Both the position numbers and the translations under genes were made by a program. A DNA stretch of 62,980 bases from an uncultured virus (IMG/VR IMGVR_UViG_3300020416_000657) (taxonomy: Duplodnaviria; Heunggongvirae; Uroviricota; Caudoviricetes), in IMG/VR virus record IMGVR_UViG_3300020416_000657; one strand, written 5' to 3'. The notes under the pieces were generated by a model. It was not told the origin of the DNA and ran no database searches. It was given only the letters and a program-made list of their open reading frames with translations. Below, in pieces: positions 1 to 62,980 of this stretch; positions within the stretch are counted from its first letter, which is position 1, and each line of letters starts with the position of its first letter.

Positions 1-145
1 TAGGTTTGAACTAGAAAATGTTATTGATTGGTGGAAAAAGAAAGCCGTCAAAAGATATAGCAACTTGGTCTCAGATGGAAGAATAAGAAAAGATTTGGAA
101 GTCTGGAATTCTGAAACAATTAACAAAATAGATATAATAAGATGA
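1..145 (+). CDS. 3' end of a gene truncated by the window edge (hypothetical)
   Basis: Open frame from position 2 (RFELENVIDWWKKK...DIIR) to TGA 143-145, overlapping the next ATG (ATGA). Confidence 0.7.
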   Translation, partial: RFELENVIDWWKKKAVKRYSNLVSDGRIRKDLEVWNSETINKIDIIR

Positions 146-393
146 ACATAGAAATTTATTCAAAACCAGATTGCCCCTTCTGTGACAGGGCTGTGCATAT
201 TGCACAACAAATAGTACAAGAAACAACACATATCAAGTATGAGAAAAAAATGTTAGATGAAGATTTTACATTTGATGAACTGCTTGAAAAATCACCTCAC
301 GCCAGAACATTCCCACAGATATTTGTGGACGGTGAACTGATTGGTGGTTTCAATGACTTTGAAAAAATGGAGTGGTGGGCTGACAGACAATGA
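142..393 (+). CDS. Glutaredoxin (T4 NrdC-like)
   Basis: CPFC active site, TFPQIF and IGGF motifs. Confidence 0.92.
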   Translation: MNIEIYSKPDCPFCDRAVHIAQQIVQETTHIKYEKKMLDEDFTFDELLEKSPHARTFPQIFVDGELIGGFNDFEKMEWWADRQ

Positions 394-803
394 AAAACTC
401 CCTTGGTTTAGTTGTAGAGGATATAGACGAACCAATACTAGGAAGACCAGAAAACTCTGGTAAGAGACTAGAACTATTGGTTGAAAAGTTTTGTAAGCAA
501 AACTCTATTGGATATACAAGAGCTAAATCTGGTGCGAGAGAAATTGATTTCATTATTACCAAGGACGAACAAATATTTTATGCTGATTGTACAAATCAAA
601 ATGTTGGGGGTAGTGTAGAAGAAAAACTACCACATAAAATTTGGAAGTATTATAAACAGTATCAATATGACGAGGTTTATATTATAACAGGCAGTCATAA
701 AATAAGTAGAAGTGTTTTGAGTCATTGTAAAGAGATTGGTGACATTTATAGTTTCACTCCACACTTTGTTGACTTAGATAATTTTACAAGGATAATAAAA
801 TGA
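390..803 (+). CDS. PD-(D/E)XK restriction-endonuclease-like protein
   Basis: IDF...ADCTNQNVGGSVEEKLP resembles the D...ExK.Q..GS..EK pattern; catalytic K position is T. Confidence 0.5.
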   Translation: MKNSLGLVVEDIDEPILGRPENSGKRLELLVEKFCKQNSIGYTRAKSGAREIDFIITKDEQIFYADCTNQNVGGSVEEKLPHKIWKYYKQYQYDEVYIITGSHKISRSVLSHCKEIGDIYSFTPHFVDLDNFTRIIK

Positions 804-1207
804 AGGTAGGATTTACTTGTGGTGCATTTGATTTACTACACGCTGGTCATGTAGTTATGCTTGAAGAGGCAAAAGATAATTGTGACTTTCTTATGGTGGG
901 ATTACAAACAGACCCCACACTAGACAGGTCAAATAAAAACAAACCAGTACAAAGTATATACGAGCGATACATTCAGTTGTATGGTCTCAGATATGTTGAT
1001 GAGGTTATCCCATACGACAGGGAAAGTTGTTTGATGGATATACTCAATACGAAACGAATTGACATAAGATTTGTCGGTGAAGAGTATAAAGATGAGATGT
1101 TTACAGGGAGTCATTTACCCATAGAGGTTTACTATACCAGTAGAGCACACACTTTCTCTTCTACAGATTTAAGAAAACGAGTGAGGAATGCTCCTAAACC
1201 AAAATGA
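800..1207 (+). CDS. Cytidylyltransferase-like protein (TagD-like)
   Basis: GAFDLLHAGH (HxGH), VDEVIPY, C-terminal SST motif. Confidence 0.9.
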   Translation: MKVGFTCGAFDLLHAGHVVMLEEAKDNCDFLMVGLQTDPTLDRSNKNKPVQSIYERYIQLYGLRYVDEVIPYDRESCLMDILNTKRIDIRFVGEEYKDEMFTGSHLPIEVYYTSRAHTFSSTDLRKRVRNAPKPK

Positions 1208-1520
1208 CATTGGTGGATATGTTGCTAAGGAAGACGATAGATATATTGTCAAGGATAATCCTTTTGGTAACACATTAGTAATTAGTAGTACGCGATTGCG
1301 TGGTGGACAGGAAACTACTGGACATGAACACGATGGTCAAGAAGAGGTATATTTTTTTATTGAAGGTGAAGGTATCATAGAATTAGATTCGTTATACACC
1401 AATGTTAAGGCTGGCGATATAGTACCAATTCAAGATGGTGTCTTTCACAAAGTTTATAATAGTTCAGATGACAATGATTTATATTTCATTTGTGTGTTTG
1501 ACGGAAAGAGAAAAGTATGA
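1188..1520 (+). CDS. Cupin-domain protein (sugar isomerase-like)
   Basis: GHEH...EEVYFFIEGEG...GDIVPI..GVFHKVYN cupin motifs. Confidence 0.85.
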   Translation: MLLNQNDIGGYVAKEDDRYIVKDNPFGNTLVISSTRLRGGQETTGHEHDGQEEVYFFIEGEGIIELDSLYTNVKAGDIVPIQDGVFHKVYNSSDDNDLYFICVFDGKRKV

Positions 1521-2518
1521 AGATAACATGTGCTAGATTGCGGTCTAATGTAAAGTATGAAGGCCCACTACAAACGGTACTAGATAGTTTTTTAGAGAAC
1601 TATGTGAAGTGGATGAGGGCAAACCCCCAACACCAGTACGGAACCTATAACATATCATTTGATGGTACTAGACCCAAGAGAACACCAGAGTCAATAGAAT
1701 GGGCTGACGCGATAGTAATCCCTAGTGATAGTGAGTTTAGATATCATGGTGAGTTACAAATGAATCCAAAAGACTTGGCGAAGTCACAGGCCCACATGGA
1801 TAACATCATACCATTCTTTAAAGACAAACATGTTATTGTCATGAGAAGTGATAGAGGTGATGACGAAAAGTTATACAGAGAAGAAACACTACAGAATGTG
1901 CCAATCAAATCTTACACAGAGATTGATGAGATTGATTTCTCTGGTAACATACACGGAATGAAGTATCACTTTATAAGAAACAAATTTGGCAACCCACTAT
2001 TCACTACGGCAAAGAGAACCGACTTTGGATATTGGGGACGCATGAAGACAGGGTGTAACCGCGATAAGATTATTAGAAAGATTTATCGTGACCCAGACTT
2101 AAGCACATGTTTGATTGGTGGATTTCCATCTGGTATTCAAAGACAGGCTTCGTGGATAAAAGATTGGAATCAATTATATCCTATGTTAGAACCATGCAGA
2201 TGGACATTATGTTTTAACTGGAAGGATGAGACTGCTACTACATCTAGATATGTGGAGGCACTCGCAATAGGAATGATACCTTTTGTGTGGAAACAGTACG
2301 ACAAGAACAACACATATAACATAGACCCTTGGCAAAGAATAGAAGACTTTGATGATTTGAAATCTAAGGTCATGGAGTTGAGGGATGAAAGTTTGTTAGA
2401 TAAAAAACTTGAAGAGTATAGAATGAACTATGGTAAGAAACTATTAACTCTTGAGGGATACTATGAGATATTCTCTCATAAAATGAATGGGGTATTGAAT
2501 GAAGATAGCGTTAGTTAA
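1517..2518 (+). CDS. GT-B glycosyltransferase resembling T4 DNA beta-glucosyltransferase
   Basis: KRTDFGYWGRMKTG.NR and TTSRYVEALA...DLKSKVMELR resemble remembered T4 BGT segments; lies directly upstream of gp47, where T4 has alpha-gt. Confidence 0.7.
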   Translation: MKITCARLRSNVKYEGPLQTVLDSFLENYVKWMRANPQHQYGTYNISFDGTRPKRTPESIEWADAIVIPSDSEFRYHGELQMNPKDLAKSQAHMDNIIPFFKDKHVIVMRSDRGDDEKLYREETLQNVPIKSYTEIDEIDFSGNIHGMKYHFIRNKFGNPLFTTAKRTDFGYWGRMKTGCNRDKIIRKIYRDPDLSTCLIGGFPSGIQRQASWIKDWNQLYPMLEPCRWTLCFNWKDETATTSRYVEALAIGMIPFVWKQYDKNNTYNIDPWQRIEDFDDLKSKVMELRDESLLDKKLEEYRMNYGKKLLTLEGYYEIFSHKMNGVLNEDSVS

Positions 2519-3551
2519 CGATACACACTTTGGTGCGAGGTCAGACAGTTTGCCGTTTGATTCGTATTTCAGAAAATTCTATGATGAGTTCTTCTTTCCA
2601 GCACTAGCGGAAAGAGAGATAAAAACAATTATGCATTTGGGTGATATCTTTGATAGAAGAAAGTATATGAATTACAACACACTCAAGAGTTGTAAAGAGT
2701 ATTTCTTCAACCAAGCAAAAGACCTAAATATAGATATGCATGTGGTGCCAGGCAACCACGATACTTATTTCAAAAACACCAATGATGTCAATGCACCAGA
2801 ATTACTATTACAAGAGTATGATAATGTCATCGTATATCCAGAAATTACAGAGTTAGAATTTGATGGGAGAAAAATTTTATTTGTTCCTTGGATATGTAGC
2901 GATAATTATGAGTCTACTATGGAAATGGTCAAAAGAACTGACGCAGAAGTATGTTTCGGCCACTTTGAATTCGCTGGGTTCCAAATGTATAAAGGTCTGC
3001 CAAATGAGCATGGAATGGATCATAATGCCTTTGAGCGCTTCGATTTGGTTTGTAGTGGTCATTACCATCACCGTTCTGCTAGGGATAATGTGGTGTATCT
3101 TGGTAACCCTTATGAAATTACATGGTCTGATTTCAACGATAATAGAGGGTTCAATATCTATGATACGCAAACTAATGAATTAGAATTCATGCAAAATCCA
3201 TTTAGAATGTTTCATAAGATATTCTATAATGATGTTGATGATGATGTAGAATATGATTTGACTAATTTAGTTGGCGGATGTGTAAAAGTTATTGTTGTAA
3301 AGAAAGAAAACTTTGCTAAGTTTGACAAACTGATTGACTCATTATACAGTTGTAATCTAGTGGAGTTAAAGATTATAGAAGACTTTTCAGAGTTTGAGGA
3401 TAACGCGGTAGGAGAAATGGATTTGAAACTTGATGATACAATTACATTGTTAAATGATTATGTTGATAATACCGTAACAGATTTAGACAAAGAAAGATTA
3501 AAGAGTGTATTGCAATCCTTATATGTAGAAGCACAACACATAGAGGTTTAG
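2499..3551 (+). CDS. gp47: Recombination endonuclease subunit (Mre11/SbcD-like)
   Basis: DTHFG, LGDIFD, GNHD, SGHYH phosphoesterase motifs; near gp46. Confidence 0.96.
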   Translation: MKIALVNDTHFGARSDSLPFDSYFRKFYDEFFFPALAEREIKTIMHLGDIFDRRKYMNYNTLKSCKEYFFNQAKDLNIDMHVVPGNHDTYFKNTNDVNAPELLLQEYDNVIVYPEITELEFDGRKILFVPWICSDNYESTMEMVKRTDAEVCFGHFEFAGFQMYKGLPNEHGMDHNAFERFDLVCSGHYHHRSARDNVVYLGNPYEITWSDFNDNRGFNIYDTQTNELEFMQNPFRMFHKIFYNDVDDDVEYDLTNLVGGCVKVIVVKKENFAKFDKLIDSLYSCNLVELKIIEDFSEFEDNAVGEMDLKLDDTITLLNDYVDNTVTDLDKERLKSVLQSLYVEAQHIEV

Positions 3552-4424
3552 ATGTTACACATACCAGAGTATGAAGAAGGTAAAAAATATCTGGTAGTTT
3601 CTGGATGTTCGTTTACCGCACCAACTAATCAATGGCCAGAAAATAATCTTCCCAATGATGGCACTAGTAATTCATGGGGAGAACATACTGCTGACGAATT
3701 AGATATGGTTTGTATCAATGCTGCTTTTGCTGGTGTTGGTAATAACATGATTATGAGACAAGTGTTGTATACACTTTCTAGGATGTTTGAAATGGGATAC
3801 CCAACATCGGCAATAACGGTTGGTGTTATGTGGTCTAGTTATGATAGAACTGAAATTTATAAACATGATTCGGAACCAAAAATAGGTGCTAAAGGTGTAC
3901 CATTCCACCCAAGAAGACCAATTAAAGATTGTAACGGAGAATGGATTCCTTTTAATCCAGCCACCGTATATTTCATAGAGGAACAACTCAACTCAAAAAC
4001 ACCGTTTGTAAAATTTAATCCAAAAGCAAGAGAGTATGTTGAAATAGGAAGGTCTATTTATTTTAAAACTTGGGCGAATGAAGTACAAAGAATCATACAC
4101 AGTTTGCAATGCGTCATGGGAACACAGGAGTTTCTAATCAATAGAAACATAAAATATTTTTTTCATAGATATGCCGAAAATTGTTTTAGTGAACAGAGTG
4201 AAGTTTACCAAGACCCAGAGATATCTTGGATTAGTAATTTAATTAATTGGGAAAACTTTATACCTAGTGGTGAATTTGAGTGGTGTTATGAAAACACTAA
4301 AACTAAATTCGTAGAAGAAACTAGATTGGGTTGGGACAGGAAAAATAACATTATGCACCCCACGGTGATACAACATAAAAAATATGCAGAGGAGATGGTA
4401 GTACCTTTTATCAAAAATTTATGA
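3552..4424 (+). CDS. SGNH/GDSL-hydrolase-like hypothetical protein (paralog 1)
   Basis: SGCSFT, G.GN, VMWS..DR.E, C-terminal HP...H. Confidence 0.6.
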   Translation: MLHIPEYEEGKKYLVVSGCSFTAPTNQWPENNLPNDGTSNSWGEHTADELDMVCINAAFAGVGNNMIMRQVLYTLSRMFEMGYPTSAITVGVMWSSYDRTEIYKHDSEPKIGAKGVPFHPRRPIKDCNGEWIPFNPATVYFIEEQLNSKTPFVKFNPKAREYVEIGRSIYFKTWANEVQRIIHSLQCVMGTQEFLINRNIKYFFHRYAENCFSEQSEVYQDPEISWISNLINWENFIPSGEFEWCYENTKTKFVEETRLGWDRKNNIMHPTVIQHKKYAEEMVVPFIKNL

Positions 4425-6091
4425 TTACATTTGAAAAAATAAGATGGAAAAATTTCTTGTCTACAGGAAATAGTTTTACAGAGATAGAGTTTAATCGAAG
4501 TCCTAGCACTCTAGTGGTAGGTGAGAATGGTAGTGGTAAATCCACAATGCTTGATGCTGTATGTTTTTCTTTATTTAATAAACCATTCCGTAAGATTAGT
4601 AAAACTCAGTTGATAAACTCAATCAACAATAAAAAGATGATTGTTGAAATAGAGTTTAGAATAGGCGGTAAAGAGTTTAAAGTTATTCGCGGTGTTAAAC
4701 CAAGTATCTTTGAGGTATATTGTAACGGGCAGATGTTAGACCAAGATGCTGCTGTAAGAGATACACAGAAATACCTTGAAGAAAGTATATTGAAGATGAA
4801 CTTCAAATCGTTTACTCAAATAGTAATACTGGGAAGTGCTTCCTTTACGCCATTTATGCAGTTGCCTACAGCATCTCGCCGAGAAATTATCGAGGACATA
4901 CTTGATATCGAAATATTTACGACTATGAATCAAGTGTTACGCGAGAAGATTGCCGTCCTTAGAGATGAAATTAGAGATGTGGAATCAGAAGTGGAAGTAG
5001 CAAAATCCAAAGCAACGGTTCAAAGAAAGTATATTGAACAGTTGGAAAAGGACAAGAAAATTAAAGTTGATAAAATTAAGGAGAAAATTGATGAGCTCAT
5101 CGAGGCGACTACTGAACTTGAGACAAAACTTGCAGAGACAACAGCAGAGAAGGAGAGTCATGATGACCCGAAAGAACGGAAACGCAAACTGGATGCTCTC
5201 AAAGACAAACTCAACTCTAACCTCAGAAAAGCAAGAAAAGAACTTGACTTCTACCACGACACAGAAGAATGCCCTACCTGTAAACAAGGATTAACCCATG
5301 AGTTCAAAGAAGAAAAACAAAAAGAAAAATCAGAAAGAATACAAGAGTTAGAAACTGGTTTACACGATATGGATGCAGAGTATAGTTCTGTCCACGATGC
5401 AATAGAAAAGTATGACCAGATTGTGACTGACATAACAGAGATTCAAAGTGAACTTATAACTCAAGAAAGATACAAGAATAGATTAACTTTGGAACTAAAT
5501 GAAGCAGAAACTAATGTTGCTGATATAGATGATGAGAGAAACAGACTTAAAGAAATGGCTGTTGACCTAACAAATAAAAACAAAGAAAAAACTAGTAAGG
5601 GTGAAGAACAACATTATAATACTGCCGCTGCTAGTCTGCTTAAAGACACAGGAATTAAGACTAGAGTTATAAGACAGTATCTACCAATCATCAATCAGTT
5701 GGTGAATAAATATTTGGCTGCTATGGATTTCTTTGTTCACTTTGATTTAGATGAAAAGTTCAATGAAACAATAAAGTCCAGACATAGAGATAAGTTTTCT
5801 TACTCCAGTTTTAGTGAGGGTGAGAAACAAAGAATAGACTTGGCATTATTATTTACATGGCGTACAATTGCTAAAATGAAAAATAGTGCGAGTACCAACC
5901 TGTTATTACTAGATGAAGTATTTGACAGTTCCTTGGATAACAATGGGGTTGACTATGTAATGAACCTATTGAATACCATAGGAGAGGAAACCAATGTGTT
6001 TGTGATTTCTCACAAGGGTGACCAGTTGTTTGATAAATTTAGAAATCAGATTAAATTTGAAAAGATAAGAAACTATAGTGTGATGTCATGA
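4421..6091 (+). CDS. gp46: Recombination ATPase (Rad50/SbcC-like)
   Basis: GENGSGKS Walker A, CPTC hook, SFSEGEK signature, LLLDEVFD. Confidence 0.97.
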   Translation: MITFEKIRWKNFLSTGNSFTEIEFNRSPSTLVVGENGSGKSTMLDAVCFSLFNKPFRKISKTQLINSINNKKMIVEIEFRIGGKEFKVIRGVKPSIFEVYCNGQMLDQDAAVRDTQKYLEESILKMNFKSFTQIVILGSASFTPFMQLPTASRREIIEDILDIEIFTTMNQVLREKIAVLRDEIRDVESEVEVAKSKATVQRKYIEQLEKDKKIKVDKIKEKIDELIEATTELETKLAETTAEKESHDDPKERKRKLDALKDKLNSNLRKARKELDFYHDTEECPTCKQGLTHEFKEEKQKEKSERIQELETGLHDMDAEYSSVHDAIEKYDQIVTDITEIQSELITQERYKNRLTLELNEAETNVADIDDERNRLKEMAVDLTNKNKEKTSKGEEQHYNTAAASLLKDTGIKTRVIRQYLPIINQLVNKYLAAMDFFVHFDLDEKFNETIKSRHRDKFSYSSFSEGEKQRIDLALLFTWRTIAKMKNSASTNLLLLDEVFDSSLDNNGVDYVMNLLNTIGEETNVFVISHKGDQLFDKFRNQIKFEKIRNYSVMS

Positions 6092-6621
6092 ACGATTTAG
6101 AATTATTACCATTGAACCATCCAATGTTGAAGGTTCCGCCAACTGAGTTTGATTTTGATAAACAGGATGCAAAAGAATTTGCTGAACAGATTTGGAATAG
6201 ACAGAGGGAACTAGGTGGTGTAGGACTATCAGCGAACCAAGTAGGAAGAAACGCGAGAATGTTTACGATGGGTGTAGATAAAGGCCCAGACTATAACTTT
6301 AAAAGAGTTTTATTTAACCCAGAGTTAACTACATATAGTGAAGAAACTGATACTATGGAAGAAGGGTGTCTCTCGGCGCCAGGCATCACGCTGATGGTGC
6401 GTAGACCTATTAAGTGTACAATGTCATATAAGAACGAAGAAAATGAGGTTGTAATCGAAGAATTTGAGGGTTTATGGGCAAGGGTTGCCTTACATGAGTA
6501 TGACCACATGTTAGGTCAAAATTTTACTCAAAGGGTATCTAAAGTAAAACTAGACAGAGCGATAAAGAAGGCGAAAAAATTTCACAAAAAATTAAAAAGA
6601 GCTATTGAAAATAATAAATAG
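6088..6621 (+). CDS. def: Peptide deformylase
   Basis: GVGLSANQVG, EGCLS, HEYDH motifs. Confidence 0.95.
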   Translation: MNDLELLPLNHPMLKVPPTEFDFDKQDAKEFAEQIWNRQRELGGVGLSANQVGRNARMFTMGVDKGPDYNFKRVLFNPELTTYSEETDTMEEGCLSAPGITLMVRRPIKCTMSYKNEENEVVIEEFEGLWARVALHEYDHMLGQNFTQRVSKVKLDRAIKKAKKFHKKLKRAIENNK

Positions 6622-6648
6622 TATCACATATGAATAGAGACCGTAACT

Positions 6649-7119
6649 ATGGCATATAGTAAAGAAGTAATAAAAAGATTTGAAGAAGTAACAAATAACC
6701 CCCAAGCTCATGGGGTGGGTAGATTTGACCCCAATGACCCCAATGTAGCAACAGGGATGACAGGCGCGCCGGCATGTGGTGATGTCATGAAATTAGACCT
6801 TAAACTTGACCCCGAAACAGATATTATACAGGATGTTAAGTTTAAGACATATGGTTGTGGTTCAGCTATCGCATCATCTAGTATGTTTGTTGAAATGCTG
6901 AAAGGATTACACATCGAAGATGCGAAAATGATTAAAGATAAAGACATCGCTGATGCCCTAGCACTTCCGCCTATCAAGATACATTGCTCGGTGCTTGCAG
7001 AAGATAGTATCAAAAGAGCGATACAAGATTGGGCTGAGAAGAAAGCTGGTCGTAATACTACATGGTTAGAACAAATGACCATGCCCAAAGAGGAACCACA
7101 TGCAGATAACATTAACTGA
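6649..7119 (+). CDS. iscU: Fe-S cluster scaffold protein
   Basis: GAPACGDVM, FKTYGCGSAIASSS, LPPIKIHCSVLAEDSIK. Confidence 0.95.
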   Translation: MAYSKEVIKRFEEVTNNPQAHGVGRFDPNDPNVATGMTGAPACGDVMKLDLKLDPETDIIQDVKFKTYGCGSAIASSSMFVEMLKGLHIEDAKMIKDKDIADALALPPIKIHCSVLAEDSIKRAIQDWAEKKAGRNTTWLEQMTMPKEEPHADNIN

Positions 7120-7423
7120 CGATGCAAAAAAATATTGGAAAAAACTTTTAGATGAGAAACCTAGTGCTAAGTATGTACGACTTGGCGTCAAGGGTGGCGG
7201 TTGTGCCGGATTTAGTTATACATGGGAGTATACTGATAATTCTGAGCGTGGTGTACTGATAGAAGATATATTGGTTGTAGATGACTACGCGGAAATGTTT
7301 TTACACGGTAGTGAAATAGTATTTGAAAAAGACCTAGGCGGGTCTCACATTCAAGTAACCAATCCAAATGAAGTAAGTGCTTGTGGGTGCGGAGAAAGCA
7401 TACAATTCGCATCGGCAATATAG
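7100..7423 (+). CDS. iscA: A-type Fe-S carrier (IscA/SufA/HesB)
   Basis: GGGCAGFSY and NPN..ACGCGES motifs. Confidence 0.92.
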   Translation: MQITLTDDAKKYWKKLLDEKPSAKYVRLGVKGGGCAGFSYTWEYTDNSERGVLIEDILVVDDYAEMFLHGSEIVFEKDLGGSHIQVTNPNEVSACGCGESIQFASAI

Positions 7424-7432
7424 GAGTAAACA

Positions 7433-7582
7433 ATTAACGAAAACGAACTTGAACAATGGGTCAAAGATAATCCCATTCTAGCCAATGCCGTATTACCATC
7501 ATGCATAGTTTTAGGGGCAGTAACAATACAGGCTGGGTTAATATTATTAATTGATTGGATGTTATATATCCATTCATTTTAG
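7433..7582 (+). CDS. Small membrane protein, 49 aa, apparent ATT start
   Basis: AGGAG at 7422-7426, open frame INENELEQW...IHSF* with a hydrophobic stretch, fills the intergenic gap. Confidence 0.5.
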   Translation: MNENELEQWVKDNPILANAVLPSCIVLGAVTIQAGLILLIDWMLYIHSF

Positions 7583-7591
7583 GAGAGAAAC

Positions 7592-7957
7592 ATGGCAGAT
7601 GATTTTGATTTTGGGTTTACCGCAGTAGACGATATACCAGCAGGAGAAAGACAAGAAGTTCCTGTACAGGCGGAAATACCTACAGACCAAATAGATAAGA
7701 TAATGGACAAACTAGAACAGTTAGAGTCTAGGATTTTATCAGCAGATAATTCTGGTATGATAAATGAACACAGAGCTTTGGTAGAAAGTGATGTCGCTAA
7801 TAAACTACGCGATGCAGAAGACTTGATACTACCATTGTTAAAGAATTTAAAAAGGAATCCAGAAAAAGACTATATTCATTGGCCAAACAGGGATGTAATC
7901 ATAGATAAACAAATCGAAAAGATACAGGCAGTAACAAGATACTTTGAGCGTATATAG
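7592..7957 (+). CDS. Hypothetical protein
   Basis: RBS AGGAG; 121-aa ORF (DFGFTAVD...NPEKDYIHWPNR). Confidence 0.8.
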   Translation: MADDFDFGFTAVDDIPAGERQEVPVQAEIPTDQIDKIMDKLEQLESRILSADNSGMINEHRALVESDVANKLRDAEDLILPLLKNLKRNPEKDYIHWPNRDVIIDKQIEKIQAVTRYFERI

Positions 7958-8139
7958 TGGGTAAATTTTATAGGAGAAAACGCATGGCCGAACAAGAAGA
8001 GGAAATGATATCTCAAGAAGATATGACAGAACACCAGAAAAATAAGTTAAAATTCCAAAAAAAGTCGATAGTAGACCAAGCAGAAGCGATAAAAGCGCAA
8101 ATGGAAGCGGTAGATAAGTGGATTTCTGAACAATTTTAG
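7957..8139 (+). CDS. Hypothetical protein (start may be ATG 7984)
   Basis: ORF with AGGAG upstream of an internal ATG. Confidence 0.6.
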   Translation: MGKFYRRKRMAEQEEEMISQEDMTEHQKNKLKFQKKSIVDQAEAIKAQMEAVDKWISEQF

Positions 8140-8174
8140 CGAAAAAAATTAAACTTTTTTTGTTTTTCCTTGTA

Positions 8175-8232
8175 AATCAATGACTTAGAGAGGCAGCTTT
8201 TACTTGACATCTGCTATGGGATATGCGATCAT
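8175..8232 (+). promoter_or_regulatory. IHF-consensus site plus sigma70-type promoter with GATCAT -10
   Basis: AATCAATGACTTA 8175-8187; TTGACA 8204-8209, 17-nt spacer, GATCAT 8227-8232. Confidence 0.8.
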
Positions 8233-8259
8233 AGTACTGTAATTGAGAGTGAGAGACAT

Positions 8260-10689
8260 ATGGACATAACTTCTAAATCATACCTTGCGAAACTCCTCGC
8301 TACTGAGGATGTTTCGATTGAACATAGGAATGTACCTACCGCGTACTTCGATTTGAAGTCTAGGAAAATTGTACTTCCCAATTGGAAGGACATGCCTGAT
8401 TTCTTGTATGATTTATTGATTGGTCATGAAGTTGGTCACGCTCTCGTAACTCCCGCTGAAGGTTGGCACTCTGCCTCTTCTAGTAAGGGTGCAAATTTCA
8501 AATCATTCTTGAATGTTGTAGAAGATGTTAGGAATGAGAGACTAGTTAAAATCAGATATCCAGGCTTGGTCAAGTCATTCTATAAAGGATATCAAATGCT
8601 TTACAAGAAAGACTTTTTCGGTCTTTCAAAATTACAAAAGACTCCCCAAGAATTACCACTAATTGATAGAATCAATCTTCACGCTAAGGTTGGTGCTTTC
8701 CTTACTCTACAATTCACCGCTGAGGAACAGGTCATGCTTGACAAGTGTTTCGCTGCTGAGACTTGGGATGAGGTTGTCGCCATTGCTGAGGAGTTGTATG
8801 ACTTCTCTAAGACTGAAGACGCGATGCAAGATCTTTTAGATGAACAAATGGGTATGCCCCAGTTCGGTGAAGATGAAGATGAAGATGACTTCGCTCAAGA
8901 TGAGAATGGCGAATGGTCAGAATCACCATACGGTGAACAAGAATCGGATGAGAATGAAGGTGAAGGCGAGTCCGAGTCTGGTGAAGAAACTGAAGAAGGT
9001 GAAGAGAGTGGTTCTGAGTCTGGTGAAGGTGAAGAGACTGAAGAAGAGACTGAAGATACTACTCCTTCTAGAGAAGAGTCAAAAAATACTGAAGATTCTT
9101 CTGAGTCTGGTGACCCAGAAGATGGCGATATCATGGAAGGTTCTGATAATACTGATGGTGCTAATCCATATGAGTTTGATGACGCGGAACCTAAGTCATT
9201 TACCGATGAAGCGTTTAGAGATGCTGAACAAAACCTAGTAGAATCTGGCAAGACCAATGGTGTTGTTACTGCTACTATGCCTAAGTTCAAGTCTAAGTAC
9301 TTTATTTTCCCAACTACCGATGTTTGGCCTGCTCAAGATTTTGAGTATGTTTGCGGTGGAAGGTATGATGACATTCCTGCTGGTTCTGCTAAGGATGTAG
9401 AGAAAACTTTGCTTGATGAATTCATGCAAAGAAACAAGGGTTCAATTAATCAACTAGTCATGCAGTTTGAGATGAAGAAAAAAGCCACCCTATTGAGGAA
9501 GGCTCAAGTCAACAAAACTGGTAAGTTGAATGAAGATAAGTTGTGGGCATACAAGTTGACTGAAGACTTGTTCCTATCAAGTACTACTGTGCCAGATGGT
9601 CAGAACCATGGCATGATGATGTTTGTAGACTTCTCTGGTTCAATGGGTAGACACATGGCTGGTACTATTGAACAGACACTAATTCAAGTTGCCTTCTGTA
9701 AAAAAGTTGGTATCCCATTTGATGTGTACGGTTTTTCAAACTGTGCTAACTCACTCCAGAGTGAGAAGTTCGGGAATGCCTCTAGGGCTTCTGCTTTCCA
9801 ATCTGCTAATGATGGTGAGTTGTTTATTGAGTCTGGTGGTTTCGGATTGCTTCAGTTGATATCTTCTGAATTGCCTCAGAGTGAGTACAATAGATGTTTC
9901 AAAAAGTTACTTGGTTACAAAACTTCATTTGAGTGGAGAGATATGAAACCAAGGCTGGAAAGATATAATGTTCCTTACCATCTTTATCTTGGTTCTACTC
10001 CGCTGTCAAGTTGTATGATAGTTGGTGCTAAGATTGCTAAAGAGTTCAAAGAAAGAAACAGAATTGAAGTTATGAATACAATTGTTCTTTCCGATGGTGG
10101 AAACACTTCTGACTTGGAAGTAATCTCTGAAGGTAAGTATGAAGAGAGTGGTAGGTTCAGATATGAAAATGCCATCTCAAAAGAGTTTGGTTATGGATAC
10201 GGTGAAGAGAGAACCGAGATTGGTAAGTTCCAATTGAAAGGCAACGGTTTGTCAGTCACCACTAACATCAAGGGAATGTATGGAACAAACTACGGTAGGG
10301 TCTCTTATGAAAGTGCTACTGCTGTTACTTTCGACTACTACAAAAAGTTTGTCGGTTCCAGAATAGTTCACTTCTTCCTAGTTGATAACAACATTAGAGA
10401 AGCGAGACAGGCATGGACTGATATGACAGGTCAGTATGCCGAGTATGATGAAAACTTTGATAAAGAAAAGTCAACTAATTGGAAAAACAATAACTTCATG
10501 GCTTGCGAGTCTAGGTTGGGAAGTGATGCTACTTTCATTCTGAAAGGTGCTAAGTCTCTTAATGAAGAGGCAGAGTTTGAAGTCAAGTCTGATAAGAAGG
10601 CTGACATTTTGAGAGGGTTCAAGAATTTCCAGAAAGGCAAGTCCAATTCCAGACAGTTCTTGAACAGATTTATTGATGAGGTCGCGTAA
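8260..10689 (+). CDS. CobT-like vWA protein with N-terminal HExxH metallopeptidase-like domain
   Basis: HEVGH, acidic linker, MIDAS DFSGSM...TP...LSDG; next to AAA+ partner. Confidence 0.85.
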   Translation: MDITSKSYLAKLLATEDVSIEHRNVPTAYFDLKSRKIVLPNWKDMPDFLYDLLIGHEVGHALVTPAEGWHSASSSKGANFKSFLNVVEDVRNERLVKIRYPGLVKSFYKGYQMLYKKDFFGLSKLQKTPQELPLIDRINLHAKVGAFLTLQFTAEEQVMLDKCFAAETWDEVVAIAEELYDFSKTEDAMQDLLDEQMGMPQFGEDEDEDDFAQDENGEWSESPYGEQESDENEGEGESESGEETEEGEESGSESGEGEETEEETEDTTPSREESKNTEDSSESGDPEDGDIMEGSDNTDGANPYEFDDAEPKSFTDEAFRDAEQNLVESGKTNGVVTATMPKFKSKYFIFPTTDVWPAQDFEYVCGGRYDDIPAGSAKDVEKTLLDEFMQRNKGSINQLVMQFEMKKKATLLRKAQVNKTGKLNEDKLWAYKLTEDLFLSSTTVPDGQNHGMMMFVDFSGSMGRHMAGTIEQTLIQVAFCKKVGIPFDVYGFSNCANSLQSEKFGNASRASAFQSANDGELFIESGGFGLLQLISSELPQSEYNRCFKKLLGYKTSFEWRDMKPRLERYNVPYHLYLGSTPLSSCMIVGAKIAKEFKERNRIEVMNTIVLSDGGNTSDLEVISEGKYEESGRFRYENAISKEFGYGYGEERTEIGKFQLKGNGLSVTTNIKGMYGTNYGRVSYESATAVTFDYYKKFVGSRIVHFFLVDNNIREARQAWTDMTGQYAEYDENFDKEKSTNWKNNNFMACESRLGSDATFILKGAKSLNEEAEFEVKSDKKADILRGFKNFQKGKSNSRQFLNRFIDEVA

Positions 10690-10771
10690 GTGGTTGATTT
10701 TACAGGGAAAGAAAATGAAAAAAAATTCATTTTGGCCCTTGACTTCTGCCCCCAAATATGGGATCATGATC
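10687..10771 (+). promoter_or_regulatory. IHF-consensus site (reverse) plus promoter with GATCAT -10
   Basis: TAAGTGGTTGATT 10687-10699; TTGACT 10739-10744, 17 nt, GATCAT 10762-10767, second GATC at 10768. Confidence 0.8.
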
Positions 10772-10801
10772 AAGTAATTGAGAAAAAGTGAGAGGTAAAT
10801 T

Positions 10802-12040
10802 ATGAGTGTAAAACAGAAAGAACAGTTCCTTCAGGCCCTTGCCGATGTGAACAATTCCGCGTCTGCTGTGTTCTCCAAGGCGGAGGCAATGCAGATTGCA
10901 AAATCGAATGGACTGAAAAATCCCATGTGGTTTTTCAAAGAGTGTAAAGTTGGTAGGAACCAATTTTCGCCAAACATGGCAACTCTAATGACTGTAGGTA
11001 ATACTGCTCTCAAACCTGTCGCCGCTGAGGCGCCTGCCCTTGAAGAGTCGGTATCTACCTTGGAACCAATTGAGACAATTCAGTCTCAATCATTGGATGC
11101 CAAGATTGTAAAACAGGCTAAACTTGCGGTGGAAATCGAGAATTTAATTCCAGATTCAGATAGTACTTATGTCCCATTTGGGTTTCATAAAGATTTGGTG
11201 AACATCATCAAGTCTGGTATGTTCTATCCGACTTTCATTTGTGGTCTTTCTGGTAACGGTAAGACTATGATGGTGGAACAGGTTTGCGCCAAACTCAAGA
11301 AAGAAGCCATTAGGGTTAACATCTCTATCGAAACCGATGAGGATGACTTGATTGGTGGTAACACTCTCGTAGATGGTAATGTGGTTTACAGGGAAGGCCC
11401 TGTGCTGACTGCCATGAAGAGAGGTGCGATTCTCATTCTGGATGAGATTGATAGGGGTTCTAACAAGTTGATGTGCCTTCAGGCAATCCTTGAAGGGAAA
11501 CCTTACTTCAATAAGAAGTCTGGTGAGGTTGTCACGCCTGCTAAAGGTTTCAATGTGATTGCTACCGCGAATACAAAAGGTAGAGGTTCCGATGACGGTA
11601 AGTTCATGGGTGCTCAAGTTCTGGATGAGGCGTTCCTAGAAAGGTTCGCTATCACGGTTGAACAGGAATATCCTTCTAGTGTTCAAGAGAAGAAAATTGT
11701 CATGAACAAAATGGGTGTTGCTGAGTGTGTCGATGAAGACTTTGCTGACAAGTTGGTCATGTGGGCTGACATAATCAGAAAGACTTTCTACGAAGGTGGA
11801 ATCGATGAGTTGGTTTCCACTAGAAGGTTGGAACACATTGTCAAGGCATACGCCATGTTCTCTGATAGACTCAAGGCAATTCAGTTGTGTGTCAATAGGT
11901 TTGATACCGACACTAAGTCTGCCTTCATTGACCTTTACACTAAGGTGGATGCTGGTGCCACGGTTGAAGATATCATGGACAGTCCTGCCGAAGAAGGTGA
12001 AAAAGCTGCTGCTGAGGAGAATGATAGTTATGACTTCTAG
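10802..12040 (+). CDS. cobS: CobS/MoxR-like AAA+ ATPase
   Basis: GLSGNGKT, ILDEID, ATANTKG, LDEAFLERF, STRRL. Confidence 0.9.
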   Translation: MSVKQKEQFLQALADVNNSASAVFSKAEAMQIAKSNGLKNPMWFFKECKVGRNQFSPNMATLMTVGNTALKPVAAEAPALEESVSTLEPIETIQSQSLDAKIVKQAKLAVEIENLIPDSDSTYVPFGFHKDLVNIIKSGMFYPTFICGLSGNGKTMMVEQVCAKLKKEAIRVNISIETDEDDLIGGNTLVDGNVVYREGPVLTAMKRGAILILDEIDRGSNKLMCLQAILEGKPYFNKKSGEVVTPAKGFNVIATANTKGRGSDDGKFMGAQVLDEAFLERFAITVEQEYPSSVQEKKIVMNKMGVAECVDEDFADKLVMWADIIRKTFYEGGIDELVSTRRLEHIVKAYAMFSDRLKAIQLCVNRFDTDTKSAFIDLYTKVDAGATVEDIMDSPAEEGEKAAAEENDSYDF

Positions 12041-12395
12041 TCCAGACTACAAATATAATGAAGGGGCTCTTATTCAAGAGCTCCAATCTTATATAGATGA
12101 AACTTATGGGCAACATTATTCCCAGAACAAATATCAGGCAACCGAATTTATTATTGACGGTGGTCATGGGATGGGATTTTGTATTGGAAACATTTTGAAG
12201 TATGCCCAGAGGTATGGAAAAAAAGACGGTACTAACCGTAAAGATTTATTAAAGGTACTGCACTATGCTATTATCGCATTGCATGTACATGACATTGGTG
12301 AGCAAGAAGCAGAGAGTGAGCAAGTTCGCCAGTACGCACAGTTTGAGGGACATATCGCTGAAGAGACTTCAGCTGAAGACGATATACCCTTTTAA
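12030..12395 (+). CDS. DUF3310-like protein
   Basis: HYS...GFCIGNILKYAQRYGKK..DLLK pattern; start refined to the ATG after GAGGAG. Confidence 0.8.
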   Translation: MTSSPDYKYNEGALIQELQSYIDETYGQHYSQNKYQATEFIIDGGHGMGFCIGNILKYAQRYGKKDGTNRKDLLKVLHYAIIALHVHDIGEQEAESEQVRQYAQFEGHIAEETSAEDDIPF

Positions 12396-12400
12396 CAGTT

Positions 12401-12472
12401 TGCCCCCAGCGGGCAGTCGGGACTTGGTACGCCTCTCTCTTACTCTCTCACAAGAAGTATCAAGTTCCCGAC
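12401..12472 (+). ncRNA. Candidate structured small RNA: short hairpin plus ~15-bp stem with CU-rich loop
   Basis: TGCCC/GGGCA; GTCGGGACTTGGTAC (12416-30) pairs with GTATCAAGTTCCCGAC (12457-72); loop contains CTCTCTCTTACTCTCTCA. Confidence 0.6.
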
Positions 12473-12480
12473 ACTTTTAT

Positions 12481-12488
12481 TATAAATA
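12481..12488 (+). promoter_or_regulatory. T4-type late promoter
   Basis: TATAAATA upstream of ORF 12521. Confidence 0.8.
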
Positions 12489-12520
12489 AGAGAGTAAGAA
12501 TTTTATTAGAGGAATGAACA

Positions 12521-12871
12521 ATGGCATATAGATTAACTTATACAAGTACTCGACCAGATACTTCAGCCAATTGGTATTTTTTTGCCGAGGACGCTAGTTC
12601 TGATTTCGAGACAAACGGTACACATTTTAGGAATTGGCTTGACGCGAGGTCAGATGTTACAGTAACATTGACTATTGCTGAAGACAATCTTTCTTTTAAA
12701 TGGGATTTAGATTTCGCTGATGAAGACGCTTACAATGCGTATATAGTGGACAGGGATGCCTTATTTGCGGCTGCACCTTACAATGGAACTGGTCACTTAT
12801 CAGAGACTTCTTATAAAGATTACTTGACTGCTAATGGTATGACAGAAGAGATTACTACTGGCGAAGTATAA
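12521..12871 (+). CDS. Hypothetical late protein
   Basis: RBS GAGG, late promoter, 116-aa ORF. Confidence 0.75.
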   Translation: MAYRLTYTSTRPDTSANWYFFAEDASSDFETNGTHFRNWLDARSDVTVTLTIAEDNLSFKWDLDFADEDAYNAYIVDRDALFAAAPYNGTGHLSETSYKDYLTANGMTEEITTGEV

Positions 12872-12880
12872 AAAATGGGG

Positions 12881-12910
12881 TTGACATTTGCCCCTAACAA
12901 ATGTTAGTAT
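12881..12910 (+). promoter_or_regulatory. Sigma70-type promoter for gp45 operon
   Basis: TTGACA-18-TAGTAT with TG extension. Confidence 0.6.
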
Positions 12911-12938
12911 ATGATGTTTAATTTGATTGAGGTATATT

Positions 12939-13589
12939 ATGAAACTATCCAAAAGTACTTTGGAGTTGTTGAAAAACTTTGCTACGATTAATACCAATTT
13001 ATTGGTTAAGTCTGGTAGTAGTTTATCAACTGTGTCCGCTTCTAAGTCTATTTTTGCAAAGGGCACAATCGAAGAGAGCTTCCCACAGGAGTTCGCAATC
13101 TATGACTTAAATCAATTTCTATCTTTGGTCACAATGAGTGAGGATACTGAGATTGATTTTTCCGATGATTATCTGACATGTAAGTCCGATGCTGGAAGGT
13201 TCAAGTTTTATTACGCGGAACCATCTATTATCGTGGCAGCTCCAGATAAAGAAATTGAAATTGATGCTTTCTATCAATTCAATATTACCAAAGAACAACT
13301 CAACACTATCTACAGGGCAGCGAGTGTAATCTCTGCTCCTACTCTTAGTGTTGTCGCCAATGGTGGCAATGTAGTTCTTAGTGTGGGTGACCCGAATACT
13401 CCTAAGAGTAATTCATTCACTACCGACATTGGTAATGCTAATGTAGAGTTTGATGCTAGACTAGGAATTGAAAACCTAAAAGTAATCGCGGATGATTATG
13501 AGGTTACTGTTTCCCAGAAGAAAGTATTCAAATTTTCTAACGCGAAGAGAACCTATTTCTTGGCACTAGAACCGAGTTCAAATATTTAA
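12939..13589 (+). CDS. gp45: Sliding clamp
   Basis: MKLSKSTLELLKNFATIN..., FAIYDLNQFL. Confidence 0.95.
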   Translation: MKLSKSTLELLKNFATINTNLLVKSGSSLSTVSASKSIFAKGTIEESFPQEFAIYDLNQFLSLVTMSEDTEIDFSDDYLTCKSDAGRFKFYYAEPSIIVAAPDKEIEIDAFYQFNITKEQLNTIYRAASVISAPTLSVVANGGNVVLSVGDPNTPKSNSFTTDIGNANVEFDARLGIENLKVIADDYEVTVSQKKVFKFSNAKRTYFLALEPSSNI

Positions 13590-13753
13590 TGGCTTGGGTT
13601 GAAGGAATGATTGCCGTTTATGGAATGATATTATCTTTCATGGCCGGCTGGTTAATGCCTAGAGGTAATTTTATAAGAAGATTTCAGTTATGGGTAACCA
13701 AAAAAATATACAATTGGTTAGCACATGACAAAGAAAAGTTGAAGGAGAAATAA
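13589..13753 (+). CDS. Small membrane protein (54 aa)
   Basis: ATG overlaps gp45 stop; MAWVEGMIAVYGMILSFMAGWLMP...; fills gap. Confidence 0.6.
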   Translation: MAWVEGMIAVYGMILSFMAGWLMPRGNFIRRFQLWVTKKIYNWLAHDKEKLKEK

Positions 13754-14368
13754 ATGAAAATCGAAGTTGGTCAAAAACTGCCACAAGATATCACTTTTCA
13801 CATGAGGGTGAGGGATGAAAATATGGTGGCACAGGGTGATGATAACCCATACATTTGGCAGATGGTTAATTCAACTGACTTGTTCAAGGATAAAAGGGTA
13901 GTTCTTTTTTCTTTGCCAGGCGCTTTTACTCCAACATGTTCTACTTATCAACTACCAGACTATGACAATAATTACGAATTGTTCAAAGCAAATGGTATTG
14001 ATGAAGTGTATTGTCTATCTGTTAATGATAGTTTTGTTATGAACAAGTGGGGTGATTGGTTGGACATCGATAATGTCAAATTAATTCCAGATGGTAGTGC
14101 TTATTTTACTGAGCAAATGGGTGCATTGGTAAGGAAAGACAATCTAGGATTTGGCGCTAGGTCATGGAGATATTCTTTACTCGCAAATGATGGAGTAGTT
14201 GAAGTCGCATTTGTCGAAGATGGATGTGGTGACGATTGTCCAACAGACCCATATGAAGTGTCTGACCCCTTAACTATGATGGAGTATATTCAAACTGTTA
14301 GTCCAGTAGGTAGACAGCACGAATTAAATCTTGAAGATGGATTGGGAACAGAAGAACAGTTTGCATAA
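13754..14368 (+). CDS. Peroxiredoxin (Prx5 type)
   Basis: SLPGAFTPTCS, SVNDSFVM, GFGARSWRY. Confidence 0.93.
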   Translation: MKIEVGQKLPQDITFHMRVRDENMVAQGDDNPYIWQMVNSTDLFKDKRVVLFSLPGAFTPTCSTYQLPDYDNNYELFKANGIDEVYCLSVNDSFVMNKWGDWLDIDNVKLIPDGSAYFTEQMGALVRKDNLGFGARSWRYSLLANDGVVEVAFVEDGCGDDCPTDPYEVSDPLTMMEYIQTVSPVGRQHELNLEDGLGTEEQFA

Positions 14369-15152
14369 AGTTGATTACGATTTAAAACCTTTATCAAAAG
14401 AACTCGCAATAGATTTTATACAAACGCATCATTATTCACCTATGATGCCTAAACTTACGAAACACTATTTGGGGTGTTTCTTGGAAGGTGAATTAGTAGG
14501 CGTTTTGACTCTGGGATGGGGAACACAACCTAGACAAACAATCAATAAAATGTTTACAGGTCTGGAGTCAAAGCATTACTGGGAGATTGGTAAGATGTGC
14601 ATGACGGATGAAATGCCAACCAATTCCGAATCACAAATGATAAAGAAAACTGTGAGATGGATAAAAGATAATTGTCCAGATGTATTGTTTCTTTATACAA
14701 TGGCAGATGGTATCATGGGTAAGTGTGGATATGTATATCAGGCAAGTAATTTTTTATACGGTGGACAATACTTCACTCAAGTATATGAAATAAATGGTGA
14801 GAAGGTTCACCCAAGAGCAACAAGAAAGTTATGTGAGGAGAACGCAAAGTTCTCTGGCAAAGAGAGAGTTTTTTGGTTGACTTCAGATTTTATGCAAGAG
14901 AAGGGAATCAAAAAAATAGAAGGGTATATGTTTAGATATATCTTTCCGCTGAATAAGAAAGCAAAAAAATTATTGAAAAAATCAAATATGGAATGGACTA
15001 GAACTTATCCAAAAGACCATGACCTAAAATGGTTTGATAAAACATCCAATCCAAAATTTGAAATCGAACAACCTCACTTCACATATGATGAAGTTCTCCA
15101 TAACGCGAGGAATATATCTGGTGGTGGGGCATCTTTAAGAGGAATATTATGA
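14331..15152 (+). CDS. Mom-like GNAT-family DNA modification protein (start may be TTG 14361)
   Basis: HHYS...LVGVLTLG...EIGKMC...NSES...AD...GYVYQASNFLY pattern. Confidence 0.7.
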   Translation: MKMDWEQKNSLHKVDYDLKPLSKELAIDFIQTHHYSPMMPKLTKHYLGCFLEGELVGVLTLGWGTQPRQTINKMFTGLESKHYWEIGKMCMTDEMPTNSESQMIKKTVRWIKDNCPDVLFLYTMADGIMGKCGYVYQASNFLYGGQYFTQVYEINGEKVHPRATRKLCEENAKFSGKERVFWLTSDFMQEKGIKKIEGYMFRYIFPLNKKAKKLLKKSNMEWTRTYPKDHDLKWFDKTSNPKFEIEQPHFTYDEVLHNARNISGGGASLRGIL

Positions 15153-15916
15153 GTACAATTGTTTTAGTATCTGGTGGTTTTGACCCACTACATAAAGGTC
15201 ATCTTAACCTACTACAAGAGGCAAGAAAGTTGGGTGACCATCTATCAGTTGGTTTGAATAGTGATGAGTGGTTGACCAGAAAGAAGGGGTCACCCTTTAT
15301 GTCAGCATTTGACAGGATGGATATATTGATGAACCTAGAATGTGTTGACCATGTAGTTCCTTTCAATGATGATGACGATACTGCTAAAGACTTTATTGAA
15401 AGAGCAATTGCTAGTCATGGAATAGACCACAAGTTTATATTTGCTAATGGTGGTGACAGGACAGAAGAAAACATACCAGAGATGGAACTAAGAGAAAAAT
15501 TTTCCATGGCTCATTTAGAGTTTGTTTTTGGTGTTGGTGGAGATAAAACTTATTCTAGTAGTTCGGTAAACAATGTAGAAAGAGCATGGGGTGACTATAA
15601 AGTTATTCACGCGGAACAAACTGCTAAAGTAAAAATACTAAACATTGACATTAATAAAAGCATTAGTTACCAAAGACACTTTTATCGTGGGGAAATTTGG
15701 CATGTCGTAAATGGTATGGCAATGATTAAAACCAGTAAAGGTAAACCAGAAAATTATACTTATGAGTACTTGACTTCTGGTCAGAACTTCAGTATAATAC
15801 CCTACGAATGGCATCAAATAACAAATGTGGGTAATGAACCCCTAAAGATAATTGAAATACAACATGGTTCTTATGTTGAAGAAGATGACATAGAAAGACA
15901 GGAGATAGTACATTGA
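15149..15916 (+). CDS. Cytidylyltransferase-like domain fused to a mannose-6-P-isomerase-type cupin
   Basis: SGGFDPLHKGH, FANGGDR, SSS; ERAWG...SYQRH..R.E.W...IIEIQHG.Y.EEDDIER. Confidence 0.88.
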   Translation: MSTIVLVSGGFDPLHKGHLNLLQEARKLGDHLSVGLNSDEWLTRKKGSPFMSAFDRMDILMNLECVDHVVPFNDDDDTAKDFIERAIASHGIDHKFIFANGGDRTEENIPEMELREKFSMAHLEFVFGVGGDKTYSSSSVNNVERAWGDYKVIHAEQTAKVKILNIDINKSISYQRHFYRGEIWHVVNGMAMIKTSKGKPENYTYEYLTSGQNFSIIPYEWHQITNVGNEPLKIIEIQHGSYVEEDDIERQEIVH

Positions 15917-16107
15917 GAAAAAAGAATGTGAAAGAAAGAAGAAAGGTAGCATTGGGTAACTTGCTGAAAGCAAAGTTTACTCCCAAACAGGTAAAGTCTG
16001 GCAAGTTTGTCAAAGGCAAACCTGTTATGGTAGACCGTTCTGAGGAAACTTGGAACAAGAATCGTGAATACCAGATTGAGGTATTAGAAAAAAGGGTGCA
16101 AGGATGA
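15913..16107 (+). CDS. Small basic hypothetical protein
   Basis: TTG start after GGAG; coupled to both neighbours. Confidence 0.6.
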   Translation: MRKKNVKERRKVALGNLLKAKFTPKQVKSGKFVKGKPVMVDRSEETWNKNREYQIEVLEKRVQG

Positions 16108-17033
16108 ATGAGTTTCTATGGGTAGAGAAGTATAGACCCCAAACTATTTCCGATTGTATTTTACCAGATGGTTTGAAAAAAACTTTCCAAGAGTATGTTG
16201 ATGCTGGTGAAATATCCAATATGCTTTTGTGTGGGACTGCTGGTACAGGTAAAACCACGGTGGCGAGAGCACTTTGTAATGAACTTGGTTGTGACTACAT
16301 TGTTATCAACGGTTCTGATGAAAGTGGTATCGATGTATTGCGTACTAAGATAAGAGACTTTGCGAGTACAGTTAGTTTTGAAAGTAAGGCGAAGGTTGTT
16401 ATCCTAGACGAGGCAGACTATCTAAATCCTAACTCAACACAACCAGCACTTAGAGCTTTTATTGAGGAGTTTTCTGGCAATTGCAGATTTATTTTCACAT
16501 GCAATTTCAAGAATCGAATTATCGAACCTCTTCACAGTAGAACATCTGTTGTCGATTTTAAGATTGATAAGAAAGATAGACCAGAGATGGCACAGAAGTT
16601 CATGGGAAGGATGCAAAAAATCCTAATACAAGAAGGTATTCCATACGAACAGAATGTTCTCGCGGAACTATTGATGAAACACTTCCCAGACTATCGTAGG
16701 GTTATTAATGAACTTCAGAGATATTCTAGGAGTGGTTCTATCGATAGTGGTATTCTAAGTAACATTGCTGAGATAAACACCAAGGGATTGATTGACAGTC
16801 TCAAGGATAAGGATTGGAAGAAGATGAGACAATGGGTAGTCAATAATGTTGACAATGACCCACAAGGTGTTTACAGGAAGGTCTATGACTCTCTTATCGA
16901 TAAGGTAAAACAAGTACCCCACTTGGTACTATTGATTGCTGACTACCAGTACAAGAGTGCATTTGTGGCAGACCAAGAGATTAACTTGACCGCGTGTCTA
17001 ACTGATATCATGGCGAGTGTTGAATTTAAATGA
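16104..17033 (+). CDS. gp44: Clamp loader large subunit
   Basis: LWVEKYRP, GTAGTGKT, ILDEADYL. Confidence 0.97.
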   Translation: MNEFLWVEKYRPQTISDCILPDGLKKTFQEYVDAGEISNMLLCGTAGTGKTTVARALCNELGCDYIVINGSDESGIDVLRTKIRDFASTVSFESKAKVVILDEADYLNPNSTQPALRAFIEEFSGNCRFIFTCNFKNRIIEPLHSRTSVVDFKIDKKDRPEMAQKFMGRMQKILIQEGIPYEQNVLAELLMKHFPDYRRVINELQRYSRSGSIDSGILSNIAEINTKGLIDSLKDKDWKKMRQWVVNNVDNDPQGVYRKVYDSLIDKVKQVPHLVLLIADYQYKSAFVADQEINLTACLTDIMASVEFK

Positions 17034-17473
17034 TTGAAGGATTAGGTGAACCAGTAAAGACCTATGATGCTGAAGAGTTCAAGGTAAAGAAAAAAGCAAT
17101 TAGTCCTTTTGACTTTGCTAACAGTATCAACTACACCAAAGAAAATTTGATTGTAGATGATTGGTCTGAGAAACAATACAATCCTTTTATCGTGAACAAG
17201 TCATTGTCTCATGGAATCGATACGGTTGTGGCATCTAATGAAATGAATTCTAGACCACACTTGGATGCAAAAATGCAGTATGATTTTTTGCGTGGTTTTG
17301 TTCGTAAGAAAAAAAGATTTAACAAGTGGTTAAAACCAGAGAAAGAAGAACATCTAGAAATTGTAAAAGAATATTTTGGTTACAGTAATGTTCGGGCCCA
17401 AGAAGCACTCAGATTATTGAGTGAGGCAGATATCGAGGCGATAAAAGGCTTATTGAAGAAGGGTGGAAAATAG
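17030..17473 (+). CDS. gp62: Clamp loader small subunit
   Basis: YNPFIVNKSLS, KKKRFNKWLK, KEYFGYS; follows gp44. Confidence 0.93.
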   Translation: MIEGLGEPVKTYDAEEFKVKKKAISPFDFANSINYTKENLIVDDWSEKQYNPFIVNKSLSHGIDTVVASNEMNSRPHLDAKMQYDFLRGFVRKKKRFNKWLKPEKEEHLEIVKEYFGYSNVRAQEALRLLSEADIEAIKGLLKKGGK

Positions 17474-17524
17474 TAAAACCATAAATACTTTCATATTAAT
17501 TAACAAAATTATGAAGGTATTATC

Positions 17525-17941
17525 ATGGTGGATGATTTTTTTGACATTGATTTCCCCGACTACAAACCAGTAGAAATAGTTTTAGAAAAAGAGGATGATT
17601 TTTTAAAGGTTAGGGAAACTTTGTCGCGTATTGGGGTGGCATCTAAAAAGGACAGGACATTGTATCAGTCTTGCCATATTCTCCATAAACAAGGTAGGTA
17701 TTTTATAACTCACTTCAAGGAACTTTTTGCTTTAGATGGTAAAGAAGCAGACTTGACTGAGAACGATTTAAAAAGACGAAACGCAATTGCTAAATTGTTA
17801 AGTGATTGGGGTCTAGTTAAGCTTCTTGATGAATCTATTGAAGAAGAAGTGGCTCCTATGAGTCAGATAAAGATTTTGTCCTTCAAAGAGAAGGATGAAT
17901 GGACGCTCGTTACGAAATACAATATCGGGCGAAAACGATAA
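17525..17941 (+). CDS. regA: Translational repressor RegA
   Basis: DDFLKVRETLSRIGVAS, LYQSCHILHKQGRY..HFKELF. Confidence 0.96.
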   Translation: MVDDFFDIDFPDYKPVEIVLEKEDDFLKVRETLSRIGVASKKDRTLYQSCHILHKQGRYFITHFKELFALDGKEADLTENDLKRRNAIAKLLSDWGLVKLLDESIEEEVAPMSQIKILSFKEKDEWTLVTKYNIGRKR

Positions 17942-17964
17942 CCTTGAATAAAAGGAGAACTTTA

Positions 17965-18264
17965 ATGAAAAAAGTGTTGACAGTTGCTGCTGTCATTTTC
18001 GCTATGTTACTACCCATAGAGGGCGTTGCAGGCCCCAATGAAGAATTACATATGGCATGTAAATCTGCAATCAGTACAAATCTTCAAGGTCGGCCAATCC
18101 TAAAGGGTATGGATTTTAATCGTACCAACGCGGTGGCCAAATACAGGGTCAGAGGTTCTATAGGTGCAAAATATGTTACTTGTATTTTGGACAAACCATC
18201 TGGTCGTGTAACTTTAATTGATAGGGAGACAGAATCAGAAATCATGATGATTGCTGGTTTATAA
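17965..18264 (+). CDS. Secreted/periplasmic hypothetical protein
   Basis: RBS AGGAG; signal peptide MKKVLTVAAVIFAMLL. Confidence 0.7.
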   Translation: MKKVLTVAAVIFAMLLPIEGVAGPNEELHMACKSAISTNLQGRPILKGMDFNRTNAVAKYRVRGSIGAKYVTCILDKPSGRVTLIDRETESEIMMIAGL

Positions 18265-18274
18265 TTTTTTTCGC

Positions 18275-18311
18275 TTGACTTTGGAAAAAAAGTCCCCAGA
18301 TCATATAAATA
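18275..18311 (+). promoter_or_regulatory. Overlapping sigma70-type promoter (GATCAT -10) and T4 late promoter for hsp20
   Basis: TTGACT 18275-80, 18 nt, GATCAT 18299-304; TATAAATA 18304-11. Confidence 0.7.
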
Positions 18312-18316
18312 TAGTA

Positions 18317-18372
18317 GTAGATGCTCGGGTGAGGTCTACACTTTTAACTCGCTTAATAAGGAGGAAAACATG
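18317..18372 (+). promoter_or_regulatory. ROSE-like RNA thermometer in hsp20 5' UTR
   Basis: CTCGCTT (18348-54) pairs with SD AAGGAG (18358-63) leaving a bulged G; upstream GTAGA/TCTAC hairpin. Confidence 0.65.
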
Positions 18373-18819
18373 AATACATTAAGCACACAAGCGCATTGGG
18401 ACAATCTTGTCTCTGCATTTCCACACATTCGCAGACAATTCGTAGGGTTCGATAGAGTAATTGATTTACTCAACCAGAACTTTGAGTTGAATGTGAATTC
18501 ATACCCACCTTTCAACATCGAAAAATTAGATGAAGAAAACTACGAGATTCAAATGGCTCTCGCTGGATTTAAAGAATCTGATTTAACAATTGAAGTGAAA
18601 GACGGTACGCTTACTGTTGAGGGGAATCAAGAATCGGAAGAAACATCTGATTTCATTCATCAAGGTATTGCTCAAAGAAAATTCAAAAAGTCATGGAGTC
18701 TCGCTGACACAGTTGTTGTCGAGGGTGCTAAATTGACAGATGGTATTCTTAGAGTTTCTTTGAAGAATGTTATTCCAGAAGAAAAGAAAGCTCAAACAAT
18801 TAAGATTAAGACCAAGTAA
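18370..18819 (+). CDS. hsp20: Small heat shock protein (Hsp20/IbpA family)
   Basis: YPPFNI, ALAGF, HQGIAQRKF, GAKLTDGIL, IPEEKK. Confidence 0.95.
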   Translation: MNTLSTQAHWDNLVSAFPHIRRQFVGFDRVIDLLNQNFELNVNSYPPFNIEKLDEENYEIQMALAGFKESDLTIEVKDGTLTVEGNQESEETSDFIHQGIAQRKFKKSWSLADTVVVEGAKLTDGILRVSLKNVIPEEKKAQTIKIKTK

Positions 18820-18825
18820 ATAACA

Positions 18826-18843
18826 GGGGGGCATGAGCCCCCC
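18826..18843 (+). terminator. GC hairpin after hsp20 (no U-tract; may be a stability element)
   Basis: GGGGGGC-ATGA-GCCCCCC. Confidence 0.5.
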
Positions 18844-18864
18844 ACCTACTCAAGAAGGAGAGAT

Positions 18865-18966
18865 ATGAAAAAGGAAGTATTCCGTAAATCAAATACATAC
18901 GGAATCTATCTTATATCATTGGTTACTTTTGCAACCATGATATATAGCTTAGGTCAACTTATATAA
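18865..18966 (+). CDS. Small membrane peptide (33 aa)
   Basis: RBS AAGGAG; MKKEVFRKSNTYGIYLISLVTFATMIYSLGQLI*. Confidence 0.6.
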   Translation: MKKEVFRKSNTYGIYLISLVTFATMIYSLGQLI

Positions 18967-18982
18967 TTATCAAGAGGAAATA

Positions 18983-19390
18983 ATGGCAAAAAAGAAAAGT
19001 GAAAAAAAGGTTGTAGAAGAAGTCAAATTAGATATTCCACCAGAGGAAATGACACGCGAGGAGTCTGAAGATAGTCCTCAGCAAATATGTGGCATTAAAA
19101 TTTCTGGTGCTGAAGAGATGATTTGTTATCTACAAAAGGATGACCAAGGTAGTAGATATATTATTACCAATCCAGCAAACATCAAATATCTTCCTACAGA
19201 GGGGAAACAAGGACAATTCAAAATTGCATTTGTTCCACAATCTCCTGCTAGTAAAGGTATCCTATTTGTACCATATGGTCAATTGGAATACATTTATGAC
19301 CCCAAGGAAGATTTGATAAAGGAATGGTTGAATAAATTTACTCACACGCAATCTACAGAGATGAAAACAAAACCGAAATTTACAGGATAA
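18983..19390 (+). CDS. Hypothetical protein
   Basis: RBS GAGG; 135-aa ORF. Confidence 0.75.
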   Translation: MAKKKSEKKVVEEVKLDIPPEEMTREESEDSPQQICGIKISGAEEMICYLQKDDQGSRYIITNPANIKYLPTEGKQGQFKIAFVPQSPASKGILFVPYGQLEYIYDPKEDLIKEWLNKFTHTQSTEMKTKPKFTG

Positions 19391-19395
19391 TTTGC

Positions 19396-19424
19396 TTGAC
19401 TTCTGATACACAATCGTGTATACT
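19396..19424 (+). promoter_or_regulatory. Sigma70-type promoter for gp43
   Basis: TTGACT-17-TATACT. Confidence 0.75.
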
Positions 19425-19452
19425 ATCCTCTAAATGAAAAATCGGTTTTATT

Positions 19453-21957
19453 ATGTCTAACTTTTACACTTATGCGTGGCAATATGGAAATTCTATTCTT
19501 ACTCGTGGAGTAAGGAATGGGGAGCGTTTTACTGAAAAACATCCTTTCCAGCCAACCTTGTATGTCAGAAGTAATGAACCTTCTGAATTTACTAACATTG
19601 ATGGTCACTATCTAAAACCAATTCAGTTTGGAGATAATGGCGACTGCAAAGAATTCCTAGACAAATATTCTAAGGTAGATAATTATCCTATCTATGGTCA
19701 AACTGATTTGACCTATCAGTATTTGTCTTCTATGTATCCGCAAGATATTGAGTTTGACCTCAGTAAAATGCGGATTTTCTCAATTGATATTGAGACAACT
19801 GCCGAACATGGTTTCCCAGATACAGAGAATCCTATCGAAGAGGTTCTTCTTATCACACTCGTAGACAATTACACCAAAGAAATATTTACTTGGGGTTCTG
19901 GTGAGTGGAAGCCTGGCGAAGAAACAAAAGACCTCAATGTCAATTACACTTATTGTTCCGATGAGTATGACTTATTGGAAAAATTCATGACATGGTGGGC
20001 ACAAGATTATCCCGATGTAGTTACTGGATGGAACCTAGAACTATTTGATATGCCATATTTGGTTGGTAGAATTGACAGGATGTTTGGTAACAACGCGAAG
20101 AATAATCTCAGTCCATATGGGATGACTAGGAAGAAAGTCATCAAGGGTCACAACAATCGTGAATTGTTGAAGGTTGATATGAAGGGTATCATTCAACTTG
20201 ACTACATGGATTTGTACAAAAAGTTTACTTATACTTTCCAAGAAAGTTATCGACTTGATTACATTGCCGAGGTAGAACTTGGTAAGAAGAAATTGGAAAG
20301 TGGATATGAAACATTCCGCGAGTTCTATGAGAATGATTGGAATCGATTCATTGACTACAACATCATCGATACTGTTCTGGTTGACGAACTTGATGACAAG
20401 ATGAAATTCTTGGAACTGATTATCACAATGGGATATGACTGTAAATGTAATTACAATGATATCTTTTCATCTGTGAGAACTTGGGATTGTTTGTTATTCA
20501 ATCATCTACTTGAAAAGAACATTATGATTCCTCAGAAGAAGGAACACTTCTCTAAGGGATTTGCTGGTGGTTATGTGCAAGACCCGAAGGTGGGTAAGTA
20601 CAAGTGGGTTGTATCAGTTGATGCGACTTCTCTGTATCCATCTATCATCATGCAACACAATCTATCGCCAGAGATGTTGGCAGAGGGACACAGACCTCTG
20701 GACTGTACGGTTGATAGTATTCTGGAAAGGAAACATGTTCTCAAGAGATTGAAGGAAGCAGACTTATCCATGGCAGCCAACGGTTATATGTTTGCTAGAA
20801 ACACGCAAGGATTCATGGCAGAAATTACTCAGAAGTTTTTTGATGACAGACAGAAGTACAAAAAACTGATGAAGAAAGCAGAACAAGATTTTGAGGATAC
20901 CAAGAATCCAGAACTCAAGAAAGATATTGCGAAGTTCAACAACTTCCAGATGGCAAGAAAGATTCAATTGAACTCTCTTTTTGGTGCGATAGGTAACAAG
21001 TGGTTCAGATATTTTGATGAACGCATCGCAGAGGCAATCACACTAACTGGTCAGTTAATCATTCGTGATACTGGTAAGGCAGTTGATGAGTTTCTAAACA
21101 AGTTTCTTGGTACAGAGGATGTTGAGTATTCTTTCTATACTGATACTGATAGTTGTTATGTGACTCTTGATAAGATGGTGGAAGAACATCTACAGGGTAA
21201 ATCTCGTGATGAGATTATCAACATACTTGACAACTTTGTCGAGAACAAACTAGAACCAGCAATCAATGGTAGAATGGTTGAACTTGGTGAGTACATGAAT
21301 GTATTCCAACCCAAGATATTCTTCAAACGCGAGGCGATTGCGGATACTGGTATCTGGGTTGCAAAGAAAAGATACGCATTGAATGTATGGGACAATGAAG
21401 GTGTTCGATACAAAGAACCCAAACTGAAGGTGATGGGTCTGGAGATTGTAAGGTCTTCTACACCAGCACCAGTTCGTTCAAGTCTCAAAAAGGCAGTTGA
21501 GTTATGTTTGAACAAGGATGAAAAAGAATTACAGGATTTTGTTGAGGATACATGGCAGGCATTTTCTAAGATGTCTCCAGAAGAAATTGCCTTCCCACGC
21601 GGATGTAACAACATTGATAAGTATGCCTCAAGAGAAACAGTTTATACTAAAGGAACACCGATGCATGTTCGGGGTGCCTTAGTTTACAATCACTTGATTA
21701 GGACTCAGAAACTAGAGAAGAAGTATCAAACCATTCAAGATGGTGACAAGATTAAATTTCTCTATCTGAAAGAACCTAATCATGTGAGAGAAAATACCGT
21801 GGCGATGAATGGTCTTATGCCGAAAGAGTTTGACTTGCATCGTTACATTGATTATGAAACAATGTTTGAGAAAGCATTTATTGACCCATTGACTACTATA
21901 GTCACCAGTTTGGATTGGAAGACTAGACCAGTAGCAACATTGGAGTCGTTATTTTAG
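19453..21957 (+). CDS. gp43: Family B DNA polymerase
   Basis: DIET exonuclease motif, DATSLYPS, KIQLNSLFG, YTDTDS. Confidence 0.98.
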   Translation: MSNFYTYAWQYGNSILTRGVRNGERFTEKHPFQPTLYVRSNEPSEFTNIDGHYLKPIQFGDNGDCKEFLDKYSKVDNYPIYGQTDLTYQYLSSMYPQDIEFDLSKMRIFSIDIETTAEHGFPDTENPIEEVLLITLVDNYTKEIFTWGSGEWKPGEETKDLNVNYTYCSDEYDLLEKFMTWWAQDYPDVVTGWNLELFDMPYLVGRIDRMFGNNAKNNLSPYGMTRKKVIKGHNNRELLKVDMKGIIQLDYMDLYKKFTYTFQESYRLDYIAEVELGKKKLESGYETFREFYENDWNRFIDYNIIDTVLVDELDDKMKFLELIITMGYDCKCNYNDIFSSVRTWDCLLFNHLLEKNIMIPQKKEHFSKGFAGGYVQDPKVGKYKWVVSVDATSLYPSIIMQHNLSPEMLAEGHRPLDCTVDSILERKHVLKRLKEADLSMAANGYMFARNTQGFMAEITQKFFDDRQKYKKLMKKAEQDFEDTKNPELKKDIAKFNNFQMARKIQLNSLFGAIGNKWFRYFDERIAEAITLTGQLIIRDTGKAVDEFLNKFLGTEDVEYSFYTDTDSCYVTLDKMVEEHLQGKSRDEIINILDNFVENKLEPAINGRMVELGEYMNVFQPKIFFKREAIADTGIWVAKKRYALNVWDNEGVRYKEPKLKVMGLEIVRSSTPAPVRSSLKKAVELCLNKDEKELQDFVEDTWQAFSKMSPEEIAFPRGCNNIDKYASRETVYTKGTPMHVRGALVYNHLIRTQKLEKKYQTIQDGDKIKFLYLKEPNHVRENTVAMNGLMPKEFDLHRYIDYETMFEKAFIDPLTTIVTSLDWKTRPVATLESLF

Positions 21958-21965
21958 GAGTGAAT

Positions 21966-23024
21966 ATGAGTACATTAGATAAATTAAAAAAGAACTCAAC
22001 GATAAAACAAACTGAAGTTTTATCCAAGAGTAAATTTCTGAACAACAAAGATGTGGTTCAGACAACTGTACCCGCCTTGAATGTGGCATTGAGTGGTAAG
22101 TTGGATGGTGGATTGAGTACAGGTCTAACAGTTTTTGCTGGCCCATCCAAACATTTCAAGACTGCTTTTGCCATGTTATTGTCAAAATCTTATTTGGATA
22201 AATATGATGATGGAGTGGTGTTATTTTATGACTCAGAGTTCGGCGCTCCTCAAGGATATTTCGACAGTTTCGGCATAGATACAGATAGGGTTGTTCACAC
22301 GCCTGTCACAGACATAGAACAACTCAAGCACGATGTGATGTCCCAACTCCAAGGTATCGAAAGAGGTGACCGAGTAATTATTATTGTGGACTCAGTAGGT
22401 AACCTTGCCTCGCGTAAAGAAGTTGATGATGCGCTTGATGGTAAATCGGTTGCCGATATGACTCGTGCAAAACAAATGAAATCCCTGTTTCGTATGGTGA
22501 CTCCTCACCTAACAATCAAAGATATTCCAGCGGTGGTTGTAAACCACACTTATAAAGAAATCGGCTTGTTTCCCAAAGATGTAGTGTCTGGGGGAACTGG
22601 TGTATATTATAGTGCTGACAATATCTTTATCATTGGTAGACAACAAGAAAAAGAAGGGAAGGAAGTTGTAGGATACAACTTTATTATTAATGTCGAGAAG
22701 TCAAGATTTGTACGCGAGAAGTCACGGATACCCATCGAGGTCACTTGGGAAGGTGGCATCAGCAAGTGGTCTGGTCTCCTTGATATGGCTCTTGAGTCTG
22801 GTCATGTGGTCAAACCTTCAAATGGATGGTATGCGAAATCTGGTGACGATGATGCAAAGAAGGTCAGAATTAAAGATACATACAACAAAGAATTCTGGAT
22901 TCCAATCCTTAGTGACAAAACTTTCATCAAGTGGATTGAAGACAGATACTTAATGTCTGCTGACAGTATCATGCAGTCAGAAGTTAGTGAAGAGGATATT
23001 AAGGATGCCTACTCCGAAGTGTGA
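21966..23024 (+). CDS. uvsX: RecA-like recombinase
   Basis: GPSKHFKT, YDSEFG, DSVGNLAS, SGGTG. Confidence 0.97.
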   Translation: MSTLDKLKKNSTIKQTEVLSKSKFLNNKDVVQTTVPALNVALSGKLDGGLSTGLTVFAGPSKHFKTAFAMLLSKSYLDKYDDGVVLFYDSEFGAPQGYFDSFGIDTDRVVHTPVTDIEQLKHDVMSQLQGIERGDRVIIIVDSVGNLASRKEVDDALDGKSVADMTRAKQMKSLFRMVTPHLTIKDIPAVVVNHTYKEIGLFPKDVVSGGTGVYYSADNIFIIGRQQEKEGKEVVGYNFIINVEKSRFVREKSRIPIEVTWEGGISKWSGLLDMALESGHVVKPSNGWYAKSGDDDAKKVRIKDTYNKEFWIPILSDKTFIKWIEDRYLMSADSIMQSEVSEEDIKDAYSEV

Positions 23025-23181
23025 TAGGTGTGAAAAGAGCATTGACTTAGAGAACGATGCTTGTATTTGTTTTCGACATGACTCTGGAGAAGCATATCTC
23101 TGTGAGGAGTGTGTCGAAATTGTGAAGGAAGATTTTTATAATGAGATTAGAACAGACAATACTATCGAATCTGATACATAA
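23005..23181 (+). CDS. Small zinc-finger protein
   Basis: CDRC...CEEC; bridges uvsX and gp41. Confidence 0.6.
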   Translation: MPTPKCDRCEKSIDLENDACICFRHDSGEAYLCEECVEIVKEDFYNEIRTDNTIESDT

Positions 23182-24520
23182 CGAAGATTATGTCAGACAA
23201 TCAATTGCACATATAAAAGCATCTTATTTTTTAGATGCAGAGTATCGTGAGGTATTTAAGTGTGTGCGTGATTATGTTACCGCATACAATTCTCCACCAC
23301 AAAAAAGTGCAATCAAAATCGCACTACAAGATAATAGAAAAATTACTGAAGACCTTTATGGTAAGTGTGAAGAACTTATCAATAGTCTCAGTCCGACCAA
23401 TGAAGATGAAAGATGGTTGATTGACCAAACAGAAAAATTCTGTAAGGACAAGGCAGTTTACAATGCTATCATGCAATCTATTCAGATTATCGATGGACAG
23501 GATAAAACCCATTCAGTAGATGCTCTGCCTTCTATATTATCCGATGCTCTTAGTGTTGGGTTTGATAATAACATTGGTCACGATTATGTTGGTGATGCGG
23601 AAGCACGATTTGATTTTTATCACAGACACGAAGAAAAATTACCATTTGATTTAGAATATTTCAACAAGATTACTGAAGGTGGATTGATAAACAAGACACT
23701 TAATATTGCTCTTGCTGGTACAGGTGTGGGTAAATCTCTTTTCATGTGTCATGTGGGTGCTTCTATGATTGCCCAAGGTAAGAATGTTCTGTACATTACA
23801 TTAGAAATGGCAGAGGAAAGAATCGCTGAAAGAATCGATGCAAACATGATGGATGTTTCCATGCAAGATTTGAGAGACCTATCCAAGTCTATGTACACAG
23901 ACCGTATTCAAAAAATTCAAAACAAAGTTGATGGTAGATTAATTGTTAAAGAGTATCCTACTGCAACTGCTCATGCTGGACATTTTAGAGCACTTCTTGA
24001 AGAGTTGAAACTCAAACAAAATTTTTATCCAGACATAATTTTTATCGATTATCTAAATATTTGTGTAAGTCAAAGACTAAGAAACAATGCTGGTGCAAAC
24101 TCATATACCATAGTCAAGGCAATCGCTGAGGAACTAAGGGGACTAGCAGTAGAGTATGACCTACCAATAGTATCCGCAACACAGACCACGCGAGGTGGAT
24201 TCAACAATAGTGATGTGGATTTGACAGATACCTCAGAAAGTTTTGGACTGCCTGCAACCGCTGATTTGATGTTTGCCCTTATCAGTACAGAAGAACTAGA
24301 ACAACAAGGTCATATGATGGTCAAACAATTGAAGAACAGATATAGTGACCCTACAAGAAACAAACGATTTATGATTGGTGTTGATAGGGCGAAGATGAGA
24401 TTATATGATTTAGAAGATGCCCAACAAAATCTGGTAGACTCTGGACAGGAAGATGACCAACCAGTATTTGATAAAGGAAATTTTGGTTCTCGTATGAACT
24501 TGAGTCAGATAAAAGTATAA
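23141..24520 (+). CDS. gp41: Replicative helicase (DnaB-like)
   Basis: AGTGVGKS, TLEMAEE, IDYLNI, SATQTTR, KQLKNRY. Confidence 0.97.
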   Translation: MRLEQTILSNLIHNEDYVRQSIAHIKASYFLDAEYREVFKCVRDYVTAYNSPPQKSAIKIALQDNRKITEDLYGKCEELINSLSPTNEDERWLIDQTEKFCKDKAVYNAIMQSIQIIDGQDKTHSVDALPSILSDALSVGFDNNIGHDYVGDAEARFDFYHRHEEKLPFDLEYFNKITEGGLINKTLNIALAGTGVGKSLFMCHVGASMIAQGKNVLYITLEMAEERIAERIDANMMDVSMQDLRDLSKSMYTDRIQKIQNKVDGRLIVKEYPTATAHAGHFRALLEELKLKQNFYPDIIFIDYLNICVSQRLRNNAGANSYTIVKAIAEELRGLAVEYDLPIVSATQTTRGGFNNSDVDLTDTSESFGLPATADLMFALISTEELEQQGHMMVKQLKNRYSDPTRNKRFMIGVDRAKMRLYDLEDAQQNLVDSGQEDDQPVFDKGNFGSRMNLSQIKV

Positions 24521-24523
24521 ATA
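24516..24523 (+). promoter_or_regulatory. T4-type late promoter
   Basis: TATAAATA 5 nt before ATG 24529. Confidence 0.75.
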
Positions 24524-24528
24524 GTAAT

Positions 24529-24912
24529 ATGATTAGTAAAGTATTATTTGGTGTCATTTTAGCTGGTGGTCTTGTCGGGTACTTGTATTACACAAATACT
24601 CAGGCAGAACTCATCGAGCTTCGTGAATATAATATGGCAATGGAATTACAAGTTGCTACACAAAATGAAACCATTGATAAGATGTCTAAACAATACGAAA
24701 CACAAGCTAAAGCGCTTGGTGAGTTGACTTCAAAGAATGCTGTTATTGAAGCAGAGATGTCAAGATACCTTGATATTTTCCGCAGACATGACCTTAGTAA
24801 ACTTGCAGCTGCTAAACCAGGCCTAATTGAACCAAGGGTGAATAATGCAACAAAAGAAGTATTTGACAGCCTCGAAACTGATTCCAGTTTTGAGTTTGAT
24901 GCTGATAATTAG
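24529..24912 (+). CDS. Putative i-spanin (Rz-like)
   Basis: N-terminal TM, coiled coil, KPGLIEPRVN; overlaps a lipoprotein gene. Confidence 0.7.
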   Translation: MISKVLFGVILAGGLVGYLYYTNTQAELIELREYNMAMELQVATQNETIDKMSKQYETQAKALGELTSKNAVIEAEMSRYLDIFRRHDLSKLAAAKPGLIEPRVNNATKEVFDSLETDSSFEFDADN

Positions 24913-25264
24913 TGGTTGTTCTTTAATACCAAAACAACCGCGTGAGGTAGAAATCAAAACCGTAGAGGTGCGTATACCTATACAGCATCCTGTGTATCCT
25001 AGACCCATCGATATGAAAGAACCTAAGTGGTATGTCGTATCTGATAAAAATTTAGACGAATTTCTTACTAAGATAGAAAAGGAATCTGGAAAGATGGTCT
25101 TTATGGCCATGTCTGTTCCAGACTATGAGCTCATGGCGTATAATCTGCAAGAGATTAAACGATTCGTGAAAGAAACTAAAGAAGTGATTGTGTATTATAG
25201 AACTGTTATGTCAGATGATGAAGAACCATTAGGAGAAGAATCAGATGGCAAAGGAAACGATTGA
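24845..25264 (+). CDS. Putative o-spanin lipoprotein (Rz1-like); true start probably further downstream
   Basis: Lipobox ISGC, Pro-rich segment, overlap with i-spanin 3' end. Confidence 0.7.
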   Translation: MQQKKYLTASKLIPVLSLMLIISGCSLIPKQPREVEIKTVEVRIPIQHPVYPRPIDMKEPKWYVVSDKNLDEFLTKIEKESGKMVFMAMSVPDYELMAYNLQEIKRFVKETKEVIVYYRTVMSDDEEPLGEESDGKGND

Positions 25265-25637
25265 CACAGGAACTAATAAAGTAGATGTTGATTTAGATAG
25301 ATACACCGACTTAATTTTGAAACTTGACGAAGCTCAAGACAAGATTAGGGAAATGGAAAAAATCACAAAAGAGTTGAAGATGACAACCAAAGCCGCTACA
25401 CCAAGTACAAAATTTTCATTTGGTGCTTTGTTTAGGGACGAGAACGATATCAACGAGAAATCCATTATAGGATTTGCATCATTTATCATGATGCTTGCGT
25501 TTGGTATTGTTGACCTAGTAACAGGATTTTGGGGACAAGATATAACTATATCGGATACAATCTACACTTCATTTGTGGTAGTCACATTGGGTGCTTTCGG
25601 GATTGCAGAAGCTGGTAAGGCATTCAGTAAACAATAA
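25245..25637 (+). CDS. Two-TM membrane protein, possible holin
   Basis: Two C-terminal hydrophobic helices; next to spanins. Confidence 0.5.
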   Translation: MAKETIDTGTNKVDVDLDRYTDLILKLDEAQDKIREMEKITKELKMTTKAATPSTKFSFGALFRDENDINEKSIIGFASFIMMLAFGIVDLVTGFWGQDITISDTIYTSFVVVTLGAFGIAEAGKAFSKQ

Positions 25638-25664
25638 CCCCTAGATATAAGGAGAATAAAACTA

Positions 25665-25883
25665 GTGAAAATTGCGGTTGGTCTCGCAACGATTATTTTG
25701 CTAGCGGGATGTGCTAGCGGACAGGGTAAACCACCACCCACATTCAAGAACAATACAGATGATACTCTCATATACTGCGAAACCATAGGTGCCAGCAGTC
25801 ATAAAAAGTGTCAGAGGATGCAAAAAGGGGAGGCTATAAACAGGGTAAACCAGTTTTTAAACTCACCCAGAGCAAGATTATAG
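25665..25883 (+). CDS. Small lipoprotein
   Basis: Lipobox LAGC; RBS AAGGAG. Confidence 0.7.
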   Translation: MKIAVGLATIILLAGCASGQGKPPPTFKNNTDDTLIYCETIGASSHKKCQRMQKGEAINRVNQFLNSPRARL

Positions 25884-25884
25884 G

Positions 25885-25969
25885 TAAGTTGTTGATTTAG
25901 AAGGATATTTAATTTCACTTTTTTTCGCTTTGGCCCTTGACATTTGGGTCAAAATATGGGATCATGATC
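25885..25969 (+). promoter_or_regulatory. IHF-consensus site (reverse) plus promoter with GATCAT -10
   Basis: TAAGTTGTTGATT 25885-97; TTGACA 25937-42, 17 nt, GATCAT 25960-65, second GATC at 25966. Confidence 0.8.
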
Positions 25970-25996
25970 GTATAAATGAGAGAAGTGAGAGAAAAT

Positions 25997-26359
25997 ATGC
26001 AAAAAGAAATCGAAAACCTACTAACCTTAATCAACGAAGACTACGCGAGGTGGTCTACTCGTTCTTTTGAAGTCAATGATTTTGGCGGAGAAGAGAGGCG
26101 AGATGCTCGCATTGCTGAGTTCGCTGATAAACTGGTTGTCAAAGAAGGTCAGAAATACATCAAGATTATTTCAGACAATTCAGTTTGGGGATTCATTGTC
26201 AAGGGTGACAATGATAAATTATTTCAAAAGGGTGATGTTTTAAAACCCGCTGGTTGGGCTGCCCCCGCTAGGAACAAACCTAGAGGCAATGTGTTTGCCA
26301 TGATGGAAGGCAAAGGAACTGGTTGGGTAAGATGGACTGGCCCTCAGTACTTACGGTAG
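25997..26359 (+). CDS. Hypothetical early protein
   Basis: KYIKI..SVWGF..KGDVLKPAGWAAPARNKPRGN; first gene after the promoter. Confidence 0.8.
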   Translation: MQKEIENLLTLINEDYARWSTRSFEVNDFGGEERRDARIAEFADKLVVKEGQKYIKIISDNSVWGFIVKGDNDKLFQKGDVLKPAGWAAPARNKPRGNVFAMMEGKGTGWVRWTGPQYLR

Positions 26360-26363
26360 GAGA

Positions 26364-26771
26364 ATGAGAATGATTGGTGATATAATTGCTGAAAAAGGTT
26401 TCCTTAAAACCCAGATAAATAAATGGGAAGAGATTGTAGATAATATTGATTCTGCTGTTCGCAAGGTGAATGAAGAAACAAAAGTTATCAAGTACAATGA
26501 TGTTCCTAGTAACATTTATCTTACTGTTGAAGGGATTGCCGATGACTTGGGACTGAAGTTGAGTCTTGAAAAAAGTCAAGAACTGAAAAAAGACCTTGAA
26601 TGGAAAATCAACGAAGTTCGTGAGGCAGTTAACAATCTGGAATCTGCCATGTACAATTTGGTAGAACCATTTGAAGACATGAAAAGGGATGCTGAAAATA
26701 AGAAAGATGATTTTGAGTATGAACTTGATGACTTGGAGTGGGAAGAGGAAAAACTTAAAAACGCTTCATAG
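26364..26771 (+). CDS. Hypothetical coiled-coil protein
   Basis: RBS AGGAG; 135-aa ORF. Confidence 0.75.
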   Translation: MRMIGDIIAEKGFLKTQINKWEEIVDNIDSAVRKVNEETKVIKYNDVPSNIYLTVEGIADDLGLKLSLEKSQELKKDLEWKINEVREAVNNLESAMYNLVEPFEDMKRDAENKKDDFEYELDDLEWEEEKLKNAS

Positions 26772-26876
26772 TTTTAAGGCGAATACAGGATGCCTGCTAA
26801 AGTCTGTATAGGTTGATGACCGAACATCCGCGAGGGGAATGAAAACGCCCCTCAACTTTTTTATATACAGGATGAA
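26772..26876 (+). ncRNA. Candidate cis-regulatory structured RNA with terminator-like hairpin
   Basis: ATACAG/CTGTAT stem, GAGGGG/CCCCTC hairpin plus T-run, direct repeat ATACAGGATG at 26783 and 26865. Confidence 0.5.
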
Positions 26877-26879
26877 TTT

Positions 26880-27104
26880 ATGAGTGATACAATACTGAAA
26901 GAAATTTCAGAAGAGATAAGTAGTTGGTCGGATGATAAAGAACCTATGGCTCAAAACATATTGGATGCCTATAAGTTCATATATAGATTGTTAGACCCAG
27001 AAGGATTTGGCTTCGCGGTCACAGCAGAAGTAAGGGACTGTGCAAGAGAAGTTCTTGGTATGCCCAAAGTAGAACAACAATTATATATGCCCAAAGATGA
27101 GTGA
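26880..27104 (+). CDS. Hypothetical protein
   Basis: 74-aa ORF with AGGA RBS. Confidence 0.7.
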   Translation: MSDTILKEISEEISSWSDDKEPMAQNILDAYKFIYRLLDPEGFGFAVTAEVRDCAREVLGMPKVEQQLYMPKDE

Positions 27105-27468
27105 TGAACGAGAATATAGACAACTAGAACTTTTTCTAGGAGAACAGAAAGAGGAGGATGAGTTGACGAATCCCAAGTTTGCGCCTGAAGAACTTGAAAA
27201 CTCTAATCGCATATTTAAATCTGCTACACCAAAATATGACCTTAGTTGGTATATTAAATGGTTTTCATCTATATTAATACTAATAGCACTTACAATTAGA
27301 GCTGCAGATTATCCACGCATATATGATATGTGGTTTGGGTTTGTTGGTATGATTGGTTGGACATATGTTGGAATACTATGGAAAGATAGAGCGATTATCA
27401 TCATGAATGTTATCAGTACCGCACTTCTTCTCATAGGTTTATTGACCCATTATAGAGGAGGTTTTTAG
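27097..27468 (+). CDS. Hypothetical membrane protein
   Basis: Three hydrophobic helices, WYIKW...WKDRAII. Confidence 0.75.
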   Translation: MSDEREYRQLELFLGEQKEEDELTNPKFAPEELENSNRIFKSATPKYDLSWYIKWFSSILILIALTIRAADYPRIYDMWFGFVGMIGWTYVGILWKDRAIIIMNVISTALLLIGLLTHYRGGF

Positions 27469-27788
27469 TGCCAATTTACGAAATAGAAAATACAGAAACA
27501 GGCGAAATCTTTGAAGTCATGATGAAGATAGATGCCAAAGAAAAGATGATGGAAAAGAATCCTCATTTCAGACAAGTACCATCCGCACCAGCTTTAAATT
27601 TTGGTGGGGTTGGTGACAGGGTGAAACCCGATGGTGGATTCAAGGATGTCTTATCTAAAATTGCTGATGCTAATCCAACATCTAAACTTGCCGATGACTA
27701 TGGAAAGAAGGACAAGAAGTCTGTCGCTGTCCGTGACAGTATGAAACGAGTCAAAAAGAAATTAGGTTCTATCACAGACGGTTCCTAA
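27468..27788 (+). CDS. FmdB-like hypothetical protein
   Basis: MPIYE...TGE.FE...K.DGGFKDVLSKI pattern; GTG start after GGAGG. Confidence 0.7.
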   Translation: MPIYEIENTETGEIFEVMMKIDAKEKMMEKNPHFRQVPSAPALNFGGVGDRVKPDGGFKDVLSKIADANPTSKLADDYGKKDKKSVAVRDSMKRVKKKLGSITDGS

Positions 27789-27884
27789 TTGTGAATATTA
27801 CCACTCTACGCATTGCTATTTCAACATAAATATGTAAGTGTCAATATGACACGCTCAATTCATAACCGAAAAGAGGACATTGTT

Positions 27885-28769
27885 ATGAAATGGTATAAAA
27901 TGATTACTGCAATCTTTTTGATTTCAGTAGTAAATGTAGGGTGTGCTTCAGCCTCTGGTGGTAATTACTATGAAGCCGTGCAAAGGGCAGCAGAAGCGAA
28001 AGCGAAAGTGTCTGAAGCACGATATCGAGCTCTCGCTCAAGTCGCATCTAGTGGTGATGGTCAGGCTGCATCCGCAGCTGTTATGGCAATCGCACTATCA
28101 AATGAAGACACAATAGTTCCGCAATATGTCGAATCTTCTGCTCTTAAATGGGCGCAAGTTTTGACACCAACTATCGGAACTCTGGGGTTGGGTATTGTTC
28201 AAGCAAATGTTGCTAAGAACGCTGCTAACAAGGCTGCTGAAGTTCAAATGGCTTCCATGCAGGCAAACGCGGATATCCAATTAGGTCAACAAACCATGAT
28301 TAGTAACATGGGTGGACAATGGGCTGATGTTGCAGCTGCTGGTGGACAGGCAACAGTTGATGTTGCTCTCGCTGGATTTGGTGCATTGAATACCGCTGGT
28401 AACCAAACTGTTACACTTGGTCTCGCTGGGTTAGATACTGCTGATAGTATTGCTACAACTGGTTTTACTACAGTTGATAGTATTGCTACCACAGGATTAA
28501 CTACCGTTGGTACTGTTTCTACAGTTGGCATGAATAATATACTCACTATGGGTCAGTATGGTGTTGATGCAGCTGAAACTTTAGGTATTCAAGGTATGGT
28601 AAGTATTCATGAAACCAATGAAGATTGGTTAACTTATACTGCTGGTAGTGATACTAACTTTGCTCAGATTCTTGCAGATTTTAACGCAACAATCAAGCAA
28701 TTTGGAACTGATTTAGGAACCCCTATTACATGTAATAATGACGGCAATGGAGTATTCAATTGCGAATAG
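27885..28769 (+). CDS. Exported Ala/Gly/Thr-rich protein
   Basis: Signal peptide ending VGC, tandem DSIATTGxTTV repeats, CATAAATA at 27825. Confidence 0.75.
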   Translation: MKWYKMITAIFLISVVNVGCASASGGNYYEAVQRAAEAKAKVSEARYRALAQVASSGDGQAASAAVMAIALSNEDTIVPQYVESSALKWAQVLTPTIGTLGLGIVQANVAKNAANKAAEVQMASMQANADIQLGQQTMISNMGGQWADVAAAGGQATVDVALAGFGALNTAGNQTVTLGLAGLDTADSIATTGFTTVDSIATTGLTTVGTVSTVGMNNILTMGQYGVDAAETLGIQGMVSIHETNEDWLTYTAGSDTNFAQILADFNATIKQFGTDLGTPITCNNDGNGVFNCE

Positions 28770-28783
28770 TTACATAAAAGTTG

Positions 28784-28816
28784 TATAAATAATGGGGACG
28801 ATGAGTCCCCTTTTTT
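28784..28816 (+). terminator. Intrinsic terminator immediately preceded by a late-promoter box
   Basis: TATAAATA 28784-91; GGGGAC-GATGA-GTCCCC followed by TTTTTT. Confidence 0.75.
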
Positions 28817-28832
28817 AATTATGAGGTAAATT

Positions 28833-29306
28833 ATGACGGAAATAAAAAAGATTCTTGACGGTGCGGAATTCGTAGTTAAACCACCCGAAGAATTAAACTT
28901 AAAAGAGCAAGTTGTAAATCCAAAATTAATGGATGAATTTGATAACTTATATGATGAAGATATCGATGCTGAAACAGTCAAAGCATTATCCCACGCATTA
29001 GAGTTAGATTACATTGAAAAATGGAAAGTCTTTGCTCAAATGAAACTACTAGAAAGAAACTTTGCAGTTGCTGAAGCGGCAAGAGTCGCCTTGCGTGACC
29101 AGTTGGTTAAAGCGAATGCTAATGTACAGATACTTTTAAAGAACTATGAAGAAAAAAAGATTGGCCTAGACCACGAGATAAAAGAAAAATTAAAAGTCAA
29201 GGAAGAACTCAAAACAGTTCGTGCTGAGTTAAGGGCCCTCAAAAAACCTAAAGGCCTTTCTAAAGCAAAAAGCGATAAAAATAAATCCGAGCCAGAAAAC
29301 GCCTAG
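28833..29306 (+). CDS. Hypothetical coiled-coil protein
   Basis: RBS GAGG; 157-aa ORF. Confidence 0.75.
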   Translation: MTEIKKILDGAEFVVKPPEELNLKEQVVNPKLMDEFDNLYDEDIDAETVKALSHALELDYIEKWKVFAQMKLLERNFAVAEAARVALRDQLVKANANVQILLKNYEEKKIGLDHEIKEKLKVKEELKTVRAELRALKKPKGLSKAKSDKNKSEPENA

Positions 29307-29315
29307 CTGGTTTTT

Positions 29316-29323
29316 TATAAATA
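29316..29323 (+). promoter_or_regulatory. T4-type late promoter
   Basis: TATAAATA. Confidence 0.8.
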
Positions 29324-29357
29324 GTGAGAAACACAATGTTTATGGAAGAAGTAATTA

Positions 29358-30611
29358 ATGGTCGGATTTTTATCATATCTAAACGAAGATGCACAAGGCA
29401 AGAACCTTCATCTTGAACACCTAGAAGACGAAATTCTTAATTTCGGGATAGGTGGTGCTCGTGGTGCAATTAATTTCCTACAGTCATTAAGAGATATGCT
29501 GTCGGGAAGTTCTCGTTCATCTGTAAACATGACAGTCAAGTGGGATGGTGCTCCCGCTATATTTGCTGGTACAGACCCCAGCGATGGTAAATTCTTTGTT
29601 GCTAAAAAGGGTGTATTCAATAAAACACCACTATTATATAAGTCCACGCAAGAGATAAACAAAGATAGTAAATTACCACAAGCACTAAAACCCGCCTTTA
29701 CAATCGCATTACAAGAATTCAGCAAACTCGGAATCAAGGGTGTATTACAGGGTGACTTAATGTTCACTTCTGGTTCACTTGAATCCGAGACCATTAATGG
29801 TGAAAGATTCACCACATTCCAACCAAATACCATAGTCTATGCTGTTCCCAAAATGTCAGAACTGGAACAGAAAATTAAAGCGGCTAAAATCGGTGTGGTA
29901 TGGCATACTTCATATACAGGTAACACATTGGAAAGTATGAAGGCATCATTTGGTGTAAACATTAGTGGTCTCAGAAAGTCAAAAAATGTATGGATGGACG
30001 ATGCTAGTTATAGAGATACTAGTGGTACTTCTACATTTACAAAAACAGAAACAGCTGCCGTGACTACAAAACTATCGCAATGTGGTAGAATATTCAAACA
30101 AATAAATTCAGCACAATTAGGCAGATTCTTAAAATTCCAAAATGGGTTTACTGGTAAAATGGTTGGCGCCAATATCAAAACCTACAATAATTCAAAAGTA
30201 AAAGTGGGTGCGAAGATATCTAATGTATCTGGACATGTTTCTGGATACGCGAAATGGGTAGAAGACAAATTTGATTCGGAGATAAATAAGTTAAAGACAG
30301 AGAAATCTAAGAGTCAACTAGAGAAAAGAAAAACAGAAACCCTAAGAGAACTAAGTCAGTATACTGCTCTTCTTACCAATGTTATCAATTTCCAGAACTC
30401 TATGGTAGAGGCGAAGATGATAATTGTTGGTAAATTAAATAGAGTAAAACAGTTAATGGATACTTTTGTTAGAACCAAACAGGGATTCAAGGTTACAAAT
30501 CCAGAGGGATATGTTGCCATAGATAGAGTTTCGGGTAACGCTGTTAAACTAGTAGATAGAATGGAATTCAGTTATAATAACTTTACAGCAATTAAGGCGT
30601 GGGATAGATGA
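29358..30611 (+). CDS. Phage protein with ligase-like covalent nucleotidyltransferase motifs
   Basis: TVKWDG (KxDG), QGD, PEGYV, VKLVDR. Confidence 0.65.
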   Translation: MVGFLSYLNEDAQGKNLHLEHLEDEILNFGIGGARGAINFLQSLRDMLSGSSRSSVNMTVKWDGAPAIFAGTDPSDGKFFVAKKGVFNKTPLLYKSTQEINKDSKLPQALKPAFTIALQEFSKLGIKGVLQGDLMFTSGSLESETINGERFTTFQPNTIVYAVPKMSELEQKIKAAKIGVVWHTSYTGNTLESMKASFGVNISGLRKSKNVWMDDASYRDTSGTSTFTKTETAAVTTKLSQCGRIFKQINSAQLGRFLKFQNGFTGKMVGANIKTYNNSKVKVGAKISNVSGHVSGYAKWVEDKFDSEINKLKTEKSKSQLEKRKTETLRELSQYTALLTNVINFQNSMVEAKMIIVGKLNRVKQLMDTFVRTKQGFKVTNPEGYVAIDRVSGNAVKLVDRMEFSYNNFTAIKAWDR

Positions 30612-31195
30612 AAACATTAGTATATGCATTTGGTAGGATGAATCCACCCACAGCTGGGCATGGAAAACTTGTCCAGAAGGTAAAACAACTTGCTCAAAGA
30701 GAAAGGGCAGACCATCTTATTGTAGTTAGTCATAGTCAAGATAAACATAAGAATCCATTGACCCCACAGAAAAAAGTTGCCCATCTTAAAAAGATGTTTC
30801 CGCAAACTAAATTTAAAGCATCTGATAGAGTTAATCCAAACTTTATAAAACAACTAGGATTGATTACAGGGAAGTACGACAAGGTTATTATGGTTGCTGG
30901 TTCAGATAGGGTTCAAGAGTTCCAGAGAATACTGGATAGATACAACGGAAAAGATTTCAAGTTTGACCAAATAGATGTAATATCTGCTGGACAAAGAGAC
31001 CCAGACGCGGAAGGCGTAACAGGTATAAGTGCTAGTAAAATGAGACTATTTGCAAAAAATAACGATTTTAACTCATTCAAAAGAGGGTTGCCTGCTGGTT
31101 ATAGTGGGTCTCAAGCTTTATTCAAAGATGTGAAAAAGGGAATGGAGTTAAAAGAAAATACACATCACACTTTTTCACAATTTTTAAGAGGATAA
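30608..31195 (+). CDS. Cytidylyltransferase-like (HxGH) nucleotidyltransferase
   Basis: FGRMNPPTAGH, KNPL, AGSDR, ISASKMR. Confidence 0.85.
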   Translation: MKTLVYAFGRMNPPTAGHGKLVQKVKQLAQRERADHLIVVSHSQDKHKNPLTPQKKVAHLKKMFPQTKFKASDRVNPNFIKQLGLITGKYDKVIMVAGSDRVQEFQRILDRYNGKDFKFDQIDVISAGQRDPDAEGVTGISASKMRLFAKNNDFNSFKRGLPAGYSGSQALFKDVKKGMELKENTHHTFSQFLRG

Positions 31196-31198
31196 AAC

Positions 31199-31804
31199 AT
31201 GTCTAAACATTTAGAGGGATTACTTCCCACAACAGGATTAGAATTCGATGAAACAGAGGCACCGCATGATGGTAAATGGGGTGTGTACGGATTCAAAGAA
31301 AACGGGCCAGGCATTTCTGACCCAACTGATTTACCAGATGAATATTATGAAGAAGTAGCAGATAGAGAAGAACTTCTTGAACAACTAAAAGAGGATGAAG
31401 GAGTAAAATATGAAGTCTATCTTGACCACCTTGGGTATCCCACCTGTGGAATCGGCCATCTCATTAAAGAAGAGGACGAGGAATCAGAATACGAAGTCGG
31501 AGATGAAGTCTCAGAAGAAAGAGTTATCGAACTCTTTAGACAAGATATCGGAATTGCCTGCCGAGACGCCGTTAATTTATACGGCTGGTCTGGATTTTGT
31601 GAGTGGCCCGAAGAAGTCCAAAATATCAATATCAATATGATATTTAACATGGGATTGCCGAGACTTATGAAGTTTAAAAATATGCATAAGGCATTAGAAA
31701 AACAAGATTGGAAACAAGCTGCTGTCGAGGGACGCGACTCTAAATGGTATGACCAAGTTACCAATAGAGCAGAAAGATTAATGAGTAAATTAGAGGAAAT
31801 CTAA
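31199..31804 (+). CDS. T4-type lysozyme (GH24) with acidic N-terminal extension
   Basis: DEGVKYEVYLDHLGYPTCGIGH (E-x8-D-x5-T), NMIFNMG, SKWYDQVTNRA. Confidence 0.9.
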   Translation: MSKHLEGLLPTTGLEFDETEAPHDGKWGVYGFKENGPGISDPTDLPDEYYEEVADREELLEQLKEDEGVKYEVYLDHLGYPTCGIGHLIKEEDEESEYEVGDEVSEERVIELFRQDIGIACRDAVNLYGWSGFCEWPEEVQNININMIFNMGLPRLMKFKNMHKALEKQDWKQAAVEGRDSKWYDQVTNRAERLMSKLEEI

Positions 31805-32184
31805 TGAGGAATTTTATGTATATGTGGTTACCATCTATTATGGTATTATTTGTTATGGGATGTAGTGCTATAACTGGTGGATTACCAGATAAATTTGACA
31901 GTACAGAGTTTAGTGAATTGGTTCGTTTAAATTTGATATCAGAATCTACTGATTGTTCAAAAGAAGACATTCACGAGGCGCATGAGAAGTCTGCATTTCT
32001 ATCTAAATACGCGGAACATACATTAAATGGAAATAATGCTGAAATTTACCACCAAATCTATGACTTGGTTGGTGAATTGCATGAAAGGGAATCGCCATCC
32101 GATGCTTACTGCAATTTGAAATGGCGAAATATAAATGAAGTAACAGACCGCGCTCTTGAATTGAGTGGTAGTAGGAGAAAATAA
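31804..32184 (+). CDS. Putative lipoprotein
   Basis: Hydrophobic N-terminus ending VMGC. Confidence 0.65.
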   Translation: MRNFMYMWLPSIMVLFVMGCSAITGGLPDKFDSTEFSELVRLNLISESTDCSKEDIHEAHEKSAFLSKYAEHTLNGNNAEIYHQIYDLVGELHERESPSDAYCNLKWRNINEVTDRALELSGSRRK

Positions 32185-32408
32185 TGTCAGAACTAACACA
32201 GGGGAAACTCTTAGAACACTATGAACAAAAGTTAAAAGAGTTAAATCATTTAGTAGATGAAGGAATGTTGTCCCCAGATGAGTATAAAGAACTCGTTGAA
32301 GATTTTACAGATGTAGAGGCAATAAAAGCAGATATTAAGGAAGAAAAACTTAAAGTATTTGCTGAAATGATAGTAACGCACCTTTCGACACTAATCAAAA
32401 TATTATAA
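32184..32408 (+). CDS. Hypothetical protein
   Basis: RBS AGGAG; 74-aa ORF. Confidence 0.7.
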   Translation: MSELTQGKLLEHYEQKLKELNHLVDEGMLSPDEYKELVEDFTDVEAIKADIKEEKLKVFAEMIVTHLSTLIKIL

Positions 32409-32411
32409 ATA
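32404..32411 (+). promoter_or_regulatory. T4-type late promoter
   Basis: TATAAATA 8 nt before ATG 32420. Confidence 0.8.
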
Positions 32412-32419
32412 GTGTTACT

Positions 32420-34705
32420 ATGGAAAAGACCTTTGCAGCCTTTGTAGACATACCCGAGCTTGAAGAGGGAGTTAATGACCCTGCTATCTTCAAAGCAGTT
32501 TTCCTTGCCGGCGGGCCTGGGTCTGGTAAGTCTTTTATGGTTGGTCAAACAGGTCTAAATTCACTAGGTTTCAAAGTAGTCAACTCTGACACACAATTTG
32601 AACTCGCATTAAAAAACGCTGGTTTATCTATGAAAGCAGCGGATATATTCTCAACAAAAGGTCAATCTCTCAGAGACCGCGCTAAGTTTTTAACACAGAA
32701 AAGACAAGACAGTTATCTAAACGGAAGACTTGGATTAGTTATTGACGGTACTGGTAGAGAGTACGACAAGATATCAAAACAGAAAAAAGATTTGGAAAAA
32801 CTGGGTTATGAGACTGCCATGATAATGGTTAATACAGACCTAGATACTGCTGTTGCTAGAGACCAAGCAAGAACTAGAACATTGGGCCCAGCTGCAATTA
32901 CTCCAATGTGGCAGTCAGTACAAAAAAATATAGGTAGATTTTCAAACCTCTTCAAACAAAATATGTTTATTGTAGATAACTCAGATGGCGCAGACTTTAA
33001 AAGCGGTGCGATGTCTGTATATAGAAGTCTTATGTCTTGGTCAAGGAGACCACCACAAGACAGACGGGCGAAAGCATGGATTAAAGACCAGAAACAACAA
33101 CGCAACATTAAAGAAGAAAAAAAGAATTGTGGGTGTGGACAAGACCCTTGTATCACATATGGTAAAAAAGAACTAAAACAAAGAATCAAAGAAGAATTAC
33201 CACCGCATTTAAAAAGACATTTCGATAAGAAAGGAAATGTAATCAAGGGTACATGGAAAGATGGTAAGTGGAGTCCAGATAAGAAACAACCAAAAATCAA
33301 GACCACTATCAGAGATGTAACACCAAAGGGATATGGCCCAACCGAAGATATCAAGAAGATGGATATGGGTGATGTCATCAAAGATTTTTACAAAAGTGAT
33401 GCACCTCAGTTTAAAGGTAAATCTAAAAAGAAACGCAGAGAGATGGCGATTGCCGCTAAACTTTCTACTGAAGGAGTTTTTGACAGGGATTCCAAATCAA
33501 ACTCTTTCAACAGAACTAAGTCTAAAACCACAAAAGTAAAATTGGGTACTAAGGGTGGTAAACCAGTATACGGAAAATCTACTGCCCCACAAGGATTCCC
33601 AAAACTATCTAATGAAGAAAGAGCTCAAATGGCAATGGAAGATTTACGCAAGTGGTTTGGTAAAGGCCCAAAAGGTGATTGGGTTCGCGTGGGTACAGAT
33701 GGTGAAATCAAAGGAGATTGTGCAAGAGAGCCTGGCGAAGGTAAACCAAAGTGTATGCCTCGTTCAAAAGCTCATAGTATGTCCAAAGATGACAGAGCAA
33801 CATCTGCCAGAAGGAAACGCAGAAAAGACCCAGTTGCAGACAGGAAAGGTAAGGGTGGAAAACCAATTATGGTTAAAACCGATGTGGATGAGGAATACAA
33901 ATATGAATGGGGCACTCCAGAGGCAACTGCATATATGAAAGCGTTGACGCCTGGCGAGCCTGGTAAGACCACTAAAAAGAATAGGTCTAATGGAAACAAT
34001 AACCACTACAAGGCAGTAAAAGAAGAACAAGATATGGATTTTGAGGGAATTATTACCCTTGATAACGATTGGTCTGCAATATTTCAAGAACAAGAAATAG
34101 AAGAACTTGAGAGAGAAGTTGATGAACTCTCATTTGAAGATATGGTAGCTCTTGGGATGTATGACGAAGATGAAATGGAAGATTTTGAAGAAATAGACCA
34201 AGACAACGATTGGCACGATGAAGTACAAATAACAGAGGTTCTATCCATTCAAGGTAGAATGAAAAGACGATTCGCTGCTAGGAGAAATAGACAAAAACTT
34301 AAAGTTGCTCGTATGAGAGCCGCGAGAAGGGCAGCTGACCCAACTAGGTTGAAGAGGCGTGCTACTCGTGGTGCGAGGAATATGTTGAAAGCTAGAATTG
34401 CGAGAGGGAGAGACATAGGTTCTTTACCACCCGCTGAAAAAGCTCGTATCGAAGGTATGGTCATGAGATTTTCTGGATTAGTATCTAGGATTGCTCAGAG
34501 GATGATACCTATTGTTCGTAAGAACGAAATGAAGAGATTAAAATCTGGTTCAAGACAGAAATCCCAGAAGGCGAAGAAGTATAATCCAAAGAAAGCATTG
34601 GCTTCTGCTTCAAAACAGAAGGGTAAAAAGTTTAAGGCAAGTAAAAAAACATTTGCTAAACCAAAATTAGCAAGCAAACCAAAGGCGGCGAAGAAAACGA
34701 AATGA
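32420..34705 (+). CDS. Multidomain late protein with N-terminal zeta-toxin/AAA_33-like P-loop kinase
   Basis: LAGGPGSGKS, VNSD, VIDGTG, RDQAR.R; then basic modules separated by Glu-ending linkers. Confidence 0.75.
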   Translation: MEKTFAAFVDIPELEEGVNDPAIFKAVFLAGGPGSGKSFMVGQTGLNSLGFKVVNSDTQFELALKNAGLSMKAADIFSTKGQSLRDRAKFLTQKRQDSYLNGRLGLVIDGTGREYDKISKQKKDLEKLGYETAMIMVNTDLDTAVARDQARTRTLGPAAITPMWQSVQKNIGRFSNLFKQNMFIVDNSDGADFKSGAMSVYRSLMSWSRRPPQDRRAKAWIKDQKQQRNIKEEKKNCGCGQDPCITYGKKELKQRIKEELPPHLKRHFDKKGNVIKGTWKDGKWSPDKKQPKIKTTIRDVTPKGYGPTEDIKKMDMGDVIKDFYKSDAPQFKGKSKKKRREMAIAAKLSTEGVFDRDSKSNSFNRTKSKTTKVKLGTKGGKPVYGKSTAPQGFPKLSNEERAQMAMEDLRKWFGKGPKGDWVRVGTDGEIKGDCAREPGEGKPKCMPRSKAHSMSKDDRATSARRKRRKDPVADRKGKGGKPIMVKTDVDEEYKYEWGTPEATAYMKALTPGEPGKTTKKNRSNGNNNHYKAVKEEQDMDFEGIITLDNDWSAIFQEQEIEELEREVDELSFEDMVALGMYDEDEMEDFEEIDQDNDWHDEVQITEVLSIQGRMKRRFAARRNRQKLKVARMRAARRAADPTRLKRRATRGARNMLKARIARGRDIGSLPPAEKARIEGMVMRFSGLVSRIAQRMIPIVRKNEMKRLKSGSRQKSQKAKKYNPKKALASASKQKGKKFKASKKTFAKPKLASKPKAAKKTK

Positions 34706-35178
34706 TTACATTCAAACAACTAATAGAAAAAAATGTACCGACCAATCCAAAGTTATGGTCTAAATTTAAATCACAGGCAAAGGCGAAGTTCGATGTCTAT
34801 CCATCAGCATATGCTAATGGGTGGGCTGCTAAGAAGTATAAAGCTGCTGGTGGTGGATGGAAGACTGTATCTGAATCTTTATCTGAAGAGACTGGCGAAG
34901 AAATCACTATCATTACAGAAGAGGGTGAAAAGAAAAAAGTCAAATTAGGTAAAGTCCAGAGAGGCGGTAGTAAGAAATTTTTTGTGCATGTTAAGAACGA
35001 CAAAGGAAATGTTGTAAAAGTATCCTTTGGTGACCCTAACATGGAGATTAAACGAGATGACCCAGAGAGAAGGAAGTCATTTCGAGCAAGGCACAATTGC
35101 GACAATCCAGGCCCGCGCTGGAAAGCAAGATACTGGAGTTGTAAGCAATGGAGGGCTGGTTCAAAAGTAGAGGACTGA
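34702..35178 (+). CDS. Basic two-module late protein
   Basis: MITFKQLIE leader; KFDVYPSAYAN...GGGW; SFGDPNM...SFRARHNC...ARYWSC. Confidence 0.8.
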   Translation: MITFKQLIEKNVPTNPKLWSKFKSQAKAKFDVYPSAYANGWAAKKYKAAGGGWKTVSESLSEETGEEITIITEEGEKKKVKLGKVQRGGSKKFFVHVKNDKGNVVKVSFGDPNMEIKRDDPERRKSFRARHNCDNPGPRWKARYWSCKQWRAGSKVED

Positions 35179-35179
35179 T

Positions 35180-35413
35180 ATGATAGAGTGGTTGAAAAGA
35201 CTCTGGTTAGAGGAATACGAAGTTACTATTTGGTTTAATAAAGAAAAACTGAATCCATTTGCTGATGAGAAAGTAAGAAGCAAAAAGGTATTTTTTATGA
35301 AAAAAATACAAACCAAAAAACAAACCCATTTTAGAGGTATAGATATAGATAACAATCAGATTGAAATAAGAACTACTGAACCCTTTGACTACCAAATTAA
35401 AAAGATTTACTAA
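35180..35413 (+). CDS. Hypothetical protein
   Basis: RBS GAGG; 77-aa ORF. Confidence 0.7.
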   Translation: MIEWLKRLWLEEYEVTIWFNKEKLNPFADEKVRSKKVFFMKKIQTKKQTHFRGIDIDNNQIEIRTTEPFDYQIKKIY

Positions 35414-35622
35414 TGGACGGAACAAATATACACATAACACCAATTGCTCCAACATCGACTACTATGCACTCTTGGACAGATAGGCAAGTTGTGACTAAGG
35501 TGTTGTCTGGTGAAAATGGACAAGTTCAAGTAAAACAAGATATTTACAACACAACAATTTATGATGTTAATGGTAATAAACAAACAGTTACTAACTCACA
35601 CACCATAGATTACTTAGTTTAA
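35413..35622 (+). CDS. Hypothetical protein
   Basis: Translationally coupled 69-aa ORF. Confidence 0.65.
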   Translation: MDGTNIHITPIAPTSTTMHSWTDRQVVTKVLSGENGQVQVKQDIYNTTIYDVNGNKQTVTNSHTIDYLV

Positions 35623-35665
35623 CATTATGTTCTTGTGATTATTAAGAACCCTAGCACTTGAACTT

Positions 35666-35673
35666 TATAAATA
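35666..35673 (+). promoter_or_regulatory. T4-type late promoter
   Basis: TATAAATA. Confidence 0.8.
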
Positions 35674-35707
35674 ATACCAATAAACAAATTTATATTGGAG
35701 ATACCAA

Positions 35708-37837
35708 ATGTCCAGCAGACTAGATAGAGTAATTAGGGAAGTTCTTACACAAGGAGAAAGCTTTCCCTTATTAGAAGCAGATATGTCAAGACGCCTTGAT
35801 ATGTTAGTGAGACAGGGACTAATGCCTGCATCACAATTACCCATTTTAAAACGCGGTTTAGATAAATTCAACCAAGGTAAAGTGCCTGCGCCGAATGAAA
35901 GAAACGCGGTCAATACACTATTGAACGGTATGATGTTCATCGTATTGGGTGACGATACTGTGTTCAATAGAGCAAGAACTTCTGTACAACAGAAAAGATA
36001 TCAAACAGAAGAAGAAGAAAAGGGTAACGATTCTGATTCTGATAATAAACATAATATGGATCCTACTAGTCATGTCAAGAAAGAAGGTGACAACAAGTTC
36101 TGCGTATACAATACTAAAGGTAAGAAAGTTGCTACTTTTGAGACAGAAAAAGAAGCAAATGAGTATGCTAAAAAGAATCACGATGACCTCATGAGCGAAG
36201 AGCAATTGGACGAGTATGGTTCAATCATGTCTAAAAAAATTCTGGATTCCGATAATGGTAATGAATTTAACAGACCCCCAGAAAAATCTCCAGAAGACAC
36301 CGCCAAAATAAAACAAAAAATGAAGGCAAAGAATAAATTAAGACCTAAAGGTGTGCAAGAAGAAGAACAACTAGACGAGTACGGTGCAATGTCAAGTGAT
36401 AAAGCATCACACAATACTGGCGGATTTAGAATTTCAAACAAAGACGCGGCTGCTGCTAAAGAAAGAGCAAAGAAAAAGAGTGCAGAGAAACGCGACAAGT
36501 TATCAAATATAATCAAAAAGAACACCATCCAGAAAGGGCCTATGAAAGGTTTCATGACGGATGAAGTTAATCAAGGGGAACAAAAAATGGATATTGATTG
36601 GACAAAAAATCCTTTCGCTCAAGCAAAAGCCATGGCTGAAGGAAAATTCAAAGACATGGCTACTAGGCAGTCCGAAGAGGAAAGACTAAAGGCAGAGAAA
36701 AAAGCTAAAAGACTTTCTGATAAGAAGGGCAGAGAAGAAAAAGAAACTGACCCAGGCATGAAAGAAGCGTATGGCATGATGAAAGCAGAAAAGGGTGATG
36801 GGTATAATCCCGACAAAGAACACAATATGAATCCTACTAGTCATGTTAAAAAAGAAGGCGATAACAAGTTTTGTGTGTATAACATGAAAGGTAAAAAAGT
36901 CGCAACTTTTGAAACTGAAAAAGAAGCAAACGCATATGCTAAAAAGAACCATGATGAACTCATGAAAGAGGGTGTCGCTAAGAATACTCTTGACATCTAT
37001 CAGGCACACGCGGATGCTAAGGGTAAGAAAACCCTCAAGTCCATAAGTAAACAAATGGACAAGGCGGTTACCAAAGCCAACGCAAAACTCAAGGAAGAAC
37101 TAGAAGGACTACCAGAGTTAGATGCAATGGATATCGAAATGGCAGAGGGATATCAATCAGTTCTTAAAAACAACTACACCGACAAGGAACTTAGACAGGC
37201 TAAAGGTATCGCGTTTGATAAGAGATACAAAGGTGGTAACATGACAGGTGCTGCTAAGGCAATGGAGAAAATCAAGAAAGGTTTATCCGACCATCCTGTT
37301 GCTTCTAAAGCATTAAGAAAAGCAAACGAAGAGAACATGAAAGAGGAGTGGTTGGACTTGTTTGATGGTGTAGAAGATTTCAATGAAATTATTGAGATGT
37401 CTTACAAAGAAAAGTTTAATTCTATGTTGAAGAAGACAGGTAAATCTCTTGCTAATATGTCACCAGAAGAGAAGAAGAAATTCTTTAACAAAGTAGATGG
37501 CGCTCACGATGCAGTAAATGAGAACAAAGCATTTAGAGATGCTGCTAGGGACTTCAAAGCGGATGACAAGAGAGGTCTTGCACCATTGAAGAAGGATGCA
37601 CCTAAAGTATCAGACGCGAAGAACGCCAAAGAAATCGAACATATCGTACCTCAAATGAGGAAGGCAATATCAGTAGGCAAAAAAGTGCAATTCAAAGATG
37701 GTAAACATCACACAGTTTCCAAAGCACACGCCGCTAAATTCTTGAATAAATACATGAGTAGCAAACCCGCTGATAAAGAAAAAATGCAATCGCAGGCCCA
37801 TGCAAGTCATAAGGACTTCATGAATCATGCAAAATAG
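35708..37837 (+). CDS. Large charged late protein, probable internal head polyprotein
   Basis: 709 aa; repeated EEQLDEYG and MKE/MAE linkers; 48-aa internal duplication. Confidence 0.75.
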   Translation: MSSRLDRVIREVLTQGESFPLLEADMSRRLDMLVRQGLMPASQLPILKRGLDKFNQGKVPAPNERNAVNTLLNGMMFIVLGDDTVFNRARTSVQQKRYQTEEEEKGNDSDSDNKHNMDPTSHVKKEGDNKFCVYNTKGKKVATFETEKEANEYAKKNHDDLMSEEQLDEYGSIMSKKILDSDNGNEFNRPPEKSPEDTAKIKQKMKAKNKLRPKGVQEEEQLDEYGAMSSDKASHNTGGFRISNKDAAAAKERAKKKSAEKRDKLSNIIKKNTIQKGPMKGFMTDEVNQGEQKMDIDWTKNPFAQAKAMAEGKFKDMATRQSEEERLKAEKKAKRLSDKKGREEKETDPGMKEAYGMMKAEKGDGYNPDKEHNMNPTSHVKKEGDNKFCVYNMKGKKVATFETEKEANAYAKKNHDELMKEGVAKNTLDIYQAHADAKGKKTLKSISKQMDKAVTKANAKLKEELEGLPELDAMDIEMAEGYQSVLKNNYTDKELRQAKGIAFDKRYKGGNMTGAAKAMEKIKKGLSDHPVASKALRKANEENMKEEWLDLFDGVEDFNEIIEMSYKEKFNSMLKKTGKSLANMSPEEKKKFFNKVDGAHDAVNENKAFRDAARDFKADDKRGLAPLKKDAPKVSDAKNAKEIEHIVPQMRKAISVGKKVQFKDGKHHTVSKAHAAKFLNKYMSSKPADKEKMQSQAHASHKDFMNHAK
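36050..36964 (+). repeat. Two copies of a 144-nt (48-aa) module: 36050-36193 and 36821-36964
   Basis: HNM(D/N)PTSHVKKEGDNKFCVYN(T/M)KGKKVATFETEKEAN(E/A)YAKKNHD(D/E)LM. Confidence 0.9.
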
Positions 37838-37870
37838 TTTTAATAACCAAAAACACATAGGAGAGAAAAA

Positions 37871-38461
37871 ATGAGTGGATGGGGAGCAAATGATTCAGAC
37901 GAATCAAAACCAAAGTGGTTAACAGCAGACCAGAAAGAAGATGTCTTTGCTAACTCTAGTGGTTGGGTTGTAAAAGCTGGGTCAACTATGACAGGAAATG
38001 GCAATACAAGTGCCACTCCAGAAGTTTTAGTTGCACTTGGTTCACTTGCAACTTCACTAGGACAAGCAACTATTGATGCTGTAGATTGGGAAAGCACAGC
38101 TTTTGATGTATCCGATGGTGGAACACTTAAAATTAATGTTCACTATAATGAGGAAATCACAGTCGCTGGTGCTTCACCTCTAATGTATGTAGCGAACAAC
38201 CAAGCAGGTGGCGGTTCAGCATCTAGTGTTACATTAACAATGGATGGAAGTTTACCGTTTACTGGTGAAAAACTTACATTTAGTGCTACGATAGGTGCTG
38301 GTGGCTCAACAATTGTTGCAGACGATGTACTTTCATTCGCAGCTCAATCGATTGACCTCAACGGTTCTACAATGGTAGACGCAATCGGTGGTGGAAATGC
38401 GGAGAGAGCAATCTCAGCTGCACAAGCAACCGCTGGTGGAACAATTACCGCAACTGCATAA
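37871..38461 (+). CDS. Putative virion structural protein
   Basis: MSGWG...SKPKWL...SGWV...EVLVA; Gly/Ala/Thr/Ser-rich. Confidence 0.65.
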   Translation: MSGWGANDSDESKPKWLTADQKEDVFANSSGWVVKAGSTMTGNGNTSATPEVLVALGSLATSLGQATIDAVDWESTAFDVSDGGTLKINVHYNEEITVAGASPLMYVANNQAGGGSASSVTLTMDGSLPFTGEKLTFSATIGAGGSTIVADDVLSFAAQSIDLNGSTMVDAIGGGNAERAISAAQATAGGTITATA

Positions 38462-38472
38462 GGAGATAAAGC

Positions 38473-38523
38473 ATGTGTAAATGTTGCAAGTGTTGTACAT
38501 GTACATGCCCAGAGTGTAACTAA
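38473..38523 (+). CDS. 16-aa Cys-rich peptide MCKCCKCCTCTCPECN
   Basis: AGGAG at 38461-65, ATG 38473, stop overlaps next ATG (TAATG). Confidence 0.7.
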   Translation: MCKCCKCCTCTCPECN

Positions 38524-38969
38524 TGGCTGATAGTAAACTTTCAGAATTAACGGCTGCTACATCTGTAGCAGCCGCAGATACCTTTTATCTAGTACAAAGT
38601 TCTACTAGTAAAGGTGTGACAGCTGCAAATCTATTCGCTGATGTGGCGACACCTGTATCTTTTTCAGATAAGGTATCAATCGCAGACGCGGATACAGTAA
38701 CAGGGCCAGGCGCAATCTCAGTCGCAACGAATGTGACTAGATTGACAAACCCAGGCACAGGTGGTACATTAACCATTGGTGCTGGTACAGAGGGTCAATT
38801 GAAAATTATTGTTATGGATGGCAATTCTAGTGCGGTAACTCTGACACTAGACGATTCAGACTTAGGTCATGATACCATTACATTCAATAATGCAGGCGAT
38901 ACGGCAACCCTACTATATACTAATAGTAAGTGGTGGATGATAGGGGGGACAGCCACAGTCGCCAATTAG
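38523..38969 (+). CDS. Putative virion structural (fibre-like) protein
   Basis: MADSKLSELTAAT N-terminus; GQLKII...GDTATLLY..KWW. Confidence 0.65.
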   Translation: MADSKLSELTAATSVAAADTFYLVQSSTSKGVTAANLFADVATPVSFSDKVSIADADTVTGPGAISVATNVTRLTNPGTGGTLTIGAGTEGQLKIIVMDGNSSAVTLTLDDSDLGHDTITFNNAGDTATLLYTNSKWWMIGGTATVAN

Positions 38970-38989
38970 ATAATAAAAAGATTTTATGA

Positions 38990-39367
38990 ATGATTGAATT
39001 GAATGAAGATAATTATTTAGTATATGCATTGAGAAATTATAATAGTCCAGAGTGTTCTGGAATGGATGATTTTGAAGAGGATGTAAAACGGTTCAAGTAC
39101 TTAAAGAGACTTTTTCGTAGGTATGAAAGAACAGAAGTCTTAAACGATAGACTTATCCTTAATCATCTTATAGTTTTGTATAATGTTTTTGACAAGGCTG
39201 CAACGCCTTTGTTGTTTTATAAAATAGACAAAGAACATTGGTCTATACTAAAAACATTTTTGGTATTTCTAAACAGGATGCCAATGGAACAAATTGTTAC
39301 TGGTGGTGTTAGGGGGGATGATATCCAACTTGACATGAAAGTAATAAAAATATTAAGGGAAATTTAA
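38990..39367 (+). CDS. Hypothetical protein
   Basis: YNSPEC..FEEDVKRFKYLKRL...RLILNHLIVLYNVF. Confidence 0.8.
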   Translation: MIELNEDNYLVYALRNYNSPECSGMDDFEEDVKRFKYLKRLFRRYERTEVLNDRLILNHLIVLYNVFDKAATPLLFYKIDKEHWSILKTFLVFLNRMPMEQIVTGGVRGDDIQLDMKVIKILREI

Positions 39368-39912
39368 TGTCTAGAATTGTTGACAGTCTTATCGCATATC
39401 GGATACTTAGGATGTTCTCACAACCTATTACGAAACATCCAGCATATCAGATGGGAATTGTTGACAAAGACGGTAATAAGTTAAAAGAACCATCTGGTGC
39501 TACTGAGATGGATGCTTATACTCTACTAGACCGACTTGCTTTTAAAATAAAAAGAGCGTTACTGAAGTCACCAGATAGAACTGCTAGGAGACTTCTTACA
39601 TTTGCTGCCGCTATTGCACTTCTACGAGAAAACCAAAATGTAGATGACATGGAAGATGGTGAATTTGAGGCATTGATTGATTTGTATTCAGAGGATGAGA
39701 ATGTAATCAAAGAATCAAAAATGTTAGAGATGGGTAGGACACCGTTCACCTATTTCGCTTTGGATGAGGAGATTGCAAATGTAGCAGGCCCAATGGGCGG
39801 TGGCGCAATTGCTGGAATAGGGACTGGAGCTCAAGGAGAGCCAGGCAGAAACCCTAGTCTGATGCCTCTTCAGAGAAGAAAAAAGAAGAGGCAGAGTAAT
39901 GGTAGAAGCTAA
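39367..39912 (+). CDS. Hypothetical protein
   Basis: AY.MGIVDKDG..LK...AYT..DRL; LDEEIAN followed by Gly-rich basic tail. Confidence 0.8.
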   Translation: MSRIVDSLIAYRILRMFSQPITKHPAYQMGIVDKDGNKLKEPSGATEMDAYTLLDRLAFKIKRALLKSPDRTARRLLTFAAAIALLRENQNVDDMEDGEFEALIDLYSEDENVIKESKMLEMGRTPFTYFALDEEIANVAGPMGGGAIAGIGTGAQGEPGRNPSLMPLQRRKKKRQSNGRS

Positions 39913-40351
39913 CCTACAAACAAAAATCGCAGTTATGGAATCAGATATTAAACAAATGACAGGTTTGTTTGGTAGACTTGACACATCCATAGAGAAAATA
40001 ACAGAATTAAATACTACCATAAAAGAAGTTTTAGCGGTGCATGAACAAAGAATATCAGCCACAGAAGTGGACATAGAAAGAACATACGATACTTTTGAGG
40101 AAAAGTACGAACAATTACATTCGCGTATATCTACAACCAATAGAGAACTTGCAAAAGACCTAAAATCCCATGGCGATAAAGTCATGGATGCGGTGATGGA
40201 ATTACGAGAATTAGTGGGAGAACACGCTCAACATCATGACGATAGGATAAGGTCACTAGAAAAGAGACAATGGATGATGATGGGTGGTGCCGCTGTTTTA
40301 GGCTTTTTAATAGGCAATATGGAGTTTTTTCAACTCTTACTTAACTCATAA
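39899..40351 (+). CDS. Coiled-coil protein with C-terminal TM helix
   Basis: RIRSLEKRQWMMMGGAAVLGFLI. Confidence 0.75.
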   Translation: MVEANLQTKIAVMESDIKQMTGLFGRLDTSIEKITELNTTIKEVLAVHEQRISATEVDIERTYDTFEEKYEQLHSRISTTNRELAKDLKSHGDKVMDAVMELRELVGEHAQHHDDRIRSLEKRQWMMMGGAAVLGFLIGNMEFFQLLLNS

Positions 40352-40357
40352 TTCTGC

Positions 40358-40386
40358 TTGACATTTGGTCTCAAATGTGAGATCAT
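40358..40386 (+). promoter_or_regulatory. Sigma70-type promoter with GATCAT -10
   Basis: TTGACA 40358-63, 17 nt, GATCAT 40381-86. Confidence 0.8.
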
Positions 40387-40409
40387 AGTGTACTAAGTAG
40401 GAGAAAAAT

Positions 40410-40604
40410 ATGAGTCACCCAGTAAATGACCAAATAATAGACAATGCAATCAATACGGTTGCTTTTATGAACGATGACCAAGTGATGTCTGAACTCGCCA
40501 ACCATGGCGTTTCAATTGGTGGACAGGATATTGATAGTTTAAGGGACATTCTCACCGATATAGTGTGCGATGACCTAATGTCAAGACCAGGCCCCCACGG
40601 ATAA
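40410..40604 (+). CDS. Small acidic early hypothetical protein
   Basis: RBS AGGAG; directly after promoter. Confidence 0.75.
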   Translation: MSHPVNDQIIDNAINTVAFMNDDQVMSELANHGVSIGGQDIDSLRDILTDIVCDDLMSRPGPHG

Positions 40605-40621
40605 AAATTTAAAGAATTCGC

Positions 40622-40650
40622 TTGACTTTTAATGCACTTATGTGTATAAT
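40622..40650 (+). promoter_or_regulatory. Sigma70-type promoter for primase (near-leaderless)
   Basis: TTGACT-17-TATAAT, 7 nt before ATG 40658. Confidence 0.8.
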
Positions 40651-40657
40651 GTGACCT

Positions 40658-41701
40658 ATGCTTTATGTAGATGTGAAATATATCAACTTGATATCTCATC
40701 ACTTTGAGAAATTCAAAAAGAAAAATGATTATCTTTGGAATGTAAGATGCCCCTTCTGTGGCGACTCGCGTAAAAATCTTAATAAGATGCGTGGGTATTT
40801 CTTTCGCAAAGACAATAACATGATATACAAATGTCACAATTGTGGTGTTGGTTATAGTATGAATACAGTTCTCAAGGAACTCGCACCCACTACTCATAAA
40901 GAATATTGTCTCGAAAAGTTTGGTGAGAATGAGAACAAAAATTGGGAACCGAAAGGTGCAAACTGGACTCCAAACGGACATAAATTGTTCGATGATAAAC
41001 CAGTAGAACCACCCAAGTTCACACCAAAATTTAGTTTATTTGACAAACTTGTGGATAGATTGGATACACTTCCATATGACCACGAGGCAGTTCAATATGT
41101 ACAAAGTAGAAATATCCCAAATGATAAATGGGATCGACTTTATTATATTGATAATATAAAGAACATAGTACAACTCAACGACAAATACACACAATCAATA
41201 GTAACGGAAGAACCCAGATTGGTTATACCCTTCTTTGACCAAAATGGGCAGTTAATGTCGGTGTCGTTAAGAGCTATGAGAGGGGAAACACTTAGGTATA
41301 TTCTTGTAAAAGTTAAAGAGGATGCACCTACAGTATTTGGTTTAGATAAAGTTGATACATCTAGACCTATATCGGTTGTTGAAGGCCCGATAGACAGTTT
41401 GTTTCTTGAAAACAGTATTGCCTGTTCTGGAACATCCTTCAACAAAATTGAACAGTTGAACCTAGACCGTGATAAGATTACAGTTGTATTCGACAATCAA
41501 CCTAGAAACAAAGATGTTGTTAAACTGGTTGAAAAATATGTTGACTTGGATTATAATGTTGTCATATGGCCAGAATCGATTGTTCAGAAAGATATAAATG
41601 ATATGGCGAACGATGGTATCGATGTACGCGATGTGATTAGTAGTAATACACATAGTGGATTGACTGCCAAGTTTTTATTAAACCAATGGAAAAAATGTTA
41701 G
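40658..41701 (+). CDS. gp61: DNA primase
   Basis: RCPFCGDS...CHNCG zinc finger, VEGPIDSLF TOPRIM, KDINDM. Confidence 0.96.
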   Translation: MLYVDVKYINLISHHFEKFKKKNDYLWNVRCPFCGDSRKNLNKMRGYFFRKDNNMIYKCHNCGVGYSMNTVLKELAPTTHKEYCLEKFGENENKNWEPKGANWTPNGHKLFDDKPVEPPKFTPKFSLFDKLVDRLDTLPYDHEAVQYVQSRNIPNDKWDRLYYIDNIKNIVQLNDKYTQSIVTEEPRLVIPFFDQNGQLMSVSLRAMRGETLRYILVKVKEDAPTVFGLDKVDTSRPISVVEGPIDSLFLENSIACSGTSFNKIEQLNLDRDKITVVFDNQPRNKDVVKLVEKYVDLDYNVVIWPESIVQKDINDMANDGIDVRDVISSNTHSGLTAKFLLNQWKKC

Positions 41702-41710
41702 GAGAAAAAT

Positions 41711-42037
41711 ATGATTGAACAAGAATATATACCTCTGGCCATTTTGGGTGTTGTTGTCGCTGCTGCTGCCCTTTTTGCTATCCTTAGACCTTCTAAGGAA
41801 GTAGTAAAAAAACCTTCCATCAAAAAAGTTGCTGCCATTACTAAAGATGGTAAGTATGTGGAGGGTGTCAGTACTGACGCTTTTAAAATCGAGGATTTGC
41901 AAAAATTAACTAAAGCAAAAATCGATGAATTTGGTGAAGCTAAAGGTATTAAGCTTGACCGAAGAAAAACCAAAAAGGCAATGATTGAGGATTTATTATC
42001 CGCAATCGAAGGTAATAATCATAAATTAGGAAAATAA
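41711..42037 (+). CDS. Membrane-anchored hypothetical protein
   Basis: N-terminal TM; LQKLTK...GIKLDRRKTKKAMI helical motif. Confidence 0.7.
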   Translation: MIEQEYIPLAILGVVVAAAALFAILRPSKEVVKKPSIKKVAAITKDGKYVEGVSTDAFKIEDLQKLTKAKIDEFGEAKGIKLDRRKTKKAMIEDLLSAIEGNNHKLGK

Positions 42038-42040
42038 ATT

Positions 42041-42706
42041 ATGGAACCACAAGTGAGTTTGGTTGGTTTGACCCAACCTTCTGCTTCAACTGGTTGTCAC
42101 ACCGCAAATGAATTGATTGCATATGCGGCTAGGGTTAGTAACCCAGAGAATCAGGCAAATAGTAAAACAGCACCAAAGTTGTTAGCTTATTTAATCAAGC
42201 ATGAACATTGGTCACCTTTTGAGATTGTGTCTTTGACAATGGAAATTAAAACAACACGCGATATTGGTAGACAAATACTAAGACATCGTAGTTTTTCTTT
42301 CCAAGAGTTTAGTCAGAGATATGCTGTATCCGATGAATGGGTAACTCGTGAAGCAAGATTGCAAGATGAAAAAAACAGGCAAAATAGTATCGAAGTAGAT
42401 GATAAGAATCTTGCCGAAGATTGGAACATGCAACAGATGAAGGTTATCAATCAAGCCAAAGATGCTTACGAGTGGGCCTTGGATAAAGGTATTGCCAAAG
42501 AACAAGCAAGAGCGGTGTTACCAGAAGGTAATACCATGAGTACTATTTACATGGCTGGTACACTACGCTCTTGGATTCATTATTGTCAATTGAGAGGTAG
42601 TCACGGTACACAAAAAGAACACTCTCAGATTGCTAATATGTGTTGGAATATTATTGAGGGACATTTCCCAGATGTAGCAAGGGCGGTGAATAAAAGTGAT
42701 ATCTAG
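42041..42706 (+). CDS. thyX: Flavin-dependent thymidylate synthase
   Basis: HWSPFE, RHRSFSFQEFSQRY, EQARAVLP, TQKEH. Confidence 0.97.
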   Translation: MEPQVSLVGLTQPSASTGCHTANELIAYAARVSNPENQANSKTAPKLLAYLIKHEHWSPFEIVSLTMEIKTTRDIGRQILRHRSFSFQEFSQRYAVSDEWVTREARLQDEKNRQNSIEVDDKNLAEDWNMQQMKVINQAKDAYEWALDKGIAKEQARAVLPEGNTMSTIYMAGTLRSWIHYCQLRGSHGTQKEHSQIANMCWNIIEGHFPDVARAVNKSDI

Positions 42707-43523
42707 TAAAGAGAAGTTGGCGGTTGCCCTCGCAAAGGCAGAAGATGAGAATTCAGACATAGAGAAAGTCAAGGAAAGAATTCCTTATGCCTTTCCTTGG
42801 AATCGAAGACTAAAAGAAGCAACTGTAGTGGAATGGAGTTCTACTGATAGTTCGGATGCTTTTGACTCTAATCTAAAGAACCATAGAGACAAACTTGAAA
42901 AATATGGTTGGTTAGACACAGAGATATTTTATAATTTAAATAGTTATGGATATAGATGTGATGAGTTTTATGAAGACAAAGATTCTTATGTAGGTATTGG
43001 TGAGTGTTTTACATATGGGACAGGATTGCCTGCTGATATGTCATGGACATCTCTACTGGAAAAAGACATACAAAAGAAAGTATGGAACTTAGGACTATGT
43101 ACTACAGGATTAGACACTAGTTTCAGAACTCTTTTGACTTGGTTACCAGTAATAAAACCTAAAGCAGTTCTTATGTTAGAGAATAGTACTCTAGCAAGAG
43201 AAACTTGGTATATCGATGAAAACAATGAGGAGTGGAATACTTGCATTGGATTCTGGTCAGATTTGGAATGGCAACAGGAAATATGCCAGAGTAAAACTGA
43301 AAGGTATTTGAACAGGCGTAAAAACTTGATGGCAATAAAAGAACTGTGTGATATGAATGGTGTTAAATTTAAACTTGTAACCGCGTTTGAACGAAACGAA
43401 ATAGGATACAGGGATTGGGAAGAAAACAAAGATACAAAATACGCATTAGCAAGAGACTTAATGCACCCAGGCCTCTACTTTCATGAGGCTATGGTAGAGA
43501 GATGGAAAAAGGAACTAGAATGA
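42696..43523 (+). CDS. SGNH-like hypothetical protein (paralog 2)
   Basis: NSYGYRC, GECFTYG, WNLG, ARDLMHPG...H. Confidence 0.6.
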   Translation: MISSKEKLAVALAKAEDENSDIEKVKERIPYAFPWNRRLKEATVVEWSSTDSSDAFDSNLKNHRDKLEKYGWLDTEIFYNLNSYGYRCDEFYEDKDSYVGIGECFTYGTGLPADMSWTSLLEKDIQKKVWNLGLCTTGLDTSFRTLLTWLPVIKPKAVLMLENSTLARETWYIDENNEEWNTCIGFWSDLEWQQEICQSKTERYLNRRKNLMAIKELCDMNGVKFKLVTAFERNEIGYRDWEENKDTKYALARDLMHPGLYFHEAMVERWKKELE

Positions 43524-45304
43524 CAGGAATAAAAATAGATTTAGAAAGAGACCAGTTATTTGATAAACTAGGTTTACAGAGATTAAAAGAAAGTTACATG
43601 AGAGAGGACGAAGAAAGTCCTCAAGAAAGGTTTGCTTTTGTAAGTCAAGCATTTGCATCTAATGATGAACATGCCCAGCGATTATACGATTACGCGAGTA
43701 AACATTGGTTATCTTATTCTACACCAATATTATCTTTTGGTAGGTCGAATAAAGGATTGCCTATATCATGTTTTTTAAATTACATTAACGATACAGCGGA
43801 GGGATTAGTTGAAAATTTATCGGAAACAAATTGGCTTAGTATGCTTGGTGGGGGTGTTGGTATTGGCTTTGGCATCCGAGCTAGCGATGATAAGTCTACT
43901 GGTGTCTTGCCACACCTCAAAACCTATGACTCAAGTTCACTCGCCTATAGACAGGGAAAAACAAGGAGAGGGTCATATGCTGCCTATCTTGACATTAGCC
44001 ACCCCGATATCACAATGTTTCTCGAAATGCGTAAACCGACAGGAGACCAAAACCTCAGATGTTTAAATTTGCATCATGGTATTAACATTAGTGATAGGTT
44101 CATGCAACTTATTGAAAAGTGCATGTCAGACCCAGATGCAGACGATAGGTGGAATCTAACAGACCCACACACAGGAGCAGTACGCGACACAGTATCAGCA
44201 AAAGCATTATGGCAGAAGATACTTGAAATGCGTATGGAGACAGGAGAACCATATTTACATTTTGTCGATACCAGTAATAGACATTTACCAGAGTGGTTAA
44301 AAGAAAAAGGATTGAAAATTAATCAGTCTAATCTTTGTTCAGAAATTATACTACCAACAAACGAAAGTAGAACTGCTGTTTGTTGTTTATCATCTGTGAA
44401 CCTAGAACACTATGACGCTTGGTCAAAGAGTACCACATTCTTGAAAGATGTGGCAGAGATGTTAGATAATGTATTACAGTATTTTATTGACAACGCACCA
44501 GATACAGTATCAAGGGCAGTCTTTTCAGCGAAACAGGAGAGAAGTATTGGTATTGGTGCATTAGGATTTCACGCATATCTTCAGAAAAACAATATACCAT
44601 TTGAAGGATTCATGGCAAAATCCACTAATATAAGAATGTTTAAATTGATAAGGGGGAAATTAGATGAAGCAAACTTGGAACTTGGTAAGGAGAGAGGCGA
44701 AGCTATTGATGCGAGAGGCACAGGAAGAAGATTTAGTCATGTTATGGCTGTTGCTCCTAATGCTTCCAGTAGTATTATTATGGGAAACACTTCGCCGAGT
44801 ATTGAACCGTATCGCGCTAACGCTTACAGGCAAGACACACTATCTGGAGCTTATCTCAATAAGAATAAGCATCTGGATGTTATCATTAAAGATAAATGCG
44901 AGAAGAATAAAAGGTTGGATTATGACAAAATTTGGTCATCGATAATTGCCAATGATGGGTCAGTACAACATGTATCATGTCTGGATGAGAAAGAGAAAGA
45001 AATTTATAAGACTGCTATGGAGATTGACCAGAGATGGGTAGTCGAACATGCATCCACAAGACAAGAATGGATAGACCAAGGACAATCTGTTAATTTATTT
45101 TTTAGACCAGATGTCAACATAAAATATTTACATGCAATACACTATCTCGCGTGGAAACAAGGTATGAAAACTTTGTACTATTGTAGGTCAGAGAAGTTAG
45201 GAAAGGCAGACAAGGTATCCAAGCGCATCGAAAGAGAAGCGATAAAAGAAATTGATTTTCAGAGTATGATTGATGGTGAAAACTGTGTTGCATGTGAAGG
45301 ATGA
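43520..45304 (+). CDS. nrdA: Ribonucleotide reductase class I alpha subunit
   Basis: PISCF, QSNLCSEI, VCCLSS, APNASSS, KTLYY, CVACEG. Confidence 0.97.
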   Translation: MTGIKIDLERDQLFDKLGLQRLKESYMREDEESPQERFAFVSQAFASNDEHAQRLYDYASKHWLSYSTPILSFGRSNKGLPISCFLNYINDTAEGLVENLSETNWLSMLGGGVGIGFGIRASDDKSTGVLPHLKTYDSSSLAYRQGKTRRGSYAAYLDISHPDITMFLEMRKPTGDQNLRCLNLHHGINISDRFMQLIEKCMSDPDADDRWNLTDPHTGAVRDTVSAKALWQKILEMRMETGEPYLHFVDTSNRHLPEWLKEKGLKINQSNLCSEIILPTNESRTAVCCLSSVNLEHYDAWSKSTTFLKDVAEMLDNVLQYFIDNAPDTVSRAVFSAKQERSIGIGALGFHAYLQKNNIPFEGFMAKSTNIRMFKLIRGKLDEANLELGKERGEAIDARGTGRRFSHVMAVAPNASSSIIMGNTSPSIEPYRANAYRQDTLSGAYLNKNKHLDVIIKDKCEKNKRLDYDKIWSSIIANDGSVQHVSCLDEKEKEIYKTAMEIDQRWVVEHASTRQEWIDQGQSVNLFFRPDVNIKYLHAIHYLAWKQGMKTLYYCRSEKLGKADKVSKRIEREAIKEIDFQSMIDGENCVACEG

Positions 45305-45914
45305 TGTAGAAAAAGAGATACCACTAAATAAAAAGATTGCGGTTTTAGTTAGTGGTGGATGGGATAGTGCCGTTCTATGGTATCTAGTGAAATCCGTATG
45401 TATTGAACGCAATCAAGAATGTGAACCCTTTACTGTTCCAAAACTAGATGGTGCTGAGTATTACGCTAATCTGGTCTTAGAATGGTCTTCTGAGCGTCTA
45501 GGACACGCTCTAATGAGAACAACCATCGTAGGTGATATATCATCCGATAATCCCTCTGATTATGTTTTAAGTGGTGGTTATGAGATATGGAATGAGGGAT
45601 TGGCGGAACACTTGTTTAGTGCGGTAAACATGTATCCACCGAATCAAAGGTCTCTCATGCCTGAAGGGTATCCTCTACCCAATGACAGATTTGTTAAGAC
45701 AGAGGAACATACTCATTTAAGTCAGCCATTCGCTGACTTGACAAAAGACAAAATTATACAATTAGGATTTGATTTAGGTATAGCGAATGAGATTGCGCCC
45801 ATTACGCATAGTTGTACCGAATTGGACAGGGGCAGATGTAATAACTGCTGGTGGTGTAAAGAAAGAGAATGGGCATTTAAAGAAACAGGACAGGTAGATA
45901 TTGGAGAGAACTAA
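45270..45914 (+). CDS. QueC-like PP-loop ATPase
   Basis: SGGWDS, PF..LTK, THSC...CNNCWWCKER. Confidence 0.75.
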   Translation: MMVKTVLHVKDDVEKEIPLNKKIAVLVSGGWDSAVLWYLVKSVCIERNQECEPFTVPKLDGAEYYANLVLEWSSERLGHALMRTTIVGDISSDNPSDYVLSGGYEIWNEGLAEHLFSAVNMYPPNQRSLMPEGYPLPNDRFVKTEEHTHLSQPFADLTKDKIIQLGFDLGIANEIAPITHSCTELDRGRCNNCWWCKEREWAFKETGQVDIGEN

Positions 45915-46903
45915 TGACCCCTAAACAAGATTTAACAAGTAAAAGAGAATATTTTAAACCATTTAACTATCCTTGGGCATACGAGGCGTGGTTGAAACAC
46001 GAGCAATCTCATTGGTTGCATACTGAAGTACCGATGGCAGAAGATGTAAAAGATTGGAAGGAACGATTATCACAAGAAGAGAAAGCATTTCTTACTAATA
46101 TATTTCGATTCTTCACACAGGGTGACATAGATGTGGCAGATGGATATGTGACTAACTATCTGCCATATTTTCCGCAACCAGAAATACGAATGATGTTATC
46201 TGGTTTCGCCGCTAGAGAAGCACTACATGTTGCCGCCTACTCACACCTTATTGAAACTCTTGGGATGCCCGAGAGTACATATAGTGAGTTCTTGGAGTAT
46301 GAGGCAATGGCAGACAAACACGAATACTTTATGGATTTATCAAAAGCAAATGGAACCGCAGAGAGTGTTGCCACTAATATTGCCGCCTTTAGTGCATTTA
46401 CTGAGGGTATGCAGTTGTTTAGTTCTTTCATTATGTTGTTGAACTTTCCGCGTCATGGTAAGATGAAAGGGATGGGTCAGATTATTACATGGTCTATTGT
46501 AGATGAGACTATGCACGCTGAGTCTATGATTAAGTTGTTTAGGACATACATAGAAGAAAACAGAACACTATGGAAAGATTCTCTCAAAAGAGAAATATAC
46601 ACTATTGCTGAGAACATGGTAGAACTAGAAGAAAAATTTATTGACCTTGCATTTGCTATGGGCCCAATGGAGGATTTAGAACCAGAGGATGTTAAAACAT
46701 ACATTCGATATATCGCAGACAGGAGATTGATTAGTTTAGGTATGAAAGGTATATTCAAGGTAAAAAGAAATCCTTTGTTGTGGGTAGAAGAAATGATTAA
46801 TGCACCTACACATACAAACTTTTTTGAAAATAGAGCAACCGATTATGCGAGGGGGGCGCTTCAAGGAAAGTGGGATGATGTTTGGGGGACAGCAGTAGCA
46901 TAA
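45914..46903 (+). CDS. nrdB: Ribonucleotide reductase class I beta subunit
   Basis: FFTQGD, EALH..AY, EGMQLFSSF, DETMH, NFFE.R. Confidence 0.97.
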   Translation: MTPKQDLTSKREYFKPFNYPWAYEAWLKHEQSHWLHTEVPMAEDVKDWKERLSQEEKAFLTNIFRFFTQGDIDVADGYVTNYLPYFPQPEIRMMLSGFAAREALHVAAYSHLIETLGMPESTYSEFLEYEAMADKHEYFMDLSKANGTAESVATNIAAFSAFTEGMQLFSSFIMLLNFPRHGKMKGMGQIITWSIVDETMHAESMIKLFRTYIEENRTLWKDSLKREIYTIAENMVELEEKFIDLAFAMGPMEDLEPEDVKTYIRYIADRRLISLGMKGIFKVKRNPLLWVEEMINAPTHTNFFENRATDYARGALQGKWDDVWGTAVA

Positions 46904-47085
46904 TGTCCAGACCATCGAAATATATAGAGTGCATCAATTGTGACGCTGTTTACAGAATTAAGTATGATATGTCTGACTCGCATTACCGTATTTCATATTG
47001 TACATTTTGTGGTGGTGACTTAGAACTTGAAGAAGAACTAGAACAAGAGGATTGGGATAAAGAAGAGATTGTTGAGGATTGGTAA
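46903..47085 (+). CDS. Small zinc-ribbon protein
   Basis: CINC...CTFCG plus acidic tail. Confidence 0.7.
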   Translation: MSRPSKYIECINCDAVYRIKYDMSDSHYRISYCTFCGGDLELEEELEQEDWDKEEIVEDW

Positions 47086-47519
47086 TGGATAAATTTGATA
47101 AAGCGCATATGCGAACAGCAAATGTATATGCAAGATTGTCACCAGCAAAACGATTAAAAGTTGGTACAATTTTAGTAAAAGAAGGTAGAATAATTTCTAT
47201 AGGATATAATGGCACACCGTCTGGATGGAGTAATGAGTGTGAATACCCGAGCAAACGAGGTGCATTGACAGGGAATGTTATAGAGTTAAAGACTAAACCA
47301 GAAGTACTACACGCAGAGACAAACGCAATTGCTAAGGTGGCAAAATCTTCAGAGAGTTCTGAGGGTGCTACATTATATACCACACACGCACCATGTCTAG
47401 AATGTTCCAAGTTGATATATCAATCTGGTATCATATCAGTTTACTACGAAAAAGAATATAGAACACAAGATGGAATAAAATTCTTACAGAAATCTGGAGT
47501 ACATGTTAGGAAGATGTAG
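47085..47519 (+). CDS. cd: dCMP deaminase
   Basis: GYNG, HAETNA, PCLEC. Confidence 0.93.
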   Translation: MDKFDKAHMRTANVYARLSPAKRLKVGTILVKEGRIISIGYNGTPSGWSNECEYPSKRGALTGNVIELKTKPEVLHAETNAIAKVAKSSESSEGATLYTTHAPCLECSKLIYQSGIISVYYEKEYRTQDGIKFLQKSGVHVRKM

Positions 47520-48635
47520 ATGTGGAACTACTATGATGTTAACTCTATGACCATAGAACTATCTAGTCTATGTAATGCCGCTTGTCCGTGGTGTCCTAGA
47601 TACGAAGATTTTTCTAAAGTAGTTAACAGACAACTAGAACCACAGTATATAACTATTGACCAGTTTAAAGAGTGGTTTCCACCAGATTTTATGTCCAGAA
47701 TAAAACTATGGGCATTTACAGGGGATTATGGTGACGCTGGTACTAATCCAGATTTACCAGACATTATAAGACACATATATGAACACAACCCCAATGCTCA
47801 ACTATCGATGAACACTAACGGTGGTATGAGAACACCAGAGTTTTGGGGGTTACTTGGTCAGTTGTTTTCTAGAAAGGAACACAACAATATGATATTCTCA
47901 ATAGATGGACTTGAGGATACGAACCACATATACAGGAGAAATGTTAGGTGGAACAAACTAATGGAAAATGTTCTCGCGTTTCTGGATGCTGGTGGTAAGG
48001 CGACATGGGAGTGTTTGGTATTCCAACATAACCAACACCAGATAGATGAGATAAGAGATTTAGGAAAACACATGGGGTTTTCTGAGGTGCATTTTAAAAT
48101 GCCAAAAGGATTTGAGAAAGATAATATAAGAGTAAAAGATAAGAAAGGTGAATACCTCTATACAATATATCCTACTAGTGAAGACCAGATATCAAAAGGA
48201 TATCCAGATTTACACGGTAAGAAGGCAGAAGACTTAGATTATGAAGAAATTAGAGATGATATGGAGTCATATTATTCTAATGAACAGGGGGAAATAAAAT
48301 GTTTTTCCCAAAGAGATGACTTGACAGAATTAAAGATAACATCGTGGGGTACTGTATATCCATGTTGCCATTTTGGACACATATCTAAACATCAACGAGA
48401 GAATCAACAGTACTATAAAGCTCAACTTATCGACATATTCAAGGATAAAAATATATCTCTCAAGTCAAGAACATTAAAAGATATATTGGATGATGACCCA
48501 TTCAATTGGATTTACAATAGTTGGAAAAAGAAATCATGTCTGGCATGTTGGTCAAATTGTGGTGTGTCAGAAAGTAAACAACCAATAATGCAACAGATAT
48601 TTAATAAGGAAGGGAAGTTATATGGCACAACATAA
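47520..48635 (+). CDS. Radical SAM protein with SPASM/twitch-like C-terminus
   Basis: CNAACPWC, TNGG, FSIDG, VYPCC, CLAC..NC. Confidence 0.9.
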   Translation: MWNYYDVNSMTIELSSLCNAACPWCPRYEDFSKVVNRQLEPQYITIDQFKEWFPPDFMSRIKLWAFTGDYGDAGTNPDLPDIIRHIYEHNPNAQLSMNTNGGMRTPEFWGLLGQLFSRKEHNNMIFSIDGLEDTNHIYRRNVRWNKLMENVLAFLDAGGKATWECLVFQHNQHQIDEIRDLGKHMGFSEVHFKMPKGFEKDNIRVKDKKGEYLYTIYPTSEDQISKGYPDLHGKKAEDLDYEEIRDDMESYYSNEQGEIKCFSQRDDLTELKITSWGTVYPCCHFGHISKHQRENQQYYKAQLIDIFKDKNISLKSRTLKDILDDDPFNWIYNSWKKKSCLACWSNCGVSESKQPIMQQIFNKEGKLYGTT

Positions 48636-49242
48636 TGATATACGCGGATGGATGATGGACGGTGACTATAATGCCATAGAGAAGGTTTGTTCAGAGTTTC
48701 TAAATAGGGATTATGTCGAAGTATTTGAAATAGGAACCCTATATGGCAAAAGTGCCATTGCTTTTGATGACGCATTGAAAACTGTACCCCATCACATCAC
48801 CACAATGGATGTGTGTGAGGGTTGGATAGGGCCTTCAGATGAAATAATAGAGATGTTGGGACTAGATGACAATTTCAAGGCAATGCGTGATGCAAATAGA
48901 AGTACAGCAGAAGAACAGTTCGATGAGATACACACAAATATCTTGAATAGGGATATAACCTTTATCGATGATAAATGGGAACTTGGTTACGATTATCCAG
49001 TAGTCAGTCCCGATATAGTATTTTATGATGGTTCACATAGTTATGAGGAAACGAGAGATATTCTTCAATACTGGAGTGAGATTGCTGTTGAGGGAAAAGT
49101 ATTGGTAATTGATGATTACAATCATACACAATGGGAAGGACTCAAAAAGGCAGTAGATGAGTTTATAGATAAAACAGGGTGGGAGATAACTTCATACCCA
49201 GATTCAAAAATGATATCAATAAGGATAAACAATGATAGTTGA
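48622..49242 (+). CDS. Class I SAM-dependent methyltransferase (Methyltransf_24-like)
   Basis: EIGTLYGKS, YDGSHSYE, IDDY. Confidence 0.85.
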   Translation: MAQHNDIRGWMMDGDYNAIEKVCSEFLNRDYVEVFEIGTLYGKSAIAFDDALKTVPHHITTMDVCEGWIGPSDEIIEMLGLDDNFKAMRDANRSTAEEQFDEIHTNILNRDITFIDDKWELGYDYPVVSPDIVFYDGSHSYEETRDILQYWSEIAVEGKVLVIDDYNHTQWEGLKKAVDEFIDKTGWEITSYPDSKMISIRINNDS

Positions 49243-49951
49243 TTTTCACGGTTACGAATTGGAGTGCGATGAAACGGTATTCAGACCCACTACTATAAGC
49301 GAACTAACAGCACCAAGGATACCAGTAGAAGGTAAAAAGGTTTTAGACCTTGGATGTGGTGTTGGCCCATTATCGATATACTTTGCAAAGAATGGTGCCA
49401 AGTCTGTAACTGCTACCGATGTGTACGACAAACATATAGAATATACAAAGATAAACGCGGAAAAGAACGAGGTAGATATAGAGGTATTCCAGAGTGACAT
49501 CTTTGAAAATATTACAGATAAATATGATATCATTTGTTGTGATGTGTCTGGAGTAGACAGAAGAGTCGCAGAGATGACAGGTTGGTTCCCAGAAGGAGTG
49601 CCTACAGCAGATACTACAGGTTCCGATTTGATTTGTGAGGCAACCAAACACTCACCAGAATATTTGAATGAGGGTGGGGAGTTGTATATATGCACAACAT
49701 CATGGTCAGACTTACAAAAGATACAATTGATGATGATATTTACGCCACTCATGACTCAAGGAGAGGTTATATTCTCACAGGAGATTCCTTTTTCAAGACG
49801 ATTGATGGCAAACTTGGATAACTTAGACCCCAAACGAGGGGCAGTACCCACTACAGAACAATATTTTTACACGAAACAAGGCGATAGTTACATCAAGGAT
49901 GGTGATGACTATAGATGGAAGTTTAATCTATGGCGGATGGCAAGACTCTGA
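49232..49951 (+). CDS. Class I SAM-dependent methyltransferase (HemK/PrmC-like)
   Basis: VFRP, VLDLGCGVG, SDIF, L..GG.L; lacks NPPY. Confidence 0.8.
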   Translation: MIVDFHGYELECDETVFRPTTISELTAPRIPVEGKKVLDLGCGVGPLSIYFAKNGAKSVTATDVYDKHIEYTKINAEKNEVDIEVFQSDIFENITDKYDIICCDVSGVDRRVAEMTGWFPEGVPTADTTGSDLICEATKHSPEYLNEGGELYICTTSWSDLQKIQLMMIFTPLMTQGEVIFSQEIPFSRRLMANLDNLDPKRGAVPTTEQYFYTKQGDSYIKDGDDYRWKFNLWRMARL

Positions 49952-50244
49952 AGAAACTAGTTACTATATGGTTAATATTTTTGGGAGTAGTCATGTTGCC
50001 TATTCTACCATTTATACCATATTCTAATTGTTGGTATTACTCATTCAAGAGGTACATATTAGAAGGATTTAAAGGTAAGATTATTCCAGTTGCCAGTAGG
50101 CGGTGGAGAGGATACCATTGTGTTTATCAAGATGCAGATGGTCAGTTGTGGGAATACACAATGAAAAAGATGCCAAGGAGAATGCCTTGGTGGAGAATGT
50201 TTATCTACAAGGGAGTAGAAAGGAGATATCGTGGGAAGATTTAG
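49930..50244 (+). CDS. Hypothetical membrane protein
   Basis: N-terminal TM; 104-aa ORF. Confidence 0.65.
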   Translation: MADGKTLKKLVTIWLIFLGVVMLPILPFIPYSNCWYYSFKRYILEGFKGKIIPVASRRWRGYHCVYQDADGQLWEYTMKKMPRRMPWWRMFIYKGVERRYRGKI

Positions 50245-50413
50245 TGCGTGGTTGTATGAGAAAATGGAACCTTACAGGGAATGGCAAGATACTTTGCCTT
50301 TCTGGAAACGATTGTTAGTTGAGGTTATTGGAATTATAATAATAACATCGCCATTTATATTCATAATATGGTGGTTGACAGGAGAGGTATGGATATTCCT
50401 ACCTAGTGCTTAA
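50231..50413 (+). CDS. Small membrane protein
   Basis: RBS AGGAG, GTG start, one TM. Confidence 0.65.
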   Translation: MGRFSAWLYEKMEPYREWQDTLPFWKRLLVEVIGIIIITSPFIFIIWWLTGEVWIFLPSA

Positions 50414-50618
50414 CATGGCAAAGAAAACTAAACGAATAAATTTTAATAGAAAGAAACCAACAATCAAAACTGTACCCAAAGAAGAAGCATGGGAGAGATT
50501 ATGGGGTGATGAAAAGACCATAAATAGTAATTCCACAAGTGAGGAATTACCAGATGGTTATGAATGGAACGAAAAGAAAACGAAAATCATCCCGAAAGAA
50601 AGTACCGAAGACTCATAG
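50406..50618 (+). CDS. Hypothetical protein
   Basis: Coupled 70-aa ORF. Confidence 0.55.
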   Translation: MLNMAKKTKRINFNRKKPTIKTVPKEEAWERLWGDEKTINSNSTSEELPDGYEWNEKKTKIIPKESTEDS

Positions 50619-50919
50619 AGTTTATTGCACATACTTTCCAGATGGAAGATATTATATAGGTTACTCATGCAAGCCTGAGAAGTTGTATGAAAAATATTAT
50701 GGTAGTTCTAAGATAGTCAAAGAGTACGAAGGTGAACTGAGGAAAGAGACTATTGCGGAATTTGACCAAAGGGCTCCTGCCAAAATACAGGAATTTCTGT
50801 TACAATGGCAACAACGCAAAGACCCGAATTGTTTAAATGACATGATACACATAAGATTACGAATGAGTTATTTGACAGAGTTTGAGCCCGTAGAATGGAG
50901 GCCCAAATGGGACACTTAA
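50539..50919 (+). CDS. GIY-YIG-like nuclease domain protein
   Basis: RVY...YYIGYS...YYGSS...E...CLN. Confidence 0.65.
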   Translation: MRNYQMVMNGTKRKRKSSRKKVPKTHRVYCTYFPDGRYYIGYSCKPEKLYEKYYGSSKIVKEYEGELRKETIAEFDQRAPAKIQEFLLQWQQRKDPNCLNDMIHIRLRMSYLTEFEPVEWRPKWDT

Positions 50920-52265
50920 TAGGATTATTATTTTCAGCACTCGCAGTATCGGCAGTCGCCGCTTACTTCTCGATTGTTGGATTGATGGCAATTTTTAGTG
51001 GACTACCGCAGTCCATACTTGCCATGGGCGTAGTGTTGGAGATTGCTAAACTAGTAACTGCCTCTTGGGTATATCAGTATTGGAAGAAGACCTCTTTACT
51101 GATGCGAAGTTACATGGTATCTGCCGTAATTATATTGTCAGTTATTACATCTATAGGTATATTTGGATTCCTATCTAAGGCACACCTAGACCAATCCGCA
51201 TCTACAGGTGACGCGGTAGCACAGGTAGAAAGAATAGAAGACCTTATACAACGAGAGAACCTAAGAATCACCACAGCAGAGGAACAGATAGCCAGAATAG
51301 AATCTGGTGGTAGTCTGGATGTGTCAGAGAGTATCAAACAACAGGAAGAGATACGAGATACAGCATGGGACAGAATACAAGATGATGTAGAATATGCAGA
51401 GAACCAGATTGAAAAGATACGAGAAGGATTAGAATCAGATTTAAGTAAGAAACAATCTGAGTTAGATGCCCTTGATGCTATAGTAAAGTCATACACAGAC
51501 CAAGGGACAACCACACAAGATGCAGGCGCATTTCAAAGAGATATAGTAGTTGATAATGTAGCGAAAGGTAGACAAGTACGCGAGGAACAAAAACCAGAGA
51601 GAGACAGGATTGCTCTGGAGATGGGTGAACTGAGAGGATACGCGGAGACCCAGATTGCTGGGTATCGTAACCAAATAGGTGAGTACAGGGCCTCTGTACA
51701 GGATACCATTGATGGTGCGAACAGAGAGATAAACAGATTACGAGAACAGGGTGCTGATGACCAAGCATCCAGAGATGAACAAATTGACACTATACAAGAA
51801 AGAATTGATAGTGCATATGTAAAGATTGATGAGTACAACATAGAGTTGTTCGATAAACAATCTATTGTAAGGGACATAGAAAAAGAAGTTGGCCCGATTA
51901 AATATGTTGCCCAGTTGCTCTATGGTAACAGCGGTGCTGGTGCGGTAGATAATGCCGTCACACTTCTTATTTTATTACTAGTGTTTGTATTTGACCCATT
52001 GGCTATTGTGTTAGTACTTGCTGCCAACCTTAGTTGGAAGGAAAGACAAGGAGAACTCATAACACCAATGTCAGTTGATGAAACAGTAGTTGAAGAGCAA
52101 ATTATACCAGAAGCAGAACCAGATGGTATGCCTACCGATGATTTACCAGAGATGGATGATTGGGTGAAGGACAAGTATGGTACTAGTTCTGGAATGGAGA
52201 ACCTTTCCGATACCGATAAAAAGAAATTGGAATGGTTAATTGATAAAAAACGCAACACGGAGTAA
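50907..52265 (+). CDS. Membrane-anchored coiled-coil protein
   Basis: N-terminal TMs (AAYFSI.GL, LEIAKLV, GFLSKAH), EVGPIKY, VFDPLA. Confidence 0.8.
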   Translation: MGHLIGLLFSALAVSAVAAYFSIVGLMAIFSGLPQSILAMGVVLEIAKLVTASWVYQYWKKTSLLMRSYMVSAVIILSVITSIGIFGFLSKAHLDQSASTGDAVAQVERIEDLIQRENLRITTAEEQIARIESGGSLDVSESIKQQEEIRDTAWDRIQDDVEYAENQIEKIREGLESDLSKKQSELDALDAIVKSYTDQGTTTQDAGAFQRDIVVDNVAKGRQVREEQKPERDRIALEMGELRGYAETQIAGYRNQIGEYRASVQDTIDGANREINRLREQGADDQASRDEQIDTIQERIDSAYVKIDEYNIELFDKQSIVRDIEKEVGPIKYVAQLLYGNSGAGAVDNAVTLLILLLVFVFDPLAIVLVLAANLSWKERQGELITPMSVDETVVEEQIIPEAEPDGMPTDDLPEMDDWVKDKYGTSSGMENLSDTDKKKLEWLIDKKRNTE

Positions 52266-53856
52266 TGTGAAAAATATAGTAATGATTGCATTGGCGATGC
52301 TTAGTCTCGGCGCCTATGCAGAAGAAATAGAAGAGACTATCGTAATTGGTTCCAAAGTATATATTGGATACGCTGACCCAACATATGACAATAATCTTTT
52401 AGAGAGTATTGATTACACTAAAAGATATGTCGCTGGTGGCATGGGTGGATTTCATGGTATACAATTAAATGGTACTGATTCAAAGCATACCGCAGTATAT
52501 AAAAACGGTATGCCTGTCAATGACCCCAGTTCTGGGTGGTACGATTTTGGTAACGATTTACTAGCATTTCAAAACATAAAACTAATATCTGGGCCTAACA
52601 GCGTCCAATTTGGTAGTGGTTCTATGGCAGGAGTTGTTCTTATTGAGGATAACTTTGAAAGAAATCTAGTAGGTAGATTTGGTGAGAACGAATCATCATT
52701 AGTTGCCAGTTATGAGTGGTATCCGAATGTACATGAGGTAGGCGTACAAGTTGCCCACTATAATGGTACTACTGGTTCTGCTATGACATATAATAATGAG
52801 TCGGATTGGTATGAAAACACCACAGTAAAGTTTGCCTACGCGAATCAAAATGTTAAGGTAAATCTGGAAAGTATCAATTATGATTCTGATTACGACCAAT
52901 GCTGGTGGATGATGCCACCTAGTGAATGGGAAGATTGGATGTGTGATGTTAAGGGTAAGAAAGATACTATATCAATCAGAACCAAATATCTAGTCTTGGG
53001 ACATACCACAAACGAGGCGGAACATAATACTGGATATATTATGGAGTCAGATAGAAGTTATCTAGATTTCACAGTATATGAAAATCATGGTCATGTGCTA
53101 GGAGTAACAGCACAGACTGAGCATTATGACAAAGTAGATAGAGACTCATATTCAGCTTACTGGAACTGGGAAAACGATTTCATTGGGATTGGATATAAAT
53201 TTCTTGAGGGTACTGCTGCCTCAGCTGAACAACACATTGTGAGGGTTGGTATGGAGTGGCAAGACGCGAGATTTTCAATCGGGAATAGTTACAGACTGCC
53301 TAATCTATATGAACAGTTTGGTGATGGGTGGGTAACATCTAATCCATCATTACAACCAGAAGAGGGTATTGGCACAGAATTTGGATACAAGGATGTGTCC
53401 ATTTACTACTACGAATTTGATGAAGGTATCGACTTTGACTATAATAGATACCAATATGTGAATTCTGGTGAATATTCCACGCATGGAATCCGCTATCAAG
53501 ACCAAATTTTGCTTGACAATGGGTCTCTTTTCGTGTATACTGAGTACACAGAAACAGATAAGATTAGAATACCTAGATATAAAACTAAGATAAGTTACTG
53601 GACATCTGGACATATTGGTAGTTTACAATGGGATGCCGCTGTGGAGTATCTAGGAGAATTTGATAAGGGATTAGATTTTGACACAAGACGAATTGATGAT
53701 ATTAATACTGTCAGCTTTAAGTTTGGTATATACGCTACACCTAATCTCTATATAATGTTAGATATCGATGATATCTTTGATAACCATTTTGAGGTGATAC
53801 CAAGTTATGCTGCTGGTGGAAGAACAGTCAGACTCACATTTGACAGGATTTTATGA
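52240..53856 (+). CDS. TonB-dependent outer-membrane receptor-like protein
   Basis: Signal peptide, TonB box EETIVIG, plug motif GPNSVQFGSGSMAGVV, YRLPNLYE, NPSLQPE, DIFD...GRTVRL. Confidence 0.85.
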   Translation: MIKNATRSNVKNIVMIALAMLSLGAYAEEIEETIVIGSKVYIGYADPTYDNNLLESIDYTKRYVAGGMGGFHGIQLNGTDSKHTAVYKNGMPVNDPSSGWYDFGNDLLAFQNIKLISGPNSVQFGSGSMAGVVLIEDNFERNLVGRFGENESSLVASYEWYPNVHEVGVQVAHYNGTTGSAMTYNNESDWYENTTVKFAYANQNVKVNLESINYDSDYDQCWWMMPPSEWEDWMCDVKGKKDTISIRTKYLVLGHTTNEAEHNTGYIMESDRSYLDFTVYENHGHVLGVTAQTEHYDKVDRDSYSAYWNWENDFIGIGYKFLEGTAASAEQHIVRVGMEWQDARFSIGNSYRLPNLYEQFGDGWVTSNPSLQPEEGIGTEFGYKDVSIYYYEFDEGIDFDYNRYQYVNSGEYSTHGIRYQDQILLDNGSLFVYTEYTETDKIRIPRYKTKISYWTSGHIGSLQWDAAVEYLGEFDKGLDFDTRRIDDINTVSFKFGIYATPNLYIMLDIDDIFDNHFEVIPSYAAGGRTVRLTFDRIL

Positions 53857-53866
53857 GGTAGATTAC

Positions 53867-54913
53867 ATGCCAAAACTTTTTACGAATGGATGTTCGATTA
53901 CTCTTGGCGCTGAGTTAGGAGAAGAAACCAGAACATTCTGGCACAAAAGTACTGGCGAAAAAGGCATGGAATATCAGCATGTCGATACTGTTTATAGAAA
54001 CCGAGAAAGGTGGTCTACTAAACTTGCTGATAAGTTAAACATGGAACCAAAGAACCTTGCTAGGGGTGGTGGTTCTAATTGGCGTACATGGAGAACAACA
54101 CAAGACTATTTACTAGAGAATACTGTAGCTCTCGCGGTCATACAGATGACTGAACCCAGCAGATTCCAGATACCCATAAGTCTAGACTTTATAAAGAAAT
54201 GGAATCCATCAAAGGTAACACCCACCTTTGAAGATTGGGCTGGTGGTGGTATATATGGGCCAGGCGTAGATATGGGTGGCGGACATGAAGAATACAGCCA
54301 TTGGAATTGGGGTGAACAAAAACAATTAATGAGTTTTATGGGTGGAGACATACACGAAAGTCATTATAAGAATATGTCAGAAGAGATTACAGGATTCTTT
54401 TTAATCAACACCCAGATACAAAACTACTTTGACTATTTGAGACACATTTTATATTTGCACAACATGTTTGTATATTACAACATACCGCATTTGATTGTTG
54501 ATATGTTGGAAGGTATGACAATTTGTTCATTAATAAAAGAAGAGTTAGAAAGAATAACAGAGTTGCCTGAGGATGTGATGTTGCTGAAGTTGATGCAAAA
54601 CAAATGGGAGTTACCAGAAACTACAGGTGTATTTGACAAGGAGATAAGCGAACATTATGTTACATGGTTTAAATATGTGAAGAAATCTCATATGAGTAAA
54701 AAGTTTAACAAATTATATAATGCGGTGATAAGTTTGAAAGAATTTGATAATCACCCATACAGGAATTACTTTTCAAAGGTGACTAGAAACACACCACATG
54801 GAAGTAACGACATGTACATTGGTGAAATGCCTGGCGGTCATCCCAATGAACAATGTCATACATTATTCGCAGAGCGGATGTATAGTGAAATCATTAATAG
54901 GAGAATATTATGA
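53867..54913 (+). CDS. SGNH-like hypothetical protein (paralog 3)
   Basis: NGCSITLG, NLARGGGSN, TEPSR, GHPNE..H. Confidence 0.6.
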   Translation: MPKLFTNGCSITLGAELGEETRTFWHKSTGEKGMEYQHVDTVYRNRERWSTKLADKLNMEPKNLARGGGSNWRTWRTTQDYLLENTVALAVIQMTEPSRFQIPISLDFIKKWNPSKVTPTFEDWAGGGIYGPGVDMGGGHEEYSHWNWGEQKQLMSFMGGDIHESHYKNMSEEITGFFLINTQIQNYFDYLRHILYLHNMFVYYNIPHLIVDMLEGMTICSLIKEELERITELPEDVMLLKLMQNKWELPETTGVFDKEISEHYVTWFKYVKKSHMSKKFNKLYNAVISLKEFDNHPYRNYFSKVTRNTPHGSNDMYIGEMPGGHPNEQCHTLFAERMYSEIINRRIL

Positions 54914-55152
54914 GTAAATTGAATAGAGAACAACTAGTTGAAATGCTAGTAGATGGGAAAGCAATCATTTCCTACACCAAGAAGGACGGCACGGCAAGAG
55001 ATGTACACGCTACATTGATTCCAAGTCTAATTCCAGAGGTAAAGAACCCATCGCCAGTAAAAGACTCTCATTTGACTGTTTTCGACACAGAAAAACAGCA
55101 ATGGAGAACTTTATTGGTTGACCAAATAGGAAATATCGCCGTTTCAGCATAA
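54910..55152 (+). CDS. WYL_2/SH3-like small protein
   Basis: YTKKDGT.R...ATL...VFD.EK..WRT. Confidence 0.75.
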   Translation: MSKLNREQLVEMLVDGKAIISYTKKDGTARDVHATLIPSLIPEVKNPSPVKDSHLTVFDTEKQQWRTLLVDQIGNIAVSA

Positions 55153-55159
55153 AAAACGC

Positions 55160-55189
55160 TTGACACTTGGACTAGACTTGTGTTATCAT
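55160..55189 (+). promoter_or_regulatory. Sigma70-type promoter
   Basis: TTGACA-18-TATCAT with TG extension. Confidence 0.65.
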
Positions 55190-55219
55190 ATATACTATAT
55201 AACATAAAGGAGTCCAGTA

Positions 55220-55732
55220 ATGGCAAAAAGAATAACTAAGGACGATTTTCGTCCAGACAAACCGAAGCGTAGGCGTAGAAAACCTATGACTGAGGAACAG
55301 AAAGCTGCCGCTATTGAAAGACTAGCGAAAGCGCGTGAGGCGAGGTTGAAAAAGAACCCGCCCAAATTGAAGCATATACATCCAGATGTATTAGCGAAAC
55401 CCGATGACGATTGGTTATCATATAACAAGGTTAAGGGTTGGATTAAATACAACAAAGATATGATACCATCTCTTAATCAAGAGATAAGGGCAAATCAGAA
55501 GGGTGCTATTGCTAAACTTGAATCAGTAAAGGGTTACATTAGACAAATGGAAACTTATCTGAAGCATGGAGTATGGTTATCTAATTTCGCAGGCGAAGAC
55601 CAGAATAGGAAGGTAGTCTGGGAATGTGTTGTTCCAGCATACGATAAAGAAGGCAATATTAAACGCCAGAAAGGGGTATTTTACAAAGACCTTGGATTTG
55701 TATGGGGAGAGCAAGACGATGATATTGATTGA
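55220..55732 (+). CDS. Basic hypothetical protein
   Basis: RBS AAGGAG; RKPMTEEQK...ERLAKARE. Confidence 0.8.
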   Translation: MAKRITKDDFRPDKPKRRRRKPMTEEQKAAAIERLAKAREARLKKNPPKLKHIHPDVLAKPDDDWLSYNKVKGWIKYNKDMIPSLNQEIRANQKGAIAKLESVKGYIRQMETYLKHGVWLSNFAGEDQNRKVVWECVVPAYDKEGNIKRQKGVFYKDLGFVWGEQDDDID

Positions 55733-56603
55733 TTATAACCAAATTAGTATCGGCAATCTTATGGTAGAACTCAATGGTTCTAAAGATGGTGATATTAATA
55801 TAGATTTGGTTCGCCATATGATACTCAATACTTTGCGGAGTTATAAAACAAAGTATGGTGAGGAGTATGGTGACCTAGTAATTGCTTGTGATAACAGGAG
55901 ATATTGGAGGAGACAAGTATTTCCCCAATACAAGGCAAGTAGAAAGAAAACACGCGAGGATAGTGGGTACGATTGGACTTCTATCTTTGAGGGACTTTCA
56001 CTAATCAAGCACGAGTTACAACAACATATGCCGTATCCAGTTATAGATGTCGATGGTGCGGAGGCAGATGATGTTATTGGTACATTGGCAGAGTGGAGTC
56101 AAGAAAATGATTTGGTACAGGAGGGATTATTTGAATCACCTAAACCATTTCTTATTGTATCTGGTGACCACGATTTTCAACAGTTGCAGAAGTGGGATAA
56201 TGTCGCCCAGTTTTCGCCATTGAAGAAAAAGTTTATCAAGATTAAAGAATCCGCTGAAGCGATATTGAAAGAACATATCATACGCGGTGATAAAGGCGAT
56301 GGTGTACCAAATATATTGAGTGAGGATGATTCGTTTGTTGTAGGTAAACGACAGAGACCTATTCGTAAAACACTCATTGCTGAATGGAAAACGCAACAAC
56401 CACAAGAATGGGTGACAGGTGAAATGGCTGCTGCCTATATCCGAAATAAAACTATGGTGGATTTATCACAAACACCAGAGGATATTAAGGAACAAATAGT
56501 ATTCCAGTATACAGCACAGTTAAATAAGTCGGCTGAAGACATGTATAAATACTTTACGAACTTTAGTCTTGACAGACTTATTGAGGTGATTGATGAATTT
56601 TAA
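55719..56603 (+). CDS. rnh: T4 RNase H (5'-3' exonuclease)
   Basis: YWRR..FP.YKASRKK, EADDVIG, SGDHDF.QL, GDKGDGVPN. Confidence 0.95.
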   Translation: MILIDYNQISIGNLMVELNGSKDGDINIDLVRHMILNTLRSYKTKYGEEYGDLVIACDNRRYWRRQVFPQYKASRKKTREDSGYDWTSIFEGLSLIKHELQQHMPYPVIDVDGAEADDVIGTLAEWSQENDLVQEGLFESPKPFLIVSGDHDFQQLQKWDNVAQFSPLKKKFIKIKESAEAILKEHIIRGDKGDGVPNILSEDDSFVVGKRQRPIRKTLIAEWKTQQPQEWVTGEMAAAYIRNKTMVDLSQTPEDIKEQIVFQYTAQLNKSAEDMYKYFTNFSLDRLIEVIDEF

Positions 56604-56614
56604 TGAGGTAAAAC

Positions 56615-57106
56615 ATGAGAAAATTTAGACAAATGAATGAAGGTTTCGACTATGTATTTGAAGGAGAAACCGTAGGCGACCAAGTAAATCGCTTAAAAGA
56701 ATGGGGTCAAACCAACCAAACGCTAGTTCCTATAGTGCGAATTGGTGTAGGTGCGGAGAAACCAGAATGGGGATTACCAGAAGGAATGCCCGAAACTACT
56801 AAACTAGAAGAGGATACGCCAGATGGATTAGGTGCAACATCTATCCAAATGGAGTGGCGTAGAATCAAACAGTTTACAGAACCACAATCCAACATGAAGA
56901 ATCTGCCAACTTGGAAACAAGAAATGAATTGGTTACAGATTCTTGAGGGTGTACATCCAGCAGAGGCAAAGATATTAACTGCCGTGAAGGATGGTACTTT
57001 ACTTGGACTGTACCCGAAGTTAGAAAAACTAATGGAACCTCTGGGCATTACTGAATACAATAAACCCAAGAAAAAGAGGGCAACCAGAAAGAAAAAGGAA
57101 GGATAA
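56615..57106 (+). CDS. Hypothetical protein
   Basis: LPEG.P...QILEGVHPAEA.IL..VKD; TATAAATA at 56544. Confidence 0.8.
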   Translation: MRKFRQMNEGFDYVFEGETVGDQVNRLKEWGQTNQTLVPIVRIGVGAEKPEWGLPEGMPETTKLEEDTPDGLGATSIQMEWRRIKQFTEPQSNMKNLPTWKQEMNWLQILEGVHPAEAKILTAVKDGTLLGLYPKLEKLMEPLGITEYNKPKKKRATRKKKEG

Positions 57107-57360
57107 TGGCGGACTTAACCAATCAACTAATCCACACTTTAAAAATCTATTTTGATAGTCAGATAAACAAGCATAAAATAAATGTACAAGTTCTGATGCA
57201 AAAAGGCGTGGGAGTTGCAGAACATCCAGATATAATGCAAACGATTGAGGATGAACTTGGCAAAATTGCTGAATTCAAGGATAAACTAGAAGCACTTGAT
57301 GACCTTGAAGTATCAGAAGAGAATCAGCTGAGTTTTTTAAGGGAAGATGGCACGACCTAG
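57106..57360 (+). CDS. Hypothetical protein
   Basis: VGVAEHPDI..TIE.EL. Confidence 0.75.
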   Translation: MADLTNQLIHTLKIYFDSQINKHKINVQVLMQKGVGVAEHPDIMQTIEDELGKIAEFKDKLEALDDLEVSEENQLSFLREDGTT

Positions 57361-57877
57361 TAGATTCTTTTTGTTTAAATGCGGTGGTTGGAAGAATGAA
57401 TTTTGGATTGTAGATGAAAATAGTCTACAGGAAGTCCCAAAACCACGCGAGATGATAATCAAATTCTCTACCGTTGAAAAGGTCAGAGAGTATGTTATCA
57501 CACAAAACCCAACAGACCTACCGATAGTTGATAGATGCAGAGACCGTACCGCTTGGCACACGCCAGAGGGTCGAGAACGCATAAAACAAGCTAAACTAGG
57601 TCAAAGTAACCCCAATTCTACAGGATTGTCAGAGGCGCACAGAGCGAAGATATCGCAGACTATGACAGGTACGCGAAGGGGTGAATTCAATCCCATGTAT
57701 GGGAGACAACACAAAGCACATACCATAGAACTAATACGACAGAAGGCATACGCACGCCCCAAAATGAGGTGGTGTGTAGAACCATCTGGCAAGTCCCATT
57801 TGATACGAGCTGACGGTGAAATACCCGAAGAATGGCAATGGGGACGATATTACGACAAATACAGACCAAATGAGTGA
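57347..57877 (+). CDS. NUMOD3-motif DNA-binding protein
   Basis: HTPEGRERIK, LSEAHRAKIS, GEFNPMYGRQHK repeats; no nuclease motif seen. Confidence 0.7.
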   Translation: MARPSRFFLFKCGGWKNEFWIVDENSLQEVPKPREMIIKFSTVEKVREYVITQNPTDLPIVDRCRDRTAWHTPEGRERIKQAKLGQSNPNSTGLSEAHRAKISQTMTGTRRGEFNPMYGRQHKAHTIELIRQKAYARPKMRWCVEPSGKSHLIRADGEIPEEWQWGRYYDKYRPNE

Positions 57878-57911
57878 AAATTATTTTCATTTTTTTTGCT
57901 TTTTCCAGTTA

Positions 57912-57980
57912 AATCAATGACTTACAGAGGCGGATTTTTCGCCCAAACGCTTGACTTTTGCCCCCAATTCTGTCATGATC
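57912..57980 (+). promoter_or_regulatory. IHF-consensus site plus promoter with GATC overlapping -10
   Basis: AATCAATGACTTA 57912-24; TTGACT 57951-56, 17 nt, CATGAT, GATC 57977-80. Confidence 0.75.
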
Positions 57981-58012
57981 ATTATGTAAGATAAATCATG
58001 AGAGGAAATAAT

Positions 58013-58261
58013 ATGACAAATAAAATCAATTTCGTAGGTGCAAAAGATGGTGGTCTTGTGTTCGTTCTTGAGAATGACACTTATGAGAACAACATTCACG
58101 GCAAAAACCTTGAAGAGTGTGCTTTGATTATCGCAAAACACGGTCTTGCTGACAGGGTGATGGGTTCTTCTTCAATGGACTTTGCTAGTGAGGATGGATT
58201 TGAAACCGATGATGGTGCGATGACTATGTACCAATATGCAATCAAATTGGCGGGAGTTTAA
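58013..58261 (+). CDS. Hypothetical early protein
   Basis: RBS GAGG; SSSMDFA.E.GF motif. Confidence 0.75.
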   Translation: MTNKINFVGAKDGGLVFVLENDTYENNIHGKNLEECALIIAKHGLADRVMGSSSMDFASEDGFETDDGAMTMYQYAIKLAGV

Positions 58262-58262
58262 T

Positions 58263-58487
58263 ATGGCAGAACAAGAAATCGCATTGACAGTAACTATGAA
58301 TCAGTTGATTGAGAAAATGGGTGCCCCCAAAGGCACTACCTATGACCAGTTAGATGCTGGACAACAAGCACATATCGATGGATATTGTGAACAATTTGAT
58401 GATGAGATTGACCACGCTGGTGGCCAATGTTTTTGTGGCGAGTACGGATGCCCAGATGCGTATGTACATGCTACGAGTGGGTGGTAA
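58263..58487 (+). CDS. Hypothetical protein with C-terminal Cys/His cluster
   Basis: CFCG...CPDAYVHATSGW. Confidence 0.7.
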   Translation: MAEQEIALTVTMNQLIEKMGAPKGTTYDQLDAGQQAHIDGYCEQFDDEIDHAGGQCFCGEYGCPDAYVHATSGW

Positions 58488-59089
58488 TGGTTAAACATAA
58501 AAAAGTAATTTTGACGGATTGTGATGGAGTCTGCCTAGATTGGGAGACTGCATTTTTCACATGGATGGCGCATAATGGGATGAACCCAGTAGGCGAAGAT
58601 TGGAAACTCAAGTATAAAGTTTCCCAGAGATTTGGCGTAACGCAGGCAGAAGGTCAGAGATTGACTAATCAGTTCAACAGTTCTGCCGCTATCGGATTTC
58701 TGCCCCCTCTGAGGGATGCACAACACTATATGAAATTGTTGGCAGAGAAACACGGATATAAGTTTGTCGCTGTCACTAGTTTACATAGTGACCCATACGC
58801 ACAAGAGTTGAGAACTCAAAACCTTAAAAAGTTATTTGGAGAAGATACATTTCTGGAGTATCACTATTTGGATTGTGGTGCTGACAAAGATGATATACTT
58901 GAAGAATTGAGTCATAAATACTACGGCGCTCCTTGGATAGAGGACAAGTATGTCAATGTTGAAGTTGGCATGAAAGTAGGATTCCAAGGATTTCTAATCG
59001 AACACGGGCATAACCTAAACTATGAAGGGGATGCTACGGTTGTCAAAAATTGGGAGCAAATATATGACACGCTTACTACAGGAAGTTGA
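58487..59089 (+). CDS. HAD-family nucleotidase-like protein (T4 30.2-like)
   Basis: ILTDCDGV, VTSL, WIEDK. Confidence 0.85.
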   Translation: MVKHKKVILTDCDGVCLDWETAFFTWMAHNGMNPVGEDWKLKYKVSQRFGVTQAEGQRLTNQFNSSAAIGFLPPLRDAQHYMKLLAEKHGYKFVAVTSLHSDPYAQELRTQNLKKLFGEDTFLEYHYLDCGADKDDILEELSHKYYGAPWIEDKYVNVEVGMKVGFQGFLIEHGHNLNYEGDATVVKNWEQIYDTLTTGS

Positions 59090-59246
59090 CCACGATTTAG
59101 GTCTTGAATTTGACTCATTTTGCCATGAGTTGTTTCACCAGAATTGTTCAGAGAGGGAAGCATATAACGAACCTCTGCTCACTTTTGAAGAATATGTGGC
59201 AAAGTGCAAGGATTTTCTAATAGAAGAATTTAAAAAGAGGAGTTAA
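59064..59246 (+). CDS. Hypothetical protein
   Basis: RBS GGAG; NC.ER.AY...TF.EY. Confidence 0.65.
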   Translation: MTRLLQEVDHDLGLEFDSFCHELFHQNCSEREAYNEPLLTFEEYVAKCKDFLIEEFKKRS

Positions 59247-59247
59247 C

Positions 59248-59481
59248 ATGATTGGTCTTGAATTGGCCGCTGCCATATTGGGCATCGGTTTTTATCTAGC
59301 ATACCAAATGGGATTTAAAAAAGGAACAAACGCATCCGCCCATGCCACTATGATTATCATGAGGGAATTTCTCAATCATAGTCAAGGTTCAGATTGGACA
59401 GATATCACGCTGGGCAAAAACATGAACCGCGTACATAGATGGATAGCGGAGATGGATAATGGCGAGGAAGAAAAATCCTAG
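59248..59481 (+). CDS. Hypothetical membrane protein
   Basis: RBS GAGGAG; N-terminal TM. Confidence 0.7.
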   Translation: MIGLELAAAILGIGFYLAYQMGFKKGTNASAHATMIIMREFLNHSQGSDWTDITLGKNMNRVHRWIAEMDNGEEEKS

Positions 59482-59800
59482 TTTAATTCAATACGAATCT
59501 ATGCTCCAGAAATTCAATTGGAATTGGGAGATGGATTATGAGATGGAACAAATGGACGATGTGCCGATAAAAATACGCTCTAAGAATGAGGCGATTGAGG
59601 ACGAATTGATAAATTACAGTATGATATCACCAATGCATACCGAGTTATATAACGCTCATATGGTGTACGCGACTGAGGATGGCCCGAAACCTAAACTATG
59701 GAAAGCGGGAAAAGAAAACGGAAAAACTGTCTACAAAATCATGCACGATAACGGTGACGGTTTAATTTTTGATTGGAGAAAACAACATGTACGAATATAA
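59459..59800 (+). CDS. Hypothetical protein
   Basis: Coupled 113-aa ORF. Confidence 0.7.
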   Translation: MARKKNPSLIQYESMLQKFNWNWEMDYEMEQMDDVPIKIRSKNEAIEDELINYSMISPMHTELYNAHMVYATEDGPKPKLWKAGKENGKTVYKIMHDNGDGLIFDWRKQHVRI

Positions 59801-60152
59801 TGTAGTAATACAACGCTGGGTGGATGGCGATACAGTAGATGTCGATATAGATTTAGGCTTTGGTGTATGGTTAAATGACCAGCGCGTAAGACTGGCAGGC
59901 ATCAACGCCCCAGAAAGCAGAACGCGAGACTTAGAAGAGAAGAAACTAGGACTGGCGGCAAAAGACTTCTGTAAAAACTTCTGTAAAGAAGGAGAGTATG
60001 CTAAATTGGTGTGTAAGAAGTATGATGCCAAGGGCAAATTCGGAAGGATTCTAGGGGAGATTTGGAGCGTAACGCAATTCGCAGATAAATCATTGAACGA
60101 ATATTTACTTGATAAGGGACACGCTACAGAATATCATGGCGGCAAAAGGTAG
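59787..60152 (+). CDS. Thermonuclease (SNase-like)
   Basis: VDGDT, RVRLAGINAPE, GKFGRILG. Confidence 0.9.
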   Translation: MYEYNVVIQRWVDGDTVDVDIDLGFGVWLNDQRVRLAGINAPESRTRDLEEKKLGLAAKDFCKNFCKEGEYAKLVCKKYDAKGKFGRILGEIWSVTQFADKSLNEYLLDKGHATEYHGGKR

Positions 60153-61110
60153 TCTATCCAGAAATCTAATTACAGGCGGTTGCTCTTTCACGGCACATAA
60201 GACGCGAGAAACTCTAGCATGGGCTGAACAATTAGAAGAGAAATACGATAATGTGATTAACACCGCTGAGATGGCAAGCGGGAATCAGATTATCTGTGAC
60301 AGGATATGCTACGAATTAAGTAAACCAGAAGTAACGAGTGAGAACACCGCTGTCGCCGTTATGTGGTCATCGCCATATAGAAAAGAATTCCTATTCACAT
60401 ATGATGACCCAGACTATACAGAGATATGGCAAAAATTCAAAGACAAAATAGGATTCAGCAACTATATTCTAACAGATAAACAACACGAGAAACATTCCAC
60501 ATCCAACTGGCTTATAGTAGGGGGCGGATATGGCATCTGGAATTACGAAGTAACGCCGCTGGACGCTAGATTGAAAAACTATTTTACTGACATATACAAT
60601 CCCGAAGAGGCATATGTAAGCACTCTGAGGGCCATGATTACTGTACAAGCGTTATGTGAGGCGAAGAAAATCCCGCTGTTAAACATGTGCTGGCAGAATG
60701 TCTTTCATGATTTGGGGAGTAGAGATTTCGAGAGTGAGCAGAGTTTTTGGAAAAAGGATATAGTTAGCACGACAGGATGGTTATATACGCGACTGAGAAC
60801 AGCATTTAGCAACAGATTACGCGATAAAGGATTACTGAATGAACAGGAAATGAAATCCGATATGCATAACAAAAGGATTGATAGATTATATCCCAATACA
60901 AAACATTGGTTTGAGCTAATCGATTGGGGTACATGGCATTTCTATGAGAACGAATTAATACAGAAAGGTGGATTACAGGAGTTTGCTCATTTTGAGTGTA
61001 AAGTAAAGAGTGAGGATTTAAATAAACATCCAAGCACAAAAACACAGATAAAATGGCGAAAAAGAATAATGAAAGAACTTGAGGAGCGATATGGAGTGGA
61101 AGAAATTTAA
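60136..61110 (+). CDS. SGNH-like hypothetical protein (paralog 4)
   Basis: GGCSFT, ASGN, VMWSS..R.E, KHPS. Confidence 0.6.
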   Translation: MAAKGSLSRNLITGGCSFTAHKTRETLAWAEQLEEKYDNVINTAEMASGNQIICDRICYELSKPEVTSENTAVAVMWSSPYRKEFLFTYDDPDYTEIWQKFKDKIGFSNYILTDKQHEKHSTSNWLIVGGGYGIWNYEVTPLDARLKNYFTDIYNPEEAYVSTLRAMITVQALCEAKKIPLLNMCWQNVFHDLGSRDFESEQSFWKKDIVSTTGWLYTRLRTAFSNRLRDKGLLNEQEMKSDMHNKRIDRLYPNTKHWFELIDWGTWHFYENELIQKGGLQEFAHFECKVKSEDLNKHPSTKTQIKWRKRIMKELEERYGVEEI

Positions 61111-61294
61111 ACAAACATTATGGGGCAGTAAAGAGGAACGAATACAGGAAGTAGTCGCTGACCCCGCTGATTTGAGTGTAGAGAACGCATATAAGACAAG
61201 ATGGATATGGTATCACACTATATTAGGGTTGCTTATGCTAGTCGCTGATATACTCTTGGTAGGAATATTAATCGTTTTAGCAATCAAACTGTGA
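61091..61294 (+). CDS. Small membrane protein
   Basis: RBS GAGGAG; NAYKTRWIWYHTIL plus TM. Confidence 0.7.
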   Translation: MEWKKFKQTLWGSKEERIQEVVADPADLSVENAYKTRWIWYHTILGLLMLVADILLVGILIVLAIKL

Positions 61295-61302
61295 GGAGAG
61301 TC

Positions 61303-61452
61303 ATGAATAATGTTTTAATTTTATTAATCGGTATCTGGATAGGTATGGGAATGCCTCTGCCAGACTGTATATTCACTTATTGTACTGAGGAAGCAGCGTA
61401 TGAAGAAACATGGGACAAAGGTAAATCGTGTGGAGAGTATGAGTCGCAATGA
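61303..61452 (+). CDS. Small secreted/membrane peptide (49 aa)
   Basis: RBS GAGGAG; MNNVLILLIGIWIGMG... Confidence 0.6.
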   Translation: MNNVLILLIGIWIGMGMPLPDCIFTYCTEEAAYEETWDKGKSCGEYESQ

Positions 61453-61650
61453 GCATACCAGACTTAAACGCATTAGTAATAAGACAATTAGGAGAGCGGG
61501 TAAACGACACACAGAGAGTTCTGTACTTGAACTGTGGAGGGAAAAAAGTGGGAAATAGTGGTAATCTAAATCCGCGAGTGAGCAGGAGTGAGCGCCGCCG
61601 CCCTTCCGAAAAATCAGACGCCGCTGCCGCTCCCAGACGCGGTAAACAGA

Positions 61651-61680
61651 GATCATACCACAGCACAGCACTAATGTCAA
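61651..61680 (-). promoter_or_regulatory. Leftward sigma70-type promoter with GATC overlapping -10
   Basis: Minus strand TTGACA-17-TATGAT(C) with TG extension. Confidence 0.65.
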
Positions 61681-61744
61681 GCACTTTCCGCCATCTGTGG
61701 TGGCAGTGGCTGTGAAAATAATTCGTCTTTTTTGAAGAAAACGC

Positions 61745-61773
61745 TTGACAACTGCTATTTCCATGTGTATAAT
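61745..61773 (+). promoter_or_regulatory. Consensus sigma70 promoter
   Basis: TTGACA-17-TATAAT. Confidence 0.8.
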
Positions 61774-61808
61774 AAGGTGTCGCCTTTAAGAAGAGATATG
61801 GCTGCTGC

Positions 61809-61879
61809 TAAGTGATTGATATATAAGGGAAATAAAAGATAAAATAATCCTTGACATCTGGTCTCATTTATGGGATCAT
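61809..61879 (+). promoter_or_regulatory. IHF-consensus site (reverse) plus promoter with GATCAT -10
   Basis: TAAGTGATTGATA 61809-21; TTGACA 61851-56, 17 nt, GATCAT 61874-79. Confidence 0.8.
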
Positions 61880-61884
61880 ATACA

Positions 61885-62297
61885 CATACTGAGAGATGAG
61901 GAGATTGACCATGGCATGACGATAGATTAAACCCCAGTTAAACCGCACCATCTCACCTGTGTTGAGGTTCAGAAAGAGTGCTATCGGGGTCGGATATGAA
62001 CACAGGGGCCGATTTGAAAGGTGGCATTGACCACGCTCCGATGAGGCCATGGCAGGGGGGACGCAGCCCCATCAAAAGGCGGAGAGAAACTTAAAAGGAG
62101 AGCCCAGTAGGGCAGGGCAGAGTAAGGACTATCTGCTAGCAGGGTTGTGCCTCAATACACACGCGCTCCCCCACGGTTAGGGGAGCATCACTCGGCGAGG
62201 GCAGGGGTCAGGCGGGCCTATGCTTTGGGATCGGGGTGGACGCCCTTACAAGGGCATCTGGCATCCCCCCATATATGAAACGATTTTAATTTTTTTT
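61885..62297 (+). ncRNA. Candidate ~400-nt structured non-coding RNA
   Basis: Follows a strong promoter, no credible ORF, GC-rich relative to the genome, many helices, ends in a GC hairpin and T-run. Confidence 0.6.
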
Positions 62298-62328
62298 GCC
62301 GACAGAAATTTTCCGCCCAGAGGTTTTT

Positions 62329-62766
62329 ATGACAGATATAATTTTTGATGTAGATGGCACTCTTATGGATATAGAACATAGGAGGCATTTCGTCACACAG
62401 CGCCCCAAGGACTTTAAATCGTTTCGAGAACATACAAAATTCGATACTAGAAAAGAGGATATCTTTGCCATTGCGGATGCGTTACAGGCACAGGGGCATC
62501 GTATTCTTATATCTACAGGGCGTATTAAGGATGAGCATGATATCACCGTTAAACAGATACGAGATGGCGGTATAGACTTTGATGCCATATACATGCGTTC
62601 TAATACAGATTACCGTCCCGATGATGAATTAAAAGCAGGATACTTACAGCGTATGCGTTTAGATGGTTACAATCCTACTATGGCATTTGATGACCGTCAG
62701 CGTGTTGTGGATATGTTTCGTTCTAAGGGATTAACAGTATTTCAAGTGGCAGAAGGAGATTTCTAA
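62329..62766 (+). CDS. HAD phosphatase resembling the 3'-phosphatase domain of T4 polynucleotide kinase
   Basis: FDVDGTL, STGR, MR...DYRPD..LK, FDDR..VV.M, QVAEGDF. Confidence 0.88.
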   Translation: MTDIIFDVDGTLMDIEHRRHFVTQRPKDFKSFREHTKFDTRKEDIFAIADALQAQGHRILISTGRIKDEHDITVKQIRDGGIDFDAIYMRSNTDYRPDDELKAGYLQRMRLDGYNPTMAFDDRQRVVDMFRSKGLTVFQVAEGDF

Positions 62767-62980
62767 ATGGGAGTATATGGACATTCTACACCCCCACCAG
62801 AGGATAGACCTTCGTATGAGGAGTGGAGCAAAGACAAGTATGACCGATATGCGGATGATTTCGATTTAAACGCGATTGGGACATTAATGCATATACTCTG
62901 GAAAGGGAAGTGGTTCTTTATTCCAGCGGTTCTGCTTGTACTTCTATATAAACCTATCTATTGGACAGTTCTGAATGTGT
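62767..62980 (+). CDS. Hypothetical membrane protein, truncated at window end
   Basis: RBS AAGGAG; open frame MGVYGHSTPP... to the edge. Confidence 0.65.
   Translation, partial: MGVYGHSTPPPEDRPSYEEWSKDKYDRYADDFDLNAIGTLMHILWKGKWFFIPAVLLVLLYKPIYWTVLNV

Follow-up and report, generated by a model that had tools for sequence, protein, structure and literature searches.

At the end of a genome record from an uncultured ocean phage, a stretch without genes (61885..62297) lies behind an early-type promoter, and the question is what the phage makes from it. Coordinates are those of the window, the whole 62,980-nt stretch of DNA that was analysed, which forms the end of a 125-kb linear virus record (76% complete); a profile scan finds T4-type replication genes in that record, and its DNA polymerase shares 47% identity with cyanophage gp43. 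The stretch sits in the record's largest intergenic gap, and the original prediction, made from the sequence of the window, was a new structured noncoding RNA of about 400 nt, expressed early, or else a G-rich origin transcript. It is indeed the most GC-rich 300 nt of the 125-kb contig (0.587 versus 0.378); as to G-richness, however, it is nothing special, with a GC skew of 0.10-0.17 against 0.2-0.4 in most neighbouring coding windows. The gene that follows it lies outside the RNA:

62329..62766, + strand: HAD/polynucleotide-kinase-family gene, the downstream neighbour (phrog_415, E 7e-34)

Elsewhere in the window, at 14331-15152, there is a Mom-like DNA modification gene (phrog_1384), and a similar-looking ORF occurs near the RNA in locus L223.

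Neighbour and pattern scans found the element in 9 viral contigs, and 23 of the 80 metagenome loci returned by the pattern scan are the true element; viral-contig and metagenome loci together collapse to 16 distinct complete cores. A further pattern scan gave 62 matches, 9 of them with full stem and loop pairing, all previously known homologs. The conserved unit in these homologs is a 157-nt core, 61931-62087 (156-173 nt across variants), rather than one unit of about 400 nt, since the 3' half is swappable and the last ~60 nt are kept even without the core. A covariance model (R1) built from 15 close rows, from which the divergent variants L441 and L423 were excluded, recovers both of them (E 1.5e-36 and 5e-21, respectively) and finds a single copy of the core in the phage's own genome. 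The 16-row alignment used below (A4) was fitted to the nested helices, with the knots absent from the aligning model; L398 (E 0.29), L024 (E 0.48) and a match in G005 (E 0.77) were left out of it as noise, and L278 and L302 as truncated. Locus L385 was rejected on reading as a chance match. BLAST against cultured phages and plasmids returned chance pieces or nothing, and an exact 19-nt pattern of low sensitivity, run on genome contigs, showed no cellular homolog (12 of 12 matches unrelated). At L454:1-94, a long GC-rich near-palindrome matches the scan pattern on both strands and is unrelated to the RNA.

The fold proposed for the core consists of an interrupted stem (P1, P2 and P3) followed by a long and then a short hairpin:

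61931..61990, + strand: core domain 1, with P1 (61931-35/61986-90), P2 (61945-48/61978-81) and P3 (61950-55/61963-68, 7-nt loop)
61956..62006, + strand: loop pseudoknot, P3 loop 61956-62 with 62000-06, from covariation in 16 rows
62007..62048, + strand: core domain 2, a long interrupted hairpin (62007-10/62045-48, 62013-16/62039-42, 62021-24/62031-34)
62055..62087, + strand: core hairpin 62055-59/62066-70 and the 3' strand of the core

With its 3' strand the core may also form two short pseudoknots (62036-38/62082-84 and 61943-44/62078-79), which are tentative because they are nearly or wholly invariant.

Compensatory change among the homologs bears this fold out. Across the 16 distinct cores, 97.6% of 701 helix cells are paired, against 34-49% in slid-partner controls, and 17 of 44 pairs show two-sided changes, a number that stands for far fewer independent events because the rows are related and mosaic; none of 500 shuffles reaches any of the five pairing measures. 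When the 15 close rows were aligned without a model, the paired share was again 97.6%, with 9 of 44 pairs two-sided, while two of the five measures failed to stand out from shuffles (60/500 and 76/500). The 7-bp loop pseudoknot is paired in 100% of cells and two-sided at 5 of its 7 pairs, though four of the pseudoknot's columns can arise from one register shift per strand. P1 is invariant across the 16 rows, while the two-sided changes in P2 (3 of 4 pairs) and P3 (2 of 6) both rest on the divergent row L423; P2 had been proposed before L423 came to light, and held there with 3 two-sided changes. The hairpin 62055-59/62066-70 covaries at 2 of 5 pairs, with 82.5% of its cells paired, and many unpaired bases of the core are invariant in the 16 rows. 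Seven pairs include G-U cells and one includes A-C cells; this excess of G-U points to an RNA of the + strand. Judged from this sequence comparison, the core is a real structured RNA whose fold is preserved by compensatory changes.

The single sequence, by contrast, gives little away. Its minimum free energy is no better than that of shuffles (z -0.24), and the numbers of stems of at least 5, 6, 7 and 8 bp are reached by 152, 158, 92 and 129 of 200 shuffles; stems of at least 4 bp are slightly in excess (7 of 200). The many helices of the original prediction are therefore to be read from the homologs, which support several of them; in the single sequence they are no excess over chance, and several fail. 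Every word it cited is present where it was placed. Of its helices, four are upheld (the loop pseudoknot and three hairpins of the 3' part), a fifth never varies, a sixth survives partly and the other four are lost. Two-sided changes support CCTGTGTT/AACACAGG, which is the loop pseudoknot, and GCTCCCC/GGGGAGC in the homologs, as they do, read by eye in the tails of variants, GCCC/GGGC and GCAGA/TCTGC. GTGG/CCAC is present but invariant, so uninformative, and CTCCG/CGGAG shrinks to CTC/GAG because its last two bases are taken by a covarying helix. Among those lost, position 2 of CGATAG/CTATCG pairs in 3 of 15 rows; the supposedly competing helix TGTGTTGAGG/CCTCAATACA pairs at 10/10 in 3 of 16 variants and at 7-8/10 in 6, with its partner absent in 7; the 5' arm of the long-range TGACC/GGTCA falls in the variable spacer of the mini-gene described below; and GCCCTT/AAGGGC has one pair broken in 3 of 7. 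Three early helices of our own (AACC/GGTT, TCT/AGA and TCGG/CCGA) failed in homologs and were dropped.

Is this a known RNA? Rfam 15 gives no match at the gathering threshold in the window (best 15.4 bits versus 35) and none on the RNA in six homolog loci or in L423, while the positive control, the tmRNA in L146, was detected. The absence of tRNA, tmRNA, RNase P and intron hallmarks noted originally agrees with these searches: ARAGORN and the Rfam models find no tRNA or tmRNA in the window, and no covariance model for RNase P RNA, group I/II introns, known ribozymes or riboswitches matches the window or the homologs. Nor do the family models of ROOL, GOLLD and OLE match the window or the six homolog loci; profiles of these three are in Rfam, and the raiA profile, made by PMC12286853 itself, perhaps falls outside the Rfam test. 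A literature search, with subscription papers mostly outside its reach, returned no description of the RNA, and the four readable tables of the viral structured-RNA catalogue of PMC10690425 hold no match, though its alignments may hold the motif. The prediction of a new structured phage noncoding RNA is thus upheld by the covariation, the lack of an Rfam match, and indels and stops that break the frame of any conserved minus-strand ORF, with its early expression presumed.

Between promoter and fold, the original prediction saw an SD-like word followed only by ORFs of 2-4 codons, and starts behind that word do give 2- and 4-codon ORFs:

61898..61903, + strand: Shine-Dalgarno-like sequence GAGGAG
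61911..61925, + strand: mini-gene ATG-GCA-TGA (61911-61919) with a second in-frame stop, TAG (61923-61925)

The short ORF that had been set aside is itself conserved: all 13 distinct leaders contain an SD-like word, a start codon, one or two codons and UGA. These leaders hold 8 distinct mini-gene sequences, with ATG, GTG or TTG as the start, five different second codons and always TGA as the stop; one codon separates start from stop in 12 of them and two in the remaining one, through an in-frame 3-nt insertion. The UGA ends 9-11 nt before P1 in 13 of 13, and shuffled spacers yield such a mini-gene in 3.5-13.5% of trials per leader, the leaders not being independent. Of the 11 leaders listed, 10 have another stop in frame after one further codon; the mini-gene of L423 has G, not C, after the UGA and no second stop nearby. 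No long + frame is conserved across the core. A stop-codon read-through or frameshift signal was rejected, as no conserved open frame continues past the stop and the second stop is present in 10 of 11 leaders.

Several described systems share parts of this arrangement. ROOL and GOLLD are likewise phage-encoded, pseudoknotted RNAs of unknown function with a conserved part and variable regions, and PMC12286853 cites ribosomes binding GOLLD in pull-downs; many GOLLD RNAs exceed 800 nt, however, compared with a core of 157 nt here, and ROOL and GOLLD lie near tRNA islands (PMC12286853), whereas the 125-kb contig (76% complete) has 0 tRNA genes and the RNA here has a conserved mini-gene at its head. 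The LEE1 operon leader (PMC3262186) contains a two-codon ORF in a long leader, as here, but that mini-gene tunes the next gene by distance, while ours belongs to a conserved pseudoknotted fold and is followed by differing genes. Lambda bar (PMC8012679) is a phage unit of start, one codon and stop with a predicted dipeptide, again as here; it reads AUG-AUA-UAA and starves a tRNA, whereas our leaders always close the mini-gene with UGA, differ among themselves in the second codon and run on into a structured RNA. The layout of bar and LEE1 (SD, start, one or two codons, stop) recurs in the putative mini-genes of 13 of 13 leaders. HK022 put (PMC9378689) is, like our element, a phage RNA structure that directly follows an early promoter, but has two stems in ~70 nt, against 157 nt here in a pseudoknotted, single-copy, optional element with a mini-gene. 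In the T4-type genomes of RB49 and phi1, the PeSL cassettes (PMC2839356) are repeated promoter-SD-start units beside swappable genes, as in this T4-type genome; PeSL is a vehicle, whereas the cargo here is an RNA fold. Our conclusion is that the element represents a real new family among the orphan phage RNAs, and that its mini-gene is a feature we found undescribed for RNAs of this kind. A CsrA sponge was considered and rejected, since the GGA of the hairpin loop is not conserved.

Downstream of the core, from 62088 to 62275, lie interchangeable hairpins and a boundary element, with 143-378 nt of variable hairpins between core and boundary:

62102..62136, + strand: accessory hairpins, the first of which (62102-13) has an expandable loop
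62143..62186, + strand: two-hairpin module (62146-49/62158-61 and 62165-71/62180-86), which also occurs without the core
62214..62275, + strand: right boundary element of a variable early cassette array

The loop of hairpin 62102-13 has 4 nt here and ~30 or ~190 nt in relatives, and is absent in others; in L283, L288 and L302 a ~190-nt domain inside the hairpin (62102-62113) shows apparent compensatory changes of its own among the three variants. The two-hairpin module covaries separately (6 of 11 pairs two-sided in 8 rows, with the second loop invariant), has no Rfam match, and is also found in L005 and L146-type loci, which lack the core. At L146:1473-1517 (6 loci), in another phage, the module stands alone between a porin-like-looking ORF near the tmRNA and a small ORF. 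Its loops may form a pseudoknot. The right boundary is kept in 13 contigs whatever cassette precedes it: among 15 matches to its pattern, 7 accompany the core, 6 accompany protein cassettes instead, 1 is chance and 1 (L386) was left unread. As a candidate function, the boundary element with its A/T tracts (62214-62320) may be a terminator, a processing site or part of an origin. In several variants, the 5' end of the tail can pair with it.

The core thus occupies an optional slot. It is missing from the relatives G001 (91% complete) and G002 (100% complete), and in L005 a protein gene fills the slot behind the same kind of promoter, with the same HAD gene downstream; among carriers of the core the downstream genes differ. 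Promoter-to-ATG cassettes shuffle optional genes in T4-type phages (PMC2839356), and the exchange of core and protein matches this shuffling. Two records of an estimated ~52 kb likewise have core and mini-gene at the head of an operon, including L441, where the core runs straight into the operon and an SD with an ORF follows ~50 nt past it. This ~52-kb phage is unrelated, being unlike T4-type phages in its resolvase, RusA, small terminase and primase-helicase genes, and has the core without boundary elements. Genes of the early operon in L441 are set apart by a repeated G/C hairpin (2170-2200 and ~2800-2830) with an SD directly after it.

Upstream, the IHF/GATC promoter of the original prediction is present, and a further promoter that it missed lies upstream of it:

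61745..61773, + strand: second sigma-70-type promoter sequence, 12/12 consensus, 106 bp further upstream
61809..61821, - strand: putative IHF-type site, exact to the consensus, 30 bp upstream of the -35 box
61851..61879, + strand: TTGACA-17-GATCAT promoter, one of 7 TTGAC..[GT]ATCAT sites in the contig

The remaining TTGAC..[GT]ATCAT sites head GA-rich leaders of protein genes, and an IHF-type site exact to the consensus lies 17-40 bp upstream of 4 of the 7. GATC is depleted ~16-fold contig-wide (26 observed versus ~430 expected), and 8 of the 26 remaining sites lie in or beside promoter -10 boxes, which suggests methylation-sensitive promoter control. The promoter at 61745..61773, in a region conserved in L002-L005, would yield a longer transcript from ~61780. 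A leftward promoter (61680-61652, - strand; 11/12 consensus) has GATC in its -10 box, and the block that it faces, 61515-61680, is conserved in 7 of 7 aligned relatives, core-less ones included. Its transcript would contain a long C/U-rich stretch with unremarkable folding; the block is a candidate small antisense RNA or DNA site.

Public RNA libraries were then considered for the transcript. Among 22 listed marine RNA runs (9 studies), 20 contain part of 61700-62330, with a share of at least 0.2 in 4 and below 0.2 in 16, and contigs lie on the element, including its variant forms and the longer expansion, in 8 of the 8 runs examined among these 20, all of them runs chosen for containing this stretch. 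Since run X1 has contigs on the flanks as well, and pieces from X2, X7 and X8 extend into the promoter, the RNA contigs may stem from DNA or from the upstream promoter; in X2-X4 no contig covers the flanking genes, which proves nothing. The libraries give a weak hint of a core transcript.

With a probability of roughly 0.45, we favour a stand-alone early RNA whose mini-gene would park a host ribosome against the 157-nt pseudoknotted fold. Host RNA polymerase would transcribe the RNA early; a ribosome would initiate, make a di- or tripeptide and stop at the UGA. With the UGA in the A site, P1 would start at about +16 to +18, which by the geometry of the ribosome footprint is its edge, so that the ribosome would contact the fold but leave it unmelted. 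The second stop would bar read-through ribosomes from the fold, and the bound ribosome would shield the 5' end of the RNA from decay while bringing the fold to the ribosome or to a termination or rescue factor; by binding or titrating that target, the RNA would work to the advantage of the phage. Gathered on the same transcript, the 3' hairpins would be accessory modules. What favours this reading is that it accounts for the conserved start codon, the constant spacing, the second stop and the exchange with small early proteins; that the RNA acts alone is supported by the varying downstream genes of the carriers and by the HAD gene that follows a protein cassette in the core-less L005.

An unlikely but serious competitor is a cis-acting leader, in which the fold modifies RNA polymerase in a put-like antitermination or couples translation of the mini-gene to early genes. 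The element always stands directly behind an early-type promoter, as putL does (PMC9378689), the core in L441 leads an operon with its SD and ORF ~50 nt on, and translation of the two-codon LEE1 mini-gene tunes the next gene (PMC3262186). However, the 143-378 nt of variable hairpins between core and boundary, downstream genes that differ, and a gene served equally without the core all speak against such control, as do a fold unlike the two-stem ~70-nt put, the failure of the originally proposed switch helix to be conserved, and the lack of any conserved leader-core alternative pairing in 15 variants (z -0.6 to 1.5; truncated L302 excluded). We regard as improbable a ribozyme or ligand-binding RNA whose mini-gene only stabilises the core or times its folding. 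Small size, multiple pseudoknots and invariant unpaired bases are typical of such RNAs, and the core is compact (156-173 nt), with several pseudoknots and many invariant unpaired bases in 16 rows; but no Rfam ribozyme or riboswitch matches, the + strand has no terminator, the SD-like 3' strand lacks a properly spaced start in the variants read, and the downstream genes share no function.

A replication primer or R-loop RNA of the phage origin is very improbable. Structured primer RNAs exist, as in ColE1 RNA II, and this most GC-rich intergenic block lies between two group-conserved boundary elements with A/T tracts and an IHF-type site adjoining; against this, near-complete relatives keep the boundaries without the core, an unrelated phage has the core without the boundaries, the G skew is below that of the neighbours and the G run is not conserved, and a primer would need neither SD nor start codon. 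The originally proposed G-rich origin transcript is accordingly unsupported for the core, and may apply to the boundary element alone. Scarcely credible, finally, is a decayed gene cassette or hidden small protein gene with pairings arising by chance: single-sequence folding equals that of shuffles and a 60-codon minus-strand ORF covers the core in the window, but the covariation of the core largely refutes this, and the minus-strand ORF was rejected as a conserved gene, with stops or frame-shifting indels in most variants and Met at its start in 2 of 16 rows.

Beyond the parked ribosome itself, we put forward, as a rather doubtful proposal, a class of ribosome-trapping RNAs in which a start-X-UGA mini-gene loads a host ribosome and a pseudoknotted domain at the mRNA entry site holds the ribosome or its release factor. 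If this were true, unrelated marine phages would be trading a gene for host takeover or anti-defence that consists of RNA, and the trapping RNA would fill a slot otherwise taken by small early proteins. Compact, multiply pseudoknotted RNA families are rarely found and often prove catalytic or regulatory, and here a mini-gene at a fixed ribosome-footprint distance from the fold makes the function of the RNA testable. If ribosomes are engaged, the early 'takeover' cassettes of phages would include RNA genes that protein-centred annotation has missed.
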